From an uncultured delta proteobacterium (GTDB lineage Bacteria; Desulfobacterota; Desulfobacteria; Desulfobacterales; Desulfosalsimonadaceae): DNA of 64,000 bases. Location of the stretch: assembly GCA_963826785.1 (NCBI GenBank), contig CAWGYD010000008.1:449971-513970 (forward strand), read 5' to 3'. Shown piece after piece: positions 1 to 64,000 of the stretch. The first letter of the stretch is position 1; every line of letters starts with the position of its first letter. Position numbers and translations under genes: made by a program. The notes under the pieces were generated by a model. That model did not search any database. It was not told the DNA's origin and saw nothing but the letters and a program-made list of their open reading frames with translations.

Positions 1-137
1 ACCGCCTGGTTGCCCTGCTGCGTCTCCATCCCTTCTTCACCACCGTCTCCGGATTGTGCCCGGGCAGACGCACCCGGCTGCACCAGCACCAGAATGGAAA
101 ACAGGCTTACCCACAAGATCCGCATCACCATGTTCAT
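1..137 (-). CDS. N-terminus of an exported protein (runs off the window edge)
   Basis: AAGGAGG RBS then ATG at 137; MNMVMRILWVSLFSILVLVQPGASARA resembles a Sec signal peptide; frame open to position 1. Confidence 0.6.
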   Translation of the reverse strand, partial: MNMVMRILWVSLFSILVLVQPGASARAQSGDGGEEGMETQQGNQA

Positions 138-257
138 GGTCGACCTCCTTTTTAAATTTTTAATGACAAAATGAAACGGGTTGTCTTCAGCTGCTTGAAA
201 ATTGAGAAGATTCGCTTGATAATAATTAGTAACCACCCACTTGATGATGATCAAATG

Positions 258-305
258 CAAGCGGCCCGGGCGAATTTCACCCGGGCCGCTTGTCTGTTTT
301 TTTTT
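258..305. terminator. GC-rich hairpin with T tract
   Basis: CAAGCGGCCCGGG-9nt-CCCGGGCCGCTTG followed by a T run on +; lies just downstream of the 336-1208 gene. Confidence 0.6.
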
Positions 306-335
306 GTAAAACCAATGGGAGTGGGAATACTTGCT

Positions 336-1208
336 TTACCGAAAGGAAAGGCCGGCTCGAATAAACCAGGTGTCCTCCAGGTCTGCATCAACCGCGTCAT
401 AAAGATCCAATTTGATATGGCGCCCGATTTCAGCGCCCCCGGAAAGGCCGATCCATAAATGTTGTCCCAGCCGGAATTCAAGACCGGCGCCGGTTTGCCA
501 GCTTTCAAATTCAAAATCGGCGTCCTGGCCGTCAAACAGTTCAACATTCCATTCATTTCCGCCCGGTTCGACAAAAAGATACAACAGAAGATCCGGAGTC
601 CATCTCCAGGTGGCCGAGGGGTTGGGAAACATTAAATTAACGTGCAGTTTGTCCGAGGCCGTCCATTTCAGGCCGCCCACCGGGTAAACCTGATCTTCCC
701 CGAATGCTTGTCCGTAGGCCGCACCGATGACCAGAAATTGTTTCGGACCGAGTTCGTAATTATAATAGATGCCGCCGGGTACATTGAAATCATCGCCGGA
801 GACGTCATTGAAATCGGAAAAAATTCCCGGCGCAAGCGTCAACTGAAAAACCGACCGGCCATTTGCCTGCCACATCATTGTCAGCGGGATCTGCAGGGAA
901 TAGACATCGATTGAAGCGTAATAAGGGCCATTGAAATCAAAATACCTTGAATTAGACCGCATGCCGGCAAAGAATCGATAAGCGCCCTTCGCCCCGGTAT
1001 AAAATGGGAACCAGAAATCAAATTCCAGCAGATCGACCTGGGTCCCGTCGCTGTGTTCAAGTTCGGCATCCCCCCGGAAGGTATAGGCGATCCCCGCCTG
1101 AACCAGGGGTTCGTGGGGGCTGGGCGGGAGCGCAAACAGAATTTGCGGAAAGAACAGAACCAGCAGGCCGGTGACAAACCCCCATCTGAAATATGGATGC
1201 CCCTTCAT
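336..1208 (-). CDS. Outer-membrane beta-barrel protein (DUF6268-like)
   Basis: Signal peptide, alternating aromatic beta-strands, YPVGGLKW/LMFPNP segment, C-terminal IRAGLSFR beta-signal. Confidence 0.65.
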   Translation of the reverse strand: MKGHPYFRWGFVTGLLVLFFPQILFALPPSPHEPLVQAGIAYTFRGDAELEHSDGTQVDLLEFDFWFPFYTGAKGAYRFFAGMRSNSRYFDFNGPYYASIDVYSLQIPLTMMWQANGRSVFQLTLAPGIFSDFNDVSGDDFNVPGGIYYNYELGPKQFLVIGAAYGQAFGEDQVYPVGGLKWTASDKLHVNLMFPNPSATWRWTPDLLLYLFVEPGGNEWNVELFDGQDADFEFESWQTGAGLEFRLGQHLWIGLSGGAEIGRHIKLDLYDAVDADLEDTWFIRAGLSFR

Positions 1209-1311
1209 AATCTTCTCCCTGAGTTTGATGAAGCCGTAAAAAGCATTGTACCCCGCCGTGCGGTATTTTTGCAGTCAGGAACTTGCGAATCCTAACGGCC
1301 TTCGGCCAGTA

Positions 1312-1419
1312 CACCCCCCCTTTATTATCCTCTCGAGGGGGGACTCCTTTTTTCATTCCCCCTGCGAGGGGGACTCCTTTTTTTATTCCCCCCTGCGAGG
1401 GGGGATCAAGGGGGGTGTC
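1312..1419. repeat. REP-like element with three tandem ~30-bp palindromic units
   Basis: Units of the form TTxTTCCCCCTGCGAGGGGGACTCCTT repeated three times, ending GGGGGGATCAAGGGGGGTGT; related copy at 58732-58773. Confidence 0.65.
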
Positions 1420-1452
1420 GGACGGGCGGAGGGGGTTAGCCATGGAAATCCC

Positions 1453-2298
1453 CTATTTTGTCTGCACCGGAGTTTCAGGCTGGCGCGCTGACCAGCCCGC
1501 CTCTATGCGGTCGAAACCGTCTGTCTTGATCCGTTTAAAGGCCTTTCCGCTCCACTCCCATGAGTGGACATCCACGTGATCGGGTTCAATGGCGATGAAA
1601 TTAAATCCGTTGGGCACCCCGCTTCTCAGCCGGCTGCTGGTGGCGGTCGACGCCTGGACACACAGCATGCTGCGCTTGATTAAGGTATGGAAGGCAGAAA
1701 TATCACCGCTGTAGCTCAGATGAAGATGCCCGCCCAGGAGCAGGTCGATTTCCAGTTCCGCAAAAACCGAAAGCGCGCGCCGGGCATGCCGGACCAGATA
1801 GGTCCGGGGTCTTTGGGGCGGCGGCAGAAAGGGATGATGGGTAAACACGATCTTGACCCGCCCCGCGCCGACCCGATTAAAAAAATCTTTCACCATCTCC
1901 AGTTGATCGATTGAGAAATCGCCCTCCTTCCAGGTCCAGTGCGGCACCCAGGATCGGGCCGTGTTGACGCCCATGATGGCGATCTCATGGTCATGATACC
2001 GGGGATTGAGCGATTCACTGATAAATTTCCGGAACCGGCGATACGGGTCCGTGAAGCGTTCCAGCAAATTGACATAGGGCAGATCATGATTTCCCGGAAT
2101 CACCATGTGGGGTACGGGCAGACGGTCGATGAACGCACGGGCTTGCCGCCATTCCCGCGGGCGGGAGCGCATGGTGAGATCGCCGCTGATGATGCACAGA
2201 TCCGGACGGGCAATCCCGATTTGAGTTTCGAGCTGTTCCACGATATCTGGCGTAATCCTGCCGAAATGCAGGTCCGTGATGTGGATCAGGGTCTTCAT
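1453..2298 (-). CDS. Calcineurin-like metallophosphoesterase (Icc/CpdA-like)
   Basis: Motifs TDLHFG, SGDLT, PGNHD, THHP, GGHLH. Confidence 0.9.
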   Translation of the reverse strand: MKTLIHITDLHFGRITPDIVEQLETQIGIARPDLCIISGDLTMRSRPREWRQARAFIDRLPVPHMVIPGNHDLPYVNLLERFTDPYRRFRKFISESLNPRYHDHEIAIMGVNTARSWVPHWTWKEGDFSIDQLEMVKDFFNRVGAGRVKIVFTHHPFLPPPQRPRTYLVRHARRALSVFAELEIDLLLGGHLHLSYSGDISAFHTLIKRSMLCVQASTATSSRLRSGVPNGFNFIAIEPDHVDVHSWEWSGKAFKRIKTDGFDRIEAGWSARQPETPVQTK

Positions 2299-3258
2299 GG
2301 TTCATCCCCAAGTTGGGTATCTTCATTCTCCTGCCATAACAGCCGATCGGCCGTGTTCGCCGGCATCAGGACCTTCAAGGCGCGAGGATGGATCCGGAAG
2401 TTCAGTGGCGGGGCAAAATCGAGCAGTTCCCCATCCGTTGCCGTGGTGATCGTCTTTCTGCGGCGAGGAGAGGGACACCTGATCCGTCGAATAAGCCGCC
2501 AGGTCGCTTTCGCTCTCCCAGGTGCCCAGAAAAAGCCGCAAGGCCAGGCGAAGCGTTTCCATGCGCGTGGACTCCCGGGCCACATAAACAGACAGCTTGG
2601 CGGCATCCAGCGTCACGGGATGGGGAAACAATGCATATGCATTGTGGTATTCGTTATTGCATACCGCCACACCTAAAACGTTCATGGATTTTGCGCTGCC
2701 ATTCATCTGCAGGTGGACCTGAATGCGGGGGTTTTGCTTCAGCAGGGTAAAAGCGGTCTGGAACAGCTTTTTGAACCGGCTGGCCAATGACTTTCCCCGG
2801 ACGTGTTCACGCTGCCGCATCAAAGGCGGCAGAATTCCCATGATGCAGTTGCACAGGTAGGGACGGCCCTCCACCTCAGCGTAATCCACCCGGCGGATCA
2901 CCCCTTTTGCCAGAACGTGGGCCGCCTGAGCAGGATCGAGCGGGATCCCGAGATCCTGGGCATACAGGTTCAGCGTGCCCATGGGAAGAATGCCCAGCAC
3001 CTTTCCGGCCCGGGACAGCGCCACTGCCGCCGCATTGATGGTGCCGTCTCCGCCGCCCACAACGATGATTTCATCTTTACCGTTTACCGCCGCATCGATG
3101 GCCGCACCGATATCCCTGCCGGTGCGGACCTGCAGGTCGGCATCGATGCCCTCTTCGGCAAAGGCTTTGGAAATGGCTTCTAAAAGCAGACCGCCCTTGC
3201 GTCCGACCAGCGCGCCGGACCTGCCGTTGATGATGACCTTGAGGGTTGTAATATGCAT
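2295..3258 (-). CDS. Diacylglycerol kinase family lipid kinase (YegS/BmrU-like); frameshift near 2470
   Basis: NGRSG, GGGDGT, LPMGTLN motifs; the family C-terminus (TDGELLDFAPPLNFRIHPRALKVLMP) is in a second frame whose stop overlaps the next ATG. Confidence 0.85.
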
Positions 3259-3718
3259 GTCACAATTTAAAGCAGATGGGCCAAAGCGGTCTTTTGGGAC
3301 CGCAGCAGCAAAATTCAGTATTATTCAGTGATGATCCAAAAATGAACAGCATGCCGATGCCTGTCAATTTTACGTGACCTTCAAAGATTATACAAGCCGC
3401 TTAAATTAGAAGTCGTTTTTTCTCCGATGGACGCTGTGCGTTTCGCATTCACATGGTCTTGCCGGATGCGCTTGAGCGCGCTGCCGCCCGGTTGTATTTA
3501 AAGCGATCCCGATTCAAAACACAAACCATCAAAGTCCTTTTCTACTTTCTGCAATATAGGGTCTATACCTTATTTACATACGACCGCATGGTTATGTAAA
3601 GTTTTAATGATCTCAGATAAATAGTGCATGAACGAATCACGCCCCGGCGATGATCCGCATCTTCGTTCAAGCGCTGACTATAAGAATTTCACCACCTTTT
3701 TGCACGGGTAAAAAAAAG

Positions 3719-5218
3719 ATGACGCACACTGGAGCAGAGAAGGCGCCAAAACCGCGGTTGATGGTGGTATCCAACCGCCTGCCCATCATCCTGGATCAGA
3801 ACGAACAGGGCGAGTGGCAGGCCCGGCCGGGTTCGGGGGGATTGGTGACGGCGCTGGCCCCCGTTCTCAAAAATCGGGGCGGATTATGGATCGGCTGGCC
3901 GGGCGTTACGCAATTTCCGGAAAATGAACTGGAAAAGGCCATGGCCGAAGCGGCCATTGCATCCGGATTCAATCTCAAGCCGGTGGAACTGACTGAACTG
4001 GAAAGAGAAAAATACTACCGGGGAGCTGCCAATGAGATGATCTGGCCGCTGTTTCATGACATGCCCGGCCGGTGTAATTTCGATCCTTCGTACTGGCCTT
4101 TCTATGAGCAGGTCAATCGCAAATTCGCCGAAAAAATTGTCGAAAACATCGAAAAGGGTGATTTTATATGGGTGCATGATTATCACCTCATGGACGTGGG
4201 AAATGAATTGAGAAGTCTGGGGGTAAAGGATAAAACCGCTTTTTTCCTGCATATCCCATTCCCACCCCCCGATATTTTCATGCGGCTGCCCTGGCGGTTC
4301 GATCTGCTGCGCGCCCTTCTGGCCTACGACCTGATCGGCCTTCAGACCCTGCGCGATCAGCGCAACTTCATCCAGTGCGTCCGAAAAAACATCAAAACCG
4401 TTTCAGTTCATGGCCGGGGCCATGTGCTGACGCTCGATTTCGGTGAGCGCCAGGTCCGGGTGGGGGCATTTCCCATCAGCATCGACTACCATGATTTCGC
4501 TTCGACCGCCGACAGCAAGGAGGTGGCGAACAAGGCGTGGTACATACACGAGCAGATGCCGGGGGTGAACATCATCCTGGGCATCGACCGGCTCGATTAC
4601 TCAAAGGGGATCCTGGAGCGGATAAAGGCATTCCAGTATGCGCTTTCCCGCTATCCCGAACTGCTGGAAAAGGTCATCCTGGTCCAGGTGGTGGTCCCCA
4701 GCCGGCGCAACATTCCCGAATACGAAGATCTTAAAATCGAAATCGAGCGGCTGGTGGGCGAAGTCAACGGAGAATTCACCCGGTTTGACTGGGTGCCTAT
4801 CCATTATATTTTCCGCAGCCTCACCCGGACCGAACTGCTGGCCTACTACCGGACCTCGGAAATCGCCCTGATTACGCCCTTAAAGGATGGCATGAACCTG
4901 ATCGCAAAAGAGTTCTGCGCCTCCAGCATCGAGGAGAACTGTGTTTTAATCCTGAGCGAATTTGCCGGCGCGGCCGCCCAACTCCAGAAGAACGCCCTGA
5001 TGGTCAACCCCCACGATCAGCAGGGGGTGGCCGAGGCCATCTACCGGGCCTTTAAAATGGCTCCGGAAGAACGCAGGGAGCGGATGCGGCAGTTGCGCAA
5101 AAATATCGAGAAGACCGATATTTACTGGTGGGTCAATTCCTTCCTGCAGGCCTCCATTGCCAAAACCCTGAACAATTTCTCCCGTCCGGAAGATTACCGG
5201 CCCCAGTTCGAATTGTAG
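3719..5218 (+). CDS. otsA: Trehalose-6-phosphate synthase (GT20)
   Basis: [57 protein letters not shown]; start uncertain (3650-3719). Confidence 0.92.
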
Positions 5219-5401
5219 ACAACCCCGGCACGCCAGTATCGTCTCCCTATTCAAGAATATTGCGAAAATTCGAAGGATAATCTAACATTAAAGTCACGCG
5301 TTCAGACGACCGGTTCACCGGAAGCGGGCAGTTGCAATTTAATTGAATCTGCCTATTGTTTTTTACGACACGAACTATACGATTAGACAAAGGAATCGGA
5401 C

Positions 5402-6331
5402 ATGGAGAAAGCCGTCCTGAACCGGGCCCTGCCCCGCCGGCTGAAGCTGTTTCTGGCCCTGTCCCGCACCCCTCACGGGATTCTGGATATGGCCACGCCC
5501 GCCTTTGCCGTACTGCTCTATCTGGGCGCCTTTCCGCAGCCCCAAGTGATAATGATCGGCCTGATGACCGCATTTGCCGGGTACACCGCGGTGTATGCCT
5601 TAAACGATGTGGTGGATTACCGCTCCGACCGGGAGAAGTCGGGCCATGAAATGGCGATTCCGGAAAATTACCTGGATGCCGTCGGCGTGCGGCATCCCAT
5701 GGCACAGGGCCTGCTGAGTATCCGCGACGGCATCATCTGGGCGGCCGGCTGGTCCGTTGTGGCGCTGATCGGGGCCTGGCTGCTCAATCCCATGTGCGTG
5801 GCGGTATTTTTGACCGGTGCAGCGCTGGAGGTGATTTACTGCGTTTTGTGGCGGGTCAGTCCCTGGCGGGCGGTGGTGAGCGGAATGGTCAAAAACAGCG
5901 GGGCGATTGCCGCCCTTTTTGCCGTGGACCCCACGCCCTCGGTTTCCTTTACGCTGGCTTTATTCCTGTGCCTGTTCTTCTGGGAGATCGGGGGACAGAA
6001 TATCCCGGCGGACTGGACGGACCTGAAAATGGATCGCTTCTATAAAGCCCAGACGATCCCGGTGCGGCTGGGCGCCCGGACATCTGCCCGGCTTGCCCTT
6101 GCCTCTCTCAGCCTTGCGGTGATTTTCGCCATTGTCCTGTTCGCCCGGGCCTTTCCGAATGTGCGTTGGACTGTTTCCGCCGCAGTGTTTCTGATGGGCA
6201 CGGCCCTTTTGATCGCACCCGCTTTCCGGCTGGTCCGGGCCGGGTCACGGGATGCGGCCATGGCCCTGTTCAATAAAGCCAGTTACTTCCCCCCCGCCCT
6301 GCTGGCAATTTCCATGATTGCGATTTTGTAA
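5402..6331 (+). CDS. UbiA-family prenyltransferase (divergent)
   Basis: Multi-TM; NDVVDYRSD and DWTDLKMD...TIPVRLG Asp-rich motifs; RHPMAQG loop. Confidence 0.85.
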   Translation: MEKAVLNRALPRRLKLFLALSRTPHGILDMATPAFAVLLYLGAFPQPQVIMIGLMTAFAGYTAVYALNDVVDYRSDREKSGHEMAIPENYLDAVGVRHPMAQGLLSIRDGIIWAAGWSVVALIGAWLLNPMCVAVFLTGAALEVIYCVLWRVSPWRAVVSGMVKNSGAIAALFAVDPTPSVSFTLALFLCLFFWEIGGQNIPADWTDLKMDRFYKAQTIPVRLGARTSARLALASLSLAVIFAIVLFARAFPNVRWTVSAAVFLMGTALLIAPAFRLVRAGSRDAAMALFNKASYFPPALLAISMIAIL

Positions 6332-6382
6332 GTATTTCTCGCCAGACTTTGCGGTCCTGGAAAAAATAATCAATCAAAAGAA

Positions 6383-7195
6383 TTACTTGGTGGCCACATG
6401 CACCGCGGCGATGCCGTTCATCAGGCGTTTGTAATGGACATTTCTGAACCCGATGGTTTCGAGCATCTCTTTTAACTCGTCGGGAAGCGCAAACATGCGG
6501 ATGGTTTCGGAAAGGCAGGCATACGATCGGCTGGATCCGGTGAGGATTCCGCCGACAAAGGGCATGATGGTAAACGAGTAGAAATCGTACAGGGTCCGGA
6601 ATACCGGGTTGACCGGTTTTGAAAATTCCAGGCACATGAAGGTGCCGCCGGGCTTGAGCACTCTGAACATTTCCGAAAACCCCTTCTGCAGGTGGGTGAG
6701 ATTGCGGATGCCGAATCCCACCGTGGCCGCATCAAAATGGTTTTCCGGAAATGTGATGTTCTCCGCATCCCCCTCCACATAACTGATCCGGTCTTCAAAT
6801 TTTCTGTTCTCCGGCCGGGTCTCCCCGGCGTGCATCATGGCCCGGTTGATGTCATAGACGCAAACCCATCCTTTAGGCCCCACTTTTCGGGCGGACAGCA
6901 CCGCAAGATCGCCGGTCCCGCCGCACACGTCGATCACCCTGTCCCCGGGTGAAAGCGCCATCATCCGGATGGCCTCCCGCTTCCAGGCATAATGGATGCC
7001 GAAGCTCAGCACCGTATTTAAAAAATCGTATTTCGGCGCCACCTTGTTGAAATGGTCCAGGACCGCGCGTCTCTTTTCTTCGGTCCGAAATTCCTTCAGG
7101 CCGAACCATGCTTTTCCGGCCTGGTCCACATAGTGGTCAAACATCTTTTCCCGCTGGTCTTCTTTCAGCCAGCCCGGATTTTTCCATAATTCCAT
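6383..7195 (-). CDS. ubiE: UbiE/MenG quinone C-methyltransferase
   Basis: FNKVAPKYDFLNTVLSFGIH, DVCGGTGD, GFGIRN, LKPGG..CLEFS, YACLSETIRMF. Confidence 0.9.
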   Translation of the reverse strand: MELWKNPGWLKEDQREKMFDHYVDQAGKAWFGLKEFRTEEKRRAVLDHFNKVAPKYDFLNTVLSFGIHYAWKREAIRMMALSPGDRVIDVCGGTGDLAVLSARKVGPKGWVCVYDINRAMMHAGETRPENRKFEDRISYVEGDAENITFPENHFDAATVGFGIRNLTHLQKGFSEMFRVLKPGGTFMCLEFSKPVNPVFRTLYDFYSFTIMPFVGGILTGSSRSYACLSETIRMFALPDELKEMLETIGFRNVHYKRLMNGIAAVHVATK

Positions 7196-7211
7196 TTTTC
7201 AGCTTTTTTCC

Positions 7212-7922
7212 CTATGTTGGTTTACTCAAATGCATCAGGTAATTGACTTTTTGAATCCGCGTGAACCCGGTGCGGCGGATAAACGGCAAATAGTAAAACC
7301 CCCTGACATCCCTTACCGCCAAGCCGGCGGCTTTTGCCATTTCCGCCACCTTTGCCGGTCGGATGAATTTGGAATACGCGTGCGTTCCTTTTTCCACGAT
7401 GCCCAGGACCCGCTCTGCCATCACGATCGCCAGCAGCCAGGCGGCAAAGGTCCGGTTGAGGGTGGCGATGAAGACCTGCCCGCCGGGCCTGACCAGAAGC
7501 GCGCAGGCATGAAGAATCGATGCCGGGTCCGGAATATGCTCCAGCAGTTCCATGCAGGTAACGGCGTCAAAGGACTCCGGTGATTTCTCGGCCAGATCTT
7601 CTGCGGAAATCCGGCGATAATCAACCGCCACGCCGCTGATCCCCATATGCGTCCGGGCGGCCGACAAAGCCGATTCCGCAAGATCGATCCCGGTCACCTC
7701 CGCCCCGGCAGCGGCCATGGCTTCGGCCAGGATGCCGCCGCCGCAGCCCACATCCAGGATCTGTTTGTTCCGGATATCAAGCCGGTTCTGGATATAGGCC
7801 AGCCGCAGCGGATTGATGTCGTGCAGGGCCGCAAGCGGACCCTTTCGGTCCCACCAGAGAGAAGCCTGGCTTTCAAACCGGGCCACCTCATCGGGATCCA
7901 TATTGTATTGAGCCGAAGGCAT
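7212..7922 (-). CDS. ubiG: UbiG-type O-methyltransferase
   Basis: NMDPDEVARF..WWDRKGPLAALHDINPLRLAYI, LDVGCGGGILAEAMA, CMELLEHIPDP, ATLNRT, GTHAYSKFIRP. Confidence 0.88.
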   Translation of the reverse strand: MPSAQYNMDPDEVARFESQASLWWDRKGPLAALHDINPLRLAYIQNRLDIRNKQILDVGCGGGILAEAMAAAGAEVTGIDLAESALSAARTHMGISGVAVDYRRISAEDLAEKSPESFDAVTCMELLEHIPDPASILHACALLVRPGGQVFIATLNRTFAAWLLAIVMAERVLGIVEKGTHAYSKFIRPAKVAEMAKAAGLAVRDVRGFYYLPFIRRTGFTRIQKVNYLMHLSKPT

Positions 7923-8768
7923 CTATGCCACCGGCAACCCGGTTTCTTTAAACACCGGGGAAAGAAATTCCACGGATTTTTTTCCGGCAATCTCGGGGCC
8001 GTGCGCATAGGTATAAAGCTCAAGCGACATATCCCCGTCATAGCCCAGACGCTTCATGGCGGAAAAAACCGCCCCAAAATCGATGGCCCCATCTCCCGGC
8101 ACCAGGTGATGGTGGATGCGGCTTTGGCCGATATCTTCCACATGGACGTGGCCCACCCACTCGAAGAGGTCTTCGAATGCCGCTTCGGGGCGCTCCCCGG
8201 CGCAGAAAAAATGGCCGATATCGAAGTTGATCCCCACTGCGGGGGACCGCACATCTTTGATGAACGAGATAAATTCGGCACTCCTCTCGATGAGCAGGTC
8301 CGGTTCCGGTTCCACCAGCAGTTTCACCTTCAGCTCTTCCGCCAGGGGGATCACTTCTTCGAGTCCCTTGTGGAAAAGCGCCATGGCTTCATCCCTGGAC
8401 TGCCCGTCCAGGGGACCGCCCGGCGGCACGGAGATATTTTTGCACCCCAGGGTACGGGCGATCTGAAGACATTGCCTGGTATGAGAGACCCGTATTTGCC
8501 GGCGCTGCGGATCGGATTCGATCCATGACGGCAGGTAGGTGTTCCCCACGGCAAACAAGGTGAATGAATTTAAATTGGTGACGCATAGATCCAGTTTCTT
8601 CAGCAGGTCTCTGAGCCGCTCCAGTTGGGCGGCATCGTATTCCGGTGGGTAGAGATGGGGCTGATCGCACATGATCTCCACCCCGGAAAAACCAAGATCG
8701 GCAATTTTCTCCAATGCTTCGACAAGACCACATTGGGTAAAGGCATTGGTGCTGTAACCCAGTTTCAC
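7923..8768 (-). CDS. Xylose-isomerase-like TIM barrel (sugar phosphate isomerase/epimerase; IolE/IolI superfamily)
   Basis: GFSGVEI, LVEPEP, NFDIGH, HVHVED, HLVPGDGAIDF, GYDGDMSLE metal-binding motifs. Confidence 0.85.
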   Translation of the reverse strand: MKLGYSTNAFTQCGLVEALEKIADLGFSGVEIMCDQPHLYPPEYDAAQLERLRDLLKKLDLCVTNLNSFTLFAVGNTYLPSWIESDPQRRQIRVSHTRQCLQIARTLGCKNISVPPGGPLDGQSRDEAMALFHKGLEEVIPLAEELKVKLLVEPEPDLLIERSAEFISFIKDVRSPAVGINFDIGHFFCAGERPEAAFEDLFEWVGHVHVEDIGQSRIHHHLVPGDGAIDFGAVFSAMKRLGYDGDMSLELYTYAHGPEIAGKKSVEFLSPVFKETGLPVA

Positions 8769-8803
8769 GGTTTTTCGATTTCCTTTCCTTTAATAGTGCT
8801 GCT

Positions 8804-9970
8804 CTAATTATGCATGACAGTCGTACGGCGGCAGACATCGGCAAGTTGCTCCAGGCTTTTCAACTGGTCCTGAAAGGTCCTGGGCGGATCCTCACCGATG
8901 GATTTCTTGAAAAAAAAGGCGAGTTCGCCGATGGGTCCGGATCGTCCGGACAGGGAGAGGGCCGCCATCCATCGCGCCAGGTCCAGCACCATGGGAGCGG
9001 CCAGGATGGAGTCCCGGCCCTGCAGGTTGAGCCGAATGCTCATGGGCATGGAGAAAATGCTTTCAAAGTCGATCACGTCCCAGGCTTCCTTGGCATCTCC
9101 CCGGGGCGGATAGTAATCGATGTGGACCTTGTGCGACGGCTTGCCGAACTTTTTTTCGCCCGGCCGATAGCCCAGCACATGATCGAGCACATCGGTCTTG
9201 TTGGTCAGCTTGCAGGCCGCATGCGCCGGATCCATCAGATTTTCGCCGTCGGCATTTCCCAGGATGTTCAAGCTGTACCAGCCGTTTACATAGAGCTTGC
9301 GGGCCGCAAACGCGGAGGCCATCACGACCTTCCAGTAGGTCTGGCCGGTTTTGCCGTCCCGCCCCGCCATGGGCACCCCTTGGCGCACGGCCTCGTTGAT
9401 CACCGCGGGCACCTCGATTTCATTAGGGGTAAAATTGATCACCGGGATTTTTGACTCGATGGCGGCAAGCGCATAGACCAGATCCGGAAAATCGATCCCC
9501 TCGCTCATCCCGCAGAGCGCTTCAACTGAAGTATAGCCGTTTAAATTATGCATCTGGCAGGCGGGAAGCAGATTGACCAGCACCGGGACCATGTCGGGAT
9601 ACATTTTTTTGAAATCAGCCATATCTTCGACGACTTGCCTGATCTGTGCCTTCAGCCCGGCCCGGGGGTCGGGTGCCGGCCTGACCGGATATGTTGCGAA
9701 TGCTTCGGCATAGGGGGCAAAGGTGCTTTCTTCGAGCACCCCGTGGCCGATGAGCGCATCCGTCATGGAACCGGTGCGTATGTCCCAGCCGGCCGCTTGA
9801 AAACGACGGTTGACGGGCAGATCCATGTCCGCTGTCATCAAATACGGCCACACCTGCTCGGGCCGCTCTCTTGCGGCCTCGATTGCCGCCGCCGCCGTGG
9901 TGGCGATCGCCCCCTTCATGCCTGAAACCAGTATCAGCACGCCTTTTTCTGAATTGCCGCTGTCTGCCAT
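8804..9970 (-). CDS. ino1: Inositol-3-phosphate synthase family protein
   Basis: GRDGKTGQT, WYSLNILGNADG, YYPPRGDAKEAWD, RDSILAAPMVLDL, FFFK catalytic-core motifs. Confidence 0.88.
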   Translation of the reverse strand: MADSGNSEKGVLILVSGMKGAIATTAAAAIEAARERPEQVWPYLMTADMDLPVNRRFQAAGWDIRTGSMTDALIGHGVLEESTFAPYAEAFATYPVRPAPDPRAGLKAQIRQVVEDMADFKKMYPDMVPVLVNLLPACQMHNLNGYTSVEALCGMSEGIDFPDLVYALAAIESKIPVINFTPNEIEVPAVINEAVRQGVPMAGRDGKTGQTYWKVVMASAFAARKLYVNGWYSLNILGNADGENLMDPAHAACKLTNKTDVLDHVLGYRPGEKKFGKPSHKVHIDYYPPRGDAKEAWDVIDFESIFSMPMSIRLNLQGRDSILAAPMVLDLARWMAALSLSGRSGPIGELAFFFKKSIGEDPPRTFQDQLKSLEQLADVCRRTTVMHN

Positions 9971-10529
9971 AAAAATCGTCTTTCCTAATCAAGAAGTCGT
10001 CGGGAAGGTTTATTAAACGGAACGGTCGGAAAGGATGTATTTTTCCGATGCCATAATTTTAACATAAAATTTCAATAATTTAAATCCAAATACACCATAG
10101 GCCGATGCCGGTGCGGTATGTAAAAGGGTAATCCGCTCCCCCCGGTTGTCAAGAATGACTTCATCCGATCTGAAAAAACACCACGCCGGGTGAATATGAG
10201 GTTGAATCTGCACGGTCAAACCTGCTAATATCCATATTTCATAGATCGATTAAAAATTCACCTGAATTTTTCGCTGATAATTGTTATACATATCCGTCTC
10301 GTGCAAAACATGGCCATATCTTCGGCCGAAACAACAGAAATGCGAGAAGGCCATTCTTGTTTCTTTGACAAAAAAAATTCTAACAGGCTGTGTGCCGGCA
10401 TGGGGTCGTCAAACGACGTTTTCGGCCATCACTCCACACCCGGCCCCCCCTGTACGGGGATAATCGGCCACGGGGCGGACCCGGGCGCGATTTTTCGACA
10501 GCCTGAAACCGTCGGAATCGGAAGCTGAC

Positions 10530-11549
10530 ATGTCGATCAAAGGCAACCTGGAAACGGTTTATCTCCCCACCATCCTGCAGATGTTGAGCGCTGAATACAA
10601 GACGGGCATCCTCCAGCTGAAGCGGGAGGACAATGAAGTCAACATCTATATCCAGAACGGCGCCATCGTATACGCGACGGAAAACGGCAAGAAAAACCGC
10701 CTGGGCGATATCCTGAAAAACAGCGGCATTCTGTCTTCCAAGCAGATCAAGGAGTGCCTGAAGGAGAGCATCGGCACCAAAAAAGCCCTCGGCAAAATTC
10801 TTCTGGATAAAGGCTACATCACCCGCAGCCAGTTCAATACCCTGATCCTGAAACAGGCGGAAAACACCCTGTATAATGTTTTTCTCTGGAAGGACGGGGA
10901 ATTCGAGTACACCGATACCAAGCTCAACCTCAATCGAATCGTCGTTCACAAAATCGATACCATGGCCCTCCTGCTGGAAGCCACGCGCCGGATCGATGAA
11001 ATTTCGGTGCTGAAAAAGCAGATCCCGGATGAAGACCTGATCCTGAAAATATCGGGAAAAATCCAGGATAATAAAGAGATCAAACTCAATCCCACTGAAT
11101 GGCGGATTCTATCCATGCTGGACGGAACCACCAATATCCGCAAGATTTTAGACGACAGCGGCCTGGACGATTTTGCCGGTTACCAGATTCTCAATGCGCT
11201 GATCTCCTCGGGCAAAGTGGAGGTCTGCAAACCCAAGCCGGCGCCGAACCCCGCCCGGGATGCCGTAAACCATTTCAAGGGGATGGACACCAGGGCCTTC
11301 CGAAAAGGCCTCGACGACCTGGGGCTCAAACGTTCGAGCCTGCTGCGCATCACCCTGACCCGGATCTTCAGGGATGCCGAGGATGAGGAAAGCCTCTTGT
11401 CGGCGATAAAGGATGAGGCCGGCAAGCTGTCCAATTCCACGGAAAAAGGAGCGCTTCTCGACCTCAAGGAAAAAAACCAGGTCCCCTTCATCAAAGATGT
11501 CCTGGATCTTTTATGCAAGGCCGTCGATGAAATCCCCATCAGCAATTGA
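10530..11549 (+). CDS. DUF4388 (PATAN-like) protein with an uncharacterised C-terminal domain
   Basis: SIKGNLETVYLPTILQML..KTGILQL..IYIQNGAIVYA, RLGDIL, WKDGEFEY, LLLEATRRIDE. Confidence 0.8.
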   Translation: MSIKGNLETVYLPTILQMLSAEYKTGILQLKREDNEVNIYIQNGAIVYATENGKKNRLGDILKNSGILSSKQIKECLKESIGTKKALGKILLDKGYITRSQFNTLILKQAENTLYNVFLWKDGEFEYTDTKLNLNRIVVHKIDTMALLLEATRRIDEISVLKKQIPDEDLILKISGKIQDNKEIKLNPTEWRILSMLDGTTNIRKILDDSGLDDFAGYQILNALISSGKVEVCKPKPAPNPARDAVNHFKGMDTRAFRKGLDDLGLKRSSLLRITLTRIFRDAEDEESLLSAIKDEAGKLSNSTEKGALLDLKEKNQVPFIKDVLDLLCKAVDEIPISN

Positions 11550-11562
11550 CGGGGGGCCTGGT

Positions 11563-11787
11563 TTATTTGATCCCGGTCTTGGGTAAATCGGGCAGCGCCT
11601 TTCGGGCACGTGAAAACATTTCGGCCGCCGATGTGAATAAAGGTTCAAGCTTCCGGTCTGCATCGGTGACGTACTGCCATTCCCAGTGGACATCGTGGCC
11701 GTCTGCCTCCTTCAGGTAGATGTGGCTACCTTTTCTTATATTGAGTTCACTGCCGTCATCTAACCGGATCGTGATTTCCGCGCCCAT
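11563..11787 (-). CDS. Small hypothetical protein (74 aa)
   Basis: AAGGAG RBS before the ATG; fills the gap and has plausible composition. Confidence 0.6.
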   Translation of the reverse strand: MGAEITIRLDDGSELNIRKGSHIYLKEADGHDVHWEWQYVTDADRKLEPLFTSAAEMFSRARKALPDLPKTGIK

Positions 11788-12064
11788 GTCTGTTCTCCTT
11801 TTCTATTGATCGGTGCGGCAGGGGTGTTAAGACAGCCCCTGTAATTGGCTATGCCGTATCTCTTTTCATCGCCTTTTCATGAGACGCTGATAAAATAAGC
11901 CCCCGAACGTTTTTAATTATAATCATCGCAGCAGAACCGATCCATTTTTTACCATTTAGGGTTGTGCGCAAGATTTCCGCTGATTAACTTATGGCGATTG
12001 CCGCCAATTTATCTTTTTCGGCCGGTGCGCCATTGCCAAACCGCAGATTTTGCCAGACAGGAGT

Positions 12065-12784
12065 ATGGAATCAATGCAGAATATATCGGAAAAAATCGAC
12101 CGCATAATGCCGGATCGGACGGACCTGTACAAGAAAGCCCTGCTGCTGGCGAAGATCACGGTTTTTTACAACATCATCGAAGGGATCGTTTCGATTTTTT
12201 TCGGCATGAATGACGAGACCCTGTCCCTGTTCGGCTTCGGGCTGGATTCGTTTGTGGAGGTCATCTCCGGCATCGGCATCTGGCACATGGTCAGCCGGAC
12301 CATGAAACAGCCGGCGTCGGATCCCGATGCCTTTGAAAAAACCGCATTGAAAGTCACGGGAACTGCGTTTTATCTGCTTGCGGCGGGGCTGATCATAACC
12401 GCAGCCGTCAACCTGTATCAGGGCCACCGTCCGGAAACCACCTTCTGGGGGATCGTCATTTCGCTGATTTCCATCGCCACGATGTGGGCACTGGTTCGCT
12501 TCAAACTGCAGGTGGGGAAAAAGCTCGCCTCGGATGCCATTATCGCGGATGCAGGCTGCACGAAAACCTGCCTGTACCTTTCCTTTGCGCTTCTGCTGGC
12601 CAGCGCAGGCTATGCGCTGACCGGCATCGGCGGCATCGATTCTGCAGGGGCCGCCGCCATCGCTATATTTGCCTTCCGTGAAGGCAGGGAATCCTTTGAA
12701 AAAGCCGAGGGCAAAACCTGCTCCTGCCACTGCGGGGGATCGGAGGCGGATTGCGAACCGGCACCCGCGCAAAAGCGCAGGTGA
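12065..12784 (+). CDS. CDF-like cation transporter with Cys-rich tail
   Basis: YNIIEG, LFGFGLDSFVEVISG, AIIADA..C; 6 TM; ends CSCHCGGSEADC; GGAG RBS before ATG at 12065. Confidence 0.75.
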   Translation: MESMQNISEKIDRIMPDRTDLYKKALLLAKITVFYNIIEGIVSIFFGMNDETLSLFGFGLDSFVEVISGIGIWHMVSRTMKQPASDPDAFEKTALKVTGTAFYLLAAGLIITAAVNLYQGHRPETTFWGIVISLISIATMWALVRFKLQVGKKLASDAIIADAGCTKTCLYLSFALLLASAGYALTGIGGIDSAGAAAIAIFAFREGRESFEKAEGKTCSCHCGGSEADCEPAPAQKRR

Positions 12785-12792
12785 TAATCCGC

Positions 12793-12817
12793 TGTGCGGG
12801 GCGGTCCGCCCCGCGCA
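12793..12817. terminator. Hairpin between convergent genes
   Basis: TGTGCGGGGCGG-T-CCGCCCCGCGCA. Confidence 0.5.
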
Positions 12818-12835
12818 TGAACCGTTTCGGGCTCC

Positions 12836-13294
12836 TTAATTGCCTCGCTCGTATCGCCCCATCAGGGATGCCTCCTGCAGGACATGGCCCTTGAGGGCCG
12901 CTTCCACGCTTTTCTTGTCGGCGCCTTCGGCAAGATCGAGCATGGTGTCAAGCGCATACACTCTCAAGAAATAGCGGTGCTCGCGGTCCGGGGGACAGGG
13001 CCCGTAATACCCGGTCTTCCCGTTGGTCCCCTTCCCCGGTGTTCCCGGGGGTTCCTGGCCTTCGGCGATTCGGCGGGTGTCCGGCGGAATATTGAAAACC
13101 ACCCAATGGTCCCACATCCCATCGGCCCGAAGATTCTTGGGCACATCCGGGTCATCCATGAGAAGTACCAGGCTTTTCGTCCCTTTCGGAATTTCGGCGA
13201 TCTCCAGGGGCAGGCTGACCCCTATCCCCTCGCAGGTATACCTGGACGGGATTTTCCCTTCGTTTTCAAATGCGCTGCAGGTCAGTTTCATCAA
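12836..13294 (-). CDS. YbhB/YbcL family PEBP (Raf kinase inhibitor-like) protein
   Basis: MDDPDVP, WDHWVVFNIP, YYGPCPP, HRY..VYALD. Confidence 0.92.
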   Translation of the reverse strand: MMKLTCSAFENEGKIPSRYTCEGIGVSLPLEIAEIPKGTKSLVLLMDDPDVPKNLRADGMWDHWVVFNIPPDTRRIAEGQEPPGTPGKGTNGKTGYYGPCPPDREHRYFLRVYALDTMLDLAEGADKKSVEAALKGHVLQEASLMGRYERGN

Positions 13295-13521
13295 ATTGCT
13301 CCTTTTCGACTATTTTTTGTCAATAGAGTAACGATCCGCTGTCCGAATGGCAAATGAGCAGATGGTCAAGATCGTCGGGGCGGCTTTTGGCGGTCGGCGT
13401 CGGTCAGGAAAACCCATGGAGGAAATAATCGAAGGGAAGAACAGCAGGGGTCAGGAGCGCCCGGAAAAAGAAGATTGCGGCCTTTTCCAGAATCGCTCCC
13501 GGCCCTGTTTTTTTTTGCACT

Positions 13522-13965
13522 TCAGGATTTGAAGACCGATCGGGGCGAAGAGATGATTTCCTTCATGCGGGCCTCCTGAATGCGCTGTTCATGCTCCGAT
13601 TTGCGCTTGTAGGCCATATCGATCTTTTCGGTGAGGTCTTCTGTTTCGCACGGCTTCATCAGATAATCGAGCGCGCCGAGTTTCATCCCCTCGATGGCGG
13701 TTTCCACGGTGGCCTTGCCGGTCAGCATGATCACTTCGGTGAGCGGCTTGATCTGCTTGATTTCACGCAGCACCTGTATGCCGTCCACCTCGGGCATGGA
13801 CACATCCAGAACCACGACATCAAAATTGGATTTTTTGACCAGTTCCAGGGCCTGCCTGCCGTCATAGGCCGCGGCGACGTGATAGTCCCGGATCTTGAGC
13901 CGTTCGGCCAGGGTGTCGGCAAAGCTGCGTTCATCATCGACGATCATCACCTTGGTTAACATCAT
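13522..13965 (-). CDS. Single-domain response regulator
   Basis: IVDDE, VLDVSMP, MLTG, YLMKP. Confidence 0.92.
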   Translation of the reverse strand: MMLTKVMIVDDERSFADTLAERLKIRDYHVAAAYDGRQALELVKKSNFDVVVLDVSMPEVDGIQVLREIKQIKPLTEVIMLTGKATVETAIEGMKLGALDYLMKPCETEDLTEKIDMAYKRKSEHEQRIQEARMKEIISSPRSVFKS

Positions 13966-13986
13966 TTTTTCTCCTTCGCGTTATGG

Positions 13987-14655
13987 TTAGGCCCTTAAAT
14001 CCGCATCCACTGGAACAGTCAATACAATTTCACCGCTGATTTCGTCAATAGTGATGATAGCGTTCAGGTCTTTGATCAATGATGCGGCCGAATCGGGTGG
14101 AAACGCGGCGCAGGCATCCATTCTCCGGTCCTGCAGCGATACCCGGATCCGGCAGTCCTCCGCACAGGGCTCGACCCGGATCTTTACTGATTTTTCGGTT
14201 CCGCAGGATTCCATGGCGGCCTGCAGGCATTGCCAGATGAGAAACTGGAGCAGAAACGGCCGGGTTCTCACCTGAAGCGCTTTTTCACCGGGCTGAAAAT
14301 CGAGCACCGCCCCCTTCTGGGAAGCGGCGCGCATGGACAGGGCGGTGATCAGCCCGGTCAGTTCGGAAACATCCACTTTGCCCACCGCCTCATCCATGCT
14401 GTGGGCAAACCGGTTCATGTTCTTGATGATTCCATCCCCCCGCTTGATCTGGTACTTCAGGTCATCGGCGAGCCCGGCGATGCGGTTGGGGTCGAGGGGG
14501 ATGCCCCTTTCCACCATGGCGGAAAGGTCCTTGAGCAGACCGGCCTTTTCATTGATAATGGCCATCACATTCTTGATCTCATGGGAAACGGATGCCACGA
14601 TCCTGCCGAAAAACTGCAGGTTTTCATCCGCGGCGGTTTTTTCATTCTGCGCCAT
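13987..14655 (-). CDS. HisKA protein with degenerate ATPase domain (possible phosphotransferase)
   Basis: H-box SHEIKN present; N/G1/F/G2 boxes not recognisable. Confidence 0.7.
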   Translation of the reverse strand: MAQNEKTAADENLQFFGRIVASVSHEIKNVMAIINEKAGLLKDLSAMVERGIPLDPNRIAGLADDLKYQIKRGDGIIKNMNRFAHSMDEAVGKVDVSELTGLITALSMRAASQKGAVLDFQPGEKALQVRTRPFLLQFLIWQCLQAAMESCGTEKSVKIRVEPCAEDCRIRVSLQDRRMDACAAFPPDSAASLIKDLNAIITIDEISGEIVLTVPVDADLRA

Positions 14656-15040
14656 CTGGTGCTCCCCCTTGATTGCGGTTGAGTACGGACTCGATCCGGC
14701 AGATCAGGATATCGATATCGATCGGCTTGACCAGGTAGAATTCTTCCCCGATCTGGCGGGTGACTTCCTTGAAATCCTCCTCGGAACCATAGCCGGTCAA
14801 AAAGATAAACTTCATTTCCGGGTATTTCGCCTGCAGCTGCTCCTTGAGGGCAAGCCCCCCCACCCGGGGCATTTTCAGGTCCAAAACGGCCACATCGAAC
14901 TTCTGACCTTTTGCTTTTTGCATCGCTTCTGCGCCGGTTTCGGCCCATTGCGCCTCAAAACCGCGGATTTCAAGGCGTTCCGCAAGGGTGGAGATCAGTT
15001 CCACTTCGTCGTCAACGAGCAACACCCGGATTGGCTTCAT
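14642..15040 (-). CDS. Single-domain response regulator
   Basis: LLVDDE, VLDLKMP, FLTG, YLVKP; AAGGAG RBS before ATG at 15040. Confidence 0.9.
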   Translation of the reverse strand: MKPIRVLLVDDEVELISTLAERLEIRGFEAQWAETGAEAMQKAKGQKFDVAVLDLKMPRVGGLALKEQLQAKYPEMKFIFLTGYGSEEDFKEVTRQIGEEFYLVKPIDIDILICRIESVLNRNQGGAPDGAE

Positions 15041-15089
15041 TAAATGGACTCCTTGTTCATTATCTTGCGGTCCTGTCTCTTCCGACCGG

Positions 15090-16802
15090 TCATGAAACGG
15101 GTATCCTGAGGGGCAGGATAACCGTGAATGCGGTTCCCTTGCCCACTTCACTGTCTACGCTGATCTGGCCCCCGATTTCGCGGATCAGATTGAGGGTGAT
15201 GGACAGCCCGAGTCCGGTCCCGCCCTTTCCGACCCGGGTGGAGAAAAACGGCTCGAAAATCCGGTGGAGTTCTTCTTCGGGGATGCCGCATCCGGTGTCC
15301 TTGAACTTGATGGACACTTTATCTTCTCCGGCGTTTTCGACGACGATATCGACGCGGCCGCCGTCGTCCACGGCGGCAAACGCGTTGTTGATGATATTGA
15401 CGAATATCTGCTGCAGTTTGCCCAGGTCGGTTTGAATGGCCGGTACATCTTCGGCCAGATCCACATGAAGGGAGATGCTCCGATGGGAGGCCTCCCGGTG
15501 GTAGAATTCGAGAACCCCTTCCAGGATATCGCGAAGATTGATGTCGACCACCGAGGCCTCGAATTTTCCGGCAAACGTCAGCAGTCGCTTGGTGATGGTG
15601 CCCGCCCGCTTTACGGAGGCGATGATGGCATCGGCGATTCCGATCAGCTTTTCATCCTTCTGGTATTTGGCCCGGACAACGAACAGGTCCTTTAACAGGC
15701 CCGCCTTTTCATTGATGATGGCCAGCGGATTGTTGATCTCATGGGCCACGCTGGCTGCCAGGCGGCCGATGGAAGCCATCTTGTTGGCATACTCCACCTG
15801 GTGAAGCGACTTGACCCGCTTTTCATCCGCGGATCTGATTTTCTGGAGCATGAAGCTTGCGGTCCACAAAATGACGGTCAGGATGACGGTAATGCTGCCG
15901 ATCAAAAAAGCGATGAGTTTCAGCCGGGTTTCAAACCACGGTTTCATCATTTCCGCCTGGTCTTTTACGATCATCAGGATAAAGGGCGTATTTTCGATAA
16001 ACCGGTACCCAACGACCATTTCCCGCCCGTTGATCTCATGTTCATACACCTCGCTCCTGTCGGAGTATTGCGGCACCGGAAACGGCAGTTTCTCGAGCAC
16101 GCCGCCGTAATAACGGGAAGGGGTCTGCAGGATGCCCTGGTGGTTGACCAGAAACGCATTGCCCCGGCCTTCCAGTTCCAGGTTGGACAGCAGGTCTTCG
16201 AAGGGGGTGATCCCGATGGCCGAACGCAGGATAAAAAATGATTTGTCCGCGATGTTGCGGCCCACCGCGATGACGAAATGGGGTTCGTTCCGGTACCCCA
16301 AAAACACATCGCTGATATGGGCGCCATGGTCGATCACCTGGTCGAACCATTCCTGCCCGGCATAATTTTTTCCTTTCAGCGCATATGGGCCCACATAGTT
16401 CACCTGGTACCCGGAATCATCGATCAGGCCCAGATCCACAAACCCGCCCCCGAAACTTTTCTGCAGGTTTTCCAGGACATCGGCCAACCGCTCATGGTTG
16501 GAGAGCACCGCCGGGGGGTTGTCATAGACGATAAAATTCAATGCGGACTTCCGCTCCGCCAGGAAAAAGGCGATGGCCCGCTGGGTATTGGACAAGATCC
16601 GGGTGGTGCGGGAGAGAAATTCCGATTCGATGGCCTGCTGGGTGACCTGATAATCGACAAAGGTGATAAATATCAATGGGATCAGGGAAACACAGCCGGT
16701 GAGCAGCACCACCAGACGCCAGATCCGCCGGTAGTTCATCAAATGCTTCCGGTGGATGAGCAGGTTCTCCGGCACAGATTTTATCGATGGACGGGTTTCC
16801 AT
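15090..16802 (-). CDS. Membrane sensor histidine kinase (Cache-like periplasmic domain)
   Basis: 2 TM, AHEINNPL, NIINNA, DTGCGI, FEPFFST, GTGLGL; start uncertain. Confidence 0.92.
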   Translation of the reverse strand: METRPSIKSVPENLLIHRKHLMNYRRIWRLVVLLTGCVSLIPLIFITFVDYQVTQQAIESEFLSRTTRILSNTQRAIAFFLAERKSALNFIVYDNPPAVLSNHERLADVLENLQKSFGGGFVDLGLIDDSGYQVNYVGPYALKGKNYAGQEWFDQVIDHGAHISDVFLGYRNEPHFVIAVGRNIADKSFFILRSAIGITPFEDLLSNLELEGRGNAFLVNHQGILQTPSRYYGGVLEKLPFPVPQYSDRSEVYEHEINGREMVVGYRFIENTPFILMIVKDQAEMMKPWFETRLKLIAFLIGSITVILTVILWTASFMLQKIRSADEKRVKSLHQVEYANKMASIGRLAASVAHEINNPLAIINEKAGLLKDLFVVRAKYQKDEKLIGIADAIIASVKRAGTITKRLLTFAGKFEASVVDINLRDILEGVLEFYHREASHRSISLHVDLAEDVPAIQTDLGKLQQIFVNIINNAFAAVDDGGRVDIVVENAGEDKVSIKFKDTGCGIPEEELHRIFEPFFSTRVGKGGTGLGLSITLNLIREIGGQISVDSEVGKGTAFTVILPLRIPVS

Positions 16803-16866
16803 GTTTTTAATCAATCGTATGGATGAATTGCACATACCATGAGCGTGCACGAAGAACCCATTGGGG

Positions 16867-18090
16867 CTACTTTTTGCTTCCCCGGTTTACGATATATTCA
16901 TTGGCCTTCTTGATGGTTTCGCTCAGCTCGTCGATATCCACCGGCTTTTGCAGGTAGGCGAAGGCGCCCAGCTGCATGCAGGTCTCCCGGTCCGCATCGG
17001 ACCCGTGGCCGGTCAGGATGATCACTTCGATGCCGGGATTGGTGGACTTGACCCGGCGCAGCACCTCGATGCCGTCGATCCCGGGCATGCGCAGATCCAG
17101 AATCATGACTTCCGGCTCGTCCTCCCTGATCAGCGCCAGCGCGGATTCGCCGTCATAGGCCACGGCCGAGCCCATATCCCGGATCATCAGCCGCTCCGAA
17201 AGCGTCTGCACAAATTCCCGCTCATCATCCACCAGCAGCACCCGTGTGGGCAGTTCAAAATTGCATTTCCGATAGATGTCCGCCTGATAGAATTCCGGCC
17301 CCACTTTTGTCGTCACCGATTTCACCCCGGGCACGCGCTCCGCCAGTCCCTTGAGTTCGTCTTCCAGCCGGCTCAGCAGGAGTACATGTTTATTGATGGT
17401 CAGGGTGACATCCCCGCCTTCTGATTTGACGCCCACGTTGTGCCCCTCGTTGGCCAGAACCACCTCCACGGCGGCCGAAAGCTTGAAATCATCCAGGGCG
17501 GCGACGGAATCCGCCTTGGCTTTTAACACCTCCCTGCCCAGGCTGTCTTTTACCAGTTCAAGGACCTCGTCTATGTTCATTTTGTCGGTGGGGGAGACGA
17601 TATCATACAGCGAGGGGTCCCACGGGTCGGATGCGTAATGCAGGGCCTTTACCCAGACGGCCCGGTCCTCATCCCGGTTGCGGATCAGCTTGTGAGCTTC
17701 ATTTTCGCTCAGGTTCTGCTCCGCCTTGGCCACTTCCACCCGAAAACGGATGTCGGCAATCAGGCAGATCCGCAGAACATGGGTGATTTCCCTGGGGATC
17801 AGATGGCTGGAAAATCCGGTGACCACCAGGTTGTTTTCGGGCAGCATCTCGGAGAGCGCCATTTTCAGGTAGGCGATGGAGCGCTCCCGTTCATGGGTGA
17901 ACTTGTTGAAAATGGACGTTTTGGAAGAAAACGCCTTTTCAATCTTGTTTTCGGACAGCCCGGAAAGGCGGCTGGCGGCTGAAACCACATCCACATCGCT
18001 GACGGACGCATAGCCCGTCTGATCGATAATCGCGGAAATCAGAGGTTCTTCCCGGCAAAATGTTCCGCTGAAAATACTGATTAAAGGCAT
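16867..18090 (-). CDS. Cytidylate-kinase-like + BON-like + receiver domain protein
   Basis: N-terminal ISIFSG..RICLIADIRFRV..DPSLYD (CMK-like); C-terminal receiver LLVDDE/MILDLRMP/LTG/KP. Confidence 0.8.
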   Translation of the reverse strand: MPLISIFSGTFCREEPLISAIIDQTGYASVSDVDVVSAASRLSGLSENKIEKAFSSKTSIFNKFTHERERSIAYLKMALSEMLPENNLVVTGFSSHLIPREITHVLRICLIADIRFRVEVAKAEQNLSENEAHKLIRNRDEDRAVWVKALHYASDPWDPSLYDIVSPTDKMNIDEVLELVKDSLGREVLKAKADSVAALDDFKLSAAVEVVLANEGHNVGVKSEGGDVTLTINKHVLLLSRLEDELKGLAERVPGVKSVTTKVGPEFYQADIYRKCNFELPTRVLLVDDEREFVQTLSERLMIRDMGSAVAYDGESALALIREDEPEVMILDLRMPGIDGIEVLRRVKSTNPGIEVIILTGHGSDADRETCMQLGAFAYLQKPVDIDELSETIKKANEYIVNRGSKK

Positions 18091-18108
18091 TTCAACCCCC
18101 TTTATGTT

Positions 18109-20244
18109 TTAATTCTGCGGCACGGCCTGGTTGCAGGCGGGAATCAGGGGACAGGCCCCCTCCTGTGCCGTCGCGTGAGTGTCCTGGTAAATGGCGTCGA
18201 TGGCGGACTCCATGGTGGGAAAGATATGGTCCTCTCCGATCTTTTCCGGAAGATGCGTCCGCTTCAGGACCGACATCACCGCTTCGTTCACTCCGCTCAA
18301 CGAGATATCGAGCCCCGCGCTCCTCACCCGGTCCACCAGCTGTGAAAGGGTTTCTTCGCCGGAAGCATCGATGTCGTTGATGCCGTTCGAGACGATGACG
18401 ATATGCTTGAGGTCGTGCTTTTCTTTCATGACCTCCATCATCTTGTCTTCCAGGTAGCTGGCATTGGCGAAAAACAGGGGTCCGTCAAAGCGGACCATGG
18501 CGATATAACGGCACTCTTTCAGGCCATGGGTTTTGGCGCAGCGCAGCGCCTGGTCTTCCGCCCGGGACAGGTAAACCACCGTGGGCCGCATCCGCTTGTA
18601 AAAAAAGACGCCAACGGAAAGAACCACCCCGATCATGATCCCCTTGTCCAGGTGCGGCGCAAACGCCAGGGTGGCCACAAAGGAGATGATGGAAATCAGG
18701 CCGTCGTACCATTGGGCATGCCAGGCATGGACAAACCCGGATATATTGATCAGCCCGATCACCGCCATCATGATGACCGCCGCCAGCACCGACTGGGGCA
18801 GATGGTACAGCAGGGGCGTAAAAAAGAGCAGCGCAATCACCACCGTCAGGCTGGTGAAAACGGAAGAAAGGCCGCTCACGGCCCCGGCCTGAAGGTTGAC
18901 CGCGCTGCGGGAGAACGAGCCGGAAGTGGGATAGCTTTTACCGATTCCCCCCAGGATATTGGCCAGTCCCTGGCCGATGAGTTCCTGGTTGGGGTCGAGG
19001 CGCTGCCCGGTTTTGGCGGCCATGGCCTTGGCGATGGAAATGGCCTCCATGAACCCCAGCAGGGAGATGATCACCGCATAGGGGAAAATATGACCCATCA
19101 CCCGCCAGTCGATCTTGGGAATGGAAAATGCCGGCAGCCCCTTGGGGATGGCCCCCACCACGTCGCCGCCGCCCATCAGAAGAATCTGGCCCTCATCGAC
19201 GGGTTTGTTGGAAATGCGGATCCGCCAGATTCGATCCCCGGTTTCCGCCCCGGCGGGCGCCTCCCCTTGGGGGTAGAACCTGCGCTGATCTTCCGGGCCC
19301 GCCGCCACGAAAAGCGTTTTCCGGATCTCTTCGCGCAGCACGTGGGTCCGGTCCTTCAGCACGTCCATTTTAAATGTCAGAACATTGATGCGGTGCTCCA
19401 CATCCAGAAGGGCCACGTGATTGCCCGTCTTTTTGACCTCGGCGGCTTCCTCATATGCCAGGGTCCGCTGATTTGCGAGTGCGTCGATCTCATTGACCGC
19501 CTGGTTGAACTGAACGATATCCTGCTGAATCGCCGGGGCCGCGATCGAATTCAGCTCAACCTTGGCGTTGTGTTCGAAGCCGATGGCCCAGGATGCAACG
19601 GTGGTGATCACCACGGCCACCAGCACGTTGGGGATGCGGGGATTGAACCAGCGCAGCCCGTACATGATGACAAAGGCGGCGGCCCCCATGATGAAGGTGG
19701 GCCAATGGGTGTAAAAGAAAGCCGATTCCACCACCCGGCTGATGGTTTCGTAGTGGTGGGTGGCGCTGTCCACGTAAACCCCGAACAGCTTGGACAGCTG
19801 GGAGGAGGCAATGATGATGGCCGCGGCGTTGGTAAACCCGTTGACCACCGGGTGGGACAGAAAATTCACCACCAGGCCCAGGCGCAGGATTCCCAATGAC
19901 AGCTGGAAGAAGCCCACCATCAGGGCCAGCATGATGGCATAGGCGATATATCCCGGACTTCCCGCGGTGGCCAGGGGCGCCAGGGAAGCCGACGTCATCA
20001 GGGAAACCACAGCCACCGGGCCGGTGGCCAGCTGCCGGCTGGAGCCGAACAGGGCGGCCACCATGGGGGGCAGAAAAGAGGCGTAAAGGCCGTAATATGG
20101 GGGCAATCCTGCCAGTTGGGCATAGGCCATGGACTGTGGAATCAAAACGAGGGCAACGGTCAGCCCGGAAAGCGCATCGGTCTTGAAACTCTCCAGATCG
20201 TATTTTTGAAACCAGGTCAGAAACGGAAATACTTTTGTGATCAT
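18109..20244 (-). CDS. SulP-family anion transporter with STAS domain
   Basis: GLTVALVLIPQSMAYAQLAGLPP, GPVAVVSL, NQELIGQG, GSFSRSA, RFDGPLFFANA, DIDASG; ~140-aa coiled insertion. Confidence 0.93.
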   Translation of the reverse strand: MITKVFPFLTWFQKYDLESFKTDALSGLTVALVLIPQSMAYAQLAGLPPYYGLYASFLPPMVAALFGSSRQLATGPVAVVSLMTSASLAPLATAGSPGYIAYAIMLALMVGFFQLSLGILRLGLVVNFLSHPVVNGFTNAAAIIIASSQLSKLFGVYVDSATHHYETISRVVESAFFYTHWPTFIMGAAAFVIMYGLRWFNPRIPNVLVAVVITTVASWAIGFEHNAKVELNSIAAPAIQQDIVQFNQAVNEIDALANQRTLAYEEAAEVKKTGNHVALLDVEHRINVLTFKMDVLKDRTHVLREEIRKTLFVAAGPEDQRRFYPQGEAPAGAETGDRIWRIRISNKPVDEGQILLMGGGDVVGAIPKGLPAFSIPKIDWRVMGHIFPYAVIISLLGFMEAISIAKAMAAKTGQRLDPNQELIGQGLANILGGIGKSYPTSGSFSRSAVNLQAGAVSGLSSVFTSLTVVIALLFFTPLLYHLPQSVLAAVIMMAVIGLINISGFVHAWHAQWYDGLISIISFVATLAFAPHLDKGIMIGVVLSVGVFFYKRMRPTVVYLSRAEDQALRCAKTHGLKECRYIAMVRFDGPLFFANASYLEDKMMEVMKEKHDLKHIVIVSNGINDIDASGEETLSQLVDRVRSAGLDISLSGVNEAVMSVLKRTHLPEKIGEDHIFPTMESAIDAIYQDTHATAQEGACPLIPACNQAVPQN

Positions 20245-20849
20245 GGTGCTCCCTTGACGTAAGAATTGGAATCAGCCGCCAATATCCGGTTACAGGCGAA
20301 AATCAGTTCATTATACAGTGTGCCGGCATCATAGAGTCCGTAGGTATTCAACCGCAGCAGACCATCCACCATGGAAAAAATGATCATGGCCATCTTTCTG
20401 GCCGGCATGTCCAATATTGATCCGTCTTTCTGGCCCAACTCGATGGCCTGTTCAAACACATCCACCAGGCAGTCGTAGATGGCTTCCATATCCTCCCGGC
20501 ACTCTTCCCGGGTCAGCGCCAGTTGATAGGCATCGTGCCGGTGAAGCAGCAGAAACTGCTCTTCCATGGAATCGGCCAGCTGCAGATAGAACGTGATCAG
20601 GTCCCCGGCCATTTTGAGACCGTTTTCAAATTCCCGGTCCCGGGTATATTTTTTCAGTTCAGATACGATGCTGTCCTTGAAAGCCTTGAGGATGGACAGA
20701 AACAGGCCTTCCTTGCTCTTGAAATGATAGATGACGGTACCCTCGGCCGCACCCGTCATGTTCGCAATCTCCGACAGACGGGTTTCATTGAATCCCTTGG
20801 TCGAAAACAGCCGGGCAGCCGCATCCATGATGGCTTCTTTTTTGCTCAC
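20241..20849 (-). CDS. TetR-family regulator
   Basis: N-terminal HTH: AARLFSTKGF..IANMTG..GTVIYHFKSKEGL. Confidence 0.9.
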   Translation of the reverse strand: MSKKEAIMDAAARLFSTKGFNETRLSEIANMTGAAEGTVIYHFKSKEGLFLSILKAFKDSIVSELKKYTRDREFENGLKMAGDLITFYLQLADSMEEQFLLLHRHDAYQLALTREECREDMEAIYDCLVDVFEQAIELGQKDGSILDMPARKMAMIIFSMVDGLLRLNTYGLYDAGTLYNELIFACNRILAADSNSYVKGAP

Positions 20850-20870
20850 GACGGGTGATCCCCCAGATAT

Positions 20871-20888
20871 TGACTGAGCACTCAGTCA
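20871..20888. promoter_or_regulatory. Candidate TetR operator
   Basis: Perfect inverted repeat TGACTGAG-CA-CTCAGTCA 21 bp upstream of the TetR start, downstream of a TTGACT -35. Confidence 0.7.
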
Positions 20889-21227
20889 GTTTTTGCTAAA
20901 ACTAAAAACTACCGTTATTATTCAATCAAAGTCAAGCGGAAAAATATGTCCGTTTTTGCAACACTTGTGGATCTATTTGTAATTCAAGGCATTTTTTTCT
21001 GCAAAAAATCATGCCGATGCGGGCCGGCAGGGGAATCGAAGAAAGGGAGGCGGGAAAAGCACCACACCGTGTTGGCAAGGTGACAATATGTGTTTACAAA
21101 GCCTAAAATTCACATTAAAAGTGTCCATCCGGAACGTCCGGACAATTTTTCCCGGCCGGGGGTGGATACAGGCATTGCAGGAAGCCGCCCACCCGGAAGA
21201 ATGAAAACTGCGTTGAACAGGCTTGCC

Positions 21228-22193
21228 ATGCTTCCCTATTTGTTGCTGATAATCGGATTTATCCTGCTGATCAAGGGGGCGGACCTGCTGGTGGAAGGCG
21301 CATCCGCCATCGCCCGGCGCATGAACATATCCGATCTGGTCATCGGCCTTACCGTGGTGGCGTTCGGCACGTCCATGCCGGAGCTGTTCGTCAACCTGTT
21401 TGCCAGCGTGAGCGGCAGTTCCGGAATCGCCATCGGCAATGTGCTGGGGAGCAACATTGCCAACATCCTGCTCATCCTGGGTGTATCCGCGATGATCTCA
21501 CCCCTCCGGGTGTCGGGCGGCACCGTGTACAAGGAAATCCCCTTCAGCCTGCTGGCCGCGCTGGTGCTGGGCATCATCGCAAATGATCAGATCATCGACC
21601 ATCGTCATTTTTCCGAGATTTCACGCACCGACGGCATGGTCCTGCTCTGCTTTTTTCTCATCTTCATCTATTATTCCGCCAGCATCGCCCATAAAGTCAA
21701 CGGGATGGAAACCTACGCCGGCACAACCGAAAATGGAAAAGGGGTGTGGCATTCCGGCGTGCGGGTGGCAGCGGGACTGGTGGGGCTGGGCTTAGGCGGC
21801 CAGTGGATCGTGGGGGGCGCCGTCCACATGGCCCGGGCGCTGGGGATGAGTGAAGCCCTGGTCGGGCTGACCATCGTTTCGGTGGGGACGTCCCTTCCGG
21901 AACTGGCGACTTCGGCCGTGGCGGCCTACAAAAAAAATGCGGATATCGCCGTGGGGAACATCGTCGGCTCCAACATCTTCAATATCTTTTTCGTGTTGGG
22001 CATCAGCGCATGCATCCGGCCCCTGCCTTTCCAGAAGATCAGCAACATGGATATCGCGGCGGTGATCATCGCCAGCCTCATCCTGTTTTCGGCCATGTTC
22101 ACCGGGAGGCGGCACGCCCTCGACCGGTGGGAAGGCGCCACCCTGGTGGCGCTCTACCTGGTATATATCGTCTACCTGGTGATGCGGGGCTGA
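21228..22193 (+). CDS. Ca2+/Na+ antiporter (YrbG/CaCA family)
   Basis: Repeated GTSMPEL/GTSLPEL and GNVLGSNIAN/GNIVGSNIFN alpha-repeats. Confidence 0.93.
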   Translation: MLPYLLLIIGFILLIKGADLLVEGASAIARRMNISDLVIGLTVVAFGTSMPELFVNLFASVSGSSGIAIGNVLGSNIANILLILGVSAMISPLRVSGGTVYKEIPFSLLAALVLGIIANDQIIDHRHFSEISRTDGMVLLCFFLIFIYYSASIAHKVNGMETYAGTTENGKGVWHSGVRVAAGLVGLGLGGQWIVGGAVHMARALGMSEALVGLTIVSVGTSLPELATSAVAAYKKNADIAVGNIVGSNIFNIFFVLGISACIRPLPFQKISNMDIAAVIIASLILFSAMFTGRRHALDRWEGATLVALYLVYIVYLVMRG

Positions 22194-22451
22194 TTAAAGG
22201 AGGCAGTATCGCTTCACGACAATCATCTTCTGACTGCTTTTCGTTTCAACCAGAATACCCGTGACCTGAACCTTCTTCTGCTTCAGGGAAATCACATCGC
22301 GCCCTTCGCTGTTGCTGCCGTCGATCAGGTATTCCTCTTCATCATAGGTGGACAGCGCATAAGATTTGGGATTCCCCTTTTCATCCCAGTCCAGGGGAAT
22401 GATCACCCCGGTCTTGGTAATGAGCTGGCCATCGGATTCATTTTTCTTCAC
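22194..22451 (-). CDS. Small hypothetical protein (85 aa)
   Basis: GTG start after AGGA; TGVIIPLDWDEKGN; predicted beta-rich. Confidence 0.6.
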   Translation of the reverse strand: MKKNESDGQLITKTGVIIPLDWDEKGNPKSYALSTYDEEEYLIDGSNSEGRDVISLKQKKVQVTGILVETKSSQKMIVVKRYCLL

Positions 22452-22501
22452 GGCAGGTTTCCTGTCGATTTAATTGCCTGGTAACGGGAAACCCTATTTC
22501 T

Positions 22502-22518
22502 TTCAATTTACATGCCAA
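22502..22518 (-). promoter_or_regulatory. Possible sigma54 promoter
   Basis: TTGGCATGTAAATTGAA (GG-N10-GA, one mismatch at -12). Confidence 0.4.
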
Positions 22519-22526
22519 TAAACCGG

Positions 22527-23945
22527 CTAATTCTTATAATCTTCTTTACGGATCCGGTATTTGACCATCAGCTTGTGCAGCTGGCGGGGGGTAATGCCGG
22601 CCGCTTCCGCGGACTGGTTGATTTTTCCATTATGCCTGGCCATCAGACCGGCCACGTACTGCTTCTCAAAATCATGGACCACCTTTTTCCGGCCTTCCGA
22701 GAGGGATATCCCCGCATCCACCGGAATGCAGCTCACCTTTTTGCGCTCCCCGAAGAGTTCCGGGGGAAATCCGTCCGGGGTGAGCACGGATGATTTCTCC
22801 AGGATATAGGCACGCTCCATCAGGTTTTCCAACTCCCGGATGTTTCCGGGCCAGTCATATTGCTGCATGGCCTCAAGCACCTCCGGATGGACCGATTCGA
22901 TCTGTTTCTGCATTTCCGCGTTCAGCCGCCGCAGAAACAAGCCGATCAGGAGATCCATGTCCTCGGTGCGCTCCCTCAGGGGAGGAATGACAATGGTGAA
23001 TACATTCAGCCGGTAATAGAGGTCCTTGCGGAACAGCCCTTCCTCGCTCATTTTTTTCAGGTCGGAATTGGTGGCGACGATGACCCGGGCATCGGTCTGC
23101 AGCGCATCCTCCCCACCGATCCTCGAAAAGGTGCCGTCCTGGAGCACCTGAAGGAACTTGATCTGGGCGGAAGGCGTGATGGTCCCGATCTCATCCAGAA
23201 AGATGGTCCCCTTGTTGGCGATTTCAAACTTGCCGAGCTTGCGGCTGACCGCACCGGTAAAAGCCCCTTTTTCATGGCCGAACAGTTCGCTCTCCAGAAG
23301 GGTATCGGGAATCGCGCCGCAATGGACGCTGATGAAGCGGCCGTTTTCCCGGTTGCTGTGGCGGTGAATCAGGTTGGCCAGCACCCCTTTTCCCGTCCCG
23401 GTTTCACCATAGAGCAGCACGTTGGTGCGGGTGGGCGCAACCGTCCGGATCATTTCATACACCTGCTGCATGGTGGGATTCAAGGTCGTGACCAGTTCCT
23501 GGGCGTCGGCATGCCAGAATTTTCCCCGAAGGTACGTGATTTCAGACCGGACGATGGCCTGTTCCCGGATCCACTCGGCCGCAAGCTTGATCTCGTCTTC
23601 CTCGAGGGGATAGGTGATATAATTGCTGGCACCGGCCTTGATGGCGGAAACGGCGGTCCGGACGTTTTTCTTGGAGACCATGACCACGATTTCAAGGGCC
23701 GGGTACTGGGCCTTGAATCCCTGGATCACCTCCCGGTAATGCGCGCTGCCGGCGCACAAACCCTGGTCATCGACGTCCACGAAGATCAAATCCGGTCTTT
23801 TCCGGGACAGCATGACCTTGGCTGCATTGAAGTTTTCGGCATGCCAGACGGACCGCCGGGTGAACGCCATCTGAAATTGCTCGACGGCAGGCGCATGACC
23901 GGTGACCACCAGAATATGCTTCATTATCTGTTCATCCTTTCGCAA
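22527..23945 (-). CDS. Sigma54-dependent activator (atypical receiver + AAA+ + HTH)
   Basis: [50 protein letters not shown]; acidic pocket of the receiver degenerate (VVTGH). Confidence 0.93.
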
Positions 23946-24019
23946 ACCCCGAACTCCGGCAACCCGCCTCCAAGGTGCGGGCCGGTGCCTTAATCCGCAA
24001 ATCAGCGGATGCTTCTTAT

Positions 24020-24289
24020 CAGAACTTAAAATTCCGCTTCAGCAGGCAAGTGAATCCATAGTTCCGCTTCCGTTTATGCCCGACGCATATTGGCATGCAT
24101 GGTCCCGCGCCTGCAATAAAAAATTAATGGATGCACAAAATCGGGGGGATGCGGATCTTTATTTACAATTTTCAAAGCGGGTGACAAAATAGACCAGATA
24201 AATTCACTTGATATGAAACCCGGACCATTGTAATGAACCTGCAAGAGGACGCATCATCTGCCCAGTTAGAAGCGGAACCTGCATTTCCG
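24020..24289. promoter_or_regulatory. Three copies of (C/G)nGAA-N7-TTCCG; candidate activator-binding sites
   Basis: 24020-24036 CAGAA-N7-TTCCG, 24050-24066 GTGAA-N7-TTCCG, 24273-24289 CGGAA-N7-TTCCG; all extend to TTCCGCTTC on one strand. Confidence 0.5.
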
Positions 24290-24334
24290 ATTGCTGCCCC
24301 GGCACCTCATCCCGCCGCTATTGAATTGGAATCG

Positions 24335-24351
24335 TTGGCATCTGTTTTGCA
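24335..24351 (+). promoter_or_regulatory. Sigma54 -24/-12 promoter
   Basis: TTGGCATCTGTTTTGCA, exact GG-N10-GC. Confidence 0.7.
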
Positions 24352-24466
24352 TCATCTCCCGTATCATAGAGCATCTGAAGCGCACGGCCGGGCCAATACC
24401 ACCCGGATCGGGTCGAGGGGATGCCGATAACCGCCCGAACTTCAAAACCACAATGCTAACAGCATC

Positions 24467-27400
24467 ATGAAAATCATCCGACTCCAATGTTTTTCTAAAA
24501 TTTACAGAGATTCTAGATTATGCCCGCAGGAGGGCAAACTCATCCTTTTTCTGCTGCTCACGATGACCCTGCTAATCGGCATTGCCCTGGCGGCCTGGGA
24601 GATCCGGACATCGAGCATCCAGGCGCGTTTGTTTTCAAAGGCCGCCCGGACCCAGACTTATCACCTGCAGCCGGGAAAAACGGATATGATCCGGTATCCC
24701 CAAAGCGGTCCTTATGATATCCGCATGGGGTACGTCCGGATCCCCCAATGGCTGGATCGATTGGAGGGGAAGGGATTTGAAATCAAGGCCCAGGCCCGGT
24801 GGTCCCCGGAATTGCTGAAAACCTTCGACTGGGGATTTTTCCCCGTCTACCGTGAAAAAAACCAGGCGGGCATCGTCATCTCAGACCGCCTGAACCGGGA
24901 CGTGCTGCGTACGGCCTTTCCGGGTCGGATCTATCCTGATTTCAAATCCATTCCCCCGGTGCTGGTGAAGATGCTGCTGTTCATCGAAAACCGGCACCTC
25001 TTAAATCCGTCCGCACCCAACCAGAATCCCGCGGTGGAATGGGAACGGCTGGCCAAGGCGATAGCGGATGCGGCCATTCAGAAGGTGGATTCCAATCACG
25101 ATGTGGCCGGCGGAAGCACCCTGGCCACCCAGATTGAAAAGTTCAGGCATTCACCGGAGGGGATCACCTCGAGCGCTTCGGAAAAGCTGCGGCAGATCGT
25201 TTCCGCCTCCCTGCGGGCCTATCGGGATGGTGAAGAAACAGGAGAGGCCCGGAGGCGGATCGCGGTGGATTACATCAACTCCATCCCCCTGGCGGCAATC
25301 CCCGGGTATGGAGAAGTCAACGGCCTGGGTGACGGCCTCTGGGCCTGGTATGCCATGGATTTTGAAAACACCAACCGGCTGCTGATGGACTCCGAGCGCC
25401 CGGATCTGGATGGCGCCGGGCTTGATGAAGCGGGAGCGGCGGTCCGGGCCGCCCTGAGCCTTTTTCTGTCCCAGCGCCGCCCTTCCGCCTACCTGATCAC
25501 CCACCGCGAATCCCTGCAGAAATTAACGGACACCTATTTGCGGCTCCTGGTGGATGAAGGGATCATTTCAAAATCCATTTATCAGGCGGCATTGAAAGCA
25601 CGGCCCGCCCTGCAGAAATCGACGTCTTTGTCCTACGCACTCGACCCGGCCAGCCGAAAGGCGGCCAACCTGATCCGTTCCAGGCTGATGTCAACCCTGG
25701 GGGTCGATCGGCTCTATGATCTGGATCGAATCGATCTCACCGTAAAAACCACCCTGGACATGGACCTTCAGGAAAAAGTCACCCAGCGGCTGATGGGACT
25801 GAAAGACCCCGCAGCGGTGAAGCAGGCCGGGCTGGTCCGGCCGCATCTCCTGGATCAGGGAGACCCGGCCAAAGTGGTGTACAGCTTCAGCCTGTATGAG
25901 AGCACCCCTGCCGGAAACCTGCTGCGGGTGCAGACCAACAATTACGACGGCCCGTTCAATATCGACGAGCAGACCAAGCTGGACCTGGGCTCCTCGGCCA
26001 AGCTGCGCACCCTGGTGCATTATCTTGAAATCATGACCCAGTTGTATCATCAGTACGGCGACCTGCCGAAAATCGAACTCAAAGTGCTGGCGGTGGACAA
26101 GACCATCGACCCGCTCACCCGATGGGCCGCCGAATACCTGCTGACCACCTCTTCACCGGATCTTTCCGGGATGCTGGATGCCGCCATGACCCGGCTTTAT
26201 TCCGCAAGCCCCTATGAACAGTTTTTCACCGGCGGCGGACTCCATACATTTGCCAATTTCCGAAAGGAAGACAACCGCCGGATCATGACCGTCCGGGAGG
26301 CATTCCGGCATTCCATCAACCTCGTTTTCATCCGCATGATGCGCGATATCAGCTACTATCATGTTTACCAGCGCTACGGGGTCACCCCCCGCTACCTGGA
26401 AAAACTGGATGAATTAGAGAAAAAACGGCTCCTTACGGTGTTTGCCGACCGGGAGGGGAGCGTTTTCATCCGCCGTTTCTGGCAGAAATACCGCCGGAAA
26501 AACCCGGTGGAAGCAGCGGAGTTGCTCTATGCCGGAATTACCCCCACCCCGGCCAAGCTGACCGCGGCATTCCGGTTTATCCGGCCGGAAGCCCCCATAG
26601 CGGTGTTTTCCGAATTCATCAAGGGACATTTGCCCGGTTCAAAGTTCACGGACAATTTTATAGAAGAGCTGTATGACGATTACAGTCCCGGCCGCTTCAC
26701 CCTGGCAGACATCGGCTATGTCGCCCACGTTCACCCGCTGGAACTCTGGGTGGTGCGGTACCTGCAGCAGCATCCGGAAACCTCGATTTCCCAAATCGTG
26801 GCCGAAAGCGCCGAGGAGCGGCAGATGGTGTATCAGTGGCTGTTCAAAACCCGGAGCAGCCGGAAGCAGTTCCAGCGGATCCGCACCATCATCGAACTCG
26901 AAGCGTTCCAGGACGTTCATCTGGCCTGGAAGCGGATGGGATACCCGTTTGATTATCTGGTGCCGTCTTACGCCACGTCCATCGGCTCATCGGGGGATCG
27001 CCCGGGCGCATTGGCCGAACTGATCGGAATCATTCAAAACGATGGGATGCGCTATCCCGCCGTCCGTTTCCAGGCGCTTCATTTCGCCAAAAACACCCCC
27101 TATGAGACCCTGCTGACCCTGGTGCCGGCCGAGGGCGAACGGGTCATGGCCCCCGAAGTGGCCCGCACGGTAAAGCAGGCGCTGCTCGACGTGGTCAACG
27201 AAGGCACTGCCAGGAGTCTTTTCAATTCCGTCACGTACACGGACGGCACCTATCTGATCCTGGGAGGGAAGACTGGAACCGGGGACCATCGGTACAAGAC
27301 ATTCGGCACGGGCGGGAAGATGCTCACCTCCCAGGTCATGAACCGGGCCGCCACATTTGTTTTTCTCATCGGGGACCGCTATTTCGGCACCATCAGCGCC

Positions 27401-27565
27401 TATGTCGCGGGCGGGGATGCGGCGAATTATTCATTTTCCAGCAGCCTGCCGGTCAATGTCCTGAAAATGATTCTGCCGGAAATGGTGCCCTTACTGGAGC
27501 ACAAGGATCCCACCGTCTACGCGAATCTTCCGGAAACGGGCGCAGAACGGGCCGGGGCGATGTAA
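24467..27565 (+). CDS. Large class-A PBP-like transglycosylase/transpeptidase
   Basis: LLFIENR, GGSTLATQIEK (GT51); GSSAK, HSIN, GKTGTG (TP motifs) with long insertions. Confidence 0.85.
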   Translation: MKIIRLQCFSKIYRDSRLCPQEGKLILFLLLTMTLLIGIALAAWEIRTSSIQARLFSKAARTQTYHLQPGKTDMIRYPQSGPYDIRMGYVRIPQWLDRLEGKGFEIKAQARWSPELLKTFDWGFFPVYREKNQAGIVISDRLNRDVLRTAFPGRIYPDFKSIPPVLVKMLLFIENRHLLNPSAPNQNPAVEWERLAKAIADAAIQKVDSNHDVAGGSTLATQIEKFRHSPEGITSSASEKLRQIVSASLRAYRDGEETGEARRRIAVDYINSIPLAAIPGYGEVNGLGDGLWAWYAMDFENTNRLLMDSERPDLDGAGLDEAGAAVRAALSLFLSQRRPSAYLITHRESLQKLTDTYLRLLVDEGIISKSIYQAALKARPALQKSTSLSYALDPASRKAANLIRSRLMSTLGVDRLYDLDRIDLTVKTTLDMDLQEKVTQRLMGLKDPAAVKQAGLVRPHLLDQGDPAKVVYSFSLYESTPAGNLLRVQTNNYDGPFNIDEQTKLDLGSSAKLRTLVHYLEIMTQLYHQYGDLPKIELKVLAVDKTIDPLTRWAAEYLLTTSSPDLSGMLDAAMTRLYSASPYEQFFTGGGLHTFANFRKEDNRRIMTVREAFRHSINLVFIRMMRDISYYHVYQRYGVTPRYLEKLDELEKKRLLTVFADREGSVFIRRFWQKYRRKNPVEAAELLYAGITPTPAKLTAAFRFIRPEAPIAVFSEFIKGHLPGSKFTDNFIEELYDDYSPGRFTLADIGYVAHVHPLELWVVRYLQQHPETSISQIVAESAEERQMVYQWLFKTRSSRKQFQRIRTIIELEAFQDVHLAWKRMGYPFDYLVPSYATSIGSSGDRPGALAELIGIIQNDGMRYPAVRFQALHFAKNTPYETLLTLVPAEGERVMAPEVARTVKQALLDVVNEGTARSLFNSVTYTDGTYLILGGKTGTGDHRYKTFGTGGKMLTSQVMNRAATFVFLIGDRYFGTISAYVAGGDAANYSFSSSLPVNVLKMILPEMVPLLEHKDPTVYANLPETGAERAGAM

Positions 27566-27611
27566 TAAAAAAGGGGGGCAACAGGACAGTTTATCCCGTT
27601 GCCCCCCTTTT
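27566..27611. terminator. Bidirectional intrinsic terminator
   Basis: AAAAAAGGGGGGCAAC...GTTGCCCCCCTTTT between convergent genes. Confidence 0.8.
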
Positions 27612-27627
27612 GGTTGAAAAAGCGAAC

Positions 27628-27936
27628 TTACTTCTTCATGCCCTTCATGAAAATGGCTTCTGCCTTGGCGGCAGCCGCTTCGGCGCGGTCGGCAGCCTGC
27701 TGTGCGGCGCGGGCGGCGCGGTCGTTTTTACCGCAGCAATCCTTGACCGCGGCCTGGGCTTCATCAGCGGCGGCGCGGGCGGCCTGGGCGGCGGCCATGG
27801 CGTCATCCGCCTTCTGGCTGGTTTCATCCAGCTGGGCCTGCATCTTTTTGGTCTGCGAACAGGTCGCGCATCCGGTGCCCAGCATCGCCACCGTCATCAT
27901 CAGAACACAAAGCATTGCAATTACTCTTTTTTTCAT
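27628..27936 (-). CDS. Lpp/OprI-like alanine-zipper lipoprotein
   Basis: Lipobox GTGC, Ala-rich heptad coiled coil, C-terminal Lys (KGMKK). Confidence 0.8.
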   Translation of the reverse strand: MKKRVIAMLCVLMMTVAMLGTGCATCSQTKKMQAQLDETSQKADDAMAAAQAARAAADEAQAAVKDCCGKNDRAARAAQQAADRAEAAAAKAEAIFMKGMKK

Positions 27937-28009
27937 TGTCTTTTCCTTCCGTTTAAAGTGATGTTGATGTTTTTGTTCTATGGTTGAGAAATTGAATTAC
28001 TCCTGATTT

Positions 28010-28957
28010 CTATTGCATACTGTGTTGAATTGAAACGAAATCGACACCTCCTTTCGCAATTTCTCCAACAACTGTCGGAATTCCGCTTTGCGTAAACAGA
28101 CATTGTTTGACTTTTTCCCGATCGATTGCCCCCCCCAGCCCCCGCTGTTGAATCAGCGCTTCCGCATGCGCCGCCATGTCGGGAATCCGGGCGTAAATAT
28201 CCGGATGCGCCTCCATGTAGACTAGGCCATTCTGAATACCGATCTTAACCGGCTCATAAACGATTTCCACCACCGCCCCGGGGGAGACCTCCCCGAAAAG
28301 CTGGGAAATATGTTCCGGGTACAGCCGGATGCATCCCCGGCTCACCTGACGGCCGACGCCCCACGGATTATTGGTGCCGTGAATGCCGATATGGTCTGCG
28401 GACAAACCGATCCAGTAATCCCCCAGTGGATTTTTCGGGCCCGGCGGGAACGGGGTTTTGCCGTACGCGTCCCATGCGGATGGCGGCGGGGTCCAGGTGG
28501 GATGCTCCTGGCATGATACGATCCGGGCGATGGTGGTGGGGGTTTCAAATGCCTCCCGGCCGATGCCGATGGGATATGTCTTGACCATATGGATCGATTT
28601 AAAAAACCGGTACAGCCGCATCTCTGGGATGTTGATGACCACTTCTTCATGCTGGGTCGGCGGCAGGAGCCATAAAGTGGGGACTGCCACCCGTCGGCCC
28701 ACCCCCGGGACCCATGGGTCGATATCCGGGTGGCTCAACTCGATTTCATTGTATCCCAACCCGAAATTACGGGCCACGTCCAGCAAGGTTTCCCCTTCGG
28801 CAACTTCATGAAACTGCATGAACCCGATGAGGTTGATCGATTCGGCCGGATGATGGCCATCGCCGTCAAGATGGTACGGATAAGATGTTGCCATTGCCGA
28901 GGTGTGGACAAACACCAGAACCAGAACCATCAGGACCGATTTAATGTACCTGTTCAA
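28010..28957 (-). CDS. L,D-transpeptidase (LysM + YkuD; ErfK/YcfS-like)
   Basis: GETLLDVARNFGLG, INIPEMRLY, YPIGIGR, GPKNPLG, IHGTN..SRGCIRL; start moved downstream of the sigma54 site. Confidence 0.9.
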   Translation of the reverse strand: MNRYIKSVLMVLVLVFVHTSAMATSYPYHLDGDGHHPAESINLIGFMQFHEVAEGETLLDVARNFGLGYNEIELSHPDIDPWVPGVGRRVAVPTLWLLPPTQHEEVVINIPEMRLYRFFKSIHMVKTYPIGIGREAFETPTTIARIVSCQEHPTWTPPPSAWDAYGKTPFPPGPKNPLGDYWIGLSADHIGIHGTNNPWGVGRQVSRGCIRLYPEHISQLFGEVSPGAVVEIVYEPVKIGIQNGLVYMEAHPDIYARIPDMAAHAEALIQQRGLGGAIDREKVKQCLFTQSGIPTVVGEIAKGGVDFVSIQHSMQ

Positions 28958-29051
28958 TGTTTCGCATATCCTTTTTCTGCCTGTTAAGTGATAAATGTGC
29001 GGGAGTATGCCTCCGGCACATCCATCCCCCAAAATTTTCTGAAAAAATAAT

Positions 29052-29068
29052 TGCAAATTAAATGCCAA
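29052..29068 (-). promoter_or_regulatory. Sigma54 -24/-12 promoter
   Basis: TTGGCATTTAATTTGCA on the minus strand, exact GG-N10-GC. Confidence 0.7.
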
Positions 29069-29427
29069 TGTTTCTCCAAAACCGCGATAGCCGTTTTATG
29101 TCTTCATCCTTATCATCAAGTTTAGACATTTTCCCAGTTTTTGCCAAATGATATCATGATATTGAAATATGTGATCCGATTTTTTACAAATCGCGCCGCC
29201 CCAGCGTATTTAACCGGTCCTGTTTCTGCCGGCCTTGACATTTCAGGGCTGTTTTACTAATTTTCTATCCCTTGATCAAAAATCTTTTCGCGATCCTTCT
29301 GCAAAAGAAAAAGGATGCGCCGCCCGTTTCGAGAATCAACGGTTCGGATCGGCCATGGCACTGCTGCGAAAGACGTTGTCCTTAGCATGAATTAAAACTT
29401 TCAACAAATCAACCGATACGCTTTGAT

Positions 29428-31383
29428 ATGCAGAATGAATGGATACCCCGGCATGCCCAAAAGACGCTCGAAATTCTGATTCCCAGAATTCGGCCACCGG
29501 CCGGAGCGGATGGGGACGATAAAAACTGGGACATATTTGAAAAACGGCTTCGCCGACAATGGCCCCACCTGTTTCAGTTGCTGGTGCGGCTCTATGGCTG
29601 GCAGTATGATTTTTTTTACCACCTGGAGCAGCTGCTGGCCGCTGCGGCAAAAAGCTGGAAAGAACGCCCGGCACATTTAAAGGCCCTCGATGAACGGCGT
29701 GAAACCGATGTTCAGTGGTTTCAGTCGGAAGAGATGGTGGGAGGCGTCCTGTATGTCGACCTGTTCAGCGACCGGCTGGCAGGCCTGCACGACCACATCC
29801 CCTATTTCAAGAAACTGGGGTTGACCTACCTTCACCTCATGCCGCTTTTTGCCGTACCCCATGGGAACAATGACGGCGGATACGCCGTCAGCGATTACCG
29901 GGCCATCAACCCGGACATCGGCACCATGGAGGAACTGACCGCCCTCGCCCGGATCCTGCACGACGAGGGGATCAGCCTGGTGCTCGATTTCGTGATGAAC
30001 CACACCGCCGACAATCATCGCTGGGCCCAGATGGCCGCCGAAGGAGATCCCGATTATCAGGAATTTTATTTTCTTTTTGACGACCGCACCCTGCCCGACC
30101 AGTACCAGGCCCATTTACGAGACATTTTTCCCGATGTCCGCAGGGGAAGCTTTACCTGGGTTGCCGATATCAAAAAATGGGTCTGGACGACCTTCAACAG
30201 TTTTCAGTGGGATCTGAACTACGCCAACCCGGCCGTGTTCAGATCCATGGCAGCCGAAATGCTTTACCTGGCCAATGTGGGGGTGGATGTGCTGCGGCTG
30301 GATGCCGTGGCCTTCATCTGGAAACGGATGGGAACCGATTGCGAAAACCAGCCGGAAGCGCACCTGATCATCCAGGCGTTCAACGCAATCGCCCGCATCG
30401 CCGCACCCGCCCTGCTGTTTAAATCCGAAGCCATCGTGCATCCGGACGAGGTGATCCGGTATATTGATCCCGGCGAATGCCAACTATCCTATAATCCCAT
30501 GCTCATGGCGCTGTTGTGGGAAGCTTTGGCCACCCGGGAAGTGAAACTGCTGAGCCGCGCCATGAAAAAAAGGATCCGCATCCACCCGCAATGCGCCTGG
30601 GTGAACTATCTGCGCTGTCATGACGATATCGGGTGGACTTTTGACGATCAGGACGCATGGGAGGTGGGGATCAATCCGAATCACCACCGCAAATTTCTAA
30701 ACAATTTCTACACGAATAATTTTCCGGGATCCTTTGCCCACGGCATGCCTTTTCAGTACAACCCGGAAACCGGGGATCTCCGGATCTCCGGCACACTGGC
30801 CTCCCTTGCAGGCCTGGAGCACGCACTCGAGATCGAAAACCCGGAATTGATCGAAGCCGCGGTTCACCGGATCAACCTGCTGCGCAGCATCATGTTGAGC
30901 GTGGGAGGCATTCCCCTGATTTATCTGGGGGATGAATGGGGGATGTTAAACGACTACACCTTTTTGTCCGATCCGGCCAAGGCCACGGACAGCCGGTGGG
31001 TCCACCGATCCCGGAAACGGTGGGAGGCAAAAGAGGATCGCACCGATGGCGAGGTTCTGGAGTGGCGGTTCTTCAACGAACTGGTCCGGTTGATCCGCCT
31101 GCGCAAACAGCTTCCGGCAATGCGAAACGGAAGCATGGAAGTCATCGATACCGAAAATCCGCATCTCTTCGGTTACATGAGAGAATTCGGGGACCAGCGG
31201 CTGCTGATCATCAACAACTTTTCGGAATTTTCTCAATCCATGCCCCAGCCCCAGCTAAATAAAATCGCATCCACCAGACAATTTCACGACCGGATCACCG
31301 ACAACACCATCGCAAACGGCAATGGACTCGACCTGGGTCCCTACCAGTTCGTCTGGCTGGAATGCATCGACAGCGGGGGCTGA
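29428..31383 (+). CDS. GH13 amylosucrase/sucrose hydrolase-like enzyme
   Basis: DGGYAVSDY, DFVMNHT, LRLDAVAFIWK, FKSEAIVHP, YLRCHDDIGW, RISGTLASLAG. Confidence 0.88.
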   Translation: MQNEWIPRHAQKTLEILIPRIRPPAGADGDDKNWDIFEKRLRRQWPHLFQLLVRLYGWQYDFFYHLEQLLAAAAKSWKERPAHLKALDERRETDVQWFQSEEMVGGVLYVDLFSDRLAGLHDHIPYFKKLGLTYLHLMPLFAVPHGNNDGGYAVSDYRAINPDIGTMEELTALARILHDEGISLVLDFVMNHTADNHRWAQMAAEGDPDYQEFYFLFDDRTLPDQYQAHLRDIFPDVRRGSFTWVADIKKWVWTTFNSFQWDLNYANPAVFRSMAAEMLYLANVGVDVLRLDAVAFIWKRMGTDCENQPEAHLIIQAFNAIARIAAPALLFKSEAIVHPDEVIRYIDPGECQLSYNPMLMALLWEALATREVKLLSRAMKKRIRIHPQCAWVNYLRCHDDIGWTFDDQDAWEVGINPNHHRKFLNNFYTNNFPGSFAHGMPFQYNPETGDLRISGTLASLAGLEHALEIENPELIEAAVHRINLLRSIMLSVGGIPLIYLGDEWGMLNDYTFLSDPAKATDSRWVHRSRKRWEAKEDRTDGEVLEWRFFNELVRLIRLRKQLPAMRNGSMEVIDTENPHLFGYMREFGDQRLLIINNFSEFSQSMPQPQLNKIASTRQFHDRITDNTIANGNGLDLGPYQFVWLECIDSGG

Positions 31384-31518
31384 ACAGGGGCGCCTCAGCA
31401 GAAATGCCTTGCAAATATCGGCCGCATGAATGAATATTTCTGGAGGTTTTTAGATCCGCGGGGTTAAGCCGCGCGGGTTTTGCAAATTCATAAAACTGCA
31501 AAATTACGGGAGGAAAGC

Positions 31519-31980
31519 ATGGCCAAGGTGAAACGGATCCTGTTTGCGATCGAGCTGTCCGAACTGTCTGAGGAAATCTACCAGTGGGCCAATCTGATGG
31601 GGCAACAGTTCAATGCTGAACTGCACATCGTCCATGTTCTGCCGGATTTAAACGAATGGGCGCTGCCGTATACCGTTCACCCGAACCTGGTGGAAGAACA
31701 GAACCGGATGATAAGAAATGCCGAAAAGAAGTTAGACGAATACTGCAGCCGCAATATCAACAGTGAGATTCCCTACAAACGCCAGGTCCTTGTCGGCAAG
31801 CCGGCCGAGCAGGTGGTCAATTACATCCAATCCGAGCATATTTCACTGGTGATTATCGGAACCCACGGCCGCAGCGGCATGGACCGGTCACTGTTCGGAT
31901 CGGTGGCGGATCGGGTGCTCCGGTTTTCCCCCGTCCCGGTGCTGACCATCAATCCCCATCCCATGAAAATCGACGCATAG
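31519..31980 (+). CDS. Universal stress protein
   Basis: KRILFAI, LHIVHV, IIGTHGRSG..LFGSVADRVLRFSPVPVL. Confidence 0.92.
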   Translation: MAKVKRILFAIELSELSEEIYQWANLMGQQFNAELHIVHVLPDLNEWALPYTVHPNLVEEQNRMIRNAEKKLDEYCSRNINSEIPYKRQVLVGKPAEQVVNYIQSEHISLVIIGTHGRSGMDRSLFGSVADRVLRFSPVPVLTINPHPMKIDA

Positions 31981-32058
31981 CGTCGGGCTCCGCTACCGGA
32001 GGCATTTGGATTTCAAAAAAAATTTGATGCTGCAAAATGTCGCACCGCGGGTCGGCAT

Positions 32059-33168
32059 TCAAGAAATTTCTTTTAACCGGGCTGCTTCCGCCAGCAGCAG
32101 GTTGAGATAGATCTCGGCGGCCCGGCAGACCTGGTCAAATGCCACCGATTCATCTGCCGCATGCGCATTATCGAGCTTGCCCGGCCCCAGGACCACCGGC
32201 TTGACGCCATAAGACCACAGCTGGTTGGCATCCGAGTGGCTTCGAAAGTCCGCCGGCTCCCATGGGGCGGCGAGCCCGTCATACACGGTTTTTAAGGATT
32301 CCACCAAGGACCCTTTTTCCGGGAGCCGGTAGCCGGCATCGATGTTCTGGATCTGAAACAGCCGCTGAATGTCTGCGGCCGCACCTTCCGCCGCCATGCA
32401 CACTTCTTCAAGCTCGGTCACGATTTCACCGATGTGGGCATCCGGCGGCACGTGGATGTCCAGCCAGGCTTCGCCCCGATCCGGCACCGCAAATCCCGAT
32501 CGGCTGCTGTAAAGATCCCTGAAATTGTAAACCAGTTCCGGATAGCGGCTGCGCAGAAAATGGGTCAGCCTCAGCATCATGTGCAGCAGGGTTTCTATCG
32601 CCGTCTGCCCGCTTCCCGCCATGGACGCGTGAAGCCGCTTGCCCGTGCCGGCAATCTGGATTTCGACATACCCGTAGCAGCTCAGGCAGGGTTTCAAGTC
32701 CGTGGGCTCTCCGATGAGGGCCCACGGAAAATGGTAGTCGTCAATCAGCTTTTCCGCGCCGTCTCCGTTTTCCTCCTCCCCCACCACCAGGAACAACCCC
32801 GCCGGCGGCATCTGCCCGCGCAGCTGCCGGTAAGCCAGAAACGCCTCGATCATGGCGGCGCACCCTGCCTTCATATCGGCGGCGCCCAGGCCGTGAATGG
32901 TTCCGTTTTCTTCCGCAAACCCGAATTCGTCCAGATCATAGGCCGGCACCGTGTCGATATGCCCGATAAACGCCAGCGGAATTTCCATATCAGGGGGGAT
33001 CAGGGCCAGGTTGTAGCGGGTTTCATCCACGGGCTGCGTTATGGCGGCCATGCCGCAACTGTGGAGATATCCCTTTATATACGCCAGGATATCCGCTTCC
33101 TTGCCCGATGGACTGTAGATATCGAGCATCCGGTGAAGGAGTGATTTGAGGCGGAGGGGATCGATCAT
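32059..33168 (-). CDS. M20 metallo-hydrolase (ArgE/DapE-like)
   Basis: GHIDTV, GAADMKAG, GEEE, IGEPT, AHAADE. Confidence 0.88.
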   Translation of the reverse strand: MIDPLRLKSLLHRMLDIYSPSGKEADILAYIKGYLHSCGMAAITQPVDETRYNLALIPPDMEIPLAFIGHIDTVPAYDLDEFGFAEENGTIHGLGAADMKAGCAAMIEAFLAYRQLRGQMPPAGLFLVVGEEENGDGAEKLIDDYHFPWALIGEPTDLKPCLSCYGYVEIQIAGTGKRLHASMAGSGQTAIETLLHMMLRLTHFLRSRYPELVYNFRDLYSSRSGFAVPDRGEAWLDIHVPPDAHIGEIVTELEEVCMAAEGAAADIQRLFQIQNIDAGYRLPEKGSLVESLKTVYDGLAAPWEPADFRSHSDANQLWSYGVKPVVLGPGKLDNAHAADESVAFDQVCRAAEIYLNLLLAEAARLKEIS

Positions 33169-33175
33169 GCGTGCC

Positions 33176-33745
33176 TCATGAATGGGACCCGTTTTTATGG
33201 CCGTTTTTCCGTTTAAGTTTCTGACGCTCCTGATCCAGATTCATGGTCAGGTAAATGTGCGCTTCGGGATTGGAAAACCCCTGCTCGTTGAAAAATTCGA
33301 TGGCGGGATGATTTTCCGCATCCATATCCACAACCATGATCCGCACGCCGTCATGGAGCATCACGGCCTTGAACTTCTGGAACAGCCGTTCGGCCACGCC
33401 CAGTCGCTGAAAATCCCGCGTCACCCCCAGCCAGATCAGGTGTCCGTATTTCCAGGCGCTCCGGGTTTTTGTGATGGTCGTACCCAGTGCGAAACCGACA
33501 ATGGTGTTTTCATGTTCGGCCACCAGGCAGTATTCGGTATCGCTGTAAAACAGATCGCACACCTCGTATTCATCCCAGGTGCGGTATGTGTTGGGCGCTT
33601 TTCGGGCCAGAAATAGCGCCTCGCCCAGATGAAAGATGTCGGCGAGATCGTCAATGGTGGCTTCACGGATTTTCACCGCCTGCCGCAGTGCTTTCAGATC
33701 CGATTCCTCGGAGTTCATGTTTTCGTCTTTCTTCAATAATCCCAT
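33176..33745 (-). CDS. GNAT acetyltransferase
   Basis: IREATIDD, LGVTRDFQRLGVA, NHPAIEFFNEQGF. Confidence 0.88.
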   Translation of the reverse strand: MGLLKKDENMNSEESDLKALRQAVKIREATIDDLADIFHLGEALFLARKAPNTYRTWDEYEVCDLFYSDTEYCLVAEHENTIVGFALGTTITKTRSAWKYGHLIWLGVTRDFQRLGVAERLFQKFKAVMLHDGVRIMVVDMDAENHPAIEFFNEQGFSNPEAHIYLTMNLDQERQKLKRKNGHKNGSHS

Positions 33746-33790
33746 GTGTTAAAAGTATGCTCCTTTTCAATATATAAACCTGCCTTTTCC

Positions 33791-34903
33791 CTACGCCGAT
33801 CCGGGCTGACTTTCAATATGAATCGTGCGGGTGGGGAAGGCAAAGCGGATGTCTTCTTTTTCAAATTTTTCGATGATGGACAGGTTGATTTTTTCCTGAG
33901 TATCCATGTAATCCGTATAATCCGGGCTCAGGACATAATAGACGCATTCGTAATTGAGCGAGAAATCCCCGAAGCCCTTGAAATGCGACCGGTCAAAGCG
34001 GGTCAGGCTGGCCTCTTCGATAATCTGTTTCACCATGGGGGAGATCTGTTTCAATTTTTCGGCCGGCGTGTCATAGGTAACGCCGAAGGTAAATACCACG
34101 CGCCGTTCCCAGAAAAACTTGTAATTACGGATCCGGCTTTTGAGCAGGTCGTTGTTGCCGAAAACCAGCAGTTCGCCGGACAGGCTGCGGATCCGGGTGG
34201 TTTTGATCCCGATTCGCTCGACTGTCCCCATGTAATCATCCACGATGATGAAGTGCCCCACTTCAAATGGCCGGTCCAGCAGGATGGAAAGCGACGCAAA
34301 CAGGTCACCCAGAATGTTCTGCGTGGCCAGACCGATGGCGACGCCGCCGATGCCCAGACTGGCCACCAGAGCGGTCACGTCAAAACCGATGTTGTCCAAT
34401 ACCCACAGAAGAATAAAGGACCAGAGGACCACCCGGGCGATAACGATAATGATGGACACGCCCGAATTGGCGGATGGGTCTTTTATTCGCCGGCCGGCAT
34501 ACTCCTTGATGCCGTCACGGACAAAAAAGCTTCCCCATATGCCGATCTGGAGAATCACCGCCACAAAGGCGGCGCTCTGGATAATATGATTCGTTTTTTT
34601 TGATAATTCAAGGAATTCGCATGAAAAATAAACGGCCACAGCAAATAAAATGAGCGACTTGGTCCGCCTGAAAATTTCAGAAAACCAGGTTTTAACCATC
34701 CCGGGTTCGGCCTCGCCGGCGGCCTCAAGCCTTTTGACCAGAATTTTCTTGAACAGAATGAAAAGAAAAGTCAGCACCAGCACGGACAGGCCGGCCAACA
34801 TCCAGTCAAATACGGTATTGTGATAAAATTTTAATGCAAACAGGCCTTTTTCGAAATCGTCCGACAGGATCTTGCCGATAATGGCGAGGTCAGGCATTGG
34901 CAT
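33791..34903 (-). CDS. MscS-family mechanosensitive channel
   Basis: LVASLGIGGVAIGLATQNILGDLFAS, DRPFEVG, GTVERIGIKTTRIR, FAFPTRT. Confidence 0.93.
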   Translation of the reverse strand: MPMPDLAIIGKILSDDFEKGLFALKFYHNTVFDWMLAGLSVLVLTFLFILFKKILVKRLEAAGEAEPGMVKTWFSEIFRRTKSLILFAVAVYFSCEFLELSKKTNHIIQSAAFVAVILQIGIWGSFFVRDGIKEYAGRRIKDPSANSGVSIIIVIARVVLWSFILLWVLDNIGFDVTALVASLGIGGVAIGLATQNILGDLFASLSILLDRPFEVGHFIIVDDYMGTVERIGIKTTRIRSLSGELLVFGNNDLLKSRIRNYKFFWERRVVFTFGVTYDTPAEKLKQISPMVKQIIEEASLTRFDRSHFKGFGDFSLNYECVYYVLSPDYTDYMDTQEKINLSIIEKFEKEDIRFAFPTRTIHIESQPGSA

Positions 34904-35305
34904 AAAAAAGATCGCTTTCTTCTTTCTCCTGATGGATTTTCGGCTGCAATATCAGCCGATACTGGGCAAAAGGCCCAACATCAATAAAAGGTTAATGAGC
35001 GGGCTATGGCCATCGGGTCTTGATACGGATACGGCATGTGACCGGGGAATGCATCGATTTCGGGGTGCTCATTGGGCTTCCTGAAGAAAAAAAACAGCAA
35101 ATTGTTTTGAATAATAATCCTTTAATATCAGATTGCAACCTCCTGTGCAAGTCCCTGATCCCCCTGCACCGACAATCACCGGCATCAAATTTGCCGGAAA
35201 GATCGCATAAGATAGGTTTGCCATTTTACGCCAAGCAGTCTAATATGGTCTTTTACTTTATCCTTGAAATATCAGAACATGCCCAAATGCTCAGGATGGA
35301 TACCC

Positions 35306-35659
35306 ATGCATGAACTTTCGGTAACTGAAAAAATACTCGATATCGTCGTGTCTCACGCCCAAAAGCACCACGTGAAAAAGGTGGTTTCCATTACGCTGAA
35401 AATCGGCGAATTGAGCGATCTGGAAAATGAATGGATGCAGCATTATTTTGACTACCTGAGCAAGGATACGGTGGCTGCCGGGGCCATTCTCAAAATCGAA
35501 CGGGTGCCCATCGTCCTCAAGTGCAATAAATGCGGGCAGCTAACAGAAATTGCCAAGGATCAGCTGGGGCAGGTTTCCTGCTCCGGGTGCTACGAGCAGG
35601 CCAATTTTTCCATCGAATCCGGCAGGGAATATTACATCAAGGAAATGGAGGCGCAATAA
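35306..35659 (+). CDS. hypA: Nickel metallochaperone HypA
   Basis: MHELSV start, CNKC/CSGC, SGREYYIKEME. Confidence 0.93.
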   Translation: MHELSVTEKILDIVVSHAQKHHVKKVVSITLKIGELSDLENEWMQHYFDYLSKDTVAAGAILKIERVPIVLKCNKCGQLTEIAKDQLGQVSCSGCYEQANFSIESGREYYIKEMEAQ

Positions 35660-36331
35660 ATGGAGAAAATCCGACTGATCGAAGTCAAAGAAGAAATCCT
35701 TTCCGACAATGATGCCGCGGCAAATGACTTGCGCCGGGCGCTCAAAGCGGAGCACACCTTCATGATCAACCTCATGGCCTCCCCCGGCGCCGGCAAAACC
35801 AGCCTGCTGCTTCAAACCATCGCCGCCCTTAAATCCGATTTCCGCATGGGGGTGATCGAGGCGGATATCGATTCAGTCGTCGATTCCGAAAAGATCGCAC
35901 AGACGAAAATCCCCTGCGTCCAGCTGAAAACCGGGGGATTCTGCCACCTGGATTCCGCCATGGTGAAAAAAGGGCTGGATGCCTTAGACACCGTCAACAT
36001 GGACCTGGTGTTCATCGAAAATGTGGGAAACCTGGTCTGCCCGGCCGAGTTTGACACCGGCGCCACCCGGGACGTGATGATCTTAAGCGTACCGGAAGGC
36101 GATGACAAGCCTCTCAAATACCCCCTGATGTTTTCCAAATGTCATGCGCTGCTGGTGAACAAAATCGATTTTCTATCCCTCTCCGACTTCGATTTGAATG
36201 CCATGCGGCAGCGGGTGACCCGGCTGAATCCCGGCATCGAAATATTTGAAGTTTCATGTAAAACCGGTCAGGGCATCGAGGCCTGGACGCAATGGCTGAA
36301 GCAGAACGTGTCGGATTATCTGGCATCCTGA
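35660..36331 (+). CDS. hypB: Nickel-insertion GTPase HypB
   Basis: SPGAGKT, CHLD, ENVGNLVCPAEFD, EGDDKPLKYP, NKID. Confidence 0.95.
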   Translation: MEKIRLIEVKEEILSDNDAAANDLRRALKAEHTFMINLMASPGAGKTSLLLQTIAALKSDFRMGVIEADIDSVVDSEKIAQTKIPCVQLKTGGFCHLDSAMVKKGLDALDTVNMDLVFIENVGNLVCPAEFDTGATRDVMILSVPEGDDKPLKYPLMFSKCHALLVNKIDFLSLSDFDLNAMRQRVTRLNPGIEIFEVSCKTGQGIEAWTQWLKQNVSDYLAS

Positions 36332-36483
36332 AAGCGCATGCGACCGCAGGCAGCCGCTGCAGACAAATAAATTACTTGACAAAAGGCCCGTATTTCTTTT
36401 TAATGCTTGGTAATAATTGTACATTTTTTAATGCATCGTTATCAACTCCCCATATTATATGAATTACGATGGTTAATGTGTAG

Positions 36484-37188
36484 ATGAGCGACGATAACTG
36501 CTCTTCCGATGAAGATTTCAAGCTTCACGTTCATATCGAAGCCGATGACGCCGAAACTGCCCCTGACGAACCCGCCTTCACCTATGGTTTCCCCGAAGAA
36601 ATCGAAAAGAACGTGTTGGATAAAGCTGCCGATTCGGCCGTCCCTTCAAATCCAGGCGCACCGGATGCGAATTTCCTGATTCAGATCAGCAGGGAACTCG
36701 AGCGTCTATCCTCGGCTTTTGAAAGCAAATTCAAGTATGACGCCGCCAGGGAAAAAATCATTGACGGGCTGCATCAGGAACTTCAGCAGTACCGGGAAGG
36801 GCTTCTGAAAAAGTACCTGCACCGGATCATCATCGATGTGATCAAGATTGTGGATGATATCCGGAAATATTCCGATCATCATAAAAGCCAGCCGCCCCTG
36901 CCGGAAAACGCGGACAAGATCCTGTCGTTCATGGACAATATTGCAGACGACCTCGAAGAACTGTTCGCCTGGGAAGGATTGACGCCTTTTTCCGGTGAAG
37001 GCGATGGTTTTGATTCCGGCCGCCAGCGGATCGTCAATAAAATCGAAACCGGCGACCCCGATCTGGATAAGAAAATCGCAAGGCATGTCCGACCCGGTTA
37101 CGAATGGGAAGGCAAGGTGATCCGGCCCGAACTGGTTTCGGTTTATATCTTCAACCCGGATAATGTTGAAAAAGATAAGGATGCCTGA
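36484..37188 (+). CDS. GrpE-like nucleotide exchange factor (divergent)
   Basis: Acidic N-terminus, coiled coil, GDGFD..Q, VRPGYEWEGKVIRPELVSV. Confidence 0.75.
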   Translation: MSDDNCSSDEDFKLHVHIEADDAETAPDEPAFTYGFPEEIEKNVLDKAADSAVPSNPGAPDANFLIQISRELERLSSAFESKFKYDAAREKIIDGLHQELQQYREGLLKKYLHRIIIDVIKIVDDIRKYSDHHKSQPPLPENADKILSFMDNIADDLEELFAWEGLTPFSGEGDGFDSGRQRIVNKIETGDPDLDKKIARHVRPGYEWEGKVIRPELVSVYIFNPDNVEKDKDA

Positions 37189-38867
37189 TGACGGAAAGAT
37201 CGAAGCGCATTTTCGGCATTGACCTGGGGACCACCTATTCCTCCATCGCCTATGTGGATGAATTCGGAAAAGCCGTCATCGTCCCGAATACTGAAAACGA
37301 ACGGGTGACGCCTTCGGTGGTCTTTTTTGACGAAGGAAGCATCGTGGTGGGGGAAGTGGCCAAGGAGAGCGCCAAACTGTATCCGGAAGATGTGGTGAGC
37401 TTCGTCAAAAGGTCCATGGGGGAACCCAACTTCATCTTCGTGCATCGGGGGGAGGAATACCGGGCGGAGGAAATATCGGCCTATATTCTAAAAAAGCTCG
37501 CCCAGGATGCCGAGCAGTACCTGGGTGAAAAAGTGACGGACGTGGTGATCACCTGTCCGGCATATTTTGGGATCAACGAGCGCGAAGCCACCCGCAAGGC
37601 CGGCGAGATTGCCGGATTCAACGTTCGCCAGATCATCAACGAACCCACCGCGGCGGCCATCGCCTATGGTTCGCTGGACACGACGGAAGAACGCGTGGTG
37701 CTGGTCTATGACCTGGGCGGGGGAACCTTTGACGTGACCATGATCGATATCCGCAAGGATTCGGTTGAAGTCATCTGCACCGGTGGCGACCACAACCTGG
37801 GGGGCAAGGACTGGGATGACCGGGTGGTCTCGTACATGGTGGAATTCTTCCAGAAGGAAACCCACACCACCGATGATATTTTAGATGACCTGGATACCTG
37901 GCAGGATTTGCAGCTCTCCGGTGAAAAGGCGAAAAAAATCCTTTCTCAGCGGCCGAAAACCCCCATTTCAGTGACCCACGGGGGCGAGCGGGTCAAGATG
38001 CTCCTGGATCGCGACAAGTTCCAGGAACTCACGGAGGACCTGCTGGAGCGGACCATCGAATTTACGCGGGAAATGCTCCAGGAAGCCAAGATCAAAGGGT
38101 ACCATCAATTCGATGAGTTCATCCTGGTGGGGGGCGCCACGCGGATGCCGCGCATCAAGCAGCGGATCGAGGAAGAATTCAACATCACCCCTAAAGTTTT
38201 TGACCCGGATGAAGCCGTGGCCAAAGGGGCCGCCATTTACGGCTGGAAATTGAGCTTAAATGACAGCCTGATTCAACGGCTGTCCGAAAAAACCCGAAGG
38301 CCGGTGGAACAGCTGGAAAATATTTCGGTGTTGATCGAAAACAATGAAATCAGCACGGAAGATGTCCGGGAAGCCGCCCAGCATGTGGCGGACAGAACCG
38401 GCTATACCCTGCCCAGCGTGCAGAGCGCCATGCTCAAGGTGAAAAACGTCACCAGCAAGAGCTTCGGCGTCGTCGCGCACAATTCCAAACGCCAGGAGAT
38501 CATCTTCAACCTGGTGTTGAGAAACACCACCGTCCCGATTTCCCGGACCAAAGACTTTTATACGGCCATAGAAGATCAGAAATCCGTTCTGATCCGGATC
38601 ATGGAAAATGAAACCGGTCAGGAAGAGATCCCTTTGAGCCACGGCGTGGAAATAAAAACCGCCGTCTTGCATCTGCCGCCCAGCCTGCCCGCCGACCTGC
38701 CCATTGAAATCACCTTTTCGTTAAACGAGGAAGGCCGCCTGCATATCACCGCCCTTGAAACCAGCGGGGCGCGTCAGGTGGAAGTGGTCCTGGATACGGC
38801 CTCGGTCATCCAGGGAGAAGAATTTGAAAAGGCAAAGACCCGGTCCCAGGCGCTGGTCATTCATTAG
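37188..38867 (+). CDS. Hsp70-family protein (non-DnaK paralog, no lid)
   Basis: GIDLGTTYS, TCPAYF, NEPTAAA, DLGGGTFDV, LVGGATRMP, PDEAVAKGAA; ends just after the SBD-beta. Confidence 0.92.
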   Translation: MTERSKRIFGIDLGTTYSSIAYVDEFGKAVIVPNTENERVTPSVVFFDEGSIVVGEVAKESAKLYPEDVVSFVKRSMGEPNFIFVHRGEEYRAEEISAYILKKLAQDAEQYLGEKVTDVVITCPAYFGINEREATRKAGEIAGFNVRQIINEPTAAAIAYGSLDTTEERVVLVYDLGGGTFDVTMIDIRKDSVEVICTGGDHNLGGKDWDDRVVSYMVEFFQKETHTTDDILDDLDTWQDLQLSGEKAKKILSQRPKTPISVTHGGERVKMLLDRDKFQELTEDLLERTIEFTREMLQEAKIKGYHQFDEFILVGGATRMPRIKQRIEEEFNITPKVFDPDEAVAKGAAIYGWKLSLNDSLIQRLSEKTRRPVEQLENISVLIENNEISTEDVREAAQHVADRTGYTLPSVQSAMLKVKNVTSKSFGVVAHNSKRQEIIFNLVLRNTTVPISRTKDFYTAIEDQKSVLIRIMENETGQEEIPLSHGVEIKTAVLHLPPSLPADLPIEITFSLNEEGRLHITALETSGARQVEVVLDTASVIQGEEFEKAKTRSQALVIH

Positions 38868-38969
38868 AATAAAGCGCCCGCATGGGTTTTGTTTGCCATC
38901 GATGCCACCTTTTCCCAAGAACTGCGATTTTCCATGCCGGAGTTGTTTCACCCTTAGCCGAAATTAAAA

Positions 38970-41330
38970 ATGATGGAACGCGAAAATTTTTATATCATCC
39001 TTGAACTTTCCGTCGATCCGCCCGAAACCGATCTGGGCGTGATCAATCGGGCCATTGCCAACAAGAAGGCCCAGTGGAGCCGCCTGCGCAATCACCCCAC
39101 CAAAGGGCTTCAGATTCAAAAATACCTGAACATGATCCCGGAAATTCAGCGCGTCATGCTGGACCGGGAACTCCGGCGGCAAGAGGCGGATGCGGCCAAG
39201 GCCTTTCTCCAAAAGGGAATGGAAGCCAAGTTCTCGGAAATCGACCGCCATATTGAAATCCTGATGGGAAAGGGGTTTATCGCCAAGGAGGAAATTACCC
39301 GGCTCGCCGATCTGCACAATATTCCCCAGAATGAAATCCAGGAGCGGATCAATGCCAAAAAGCAGGAAAAGTTCATCCGCATCGATCTGGAAATCGGTTA
39401 CCGCATGGCCAAAGGGTATCTCACGGAAACCGAAGTCGCCCGCATTGCAAAGCATCACGCACTGACCGTAGAAGAAATCAAATCCCGGGTGCGGTGCCCC
39501 GTCACCAGGGACGCCAAAGACAAGGCCGCTCTCAAGCCAAAACAGATCGATCCGTCCATCAACAAATCGATCCTCGACAACCTGAAAATCGTCGATAAAG
39601 GATCATTGTATGATTTTTTGGGCATGCCGTCGAGTTCCCCCCTGGCCATGCTCCAGGAAAAATCGGTCCAGAAGAAGAAACAGCTGGCCAGCATCAGTAA
39701 AAAAGACGCCGTGGCCACTGCCAGCAGCATCCTGGCCGGTCACTGCATGACCCTGTTCAAAAACGAAGAATCCCGCCTGGCCTATGATATCAGCCTCTCC
39801 CTCTCCTTTCTGGCGGAGCTCGATTCCGACATTGACGTGGCCGCCATCAATGGTGCCATCCGGCCGGAATACCAGAACATCCTCATTGAAAAAGCCATGG
39901 GGCTCGGAATGGACGAAGACGAAGCCCGCGAGTATATCAAGTCGTATGGCCGGAAAAAAAAATACCAGATCGAGCAGAACCCGGACAGAAAGAAGCGGCT
40001 GATCATAATGTCGGCGGCAGGCGCTTTGGCAATTATCCTGCTGGTGGCCGGTTTCATGGCGCTGTCCGTTATTCACGAGAAAAGATCGGCGGAATCGGCA
40101 TACCAGGCGCTGCTCACCCGGGCGGAGAGCCAGCCCGACCCCGGGGAAAAAATCAAGATATTCAAGGCCTATCTTAACAGCCGCCCCAAAGCAGAATATG
40201 CTGCCTCCGTTAATGAGCGGATCGCCGGTCTGGAGAAGCAGGTGGCGCGGCAGGCCCTGGACGAGGTAGAGGCCAGGGCCGGAAAGATGATGGAGCAAGA
40301 AGCATACGAAAATGCCCGGGAGACCTATCAAAACTTCTTAAAAGACCACCCGGGGACGCCGTTTAAGGCAGACGTCGCCGGCCGCATGGATAAGATCGAA
40401 AAGCAGATCGAGGCACGGGATTTTGAGCATTTGACCGGCATCATGCGACAGGCCGGGGTGGATGAAAAAATTGCGGCCTGTCGGAACTACCTGGCCTTGC
40501 ATCCCAAAGGCGCCCACAAGACGCAGACGGAGGAATTCATCCGGGAGATGAGCAACGAGTATTACATCTACATCAATCGGGAGTTCTCCAAATGCAAGGA
40601 AAAAGAGGACTGGCAAGGCTGTCTCGATCTTTGCAGCAGCTATACCGCCCTTTACGACAACGCCAATTCCGACCTGCTGAAACAGCTGGTGCCGGCGTAC
40701 GAAAAAAAGCTCAAGGATCAGCAGACCTTTGAAACCATAGTGCAAAAAACAGGCGCCCTGGGCGCTGAATATGCCACCGCCCGGCAGGTCTTCATCGATT
40801 ACCTGGAGGCCTATCCGGATACGACCGTACGCGATAAGGTCCAACTGGAACTGGCCCGAATCGACCATATGGAGATGCTGCACCATATCAATCTCAAAAA
40901 GCAGCAGATGCAGGACCTCCTGCAGACCACCAGCGGCCGGTTTGTGGAAAGGCAGGAAGGCATCGTCATCGATACCCGGACCGGGCTGATGTGGTGCCTG
41001 GCGGATACCGGGATTATTATGGGAGACGAGTGCGTCAATTACGAGAAGGCCAAAAGCTTCACCGATGCCTTAGACACCGGAGGATACACCGACTGGCGCC
41101 TGCCCACCGCCGCCGAACTGGCAGCCATCTATCGGTCCGCCCCGGCCTTTCCCGCGCCCGCTGAACAATGGTACTGGACATCAGACGCGTTCTCCAGCTA
41201 TGCGGACGGATGGCACACCCGGGTGGCCACCGTGTCGAATCAACCGGCCGAAAGCGAGATTGTCCGCAGAGACGACCGGGACTGCGGTGCGGTCCGGGCG
41301 GTCCGGGGAAGCGTAAAAGAATTGACATAA
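38970..41330 (+). CDS. Membrane protein with J-like N-terminal repeats, TPR-like stalk and C-terminal DUF1566 (Lcl) domain
   Basis: NFYIILEL..RNHPTK; one central TM; DTRTGLMW, GYTDWRLPT..EL, WYWTS, VRAVR. Confidence 0.75.
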   Translation: MMERENFYIILELSVDPPETDLGVINRAIANKKAQWSRLRNHPTKGLQIQKYLNMIPEIQRVMLDRELRRQEADAAKAFLQKGMEAKFSEIDRHIEILMGKGFIAKEEITRLADLHNIPQNEIQERINAKKQEKFIRIDLEIGYRMAKGYLTETEVARIAKHHALTVEEIKSRVRCPVTRDAKDKAALKPKQIDPSINKSILDNLKIVDKGSLYDFLGMPSSSPLAMLQEKSVQKKKQLASISKKDAVATASSILAGHCMTLFKNEESRLAYDISLSLSFLAELDSDIDVAAINGAIRPEYQNILIEKAMGLGMDEDEAREYIKSYGRKKKYQIEQNPDRKKRLIIMSAAGALAIILLVAGFMALSVIHEKRSAESAYQALLTRAESQPDPGEKIKIFKAYLNSRPKAEYAASVNERIAGLEKQVARQALDEVEARAGKMMEQEAYENARETYQNFLKDHPGTPFKADVAGRMDKIEKQIEARDFEHLTGIMRQAGVDEKIAACRNYLALHPKGAHKTQTEEFIREMSNEYYIYINREFSKCKEKEDWQGCLDLCSSYTALYDNANSDLLKQLVPAYEKKLKDQQTFETIVQKTGALGAEYATARQVFIDYLEAYPDTTVRDKVQLELARIDHMEMLHHINLKKQQMQDLLQTTSGRFVERQEGIVIDTRTGLMWCLADTGIIMGDECVNYEKAKSFTDALDTGGYTDWRLPTAAELAAIYRSAPAFPAPAEQWYWTSDAFSSYADGWHTRVATVSNQPAESEIVRRDDRDCGAVRAVRGSVKELT

Positions 41331-41350
41331 GGAGTACAGACGCATACGCG

Positions 41351-41587
41351 ATGATCAGAAATATGGAAATTTTAAAAGAGCCCATCGAACTTTACAAGAT
41401 CCTGAAGTTCGAAAATCTTGTCAACAGCGGCGGCGAGGCGAAACAGGTGATTTCCGAAGGCCTGGTTTCGGTAAACGGAGCCGTTGAAATGAGAAAGCGA
41501 AAAAAAATCTTTTCGGGCGACGTCGTTCATTTCGGCGAAACCGAAGTCCGCGTTCAACTTGGCCCCGAAAACGGGATGCCGACTTGA
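41351..41587 (+). CDS. S4 RNA-binding protein (YaaA/YbcJ-like)
   Basis: IELYKILK..SGGEAK..G.VSVNG.VE.RKRKKI. Confidence 0.88.
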   Translation: MIRNMEILKEPIELYKILKFENLVNSGGEAKQVISEGLVSVNGAVEMRKRKKIFSGDVVHFGETEVRVQLGPENGMPT

Positions 41588-42348
41588 AACCCAGGATAAA
41601 AGTTGCCGCGGCCGATACCCCGGATGGGGGCGAGATGGTCCTTTACCAGCATGACCGTGATTTTTTCATCAAGGTCAACGGCCAGGATCTGATGCACAGC
41701 CGTCAGCATGAATCGGAACTGGAACTGGCGCGGCTGGGATGCTCGCATTTGACCGGCCGCAAGGCGGCCTGCGTCCTGATCGGCGGGCTGGGCATGGGAT
41801 ATACCCTCCGTCAGACCCTCGATTTACTCGGCCCGGATGCCCGGATCGTGGTGAGTGAACTGCTGCAGGCGGTGATCGAATGGAATCGGGAGTTTTTCCG
41901 TGACTTAAACGGCAGGCCGCTTGAGGACGAACGCGTCGACCTCAATACCGGCGACATCAGCGAAATGATTATGGGCGCCAAAAACCGGTTTGACGCGATC
42001 CTGCTGGATGTGGATAACGGCCCCTGTGCAATGACCCATTCAGAAAACGCCCGCCTTTACAGTTACGAGGGGATTTCGGCCTGCAGGCGGGCGCTTCGAA
42101 AAAAAGGCGTTCTTGCGGTGTGGTCGGCCGAGCCGAGCAGGGAATTTGAGCAGACCCTGATGGGCTGCCGATTCCATGTGCGCCGTTTCCGGGTCCCGGC
42201 CCACAAGGGCAGCAAATCTCAGTCTCGCTTTATATGGGTCGCATCGGAGGATAAGATGCTTCTGCCCCCCGGTGGCGGTGAACCGCGCCAGCCGGCGGGG
42301 AAACCTTCCCCGAAAAATCCCGGAAGGCGCCGGCCCACACGCACCTGA
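41584..42348 (+). CDS. Spermidine-synthase-like SAM-binding protein
   Basis: LIGGLGMGYTL, VSELL..VIEWN, FDAILLDVDNGP. Confidence 0.8.
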   Translation: MKPRIKVAAADTPDGGEMVLYQHDRDFFIKVNGQDLMHSRQHESELELARLGCSHLTGRKAACVLIGGLGMGYTLRQTLDLLGPDARIVVSELLQAVIEWNREFFRDLNGRPLEDERVDLNTGDISEMIMGAKNRFDAILLDVDNGPCAMTHSENARLYSYEGISACRRALRKKGVLAVWSAEPSREFEQTLMGCRFHVRRFRVPAHKGSKSQSRFIWVASEDKMLLPPGGGEPRQPAGKPSPKNPGRRRPTRT

Positions 42349-42394
42349 CAATCGCAATCTTAAATTTAATCATAAAGAGGGGGGCACCGACACG

Positions 42395-43605
42395 ATGATC
42401 TGGGGACTCAAGAAAAAAATGTATCGGGTTCAGCATGGGGTGATGAAAGCGGTCTCCGGCGTTATGCCGTTTCCGGTCCCGGTGCTGCTGACCGGTCCGG
42501 GAAGCGTCAAAAAGCTGGCTGAAAACATCAGTGCCCGCAGGCTGAAAAATGTGCTGGTGGTCACCGATAAAGTCCTGATGGAATTGAAACTGCCGAATGG
42601 ACTTTTCAAAGCGCTTACCGAATATGGGATCAAGTATACGGTCTTTGACGCGGTGCAGCCCAATCCGACGATCGAAAATGTGGAAGCAGGCCGTAAAATG
42701 TACAAGGCGAGCCTGTGTGACGGCATCATCGCTTTTGGCGGCGGATCGGCCATGGATTGCGCCAAGATTATCGGCGCCCGGATTTCAAACCCCTATTTCT
42801 CCGTGCGCCGGATGAAGGGGCTGTTCAAGGTGATTTTGCCGATCCCGCCCCTCTTCTGCGTGCCCACCACCGCGGGGACCGGCTCCGAAACCACTGTGGC
42901 CGCAGTCATCACCGATGCGAAGACCCATGAAAAATTTGCGATTAACGACATCAAAATCGTCCCCAAAATCGCTGTTCTGGATCCCGAACTCATGGTCGGG
43001 CTTCCGCCGCACATTACCTCCACCACCGGAATGGACGCCCTGACCCACGCGGTTGAAGCGTATATCGGGTTGAACGGAAACAAATTCACCGATGAGAATG
43101 CCGAAAACGCCACCCGGCTGATATTCGAAAATCTTGAGGAGGCCTTTCGGAACGGCTCGAACCTGGAGGCCCGCAACAATATGGCCCTGGCCTCTTTTTA
43201 TGCCGGGTCCGCATTCACCAGAGCCTACGTGGGGTATGTGCATGCCATCGCCCACAACATGGGCGGGTTGTACGGCGTCCCCCATGGCCTGGCCAATGCC
43301 GTCATCCTGCCCTATGTGCTTGAATTTTGCCGCCAGGATGCGGAGAAAAAGCTGGCGGCGTTAGCCGTTGCCGGCGGCATCGGCAAAAAAGGGGAGCCTG
43401 AAGAAGCGCTTTCTTTGCGCTTCATCGAAAAAGTCAAAACCATGAACCAGAACATGGGGATTCCCACCGGCATCACGCGCTTCAGGAAAAAGACATTCCC
43501 CTGATCGCCAGACGCGCCTTGAATGAAGCGCATCCGGATTATCCGGTACCGAAAATCATGACGCTCAGGGAATGCGAGGGCCTGGTCCGCAAACTCCTGC
43601 CGTAG
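42395..43605 (+). CDS. Iron-containing alcohol dehydrogenase; frameshift near 43477
   Basis: GGGSAMD, PTTAGTGSE, MDALTHAVE, HAIAH, PHGLANA; C-terminus ALQEKDIPLIARRALNEAHPDYPVP continues in another frame to TAG at 43605. Confidence 0.9.
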
Positions 43606-43659
43606 TCCGCTGACAATGTTGTTTGGGCCTTGAGGTTGCCTTTTGCAGATCTCGTATTG

Positions 43660-44430
43660 TTAACCCCGGTCCGAAACGGCCTTATAGAGCAATTGGATGA
43701 CGGGTTTGAGAAACTCAGTACTCAGATGCCGCATCAGGCCGAGCTCGGCACGGTCTTCTTCGGATACGATTTTTTCCGCCTCTTCCCGGATGGTGGAGAG
43801 CAGCTGGGGCGCATCAACGGCGTCTCGGAAAATCCGGGTCAGTGCCAGCCGTATCATGCTCGACCGCCGCAGATTCATCATGTCCAGGCTTTTGCGCAGC
43901 ATCTTCGAATCGATGCTTTCCAGTCCGGCAAGCGCTGCCTTTGCGGTGTCCATGTCACCGGCCCTTCCGGCCAGGACCGCGATTTGGGGGGCGGCTGGCG
44001 CGGGGTCTGCAGAAACATCCGCGTCCGATCCTTTTAAAGCCGCCTCTGCCGGCTTTCCGCCGATGAGAATGGTCTCAAAGAATACCACCTCCGGATCCAG
44101 ATCCATCCGGCTGTCATAGCAGGATGGACCGTTCTCTGTGCTGTTTCTGAAATCATTTACCCCTGTAACCAGACCGGCCAGCTCCGTTTCCAGAAAATCC
44201 CGGGCGGCGGCGGCCGTCGCATTTCGGCGCCCGGGATCAGGGTCTTTAATCCGCAGCCGCACGGGCATTACCGGCACCGAGGGATCATCCGGATAAAGGA
44301 TTTCGAGCCGGGCCGCTTCATTCCACCCGACCTGTAGGCCGGCGGTTGTCTCCGCAAATTTGACATCCCGGGCGGAAAATAATTCCCGAATGGTTTGGAA
44401 TCTGTCGTCCATCATCACATCCATCATCAA
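43660..44430 (-). CDS. Hypothetical protein sharing its C-terminal domain with the DUF4388 protein at 10530
   Basis: RKSLD..LRRSSMIRLALTRIFRDA matches RKGLD..LKRSSLLRITLTRIFRDA. Confidence 0.75.
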   Translation of the reverse strand: MMMDVMMDDRFQTIRELFSARDVKFAETTAGLQVGWNEAARLEILYPDDPSVPVMPVRLRIKDPDPGRRNATAAAARDFLETELAGLVTGVNDFRNSTENGPSCYDSRMDLDPEVVFFETILIGGKPAEAALKGSDADVSADPAPAAPQIAVLAGRAGDMDTAKAALAGLESIDSKMLRKSLDMMNLRRSSMIRLALTRIFRDAVDAPQLLSTIREEAEKIVSEEDRAELGLMRHLSTEFLKPVIQLLYKAVSDRG

Positions 44431-44470
44431 ACCTTCAGCATGATAACGGGTTAGACGTCATGTGGCCTGA

Positions 44471-45457
44471 TTATGGCCCCTCGATGCCCGCCGGCCAGAG
44501 GTAATAAAACCCGGAATGGTTCAACAGGGCCGAATCAGGCAGCCCGATATTGACCACGGAAAAGCCTTTTGCGCCATAGCGGGTCTGGGTGTTGTAAACA
44601 TTGTCATCGGGGTATTTAGTGCGTCGGTAGACCACCACTTTGCTGTCGTCACCCAGCCCCCCGATCTTTCGGGAATAGCCAATGGCATCGTCCATGTACC
44701 CGATTTCATCCACCAGCCCCGCCGCCACCGCCTCCTGTGCCAGGAAGATGCGGGCGCTGGCAATACTGTCCACCGCTTCGGGGGGGATATTGCGGTTCTT
44801 TAAAACCAGATCGATGAACCGCTTCCCCAGATCTGAGGTAAGATTTTGAAAAATCATGTCTTCCTCATCCGTCGCCTTGCGGAATGGAGAGCCCATGTCC
44901 TTCTTGTCGCCCGAGGCATTGACGGCAACCCCCACACCGATTTTATCCAGCAGGTCATAAACCTTGGGACGAAGGAAGATCACCCCCACGGATCCGGTGA
45001 TGGAAGTGGGGTGCGCCATGATGTGGTCTGCGGGCATGGCCACGTAGTAGCCTCCGGAGGCGGCCAGATTCATCATCATGACGACGATTTTGATTCCGGT
45101 CTCCGCTTTGAATTTCACCAGTTCATTATAGAGGATATCGCTTGCGGTCACCGATCCCCCGGGGGAGTCGATTTTCAGCAGCACCGTCTTTATATCCGAA
45201 TCCTTCCGGGCAAGCCGAAGCTGGGAAACGATGTCCTGCACCATGCTCGGTTCGGTCTTGAATACCGCTTCCCGGGTGACATCATTGATCATTCCGGTAA
45301 TGGGAATCACCAGCACCTTGCCGGCCCCTTCGCCCTGGAGCACATATTCTTCAAGGGGGTCCGTGGCATCCGTGAACAGCTTCACATTCGGCGCCAGACA
45401 TCCGGCACACCAGAGCAGCATTCCCACCAACAGCACGACAGACAGTTTCTTAAGCAT
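44471..45457 (-). CDS. sppA: Signal peptide peptidase SppA (36K type), probable lipoprotein
   Basis: IDSPGGSV, AASGGYYVA, TGSVGV, KDMGSPFR; CAGC lipobox. Confidence 0.9.
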   Translation of the reverse strand: MLKKLSVVLLVGMLLWCAGCLAPNVKLFTDATDPLEEYVLQGEGAGKVLVIPITGMINDVTREAVFKTEPSMVQDIVSQLRLARKDSDIKTVLLKIDSPGGSVTASDILYNELVKFKAETGIKIVVMMMNLAASGGYYVAMPADHIMAHPTSITGSVGVIFLRPKVYDLLDKIGVGVAVNASGDKKDMGSPFRKATDEEDMIFQNLTSDLGKRFIDLVLKNRNIPPEAVDSIASARIFLAQEAVAAGLVDEIGYMDDAIGYSRKIGGLGDDSKVVVYRRTKYPDDNVYNTQTRYGAKGFSVVNIGLPDSALLNHSGFYYLWPAGIEGP

Positions 45458-45630
45458 TTCGATACACCTCCGGCATCCACAATTTGGCTTTACTTTTCGC
45501 ATTGACGATAACACTATGTAAGTGTCCGAACGGAAAAAATACAGATTTAAATTCCCCATCGACTTTTTTCGGGCTGAGTTTATCATCTTAAGATATAGAA
45601 TTCAATTTTTAATCCATAGTTTAGACACGG

Positions 45631-46749
45631 ATGCCATCTGATTCAAATCCAAAGCCGTTTTTATTCATCGAATCCTTCTTCGGCGGGTCCCACAAGGACT
45701 TTGCTTTAGGGCTCATCGAACATTCCCGGCATGGATTCGATCTGGCCACCCTGCCGGCCCGCTCCTGGAAATGGCGGATGCGGGGGGCGGCATTTCATTT
45801 CCGGCGCCAGTACCCCCATCCTGGCGGTTATGCCGGCGTTTTTGCCACGGACATGATTTCGTTGGCCGATTTGAAAGCCTTCTATGGGAGGCAGTGCCCG
45901 CCACTGGTCCTTTACTTTCACGAAAACCAGATCACCTATCCTGTTTTATCGAGCCAGGAGCGCGATTTTCACTACGGCTTCACCAACCTGGCCAGTGCGC
46001 TGGCAGCCGACCGGGTATTGTTTAATTCAAAATTTCAGTTCGATTCATTTTTTGATGCGCTGCCTGAATTTGTCAACATGATGCCCGATTCCCGGCCCTA
46101 CTGGATAATTGATGCCATCCGGTCCAAATCCGCCATCTGCCATCCGGGATGCCGGTTGGATCAATCCGGGTCCGGGTGTGCCAAAATAGAAAGTCCGCCC
46201 TTGATCATCTGGAATCACCGGTGGGAATACGACAAAAACCCGGAAGCCTTCTTTGCCGCCCTTGAAGCCGTTTCCGCCCGGGGAATCGATTTTTCCCTGG
46301 CCATACTGGGACAATCGTTTAAGCGCATCCCCCCTGTTTTTGCAGCCGCCGAAAAGCGGTTTCAAAAACAGATCCGCCGGTTCGGTCCGGTAAGATCCCG
46401 GGCCGACTACCAGGGCTGGTTGTCCAAGGGGGCCATCGTGGTCAGCACGGCGATCCAGGAAAATTTCGGCATTTCGGTGATCGAGGCCGTCGCTCACGGC
46501 TGCCTGCCCCTGGTCCCCCATCGCCTGTCCTACCCGGAAATCATTCCCGCATGCTTCCATGATGATTTTCTGTACCGCGATGATGAAGCGCTGATAGATA
46601 AACTATGCCGCCTGCTCACCCATTACCCCGCTTATCCGGAAAAGCGCGCCGCATTGACCGAAATCGCCCGGCAATTTTCCTGGAAACAGAGAATCCATGC
46701 CTTCGATGCGGAACTGGACCGGCTCGCGGATATTGGGCAAGGCCAATGA
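45631..46749 (+). CDS. DUF3524/GTDC1-like GT-B glycosyltransferase
   Basis: FFGGSHK, LPARSWKWRMRG, YFHENQITYP, AD.VLFNS, WNHRWEYDKNPE, QENFGISVIEA, P.RLSYPE. Confidence 0.85.
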   Translation: MPSDSNPKPFLFIESFFGGSHKDFALGLIEHSRHGFDLATLPARSWKWRMRGAAFHFRRQYPHPGGYAGVFATDMISLADLKAFYGRQCPPLVLYFHENQITYPVLSSQERDFHYGFTNLASALAADRVLFNSKFQFDSFFDALPEFVNMMPDSRPYWIIDAIRSKSAICHPGCRLDQSGSGCAKIESPPLIIWNHRWEYDKNPEAFFAALEAVSARGIDFSLAILGQSFKRIPPVFAAAEKRFQKQIRRFGPVRSRADYQGWLSKGAIVVSTAIQENFGISVIEAVAHGCLPLVPHRLSYPEIIPACFHDDFLYRDDEALIDKLCRLLTHYPAYPEKRAALTEIARQFSWKQRIHAFDAELDRLADIGQGQ

Positions 46750-46867
46750 TATTTAATCGATATCAATCAATGATGCTTGAATAATTCAACTAAATTTATA
46801 ATGATAGCAAAATGATCCGCAAGTTACGCCAACCTGGAACATCAGCGAACACGGGGGGATAGCGAAA

Positions 46868-49012
46868 ATGAAGATTTGGCGAAATCAGCAGGGGGTGGCC
46901 CACGTTCAGGCGGACGATCTGCCCGGGCTCTTCAATGGAATGGGCTACGTGCATGGACGGGACCGGGGGCTTCAGCTCCTTTTGATGCGGATTTTGGGGC
47001 AGGGCCGGGCCTGTGAGCTGCTGGATGCCTCCGATCAGATGTTATCCATCGATCTGTTCTTCCGCAAAATGAACTGGTACGGCCATATGTCCGAACAGCT
47101 GGAGACGCTTGCCCCGGACATCAAAACGATCTGCCGGTCTTACTGCGACGGCGTCAATGCGGCCCTTTCGGAAAAACGGCCCTGGGAATTAAAACTGGTC
47201 GGCTATACCCCGGAGCCCTGGCGCATCGAAGACATTCTGCTGCTTTCGCGGATGATGGGGTATCTGACCCTGTCCCAGTCCCAGGGGGAGATGGAGCGCC
47301 TGTTTGTGGAAATGGTCCAGGCCGGCATCGATGAAGAAAGGCTCCATGAACTCTTCCCGGGCATTTTAGGGGGACTGGATGTAAAGCTTGTCGGCGAAAT
47401 CAAATTGGGCGAGCGGATCGTCAATCCGGCGGATCTCTGGGGCCGGGCGGTGCCGAAGATGATGGCCTCGAACAACTGGGTCGTTTCCGGCGCCAGAACC
47501 CAATCGGGAAAACCGATCCTCGCCAATGATCCCCACCTGGAAATCAACCGGCTTCCCAATGTCTGGTGCGAAATGGTGCTGATCACACCGGATCGGTATG
47601 CCATGGGGGCTTCCGTCCCCGGCGCGCCGGGACTTCCCATCGGCCGCAATCCTGATCTGGCATGGAGCGCCACCTACACCTTCATGGATTCCACGGATTC
47701 CTGGATCGAGATGTGCCGGGACGGCAAATACTTCCGGGAACCGGATACCTGGGAGCCATTTCATCAGCGCAGGGAAACCATTCTGCGAAAGAAAAAGGAC
47801 CCGGTGGAGGTCACCTTCTATGAAAACCCCCACGGGGTACTGGACGGAAATCCCTTCGAGTCGGGAAAATACCTGGCCACCGCCTGGGCGCCGGCTTTTT
47901 CAGGCGCAAAATCCATTTCCCGCCTGCTGAACATGTGGCATGCGAAAAGCGTGGATGAAGGGATGAAGCTGCTGGGGAAGGTCGAAACCTCCTGGAATTT
48001 CGTTCTGGCCGACAACAAGGGGAATATCGGATATCAAATGTCGGGCCTCATGCCCAGGCGACGGGAGGGGATCAGCGGTTTTGTCCCGCTGGCCGGGTGG
48101 AAGCCCGAAAACGACTGGCAGGGAACCGTCGACCCGGTCGACCTGCCCCGATGCTTGAACCCCGAGCAGGGCTATTTCGTCACCTCCAATCAGGATTTAA
48201 ATTCATACGGCAAGGCCGCTCCCATCAATGTGGGGATGGGGCCTTACCGCTCCGACCGGATCGCAGCGCTTCTTGAAGAAAAGAACAAATTGACCTGCGA
48301 GGACATGTTTGCCATCCATTTCGATGTCTATTCGACGCAGGCCGAAGCCTTCATGAAAATCCTTTCACCGCTGCTTGGCGAGACGGAAAACGGCCGGCTG
48401 CTCAAAAGCTGGGATTTGAGGTACACCGCCGATTCCAAAGGGGCCTGGCTGTTCAAACGGTTTTACCGGGAACTGTACAAGGAAGTGTTCGGAAAAAACG
48501 GAATGGGGGAACCGGCGGTGGCCTTTCTGCAAACCGCCACCGGCATGTTCAATGATTTTTATGTCAATTTTGACCGCATTCTTCTATCCGAAAACTCCGC
48601 CTGGTTCAGCGGCAGGACCCGGACGGAAATCTGGAAGAAAGCCGCGGATGCAATCCTATCCATAGAGCCGAAGCCCTGGGGCGACTCACAGCAGTTGATG
48701 CTGGAGAACATCTTTTTTGCCGGCCGACTCCCCCGATTTCTGGGATTTGACCGTGGACCGATCACCATCATAGGGGATCTTGCCACTCCGCATCAGGGCC
48801 AGATTTATCAAAGCGCGGGGCGCAAAACCAGCTTCGCGCCCTCTTACCGATTCGTCACGGATCTTTCGACAAACGAACTGCACACCAATCTGGCCGGCGG
48901 GCCATCTGACCGCCGGTTCTCGAAATGGTACGCGTCGGATCTGGACAACTGGGCGGCCGGGCGGTACAAGAAACTGAGACCGGATGACAGTGAGGACCCG
49001 ATCGAATTCTAA
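46868..49012 (+). CDS. Penicillin acylase family Ntn-hydrolase (no signal peptide)
   Basis: GVAHV, GYVHGRDR, ASNNWVVSG, LANDPHL. Confidence 0.9.
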   Translation: MKIWRNQQGVAHVQADDLPGLFNGMGYVHGRDRGLQLLLMRILGQGRACELLDASDQMLSIDLFFRKMNWYGHMSEQLETLAPDIKTICRSYCDGVNAALSEKRPWELKLVGYTPEPWRIEDILLLSRMMGYLTLSQSQGEMERLFVEMVQAGIDEERLHELFPGILGGLDVKLVGEIKLGERIVNPADLWGRAVPKMMASNNWVVSGARTQSGKPILANDPHLEINRLPNVWCEMVLITPDRYAMGASVPGAPGLPIGRNPDLAWSATYTFMDSTDSWIEMCRDGKYFREPDTWEPFHQRRETILRKKKDPVEVTFYENPHGVLDGNPFESGKYLATAWAPAFSGAKSISRLLNMWHAKSVDEGMKLLGKVETSWNFVLADNKGNIGYQMSGLMPRRREGISGFVPLAGWKPENDWQGTVDPVDLPRCLNPEQGYFVTSNQDLNSYGKAAPINVGMGPYRSDRIAALLEEKNKLTCEDMFAIHFDVYSTQAEAFMKILSPLLGETENGRLLKSWDLRYTADSKGAWLFKRFYRELYKEVFGKNGMGEPAVAFLQTATGMFNDFYVNFDRILLSENSAWFSGRTRTEIWKKAADAILSIEPKPWGDSQQLMLENIFFAGRLPRFLGFDRGPITIIGDLATPHQGQIYQSAGRKTSFAPSYRFVTDLSTNELHTNLAGGPSDRRFSKWYASDLDNWAAGRYKKLRPDDSEDPIEF

Positions 49013-49047
49013 GGAAGTAACATGAATGAAGCGGACTTGTATCTGCC

Positions 49048-49482
49048 CTAACGGGTTTCCGGAAACTTCAGCGAAATCGATTCGCCGTCCTCTTTTTTCT
49101 TCACCTTGACCATCATATCGATGCTGCTGTCGCGGATCCCCAGCGAAAGGGGGAGCTTTCCCTTGTCTTCTTCGATATGGGTGATTTCCCTGATAATCTT
49201 GAATATCCGGTCCGCCACCGGTCCTGCGGGATGGGGCAGTTCTGCCTTGCGGTATGTTGCCTCAATTTCTACCTTCCCGCCCTTGCTCCGTTTCAGCTTG
49301 ATCGTTTCGGTATTGGTGTTCAGGCCATGAAGAATGGCCAGTGCCAGCCATTTAAGGGCCGTTTCTTCATCATCGGGTTGATGATTGATCTTCCCCAGTT
49401 CGGACAGATAATCCGTTTCGGCAAAGCAATTGATCTCGTCCTGCACCTTTTTATGAAGACTCTGCCTGTCTAATGGTTCCAT
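49048..49482 (-). CDS. Hypothetical protein, possibly a stand-alone GspE/PilB N2D-like domain
   Basis: GAGGAGG RBS; secondary-structure pattern resembles N2D by eye. Confidence 0.6.
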   Translation of the reverse strand: MEPLDRQSLHKKVQDEINCFAETDYLSELGKINHQPDDEETALKWLALAILHGLNTNTETIKLKRSKGGKVEIEATYRKAELPHPAGPVADRIFKIIREITHIEEDKGKLPLSLGIRDSSIDMMVKVKKKEDGESISLKFPETR

Positions 49483-49641
49483 GACGCGCCTCCTCGATTT
49501 TCAATTTATCATTGACTGGTATAAAAATTACCCATGAAAGCAGGGGCGTCAACTGATGGACCCAAAAATCAATGCAGAAGGGCTCCGAAGAGGCATCCGG
49601 GTGAATTGACTTTATCGGCAAAGACCTTTATGTAATTTACC

Positions 49642-50220
49642 ATGACATCACCGGCAAAACATAAATCTGCCCTTCGGTTGATCGAAGGCGGACTTCACTG
49701 CAGCATGAATCACGGAGATATCCGCATCGTCGGGGCGCCCGAGGAAGCGCCGCCATTCAAGATCGATGCACGGGCCGTCGAGGAGGACACCTATTTGATC
49801 ATGGGCGCCGAGCCGCAGCATGTGAAGCCGGCCGATCATCCCCTGCGCCTGATTGCCGAATTATCCAACCTGACCCCTGAAATTCCGGGATCAGTCATCA
49901 TCAAGAGCGGCCGGCCCGCCCTTTTTCTGGCGGTGGTTCATGATGTGGATGACGTGCCCACCTGGCGTGAAAAGTGGATTGAAGCTGCTCTTTGGGAAAT
50001 TTTTAAAAAAGCGGAGGACCGGCGGATGTCGGCGATCGGACTGCCGGTACTCGGCAGCCGGTACGGCAAGTTCAAGGCATCCCGGTTTATTCACCTGCTG
50101 AACCGGGTGCTGGATGCCGGCGGGATTTGTCACCTTAAACGGATATGGCTGATCGCGCCGGTTCCGGTGAATGCTCAATTGATCAAGATGCTGGGGGAGC
50201 AAAGAAGACTGAAAGTCTAA
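49642..50220 (+). CDS. Divergent macro-domain-like protein
   Basis: PGSVII..LAVVHD..AL..IF..A...SAIGLPVLGSRYG resembles the C-terminal half of macro domains. Confidence 0.55.
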   Translation: MTSPAKHKSALRLIEGGLHCSMNHGDIRIVGAPEEAPPFKIDARAVEEDTYLIMGAEPQHVKPADHPLRLIAELSNLTPEIPGSVIIKSGRPALFLAVVHDVDDVPTWREKWIEAALWEIFKKAEDRRMSAIGLPVLGSRYGKFKASRFIHLLNRVLDAGGICHLKRIWLIAPVPVNAQLIKMLGEQRRLKV

Positions 50221-50275
50221 AGCCTGAAGGATAGAAGGCTGAGGCAAAAAACTTAAAAATCACCGGACCGTGCTG

Positions 50276-51178
50276 TCATCCCTTCTGCTTGGTCCTGCCG
50301 TTGATTTTCTTCTGGACGCTTTGCCTGACCTGCCGGCTTTTCTGGTTTAACACGGTGTAGCTGTACCGGACGTTTTTTTCCAGGATCTGCGGGTAATTCA
50401 TAATATTGTTTTTGATCTTGTAGCCGTTGCTGGTGACTTTGCGAATCAGGTCGATTTCCTTGCCGATCACCCGGCACTGTCCCTGCCGGACCGCTTCCAG
50501 AAAAGCCCTTCGATCCGGCGCCTTTTCCTTTTCCGCACAGGTAACGGCTTTGCCCATCTGAAACAGGTTATGGCCGTCGCTGCCGCCGGTCATGGACTTG
50601 CCCAGATTAAACCCCAGCACCGCACATTGCAGGTTCCACTTTTTCAGATTTCCCGCATTGATGGCTTCGACCCCGTCCGCCTGATCCAGCAGGTACTGCT
50701 GCCGATGATCGGAGATGACCGGATTGCAGATGCCGGTGTAAACGGCGCAGTACGGATGCGGAAAAATGATGACCGGTTTATATTTCCGGGCCTTTTCGAT
50801 GATCCCCTCCATGGGCAGGAAAGAGGATGACATCACGTGCCGGCCCAGCCAGGGCACCAGATCCGTTTCATAAAACCGGATCAACTCCTTGATGTCATTT
50901 AAATAGACCAGAAGATGGGCGCCTTCCCGGGAGGTGATTTCAATTCCGGGGATGGAGAAGATATCTTCGTATTGGGCCAGGTGGATCGCGCCCCGGATCT
51001 CGTTATGATCGGTGACGGCCACCCCGATGCCGAGTTTGCGCGCCCGGCCGGCGATGCTGGGGATATCATTGAACCCGTCTGAATGCCGGGAATGAAAGTG
51101 CATGTCCACGACCGTGTACGACTCGGAAAGCTCGGTCAGCAGGGGCCGCTCGAAAAGGACCCGGTTCTGATGCTGCAT
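50276..51178 (-). CDS. PHP-domain phosphoesterase
   Basis: DMHFHS.HSDG, VTDHN, GIEITS, HPY, GGSDGH. Confidence 0.9.
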   Translation of the reverse strand: MQHQNRVLFERPLLTELSESYTVVDMHFHSRHSDGFNDIPSIAGRARKLGIGVAVTDHNEIRGAIHLAQYEDIFSIPGIEITSREGAHLLVYLNDIKELIRFYETDLVPWLGRHVMSSSFLPMEGIIEKARKYKPVIIFPHPYCAVYTGICNPVISDHRQQYLLDQADGVEAINAGNLKKWNLQCAVLGFNLGKSMTGGSDGHNLFQMGKAVTCAEKEKAPDRRAFLEAVRQGQCRVIGKEIDLIRKVTSNGYKIKNNIMNYPQILEKNVRYSYTVLNQKSRQVRQSVQKKINGRTKQKG

Positions 51179-51544
51179 TTATGCCTCATATGAAAACAGG
51201 GCAACCCTGTTTATATTTTTGTCTGTGCTTCTGTTGCCGGGCGGTAAAGCGCCCGCAGCCGCGGGGTTTCATCTTTACATGATCATTTTTCGGTGCTTTG
51301 GAATAATGCATAACGCTATAATGTAATACCGGATCAAATGCATTCAATCGGCAAAACGTCATCCGGCCGACTCTTTTTGCCAAAGTGCCATCCCCTGCTT
51401 ATCGCAAGTGCGCACCTGAAACAATGAAAAAAGGCGGGATCAAATGCGTATTTCCCTTTTGAGATGAAATGCGATGTGGGAAACGCCTTTCAATTGCAGA
51501 AAATACGGGCTCGTGCATCCACGCAATTATCCCCTCGGGCGCTG

Positions 51545-51586
51545 AAAAGAAAAACCCCCCGGCGGGCAAGCCTCGGGGGGTCTTTT
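51545..51586. terminator. Intrinsic terminator after etfA
   Basis: AAAACCCCCCGG..CTCGGGGGGTCTTTT, with U tract on the minus strand. Confidence 0.75.
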
Positions 51587-51607
51587 AAAAATCAGAACCG
51601 AAAGGAA

Positions 51608-52576
51608 TCAGGATTCCAGTTTCTCCGTCAATTCCGGGACGAATTCGATGATGTTGGCTTCGATGCCCAGATCGGCCACCTGAAAGATGGGGGCCTTGGG
51701 ATTCTTGTTGACGGCCACGATAAAGGGATTTCCCTTGATGCCGCCCAGGTGCTGGAATGATCCGGAGATACCCAGCGCCATGTAGACCTTGGGTTTGACC
51801 GTCTGGCCGGAAGTTCCCACCTGGCGCGCCTTTTCCAGCCATTTGGCATCCACGATGGGCCGTGAGCAGGATACGTCCGCGCCCATGGCCTTGGCCAGGT
51901 CGAAGACGAGTTCGAGGTTGTCCTGTTCCTCGATGCCCCGACCGACCGATACCAGCACCTCGGACTTGGTGATGTCGACATCGCCCACTTCGGCAGCCAC
52001 CACTTCGAGGAATTTGCGCTTGGCGGAAAGGTCGCCGGCATCGCCCGATTTGTCCACCACTTCGCCGCCGCCGGCCTTGGATTCATCCGCCGGGAAGGCG
52101 CCGGGCCGTGCATTGATGACTGCTCCGGCGGCAAGATCGCAGGTCACGTGCGTGTGGGCCTGACCGCCGAATTCCTGGCGCACGACTTTGAGGGTGTCGC
52201 CGTCCACGGCGTCGATGCCGATGATGTCGGCGACGAACGCGGAATTCATTTTAATGGACAGTCCCGGCCCCAGGTCCATGCCGAGCGTGTCATGGGGCAG
52301 CAAGACGATGGAGTCTCCCGGCAGGACGTTGACCAGCGCCTTGCGGACCACTTCCGCATTGGGGTAGGCCAGCGCCGCATTGTCGATCTTCCAGACCGCG
52401 TTATACGATGCGGCCATTTCACTGCAAACCTTGTCCAGATCGCCGCCTGTGCCGGTGACGATCGCGGTTGCGGGTGCACCCGGAGCGATTTTTTTGGCCG
52501 CGGCCAGCAGCTCCAGCGCGGAATCTTCTGCAACACCCTGTGCGTGCTTGATATATGCAAAAACCTGTCCGGCCAT
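51608..52576 (-). CDS. etfA: Electron transfer flavoprotein alpha subunit
   Basis: SVGRG, SRPIVD, QVGTSGQTV.P, GISGSFQH, NKNPKAPIF. Confidence 0.95.
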   Translation of the reverse strand: MAGQVFAYIKHAQGVAEDSALELLAAAKKIAPGAPATAIVTGTGGDLDKVCSEMAASYNAVWKIDNAALAYPNAEVVRKALVNVLPGDSIVLLPHDTLGMDLGPGLSIKMNSAFVADIIGIDAVDGDTLKVVRQEFGGQAHTHVTCDLAAGAVINARPGAFPADESKAGGGEVVDKSGDAGDLSAKRKFLEVVAAEVGDVDITKSEVLVSVGRGIEEQDNLELVFDLAKAMGADVSCSRPIVDAKWLEKARQVGTSGQTVKPKVYMALGISGSFQHLGGIKGNPFIVAVNKNPKAPIFQVADLGIEANIIEFVPELTEKLES

Positions 52577-53376
52577 TATTTCAACCCTCCTTTGGCTTTT
52601 AAGTTTTCAATCAGTTTTTCGATGATCTCATCCGTGCTGCCGGTGAGCATTTCCGCGCCTTCTCCCATTTCGGGCACGAAGTAGTCGACGCGCTTGACTT
52701 TTGCCGCACCTTCGCCGACCGCGGCGGGATCCACGCCCAGGTCGGATGCGCCCATGGTGGGGATCTCCACCGAGGCGACTTTCCGTATGCCGCGGATACC
52801 CACGTATCGGGGTTCATTGATGCCGGTCTGGATGGACAGGACGCAGGGCAGTTCGATCTCGTTCATTTCCTGGTTGCCGCCCTCGATTTCCCGGCCGACT
52901 TTCAGTTTGCCGTCGCCGGCCTCGATCAGGTTCACCAGCGAGGCATAGGGGTAATCCAGCATGGCGGCCAGCATGCCGCCCACCTGGCCCGCGCCTTCGT
53001 CCGCCTGGGCGCCGCTCATGATCAGGTCGTAATTGCCTTTTTCCACGGCGGCTTTCAGGACGGCGGCAATGCCTTTGCCATCGGAGCCCTCAAAGGCATC
53101 GTCGGCCAGAAGAAGTCCTTTTTCAGCGCCCATGGCCATTTCCCGGCGGAGCACCTCTTCCGATTCATCGTCGCCGACGGTGACCACAGTGACGGACCCG
53201 CCGACCTTGTCCACGATCTGGATCGCTTCTTCCACCGCATAGTTGTCCCATTCATTCACGGAATACACCAGGTCGTCTCTCTCAATGTCGTTTCCGGCAC
53301 TGTTGATGACGATCTCGTTTTCCGAGGTGTCGGGAACCCGTTTGACACATACCAAAATCTCCATATTGTCCTCCAC
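52576..53376 (-). CDS. etfB: Electron transfer flavoprotein beta subunit
   Basis: VCVKRVPD, NEWDNYAVEEA, AMGA, REIEGG, NEPRY. Confidence 0.95.
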   Translation of the reverse strand: MEDNMEILVCVKRVPDTSENEIVINSAGNDIERDDLVYSVNEWDNYAVEEAIQIVDKVGGSVTVVTVGDDESEEVLRREMAMGAEKGLLLADDAFEGSDGKGIAAVLKAAVEKGNYDLIMSGAQADEGAGQVGGMLAAMLDYPYASLVNLIEAGDGKLKVGREIEGGNQEMNEIELPCVLSIQTGINEPRYVGIRGIRKVASVEIPTMGASDLGVDPAAVGEGAAKVKRVDYFVPEMGEGAEMLTGSTDEIIEKLIENLKAKGGLK

Positions 53377-53466
53377 CTAAGCTGTTAGTAAAAAGATGAT
53401 TCAGACCTATCCGTCAAATAAACCGAAATGACAATCTTTCCGAAATATATAAATAACCCTGCGGAA

Positions 53467-55540
53467 TTATTTTGCCAAATGGGCGGCGACCAGTTCACTC
53501 AAGTCAATGGCTTCCATCTTTCCTTCCAGTCCCGCCACCTTGATGCCGTCTTCGATGTTGGTCAGGCAGAACGGGCATGCGGTCACGATCACGCTGGCGC
53601 CGGCTTTCTGCGCCATCTTGACCCGGCGGACGCCCATCCGTTCGTCTTCCTCCGGTTCATAGAAGAGCATCAGACCGCCGCCGCTGCAGCAGAAGGACCG
53701 ATCCCGGGACTTGAACATTTCCACCCGGCGGATGCCGGAAATGGCATCGAGCACCTGGCGCGGGGCATCGTAGACGTCATTGTGACGGCCGAGATAACAG
53801 GGGTCGTGATACGTATATACCTTGTTCGCTTCTTCCTCGGTCACGCCGGTCAGCTTGATGGTTCCGGCAGCGATCTGTCCGGCGACGAACTGGCTGATAT
53901 GCTCCACCGGCGGAAGATCCGTTGTACTCGTTTTTCAGTGCATTGAAGGCATGCGGGTCCGCGGTGACGATCTTCTTGACGGCCGCATCGAGGATGGCCT
54001 CCGTGTTCTGCGCCTTCAAATCCTGAAAGAGCATTTCCTCGCCGAACCGCCGGACTTCGTTTCCGGAATCCTTTTCCGCCTTGCCCAGGATGCCGAAATT
54101 GGCCCCGGCCGCGCAAAGGACCTTGGCGGTGGCCTGGGCGATCAGCTGCATCCGTTCGTCATAGGACGATACGCTGTCCACGAAATAGAGGATATCCGCG
54201 GATTCCCCCCCGCCCAGTTCCTTGACTTCGCAGTCTTCCATTCCCTTGGTCCATTCCGAACGCTTCTTTTCCAGCTTGCCATAGGGGTTGCCGCGTTTTT
54301 CCAGCGACTGGAGGGGTTTCTGCAGGGTCTGGGGAACGTTTCCATCGTCAACCATTCCCCGGCGCAGATCGACGATCTTATTGATGTATTCGATCCCCAG
54401 CGGGCATTCCTGCTCGCAGGCGCCGCAAGTGGTGCAGGACCAGATTTCATCTTCGCTGTAAATGGTGCCGATCAGGTTTTCGTCCGTTCCGACGAAATTT
54501 CCCATGAGCGGAAAATGATGAAATGCGTAGTCGCGCCCCTTGAGGGAAATGAACCGGGGAGACAGGGGCCGGCCCACCGTCCGGGCGGGACATTGATCGG
54601 CGCATCGCCCGCAGTCGGCACAGGTATAGAAGTCAAGGATATCTTTCCAGGTAAAATCGCTGTATTTCTTTACGCCGAAGGATTCCAGATCATCGAGCTG
54701 ATCCTCGGCCACACCGTAGCGGACCGGGCGGATCCGGCCCTTTTCCAGGCGCATGAAATAGACGTTGAACAGCGAGGTGATAACGTGGAAATGCTTGCCC
54801 ATGGGCAAAAAGCACAGGAAGGTAAAGAAAACGATATCATGAACGTAATAGGAGATAATGTGGAGGCGCTGCAGGGTGGCAATGGGGGTATCTACCAGCG
54901 CGTTTCGAAACATCCAGGCCAGGGTGCCCGGGGCCAGAAATTCCCCGTGGCCGGTGACCTGTGTCTGGGCGGCCACCAGAGCGGCTTCATACATACTCTC
55001 GGAGACCATCAGCGTACCGATGAATCCAAGGACCAGCAGGGCTTCCCAGGTGTGATCCTCTCCGTATGATTTCGGGTAGGCGTAGCGCTCGGGCCGGAAA
55101 ATGCCCCGGCGGATAAACGCGATCACCGCGGCGATGAACACGGCAGTGGCGGCATAATCCTTGAAAAAATAGTAAATGTCGCCCAAAAACGTATTGAGGC
55201 CCGGAAAGATGAAATCCGAACTGATCCCTTTGATCACCAGTTCCATGGAGCGGATGGAAAGGATCAGAAAGCCGAAAAAAATGATGATGTGGAGCACACC
55301 CCCCATCATGTACCGCGGCTGTTTCCATTGGGCCAGCCAGATCTTGGCGATGTTGAACAGGCGCTCCTTGGGCCGGTCAAACCGGAAATCCGGGTTTGAT
55401 CTGACGATGGGCGCCAGCCTCAAGGCGATGATATAAGTAAACAGGGCCACCGCGGCAACCGGGATCAGCACCGAGAAAATCACCGTCGGAAAAAACCCGA
55501 ATAGCTTATACGAAGCCGGAGAAATCAATACAGGATCCAT
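53467..55540 (-). CDS. Membrane Fe-S oxidoreductase (FadF/HdrF-like, ETF:quinone oxidoreductase type); frameshift near 53922
   Basis: 5 TM with KHFH; CADCGRCADQCP and CTTCGACEQECP; CCG domain (YHDPCYLGR, CCSGGG, TACPFC) in the second frame. Confidence 0.88.
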
Positions 55541-55618
55541 TTACTTCTTTTCCCCTTTCATGTGTTGGTCATATCTTATTTCGATGCGAAAACGGCAGTT
55601 CGCGCAACCATAACATAA

Positions 55619-55652
55619 TGAGTGTATGTTCATATAAATGAACCATCATTCA
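55619..55652. promoter_or_regulatory. Two FadR-type operator palindromes overlapping a sigma70 promoter
   Basis: TGAGTGTATGTTCA and TGAACCATCATTCA; TTGACT-N17-TATGAA on the minus strand. Confidence 0.6.
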
Positions 55653-55987
55653 TAGTTAATTATGCGGGTGCAGTCAAGAGAAATATGGGGAAGAAGGCTG
55701 AAGACCAAGGGCTGAACACTGATGTTTTTACGCTTCCATCATTGCGGACTCAAAAATAAAAACCCGTCCTGAAAAAGCGCTTTATCCCGCCTCAACCGGG
55801 TTCTAGCAGAAATGAACGTGCATTTTTCCGGTGCATCGTAAATTGGATTTCAAATTTCTGTTTCGAAAATACATGGCGACCCCGGCGGGGCACCCCCCTG
55901 AGGTGGGACGTGAGTGGGGATCGACCCCGCCGGGATACCATCATTTTTCAGTCTTGGCCTTGCAACCTTCAGCGATTTACGCTCGGA

Positions 55988-57799
55988 TTATCCGATAAAA
56001 GACGCCTCATCAATATCCATGGCGGCGCTGTCTGCGGCCAGGATGGCGTTCATTTTCCCCAGCGTGGTCGGCAGCACCGTGCTGGTGAAGAACTGGGCGC
56101 TCTTGAGCTGTCCGTCATAGAAGGGGATGTCCTTCTTCTTGGCGGTCTCAAGCGCCTTGGCGGCAATTACGGCTCTCCAGAGCAGCTGCCAGGCCATCAC
56201 CACGTCGCCGCACACTTCCATGAAAGGATAGGAGAAAGCAAAAGCGGTGAGCACCTTTTCGGACATGGCGATCTTGCCCATGTGCATGGCGACTTCACCC
56301 AGCTTGTTCAGCGCCTCTTCCAGCTTGGCCGCATAGGACTTGATGGCCTCGATTTCCTTGGCCTGGCCGATCACATTCATGATTTCGCCCATCAGATCCA
56401 TGACCAGCTTGCCCTTTTTCATGCCGAGCTTCCGGCCGAGCAGGTCCATGGACTGGATGCCGTTGGTCCCCTCATAGATCATGGTGATGCGGCAGTCGCG
56501 CACCAGCTGCTCCTGGGGATATTCCTTGATATAGCCGTAGCCGCCGTAGATCTGCATGCCCAGGTTGCAGACATCATAGGCCCGGTCGGTGACGTATCCC
56601 TTGGCGATGGGGATCAGCAGGTCGATCAGTCCGTGGTACTTGTCTTTTTCCTCTTCGTTGTCCGTGGTGTTGGCCTTGTCTTCGCACCAGGCCACATAGT
56701 AGAGAAGGCTTCTCATCCCTTCCACGTAGGCTTTCATGGTCAAAAGCATGCGCCGAACGTCGGGATGCTGGATGATGCTCACCGACGGGGCTTCCTTGGC
56801 CAGCATGTTGAGCAGATGCCGTCCCTGGATGCGCTCCTTGGCATAATTCACCGAGTTCATGTAGGAGGCGGTGGCACAGGAGAATCCCTGCATGCCCACC
56901 AGCAGGCGGGCTTCGTTCATCATCAGGAACATGGCCCGCATCCCCTTGTTCTCCTCGCCGAGCAGGGTGCCGATGCAGTTGCCCTTTTCACCCAGGGACA
57001 GGGTGCAGGTGGCGTTCCCGTGAATCCCCATTTTTTCTTCGATTCCCACGCAGGTCACGTCATTGAATTCACCCAGGCTGCCGTCGGCATTGACCCTGAA
57101 CTTGGGAACCAGGAACAGGGAGATGCCTTTCGTGCCGGCGGGCGCGCCCTCGATCCGGGCCAGGACCGGGTGTACGATGTTCTTGCACAGGTCGTGCTCT
57201 CCGCTGGAGATAAAAATCTTCTGTCCGGTGATGGAGTAGGTGCCGTCGCCGTTGGGTACCGCCTTGGTCTCCAGCGCACCCACGTCGGAGCCCGCATTGG
57301 GTTCGGTCAGCAGCATGGTCCCGCCCCACTCGCAGGTGAACAGTTTTTTCAGAAAAAGCTTTTTCTGCTCTTCCGTGCCGAACGCCTCCACCAGCTTGCC
57401 GGCGCCGTGGGTGAGGCCCGAATACATCATAAAGGCATAATTGGCGCCGTTGAAAAACTCGGCGGCCGCCATGGACACGGCCCGGGGCATCCCCTGCCCG
57501 CCGTATTCCGGATCTTCCGGCATGGCCGTCCACTCCCCTTCGCGCAGGAGATCAAAGGGCTTGCGGAAAATTTCAGGGACGATCACCTTGCCCCCTTCAA
57601 ATTTGCAGCCGATCTCGTCGCCTTCCTTGCGGGTGGGCAGGATCTCCTTTACCGCCAGATTCCGGGCTTCGGAAACGATCAGGTCCACGGTCTTGCGGTT
57701 GAATTCCGCATACGTTTCATGATTGCTGAAGTCCCCCACGGCCAATTGCTCATGAAGAACAAAATCAACATCCCGCCGGTCAGAAATTTGCTGTGCCAT
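55988..57799 (-). CDS. Acyl-CoA dehydrogenase (long, ~600-aa type)
   Basis: GTMLLTEPNAGSDVG, GQKIFISSG, GTKGISLFLVPK, KMGIHG, MMNEARL, GGYGY, IYEGTNGIQ. Confidence 0.95.
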   Translation of the reverse strand: MAQQISDRRDVDFVLHEQLAVGDFSNHETYAEFNRKTVDLIVSEARNLAVKEILPTRKEGDEIGCKFEGGKVIVPEIFRKPFDLLREGEWTAMPEDPEYGGQGMPRAVSMAAAEFFNGANYAFMMYSGLTHGAGKLVEAFGTEEQKKLFLKKLFTCEWGGTMLLTEPNAGSDVGALETKAVPNGDGTYSITGQKIFISSGEHDLCKNIVHPVLARIEGAPAGTKGISLFLVPKFRVNADGSLGEFNDVTCVGIEEKMGIHGNATCTLSLGEKGNCIGTLLGEENKGMRAMFLMMNEARLLVGMQGFSCATASYMNSVNYAKERIQGRHLLNMLAKEAPSVSIIQHPDVRRMLLTMKAYVEGMRSLLYYVAWCEDKANTTDNEEEKDKYHGLIDLLIPIAKGYVTDRAYDVCNLGMQIYGGYGYIKEYPQEQLVRDCRITMIYEGTNGIQSMDLLGRKLGMKKGKLVMDLMGEIMNVIGQAKEIEAIKSYAAKLEEALNKLGEVAMHMGKIAMSEKVLTAFAFSYPFMEVCGDVVMAWQLLWRAVIAAKALETAKKKDIPFYDGQLKSAQFFTSTVLPTTLGKMNAILAADSAAMDIDEASFIG

Positions 57800-57878
57800 G
57801 ATACTTTTCTCCTTTTTGATGTATTTGGGCTTTGTCCATGAAGATATCTATCGGGAACCGATTTTAAAAAACCGATCT

Positions 57879-58496
57879 TTATGTGTTGTGCGTTTCCCGG
57901 GCGGCGCCGATGCCGTTGAAATAAAAATCGACCAGGGGTTCGGCCATCGGGACCAGGTCATACTTTCCGCCTGTCACCACCCAGGTATTGATCACCTCGT
58001 TGACCGCCCCGAGGATAAACCGCCGGGCCAGTCCGGATTGGAAATTTGTCCTGAACGTACCCTCCCGCTGCCCCTGGGCGATGATCTCATCCAGTATATC
58101 CAGGTACATCTTGGTGATCTCCTTGATATACTTGTCGTCGATGGACCGGGCCTGGAAGGCTTCGCGCTGGAAAACCACCGCCATATTCCGGTCCCGCTGA
58201 AATTCGGTGAGATGGCGGCGGATCAGGTTTCTCAGCTTTCCTTCCGCATCTGCGGCCTCATCCACTTCCTCCCGGAAACGGTCAAATACCTGGCGGGTCT
58301 TGTAGCTGAAAAAATTGATCAGGATGTCGGCTTTATTTTTGAAGTAGAGGTAGATGGTGCCGTCGGCGACCCCGGCTTCTCGGGCCACCTGGGAGATAGT
58401 GGCCTTGTAGTATCCCTGTTCAGCAAAGACCTTTATCGCCGCCTCGAGAATCTGGTGATATTTCCCGTTGCTGTTCCGGCTTGTTTTTTCCTGCAT
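57879..58496 (-). CDS. TetR-family fatty-acid regulator (FadR/YsiA-like)
   Basis: ILEAAIKVFAEQGY..VAREAGVADGTIYLYFKNK; directly upstream of acyl-CoA dehydrogenase and ETF genes. Confidence 0.88.
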   Translation of the reverse strand: MQEKTSRNSNGKYHQILEAAIKVFAEQGYYKATISQVAREAGVADGTIYLYFKNKADILINFFSYKTRQVFDRFREEVDEAADAEGKLRNLIRRHLTEFQRDRNMAVVFQREAFQARSIDDKYIKEITKMYLDILDEIIAQGQREGTFRTNFQSGLARRFILGAVNEVINTWVVTGGKYDLVPMAEPLVDFYFNGIGAARETHNT

Positions 58497-58526
58497 ATGC
58501 AACCTTTGCCTGCGCCGTAGTTGAAA

Positions 58527-58574
58527 TGAACGAACATTCACTGAATTGACATTCACTGAATGAATACTCATTCA
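58527..58574. promoter_or_regulatory. Tandem FadR-type operator array
   Basis: TGAACGAACATTCA, TGAATTGACATTCA, TGAATGAATACTCATTCA at 15-bp period. Confidence 0.75.
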
Positions 58575-58731
58575 TTAACAGGCAAATTTTAAATGTCAAG
58601 AGGAAATCAATTCTGACATGCTGATATTAGGCAAGAGGGTCTTCGGTTACCATGTACCCGTTGGCCGCGACGGGATTAAACGGATTTTTCAAGATTGATG
58701 GATCGTAAAGCGTATTTTATCCCGGGAAAAA

Positions 58732-58773
58732 CAGGGGGACTGATTCCCCTGGAGGGGGGATGAAGGAGGCTGT
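58732..58773. repeat. Degenerate copy of the REP-like element at 1312-1419
   Basis: GGGGGACTGATTCCCCTGGAGGGGGGATGAAGGAGGCTGT. Confidence 0.5.
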
Positions 58774-58782
58774 ACCGGCGAC

Positions 58783-58815
58783 AGGGGCCCGGTAAAACAC
58801 TGCTGCCGGGCCCCT
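58783..58815 (-). terminator. Hairpin downstream of efp
   Basis: AGGGGCCCGG-13nt-CCGGGCCCCT. Confidence 0.5.
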
Positions 58816-58840
58816 TGGAAAACTGCTTTTGGAAACGGGG

Positions 58841-59404
58841 TTATCCTTTGACCCGTTCCACGTACTGCCCGGATCGGGTGTCGATACGGATTTTTTCGCC
58901 TTCTTCAATGAAAGGCGGGACCTGAACGGTATATCCGGTCTCCAGGGTGGCGGGTTTGGAACTTCCCGAGGCCGTATCTCCCTTTACCCAGGGGTCGGCC
59001 TTGACGATTTTGAGCTCAACGAAATTGGGCAAAGACACCCCGATGGGGCGCTCCTTGAACAGCAGGACGCTGCACACCGTATTTTCTTTTAAATACTTGA
59101 TATCCTCACCAATCTGCTCCTGGGTCAGAAATTCCTGCTCATAGGTGCTGGTGTTCATGAAGCAGTACCGGTCGCCTTCCGCATAGAGATATTCCATCAC
59201 CTGCTCCTCCAGACTGGCCTGCTCAATTTTTTCACCGGATCGGTAGGTCTTGTCAAACTGCGCCCCGGTGACCATATTTTTGAGTTTGCATTTATACAGG
59301 GCCTGCCCCTTGCCGGGTTTGACAAACTGAAAATCGACAATCACATACGGGTCCCCGTCAATCTCGATTTTCAACCCCTTCCTCAGATCTCCGCTTTCAT
59401 ACAT
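58841..59404 (-). CDS. efp: Translation elongation factor P
   Basis: VKPGKGQA, KPATLETG, VPPFI, IDTRSGQYVERV. Confidence 0.97.
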   Translation of the reverse strand: MYESGDLRKGLKIEIDGDPYVIVDFQFVKPGKGQALYKCKLKNMVTGAQFDKTYRSGEKIEQASLEEQVMEYLYAEGDRYCFMNTSTYEQEFLTQEQIGEDIKYLKENTVCSVLLFKERPIGVSLPNFVELKIVKADPWVKGDTASGSSKPATLETGYTVQVPPFIEEGEKIRIDTRSGQYVERVKG

Positions 59405-59569
59405 GGGTATATGCTCCTTATCTATATTTTTATCTGGTGATCGCGCTTAACCGGACAAAGACTTTCACATCGAACAAAACAGTTGTTCCTTTGCCGCTAT
59501 GCAGCGCTCGCATCTATTTGATTCATCCCCGGGTTCCAACGTTTGTGACCGCCCGGCGAAAAAACAGCT

Positions 59570-60344
59570 TCATCGGTGAAGCTCGGCAGCCGCCCGGCGT
59601 GCTTCGGCCACAAACTTTTCCACCCGCTCCGGGTCCTTTTTAAAACGGATGGATTTTCCCGTTTTGTCAACGGCATTGGTCTGCGTGCAGCTGTCCACTC
59701 CGGCCGGCCGGACCCGCAGGATCGCATCATATACGTTTTCCGGGGACAGCCCGCCGGCAAGGATCACCGGTATGCCGCTCTTGGCAACGACCTGCGCTGC
59801 GGTCTGCCAGTCGCAGGTTTGACCGGTGATTCCCACAAACCCCTGAACCGGCTGGTCCGCTTCGCAGTTTTGCCCAACAATATAGGTATCGATGAGGAAA
59901 TAATCACTAACCGGTTCAAACCAGGTCATCAGTTCAAAAACCGGGAAATCATGCGCCGCCCGGTCGGGAACGGGAATGGAACGCATGATTTGGATACCGG
60001 GAAAGCAGCGTTTGACTTCGGCCTGCATATGAACCAGATCCATGCAGCGATTTTTTAAGTCCCCCTCGCCTCCCGGCCCGAATGATCGCCTCGCAGAAAT
60101 GCACCATGTCCGGAGAGTAATATTCCAGCGATTTCAGCACGGCGCCGGTTTCATGGTACAGAAGGATCAGGCTGCTTTTTGCGCCGGCCCGGGCTGCCGC
60201 ATCGATGGCATTTTTGATTTCGGTCTGCCGCCAGTCCTCTTGTGAGACAACCACGCTGCCGATATGGTCGACGCCCCGGGCTGCCATCGCGGCGGCCTCG
60301 CCGGCGGTCTGAATTTCATAAATCTGGATAATCATCTCATCCAT
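59570..60344 (-). CDS. TrpF-like phosphoribosylanthranilate isomerase; frameshift near 60055-60085
   Basis: IIQIYEIQ..GVDHIG in one frame; FLIDT, GITGQTCDW, ILAGGLSPENV, GVDSCT, KDPERV in the other. Confidence 0.75.
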
Positions 60345-60354
60345 CCGGTCTGAA

Positions 60355-60876
60355 ATTTTATTCCATTTCGCATTCAAGCGCTTCCTTCCGTTGGTGTGCG
60401 TCGTCGGCGCCTTCTGAATCATCTTGAATGCAAAATGGAATTATAATCGTCTGCGCATGCCGCAAAATTTTCATTTCCGTGCGGCAGATGATGCAGATGT
60501 GCATTATTTAGCTGAATCGTCAAGTAAATAAATGGGTTGACTTTTGATGCCTGCTTTACCATATTCATTGTGTTTTATCAATTGAATTTACAAGAGTGCG
60601 CATGGAAGACCTCAATACCTGGATTTTCCCGGCCCCGGCAAGATCCATCGCGTCTTTTTTCCCGATCTGATTAATTCTGGCCTGAGATATTGATTTGATA
60701 ATAATTGACGATATTTCACAGGCGGGTTATGCGTCGATTCACGGACGGGATTAAATCGATGGGATTTGAAGTTTGCAGCGAAATGATACCCGGACCGACC
60801 GGAATGAGGCGGCGAATACCTGCGGGACATGAAAACACCGCAAAGGGTGGCGCTTGAATGCGAAATGGGATAAAAT
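60355..60876. repeat. 27-bp inverted repeats (26/27 identical) plus an internal 18-bp copy
   Basis: 60355-60381 ATTTTATTCCATTTCGCATTCAAGCGC; 60850-60876 GCGCTTGAATGCGAAATGGGATAAAAT; 60423-60440 CTTGAATGCAAAATGGAA. Confidence 0.8.
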
Positions 60877-60914
60877 GTTGATAATAATGTATGCAGCCAT
60901 ATGAATGAGGGGCC

Positions 60915-62444
60915 ATGATTGTCGTTATTGATTTTGGATCGCAGTACAACCAGCTGATCGCCAGACGGGTTCGTGAAAACAAGGTCTATTGCCAGATCGA
61001 GCCGCCGGATATCGGCGTGGATGCCATCAAGACCCTGAATCCTGAGGGCATCATTCTGTCCGGGGGGCCGTCGAGCATTTATGAAAAGAACAGCCCCAGG
61101 CTCAATACCGACATTTTGCATCTTGATATTCCCGTGCTGGGGATCTGCTATGGCATGCAGTACATGGTGGATGCAATGGGCGGCGAGGTGAAAAAATCAA
61201 GCAAGCGGGAATACGGATTTGCCGAACTGACCATTACAGACCATAGCGGCATTTTCGCCGAAATCGATCAAAGCGCCTCCTGCTGGATGAGCCACGGAGA
61301 TTCCATCGCCGCGCTGCCGGAAAACTTTGCCGTCACCGCATCCACACCCAATACGCCGTTTGCCGCCATCGCAAACCCGGTAAAAAAAATGTACGGCCTG
61401 CAGTTTCACCCGGAGGTGGAACATACGCCCAAGGGAAAGCAGATCCTGAAAAGCTTCATCTTTGACGTCTGCGGCTGCAAGCCGGACTGGACCATGAAGG
61501 CTTTTGCCCGGGAATCCATCGAACAGGTCCGGGCCGCGGTGGGGGATAAAAAAGTCATCCTGGGCTTGAGCGGCGGGGTGGATTCATCCGTAACGGCCAT
61601 GCTGATCCACAAAGCGGTGGGCAAACACCTGACCTGCATCTTTGTCGACAACGGCCTGCTGCGCTTAAATGAAGCGGCAAAGCTAAAAGTCATTTTAAAA
61701 GAGCACCTGCACATCAATATCCGGTTCGTCAATGCCTCCCGGCTGTTCCTGTCCGCCCTCAAAGGGGTGACCGACCCGGAAAAAAAGCGCAAGATCATCG
61801 GCAAAATCTTCATGGATGTGTTTGAAGCCGAAGCCAAGAAGATCAAGGACGCGGATTTTCTGGCCCAGGGGACCCTGTATCCGGACATCATCGAGTCCCA
61901 ATCCGCTTTCGGCGGCCCCACTTCCATCATCAAGTCCCACCACAATGTGGGCGGACTCCCCAAAAAAATGAAGCTTAAGCTGGTGGAACCCTTAAAATTT
62001 CTCTTCAAGGATGAAGTGCGCAAACTGGGAAAGGAACTGGGACTTCCGGAAGAACTGGTCTGGCGGCAGCCCTTTCCCGGGCCGGGCCTGGCCATCCGCA
62101 TCATCGGCGAGATCACCCCGAAGCGGCTGTCGGTGCTCAGAAAAGTGGATGCCATCCTGATCGAGGAAATCCGGGGGGCCGGATATTACAAAAAGCTGTG
62201 GCAGTCCTTTGCCGTGCTCCTGCCCATCAAGAGCGTCGGCGTCATGGGGGACAAGCGCACCTATGAGAACATCGTGGCCCTTCGGGCGGTCACCAGCAGG
62301 GATGCCATGACCGCCGACTGGGCCCGGCTACCCCATGACCTGCTGGGGCGTATTTCCAACCGGATCATCAACGAAGTCAACGGCGTAAACCGGGTGGCCT
62401 ACGATATCAGCTCCAAGCCGCCCAGCACCATCGAATGGGAATAG
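60915..62444 (+). CDS. guaA: GMP synthase (glutamine-hydrolysing)
   Basis: DFGSQY, GICYGMQ, QFHPEV, SGGVDS, KSHHNVGG, PFPGPGL, SKPPSTIEWE. Confidence 0.98.
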   Translation: MIVVIDFGSQYNQLIARRVRENKVYCQIEPPDIGVDAIKTLNPEGIILSGGPSSIYEKNSPRLNTDILHLDIPVLGICYGMQYMVDAMGGEVKKSSKREYGFAELTITDHSGIFAEIDQSASCWMSHGDSIAALPENFAVTASTPNTPFAAIANPVKKMYGLQFHPEVEHTPKGKQILKSFIFDVCGCKPDWTMKAFARESIEQVRAAVGDKKVILGLSGGVDSSVTAMLIHKAVGKHLTCIFVDNGLLRLNEAAKLKVILKEHLHINIRFVNASRLFLSALKGVTDPEKKRKIIGKIFMDVFEAEAKKIKDADFLAQGTLYPDIIESQSAFGGPTSIIKSHHNVGGLPKKMKLKLVEPLKFLFKDEVRKLGKELGLPEELVWRQPFPGPGLAIRIIGEITPKRLSVLRKVDAILIEEIRGAGYYKKLWQSFAVLLPIKSVGVMGDKRTYENIVALRAVTSRDAMTADWARLPHDLLGRISNRIINEVNGVNRVAYDISSKPPSTIEWE

Positions 62445-62450
62445 TTATTT

Positions 62451-63257
62451 ATGGAAGAAGAACGCAAGGGGTTTAAATTCAATCTGGATGCGCCCCTTTC
62501 CGCCGATGAGAAAAACGGGGCCAAACCGGCCGGCAGATCCAATACCGGCGCCCTGGTGCTGCTGCTGATCGGTTTTGTTATCGTCGGCACCCTGACCGTG
62601 TGGATGTACTATCATTTTCATGAACGGCTGGATGCCGTCAATTCCATGGGATCGGCGGAAATTGCCAATATCTCCGGGCAGCTCAACCGGGAAATGTCCG
62701 AAGTATCCGGACAAATGAACGATCAGTATAAGCTGCTGCAAAAACAGACGGAAAATCTTGAAGGCGGGATCAAACAGCTGTCCCAGTCCGTTGCCGCCAT
62801 TGATAAGTCCAAACCGGATAAAAAAGAGCTGGAAACCGCCCTTGCCAGGATCCAATCCCTGTCCAGCGATATTTCGAAGCAGTTTGACGAACTCAAACGG
62901 CAAAGCCAGACCCTTTCCAGCACGGTTGCCACCCTGGCCGACCAGATGCAGAATGACCATGGGGATATCGGGAAAAATGCGGCGGGCATTGAAAAAATTA
63001 CCGGAAACTATGTGAATAAAGAAACGCTGGAGACGACGCTGGCAAAAGAACGCGAGTTTTACTCGAAGAACATGGCCCACGCCACCGAAGCCCTTTTTAA
63101 TGAAATTGCCATGTTCAACGAAACCATCAACAAGCTGAGCGATCGTGTCAACGCACTGGAGCCGCCCAAACCCTTGCCGAACGTCGTGCGTCAACCCGCC
63201 CCCGCCCTGCCCGACCCCAAACCGGGAAAAATCGTGGAGCAGGAAATCGTCAAATGA
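62451..63257 (+). CDS. Membrane-anchored coiled-coil hypothetical protein
   Basis: Single TM near the N-terminus, long heptad region, Pro-rich tail. Confidence 0.75.
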   Translation: MEEERKGFKFNLDAPLSADEKNGAKPAGRSNTGALVLLLIGFVIVGTLTVWMYYHFHERLDAVNSMGSAEIANISGQLNREMSEVSGQMNDQYKLLQKQTENLEGGIKQLSQSVAAIDKSKPDKKELETALARIQSLSSDISKQFDELKRQSQTLSSTVATLADQMQNDHGDIGKNAAGIEKITGNYVNKETLETTLAKEREFYSKNMAHATEALFNEIAMFNETINKLSDRVNALEPPKPLPNVVRQPAPALPDPKPGKIVEQEIVK

Positions 63258-63271
63258 AACAAGATTCGTAA

Positions 63272-64000
63272 ATGAACCCAGAAACATTGAAAACACTGCT
63301 CGCCCAGGTTGCCGCGGGCACCGTCTCCGTTGATTGCGCCTTCAATTCTCTCAAGCAGTTTGAAACCGAGGACATCGGGTATGCCCATATCGATCACCAC
63401 CGGTCCCTGCGCAAAGGATTTCCCGAGGTGATTTACGGTGAGAACAAAACCGCCGAGCAGATCACGGGCATCATGGAAAAAATGGCCGTTCGGGAAAACA
63501 TCATCCTGGTCACCCGGGTCGATGCGATAAAAGCGGCCGCCGTGCTGAGCCTTTTTTCCGACGCAAAATACCATCCCGCATCCCGCTTGATCGAATTTAA
63601 AAAAGGAGATATCCCCTTATCCGGCAAAGGGACCATCCTGGTGATTTCCGCCGGCACATCGGACATCCCGGTGGCCGAAGAGGCCGCCCTGACCGCAAAG
63701 GCCATGGGAAACCAGGTGGAAACCATCTTTGATGTGGGCGTGGCCGGCATCCACCGGCTGTTCGAGCACCGAAACCGCATCGAATCCGCAACCGTTTTAA
63801 TCGTGGTGGCAGGCATGGAAGGGGCCCTGCCCTCCGTAGTGGCCGGCCTGGTGGACCGCCCCGTCATCGGCGTCCCCACCTCTGTGGGCTACGGCACCAG
63901 CTTCAACGGCCTGACCGCGCTTTTCTCCATGCTCAACTCCTGCAGCTCCAATGTGGCCGTGGTGAACATCGACAACGGCTTCGGGGCAGGGTATATGGCG
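63272..64000 (+). CDS. larB: Nickel pincer cofactor biosynthesis protein LarB (truncated by the window edge)
   Basis: Translated by hand: IDHHRSLRKGFPEVIYGENK, SAGTSDIPVAEEA, DVGVAGIHRL, AGMEGALPSVV, VNIDNGFGAG. Confidence 0.92.
   Translation, partial: MNPETLKTLLAQVAAGTVSVDCAFNSLKQFETEDIGYAHIDHHRSLRKGFPEVIYGENKTAEQITGIMEKMAVRENIILVTRVDAIKAAAVLSLFSDAKYHPASRLIEFKKGDIPLSGKGTILVISAGTSDIPVAEEAALTAKAMGNQVETIFDVGVAGIHRLFEHRNRIESATVLIVVAGMEGALPSVVAGLVDRPVIGVPTSVGYGTSFNGLTALFSMLNSCSSNVAVVNIDNGFGAGYMA

Follow-up and report, generated by a model that had tools for sequence, protein, structure and literature searches.

To our knowledge, the rings of known bacterial respiratory quinones derive from chorismate. 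The ubiquinone pathway, in its O2-dependent form and in the O2-independent form with UbiUVT, shares with the locus described here a true UbiG, a UbiE-like C-methyltransferase and an enzyme of the UbiA superfamily. Enzymes of the UbiE family add a methyl group to a carbon of the quinol ring, and UbiG adds one to a ring hydroxyl. A TIM-barrel fold, also shared with our locus, and the dehydration of a keto-cyclitol, which we propose for it as well, are found in myo-inositol catabolism (IolG, IolE) and in the 3-dehydroshikimate dehydratase AsbF, which aromatises its substrate. In the ebo/thallusin clusters (EboA-F), EboD and Ino1 cyclases are interchangeable, the genes have been proposed to make an aromatic ring from a cyclitol, EboC prenylates a trihydroxy-quinoline, and an Ino1-Ino2-Ino3 variant exists (bioRxiv 10.64898/2026.05.21.724671). 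According to a review, the EboD product is deoxy-inosose and its chemistry leads to a three-oxygen ring. Methyl-plastoquinone of Nitrospirota is a benzoquinone outside Pseudomonadota that tracks O2 use (PMC11874023). Across 26,264 genomes surveyed in 2026, ubiquinone outside Pseudomonadota found support only in the class GWC2-55-46 (PMC13386864).

Here, we describe five genes that form a real, conserved system and that, judged by gene context, seem to build a ubiquinone-like carrier from a sugar ring. Compared with the ubiquinone pathway, a sugar-phosphate cyclase and a TIM barrel occupy the place of the ring-supply and hydroxylation genes. Like ebo clusters, the set pairs a cyclase with a TIM barrel related to theirs and a UbiA-family enzyme, and the cyclitol-to-aromatic logic proposed for them would apply to it as well, but it contains one TIM barrel instead of the two of ino1-type ebo clusters, lacks EboB, EboC, EboE and EboF, and includes UbiG, UbiE and a link to respiratory oxidases. 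Unlike the set, methyl-plastoquinone synthesis starts from 4-hydroxybenzoate with MpqC/D/X and involves no O-methylation (PMC11874023). The literature searched contains no description of the five-gene set, with ubiG absent from the top 20 of 142 matches, and three terms looked for in PMC5133447 do not occur there.

Organization of the five-gene locus

The window, the whole 64,000-nucleotide stretch of DNA analysed, belongs to the source genome G000, which is 88% complete. The five genes (Table 1) are separated, from Ino1′ to UbiA′, by gaps of 35, 0, 16 and 51 bp, in agreement with the earlier note. Their order and orientation are repeated at loci L016, L018, L026 and L038, with UbiA located 2.4 kb away from the remaining genes at L018; the arrangement is therefore not due to chance, and the gene neighbourhood is conserved in relatives. 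The cluster has no phosphatase or dehydrogenase gene.

Table 1 Genes of the set in the window. A prime marks the versions belonging to the five-gene set.
Protein	Position	Strand	Description
UbiA′	5402-6331	+	309 aa membrane prenyltransferase, PF01040
UbiE′	6383-7195	-	270 aa UbiE/MpqE-like ring C-methyltransferase, TIGR01934
UbiG	7212-7922	-	236 aa O-methyltransferase, TIGR01983
TIM′	7923-8768	-	281 aa xylose-isomerase-like / AP-endonuclease-2 TIM barrel, PF01261
Ino1′	8804-9970	-	388 aa divergent NAD-dependent myo-inositol-phosphate-synthase-like cyclase, PF01658/PF07994

As the earlier note had reported, ubiC/D, flavin hydroxylase, ubiU/V and mqn genes are absent, here among 44 window proteins scanned, from the longer, non-overlapping ORFs. 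The window contains no tRNA, and promoter and terminator scans yielded about as many matches as expected by chance (2 vs 3.2, 8 vs 7.5).

Relationships of the encoded enzymes

Ino1′ forms its own long-branch clade (SH-aLRT 100), and its best PDB match is 7nwr. Residues D205, K207, D241, K254, K258, K294 and D320 are invariant and align with the catalytic Lys/Asp positions of MIPS, and K355 is invariant within a 25-row alignment. The loop reading LASTE/CASTE in MIPS, which presumably contacts NAD, reads LLPA in Ino1′. Seven relatives possess an EboD-like cyclase (PRK06203 model, scores 512-552 vs a cut-off of 333), all of which carry UbiA′ and none Ino1′. This cyclase replaces the Ino1-like one and usually adjoins the same TIM barrel, its gene directly following that of TIM′ in G002, G033, G042 and G099. 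The cyclitol synthase of ebo clusters (EboD or Ino1) therefore has a counterpart that is Ino1-like in G000 and EboD-like in these relatives.

TIM′ adjoins Ino1′ at 79 of 80 loci. It belongs to PF01261, yet scores only 48 on the IolE equivalog TIGR04379 (cut-off 290) and 33.8 on EboE (cut-off 250), and it is neither an IolE nor an EboE. Its predicted structure (pLDDT 92.5) resembles ketose epimerases, IolI, AsbF and IolE, with about 18-20% identity to IolE/AsbF-type enzymes, and differs from these in being embedded in a biosynthetic cluster. E153, D183, H186, H209 and E250 are invariant in the alignment. In the tree, TIM′ is the sister of one TIM barrel from ino1-type ebo clusters, and for both TIM′ (41%) and Ino1′ (36%) the nearest named relatives come from ebo-type clusters on Bacillus, Haloferax and Streptomyces plasmids. 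In one genome without either cyclase (G022), the only one with an iol context, TIM′ is located between iolE/iolD and iolG. We propose that TIM′ is a keto-cyclitol dehydratase/aromatase.

UbiA′ has the UbiA-superfamily fold with both Asp motifs intact (PF01040, 85 bits), and scores below every NCBIfam cut-off, including those of TIGR01474 for the 4-hydroxybenzoate polyprenyltransferase UbiA (36 vs 275) and of the MqnP models (24-26 vs 420-430). In the tree comparison suggested by the earlier note, it constitutes a separate clade outside UbiA, MqnP and MenA and is not grouped with EboC; it is not an EboC. The invariant Tyr61 occupies the site where UbiA and MqnP have Arg; EboC also has Tyr at this site. 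In ApUbiA, this Arg lies near the carboxyl of 4-hydroxybenzoate (PMC11047366). In the PDB, UbiA′ is matched best by DGGGP synthase, which O-prenylates its substrate, and by chlorophyll synthase; phmmer against the PDB and tblastn against plasmids returned nothing. At 30 of 59 loci, UbiA′ adjoins a cytochrome b5-DUF2231 fusion. The ESM Atlas returned solely UbiA and isomerase clusters, with Thermodesulfobacteriota as the commonest taxon.

UbiG passes TIGR01983 (252.8 vs 103) and is 47% identical to E. coli UbiG and 56% to a Halomonas UbiG; its tree is quick and unrooted, and we therefore claim no donor. UbiE′ is 41% identical to E. coli UbiE and passes both TIGR01934 (247.8 vs 158) and NF001244 (235 vs 216). 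The single model that fits it best is MpqE (271, under the cut-off of 335), and its scores on MpqE/UbiE models exceed those on MenG models.

Distribution in relatives and link to oxygen respiration

Among 131 genomes of the order Desulfobacterales (order by named relatives), 32 contain all five genes and 65 contain none. UbiA′ is present in 60, UbiG in 54, TIM′ in 49, Ino1′ in 40 and the EboD-like cyclase in 7; across the phylum, UbiA′ occurs in 35 of 301 genomes. Carriers that have names include MAGs of Desulfosarcina, Desulfatitalea and Desulfosalsimonas. Before counting, we removed 13 canonical-MIPS matches (E 1e-42 to 1e-49), three AroB-like matches near 1e-42, the G041 TIM match at 4e-30 and, for the UbiB-like paralog, generic ABC1 kinases with E-values of around 1e-80 to 1e-92. 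UbiA′ carriers have UbiG in 53 cases and UbiE in 59, Ino1′ and TIM′ occur together in 39 genomes, and 47 of the 49 TIM′ genomes carry UbiA′; these co-occurrences are overstated, because related genomes are not independent. The UbiB-like paralog, a further feature shared with the ubiquinone pathway, is found in 33 of the 131 genomes, all with UbiA′, and was not found in G000. Eleven of the 60 UbiA′ genomes, each 92-100% complete, lack TIM′ and both cyclases, and in five of these no TIM′-like protein is present among the PF01261 matches; outside the order, 14 of 30 close carriers of UbiA′ likewise lack a TIM match at E<=1e-40. The tailoring genes can therefore exist without the cyclitol front end.

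Of 55 genomes with the cbb3 gene ccoN, all have a pathway gene and 53 have UbiA′, and in 32 a pathway gene lies within 25 kb of cbb3. The genes often adjoin the cbb3/ACIII operon (directly in G316, G387 and G388), and G033 contains a single island reading cydAB-TIM′-EboD-like-ubiG-ubiA′-ubiB-like-ccoI-cbb3-ACIII-ubiE′. G000 encodes cbb3, ACIII, bo3 and two bd-type oxidases. The set is thus tied to O2 reduction, instead of providing a carrier for a strict anaerobe as first supposed. ACIII is usually a menaquinol oxidase; the oxidase link therefore shows respiration, not high potential.

In G000, at 88% completeness, searches found no ubiC, D, T, V, H or I and no mqnA/D (PF02621), UbiJ was likewise not found, and tblastn with E. 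coli UbiH, I, V and T gave no match. The UbiC family occurs in 0 of 5 genomes, a UbiD-family match is absent from G000 and from 25 of the 60 UbiA′ genomes, and a UbiV query, in a search without positive control, matched none of five near-complete relatives. Two U32 proteins of G000 are 29-31% identical to UbiU, and the one of 411 aa scores higher as TrhP. For menaquinone, G000 has no MenD over the cut-off and no tblastn match to MenC, MenD or MenH; a MenB-like gene (334 vs 342.7) sits among beta-oxidation genes, and a menA-like gene spans two reading frames. Among 30 of 61 places covered in a text-mined table, the one Desulfobacterales row gives solely MK-8(H4).

A possible cyclitol-derived quinone and its alternatives

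On balance, we consider it probable, though by no means secure, that the five genes provide a cyclitol-derived, hydroxylase-free methoxy-methyl-polyprenyl-benzoquinone for O2-reducing chains. Ino1′, whose family is known to cyclise glucose 6-phosphate, would form an inositol or inosose phosphate, and the EboD-like cyclase of relatives would form deoxy-inosose. The metal TIM barrel may then dehydrate this intermediate, perhaps with loss of phosphate as well, to a tri- or tetra-hydroxybenzene, which would make a ring hydroxylase, a chorismate lyase and a decarboxylase unnecessary. UbiA′ would prenylate this non-carboxylated arene, and UbiG and UbiE′, both from established methyltransferase families, would O- and C-methylate the presumed substrate. 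The product would be a methoxy-methyl-polyprenyl-1,4-benzoquinone, demethoxy-ubiquinone-like with three ring oxygens and ubiquinone with four, acting alongside any menaquinone as a higher-potential carrier to ACIII/cbb3, bd or bo3 during O2 exposure. In favour of this reading are the co-occurrence of the genes, the exchange of the cyclase, the oxidase link, the UbiB-like paralog, the UbiA′ genomes with no UbiD-family match, the Tyr of UbiA′ at the Arg site and the ebo precedent; against it stand the genomes without a front end, the lack of a phosphatase or dehydrogenase gene in the cluster, the absence of the UbiB-like paralog from G000 and the MK-8(H4) row. Both the replacement of the cyclase by an EboD-like one and the iol-gene context strengthen the cyclitol origin put forward in the earlier note, whose gene set proved conserved; the role in a strict anaerobe does not stand, and a tetra-oxygenated ring (true ubiquinone) is not implied, because the EboD chemistry yields a three-oxygen ring.

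More tentatively, and with slightly less than even confidence, this may be a further route to a high-potential respiratory benzoquinone, the first to bypass the shikimate pathway for its ring. A cyclitol would be aromatised with no need for O2 or hydroxylases and converted into ubiquinone or its demethoxy analogue, and the resulting quinone would be dedicated to ACIII-cbb3/bd respiration in nearly half of the sampled Desulfobacterales. If so, genome screens such as that of PMC13386864 would miss it. Such a route would offer a hydroxylase-free way to coenzyme-Q-type molecules, would suggest a dedicated O2-respiring chain in abundant sediment sulfate reducers, and would bear on the origin of high-potential quinones. 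The set would also lend itself, as a compact model, to studying how ebo clusters may aromatise a cyclitol.

It is unlikely, though worth weighing, that UbiA′, UbiG and UbiE′ make a respiratory benzoquinone from an arene scavenged or made elsewhere, such as hydroxyquinol or a methoxy-hydroquinone, with Ino1′ and TIM′ serving some other product under shared regulation. The eleven UbiA′ genomes without a front end fit this reading, as does the b5-DUF2231 fusion, which may supply or oxidise the ring by another route. However, TIM′ is nearly confined to UbiA′ genomes, the link survives exchange of the cyclase, and in several families, in and outside the order, cyclase and TIM′ form one co-oriented run with ubiE′/ubiG or a different methyltransferase; moreover, some genomes could salvage the arene and others make it de novo. 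A somewhat smaller likelihood attaches to a cyclitol-derived prenylated polyphenol of the ebo/thallusin type, serving as membrane antioxidant or signal and carrying no electrons. The plasmid-borne ebo relatives and the Tyr common to UbiA′ and EboC point in this direction, and an antioxidant would likewise track O2 exposure. Against it, G000 has no eboB, eboC, eboE or eboF match (tblastn at E 1e-5 with TatD, EboC, EboF and EboE queries gave none), UbiA′ stands apart from EboC, and the true UbiG, the UbiE-like and UbiB-like proteins and the ACIII-cbb3 adjacency fit a respiratory quinone.

A prenylated, methylated inositol membrane lipid, formed with no aromatisation, appears improbable. The catalytic MIPS positions kept in Ino1′ and the O-prenylating DGGGP synthase and chlorophyll synthase among the UbiA′ matches would suit it, but UbiE and UbiG families act on quinol rings and ring hydroxyls, deoxy-inosose is an unlikely lipid head, canonical MIPS is also kept in three Ino1′ genomes, and the oxidase link is left unexplained. 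We give very little credence to UbiA′ and UbiE′ being divergent MqnP/MenA and MenG enzymes of menaquinone synthesis within a mixed neighbourhood. The missing MqnA/D, MenC, MenD and MenH matches and the split menA-like gene of G000 would favour it; against it, UbiA′ lies outside the MqnP and MenA clades and UbiG has no role in menaquinone synthesis. In addition, G000 has a second UbiE/MenG, 34% identical to UbiE′, besides the menA-like gene, and UbiA′ and UbiE′ are thus not its MqnP and MenG, which leaves the proposal of the earlier note standing on this point. MqnA/D occurs in 25 of the 60 UbiA′ genomes, and such futalosine-positive relatives carry a separate MqnP-type gene besides UbiA′: a second, stronger PF01040 gene is present in all five examined, and the three that were scanned exceed the TIGR01475 cut-off, with high scores on the MqnP models.

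The five genes and their distribution

ORF calling recovers the five genes described in the earlier note at the same positions, with gaps of 35, 0, 16 and 51 bp (asterisks mark divergent family versions). In profile searches UbiG scores above its equivalog cut-off and UbiE* above the UbiE/MenG subfamily cut-off, with MpqE and UbiE as top-scoring models. Ino1* is a MIPS-like cyclase that retains the residues at catalytic positions, its STE loop reading LLPA. TIM* belongs to PF01261 and is neither IolE nor EboE by profile, while UbiA* is a PF01040 member below every NCBIfam cut-off. Predicted folds are consistent with these family calls. The Ino1* system lacks the second TIM found in ino1-type ebo clusters.

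Features of the window, the host genome (G000) and relatives' loci
Feature	Location	Remark
Ino1*	window 8804..9970	minus strand
TIM*	window 7923..8768	minus strand
UbiG	window 7212..7922	minus strand
UbiE*	window 6383..7195	minus strand
UbiA*	window 5402..6331	plus strand
Trehalose-6-phosphate synthase (OtsA)	window 3650-5218	not recurring beside the pathway in relatives' loci
Lipid kinase and metallophosphoesterase pair	window 1453-3258	
GrpE/Hsp70/Lcl-domain run	window 36484-41330	
menA-like gene (L155)	G000:C1:351047-351908	match split over two frames
Second UbiE/MenG gene, MenG-type	G000:C6:956912	
ACIII and cbb3 oxidase run	G000:C3:356693-370559	
bo3 quinol oxidase operon	G000:C6:208407-213209	with heme O synthase
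Cytochrome bd cydA	G000:C6:646514-648927	
Cytochrome bd cydA	G000:C1:483723-485045	
Small class I SAM methyltransferase	L237:8345-8980	after ubiE*, near the UbiG slot
Cytochrome b5-DUF2231 fusion	L138:9085-9792	example near UbiA*

For the best 80 of the 157 confirmed Ino1* loci, every title names Desulfobacterales or Deltaproteobacteria. Among these 80, TIM* directly follows Ino1* in 79, and the Ino1* flank holds UbiE in 19, UbiG in 7 and UbiA* in 5. The five genes are often scattered, so their presence was profiled genome-wide in 131 genomes of the order (E<1e-70 for Ino1*, E<1e-50 for TIM*). Among these genomes, which as kin are not independent, carriers number 40 for Ino1*, 49 for TIM*, 60 for UbiA*, 54 for UbiG, 64 for UbiE* and 70 for MqnA/D; the full set occurs in 32, and 65 have none of the five. 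Single genomes in families f1, f7 and f27 (G113, G006 and G089) lack both the whole set and the cbb3 gene ccoN.

At phylum level, UbiA* is present in 35 of 301 genomes, 31 of them outside the order, including one distant 33% match. Several of the latter carry the run Ino1*-TIM*-UbiE*-small methyltransferase and, convergent to it, UbiA*; this is the layout of the window, except that another methyltransferase fills the UbiG slot. The small methyltransferase also lies near this slot in L244, L246, L247, L318 and L320, and occurs together with UbiG in G025, G027, G088, G090 and G003. In 30 of 59 loci, UbiA* has the b5-DUF2231 fusion no more than 1.5 kb away; G000 has only a 26% match. At L253 (G152:C68), a distant UbiA* relative adjoins an FAD reductase, a cytochrome b and a molybdopterin subunit, possibly another quinone-linked variant.

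Ring source and prenyl acceptor

An EboD-like cyclase of the dehydroquinate-synthase family is found in 7 of the 131 genomes, all seven with UbiA* and none with Ino1*. It immediately follows TIM* in G002, G033, G042 and G099, and is paired with EboE, not TIM*, in G095. In one further genome with no cyclase found (L329, G022:C29), TIM* lies inside a myo-inositol catabolic region, between iolE/iolD and iolG; an iolB-like gene is also present there. Since three different cyclitol/inosose sources adjoin one enzyme, we infer a keto-cyclitol substrate for TIM*. TIM* forms a single clade (SH-aLRT 97), sister to a TIM of ino1-type ebo clusters (Bacillus, Haloferax, G331). A thallusin preprint (bioRxiv 10.64898/2026.05.21.724671) also reports EboD/Ino1 interchange, proposes an aromatic ring of cyclitol origin and shows that EboC prenylates trihydroxy-quinaldate. 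Operons of ino1-TIM-TIM without eboB/C/F occur in G203, G292, G392 and G333 (L312, L313, L314 and L317), the first three genomes carrying b5-UbiA*-methyltransferase elsewhere. Complete ino1-type ebo-like clusters in Desulfobacterota are L316 (G331) and L326 (G324).

The divergence noted earlier for UbiA* is borne out by a tree, in which it forms a clade (98/97, one distant entry included) apart from E. coli UbiA, MqnP, EboC, MenA and CyoE. Both Asp motifs are retained, and Tyr61 is invariant in the alignment at the Arg position of UbiA and MqnP; this Arg adjoins the 4-hydroxybenzoate carboxyl in ApUbiA (PMC11047366). A UbiD-family match is absent from 25 of 60 UbiA* genomes. Tyr61 in place of Arg, together with this absence, fits a non-carboxylated arene as acceptor. 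In PMC13638691, hydroxyhydroquinone is proposed by docking as a COQ2 substrate, which lends weak support. The set is not tied to the futalosine pathway: MqnA/D occur in 25 of the 60 UbiA* genomes, and those examined with both retain a distinct MqnP-type gene. The 14 to 21 UbiD-family genes per genome in G061, G022 and G086 suggest specialised aromatic (de)carboxylation.

Candidate product and ring oxygen number

The five-gene set belongs to none of the ubiquinone, ebo, futalosine and Men pathways, and literature searches found no description of it. Judged from its genes, it would resemble in function a benzoquinone pathway whose front end is ebo-like. The system is real and conserved, and undescribed as far as those searches reach. 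Ubiquinone outside Pseudomonadota is supported only for GWC2-55-46 in PMC13386864, and PMC11874023 counts three high-potential quinones.

We consider it somewhat probable that the genes make a sugar-ring-derived methoxy-methyl-polyprenyl-benzoquinone for O2-reducing chains. By formula arithmetic, trihydroxybenzene results from deoxy-inosose (C6H10O5) by loss of two waters, and from inositol phosphate by loss of phosphate plus two waters; tetrahydroxybenzene is reachable only from inosose or inosose phosphate. Because deoxy-inosose yields trihydroxybenzene, EboD-type genomes would make a demethoxy-ubiquinone-like quinone. If Ino1* released its oxidised intermediate, which is speculation, ubiquinone itself would be possible. 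Chemical routes lead from myo-inositol to 1,2,4-trihydroxybenzene and from an inosose to 1,2,3,5-tetrahydroxybenzene (review PMC11467972), and therefore the isomer is not fixed even for a four-oxygen ring. Within this reading, a three-oxygen ring is held to be somewhat likelier than a four-oxygen ring, each taken singly being less likely than not.

Several observations count against the benzoquinone reading. Both cyclase and TIM* are missing from 11 of 60 UbiA* genomes, and TIM from 14 of 30 close UbiA* carriers outside the order. Four TIM* genomes outside the order, one with a full ebo cluster, have no UbiA* match. No phosphatase or dehydrogenase is assigned in the proposed pathway, and the text-mined Desulfobacterota rows listed (30 of 61 places) name menaquinones only.

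Quinone genes of the host and the link to O2 respiration

Family searches of G000 (4.43 Mb, 88% complete) gave no match for MqnA/D, UbiD or UbiC, and tblastn none for E. coli UbiT, V, H, I, J, C and MenC, D, H; eboB, C, E and F are likewise unmatched. Because a head-group pathway was not found there, the menA-like and second MenG-type genes may serve DHNA salvage. With its bo3 operon, ACIII-cbb3 run and two cydA genes, the genome is equipped for O2 reduction, a predicted gene set that is rich for a sulfate-reducer relative.

Across the 131 genomes, ccoN is found in 55, all of which carry a pathway gene and 53 UbiA*; seven have UbiA* without ccoN, and 69 have neither. A pathway gene lies within 25 kb of ccoN in at least 32 of the 55, a lower bound because contigs are short and only part of the UbiE/UbiG positions were included. 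In G033 and G001, oxidase, ACIII and pathway genes are joined in uninterrupted islands, where UbiA* has a UbiB-like kinase as its neighbour. This kinase paralog is present in 33 of the 131 genomes, all UbiA*-positive, and is not in G000. The ACIII-cbb3-Ino1*-TIM* island at L271 (G001:C1) contains many split genes, which are probably assembly errors.
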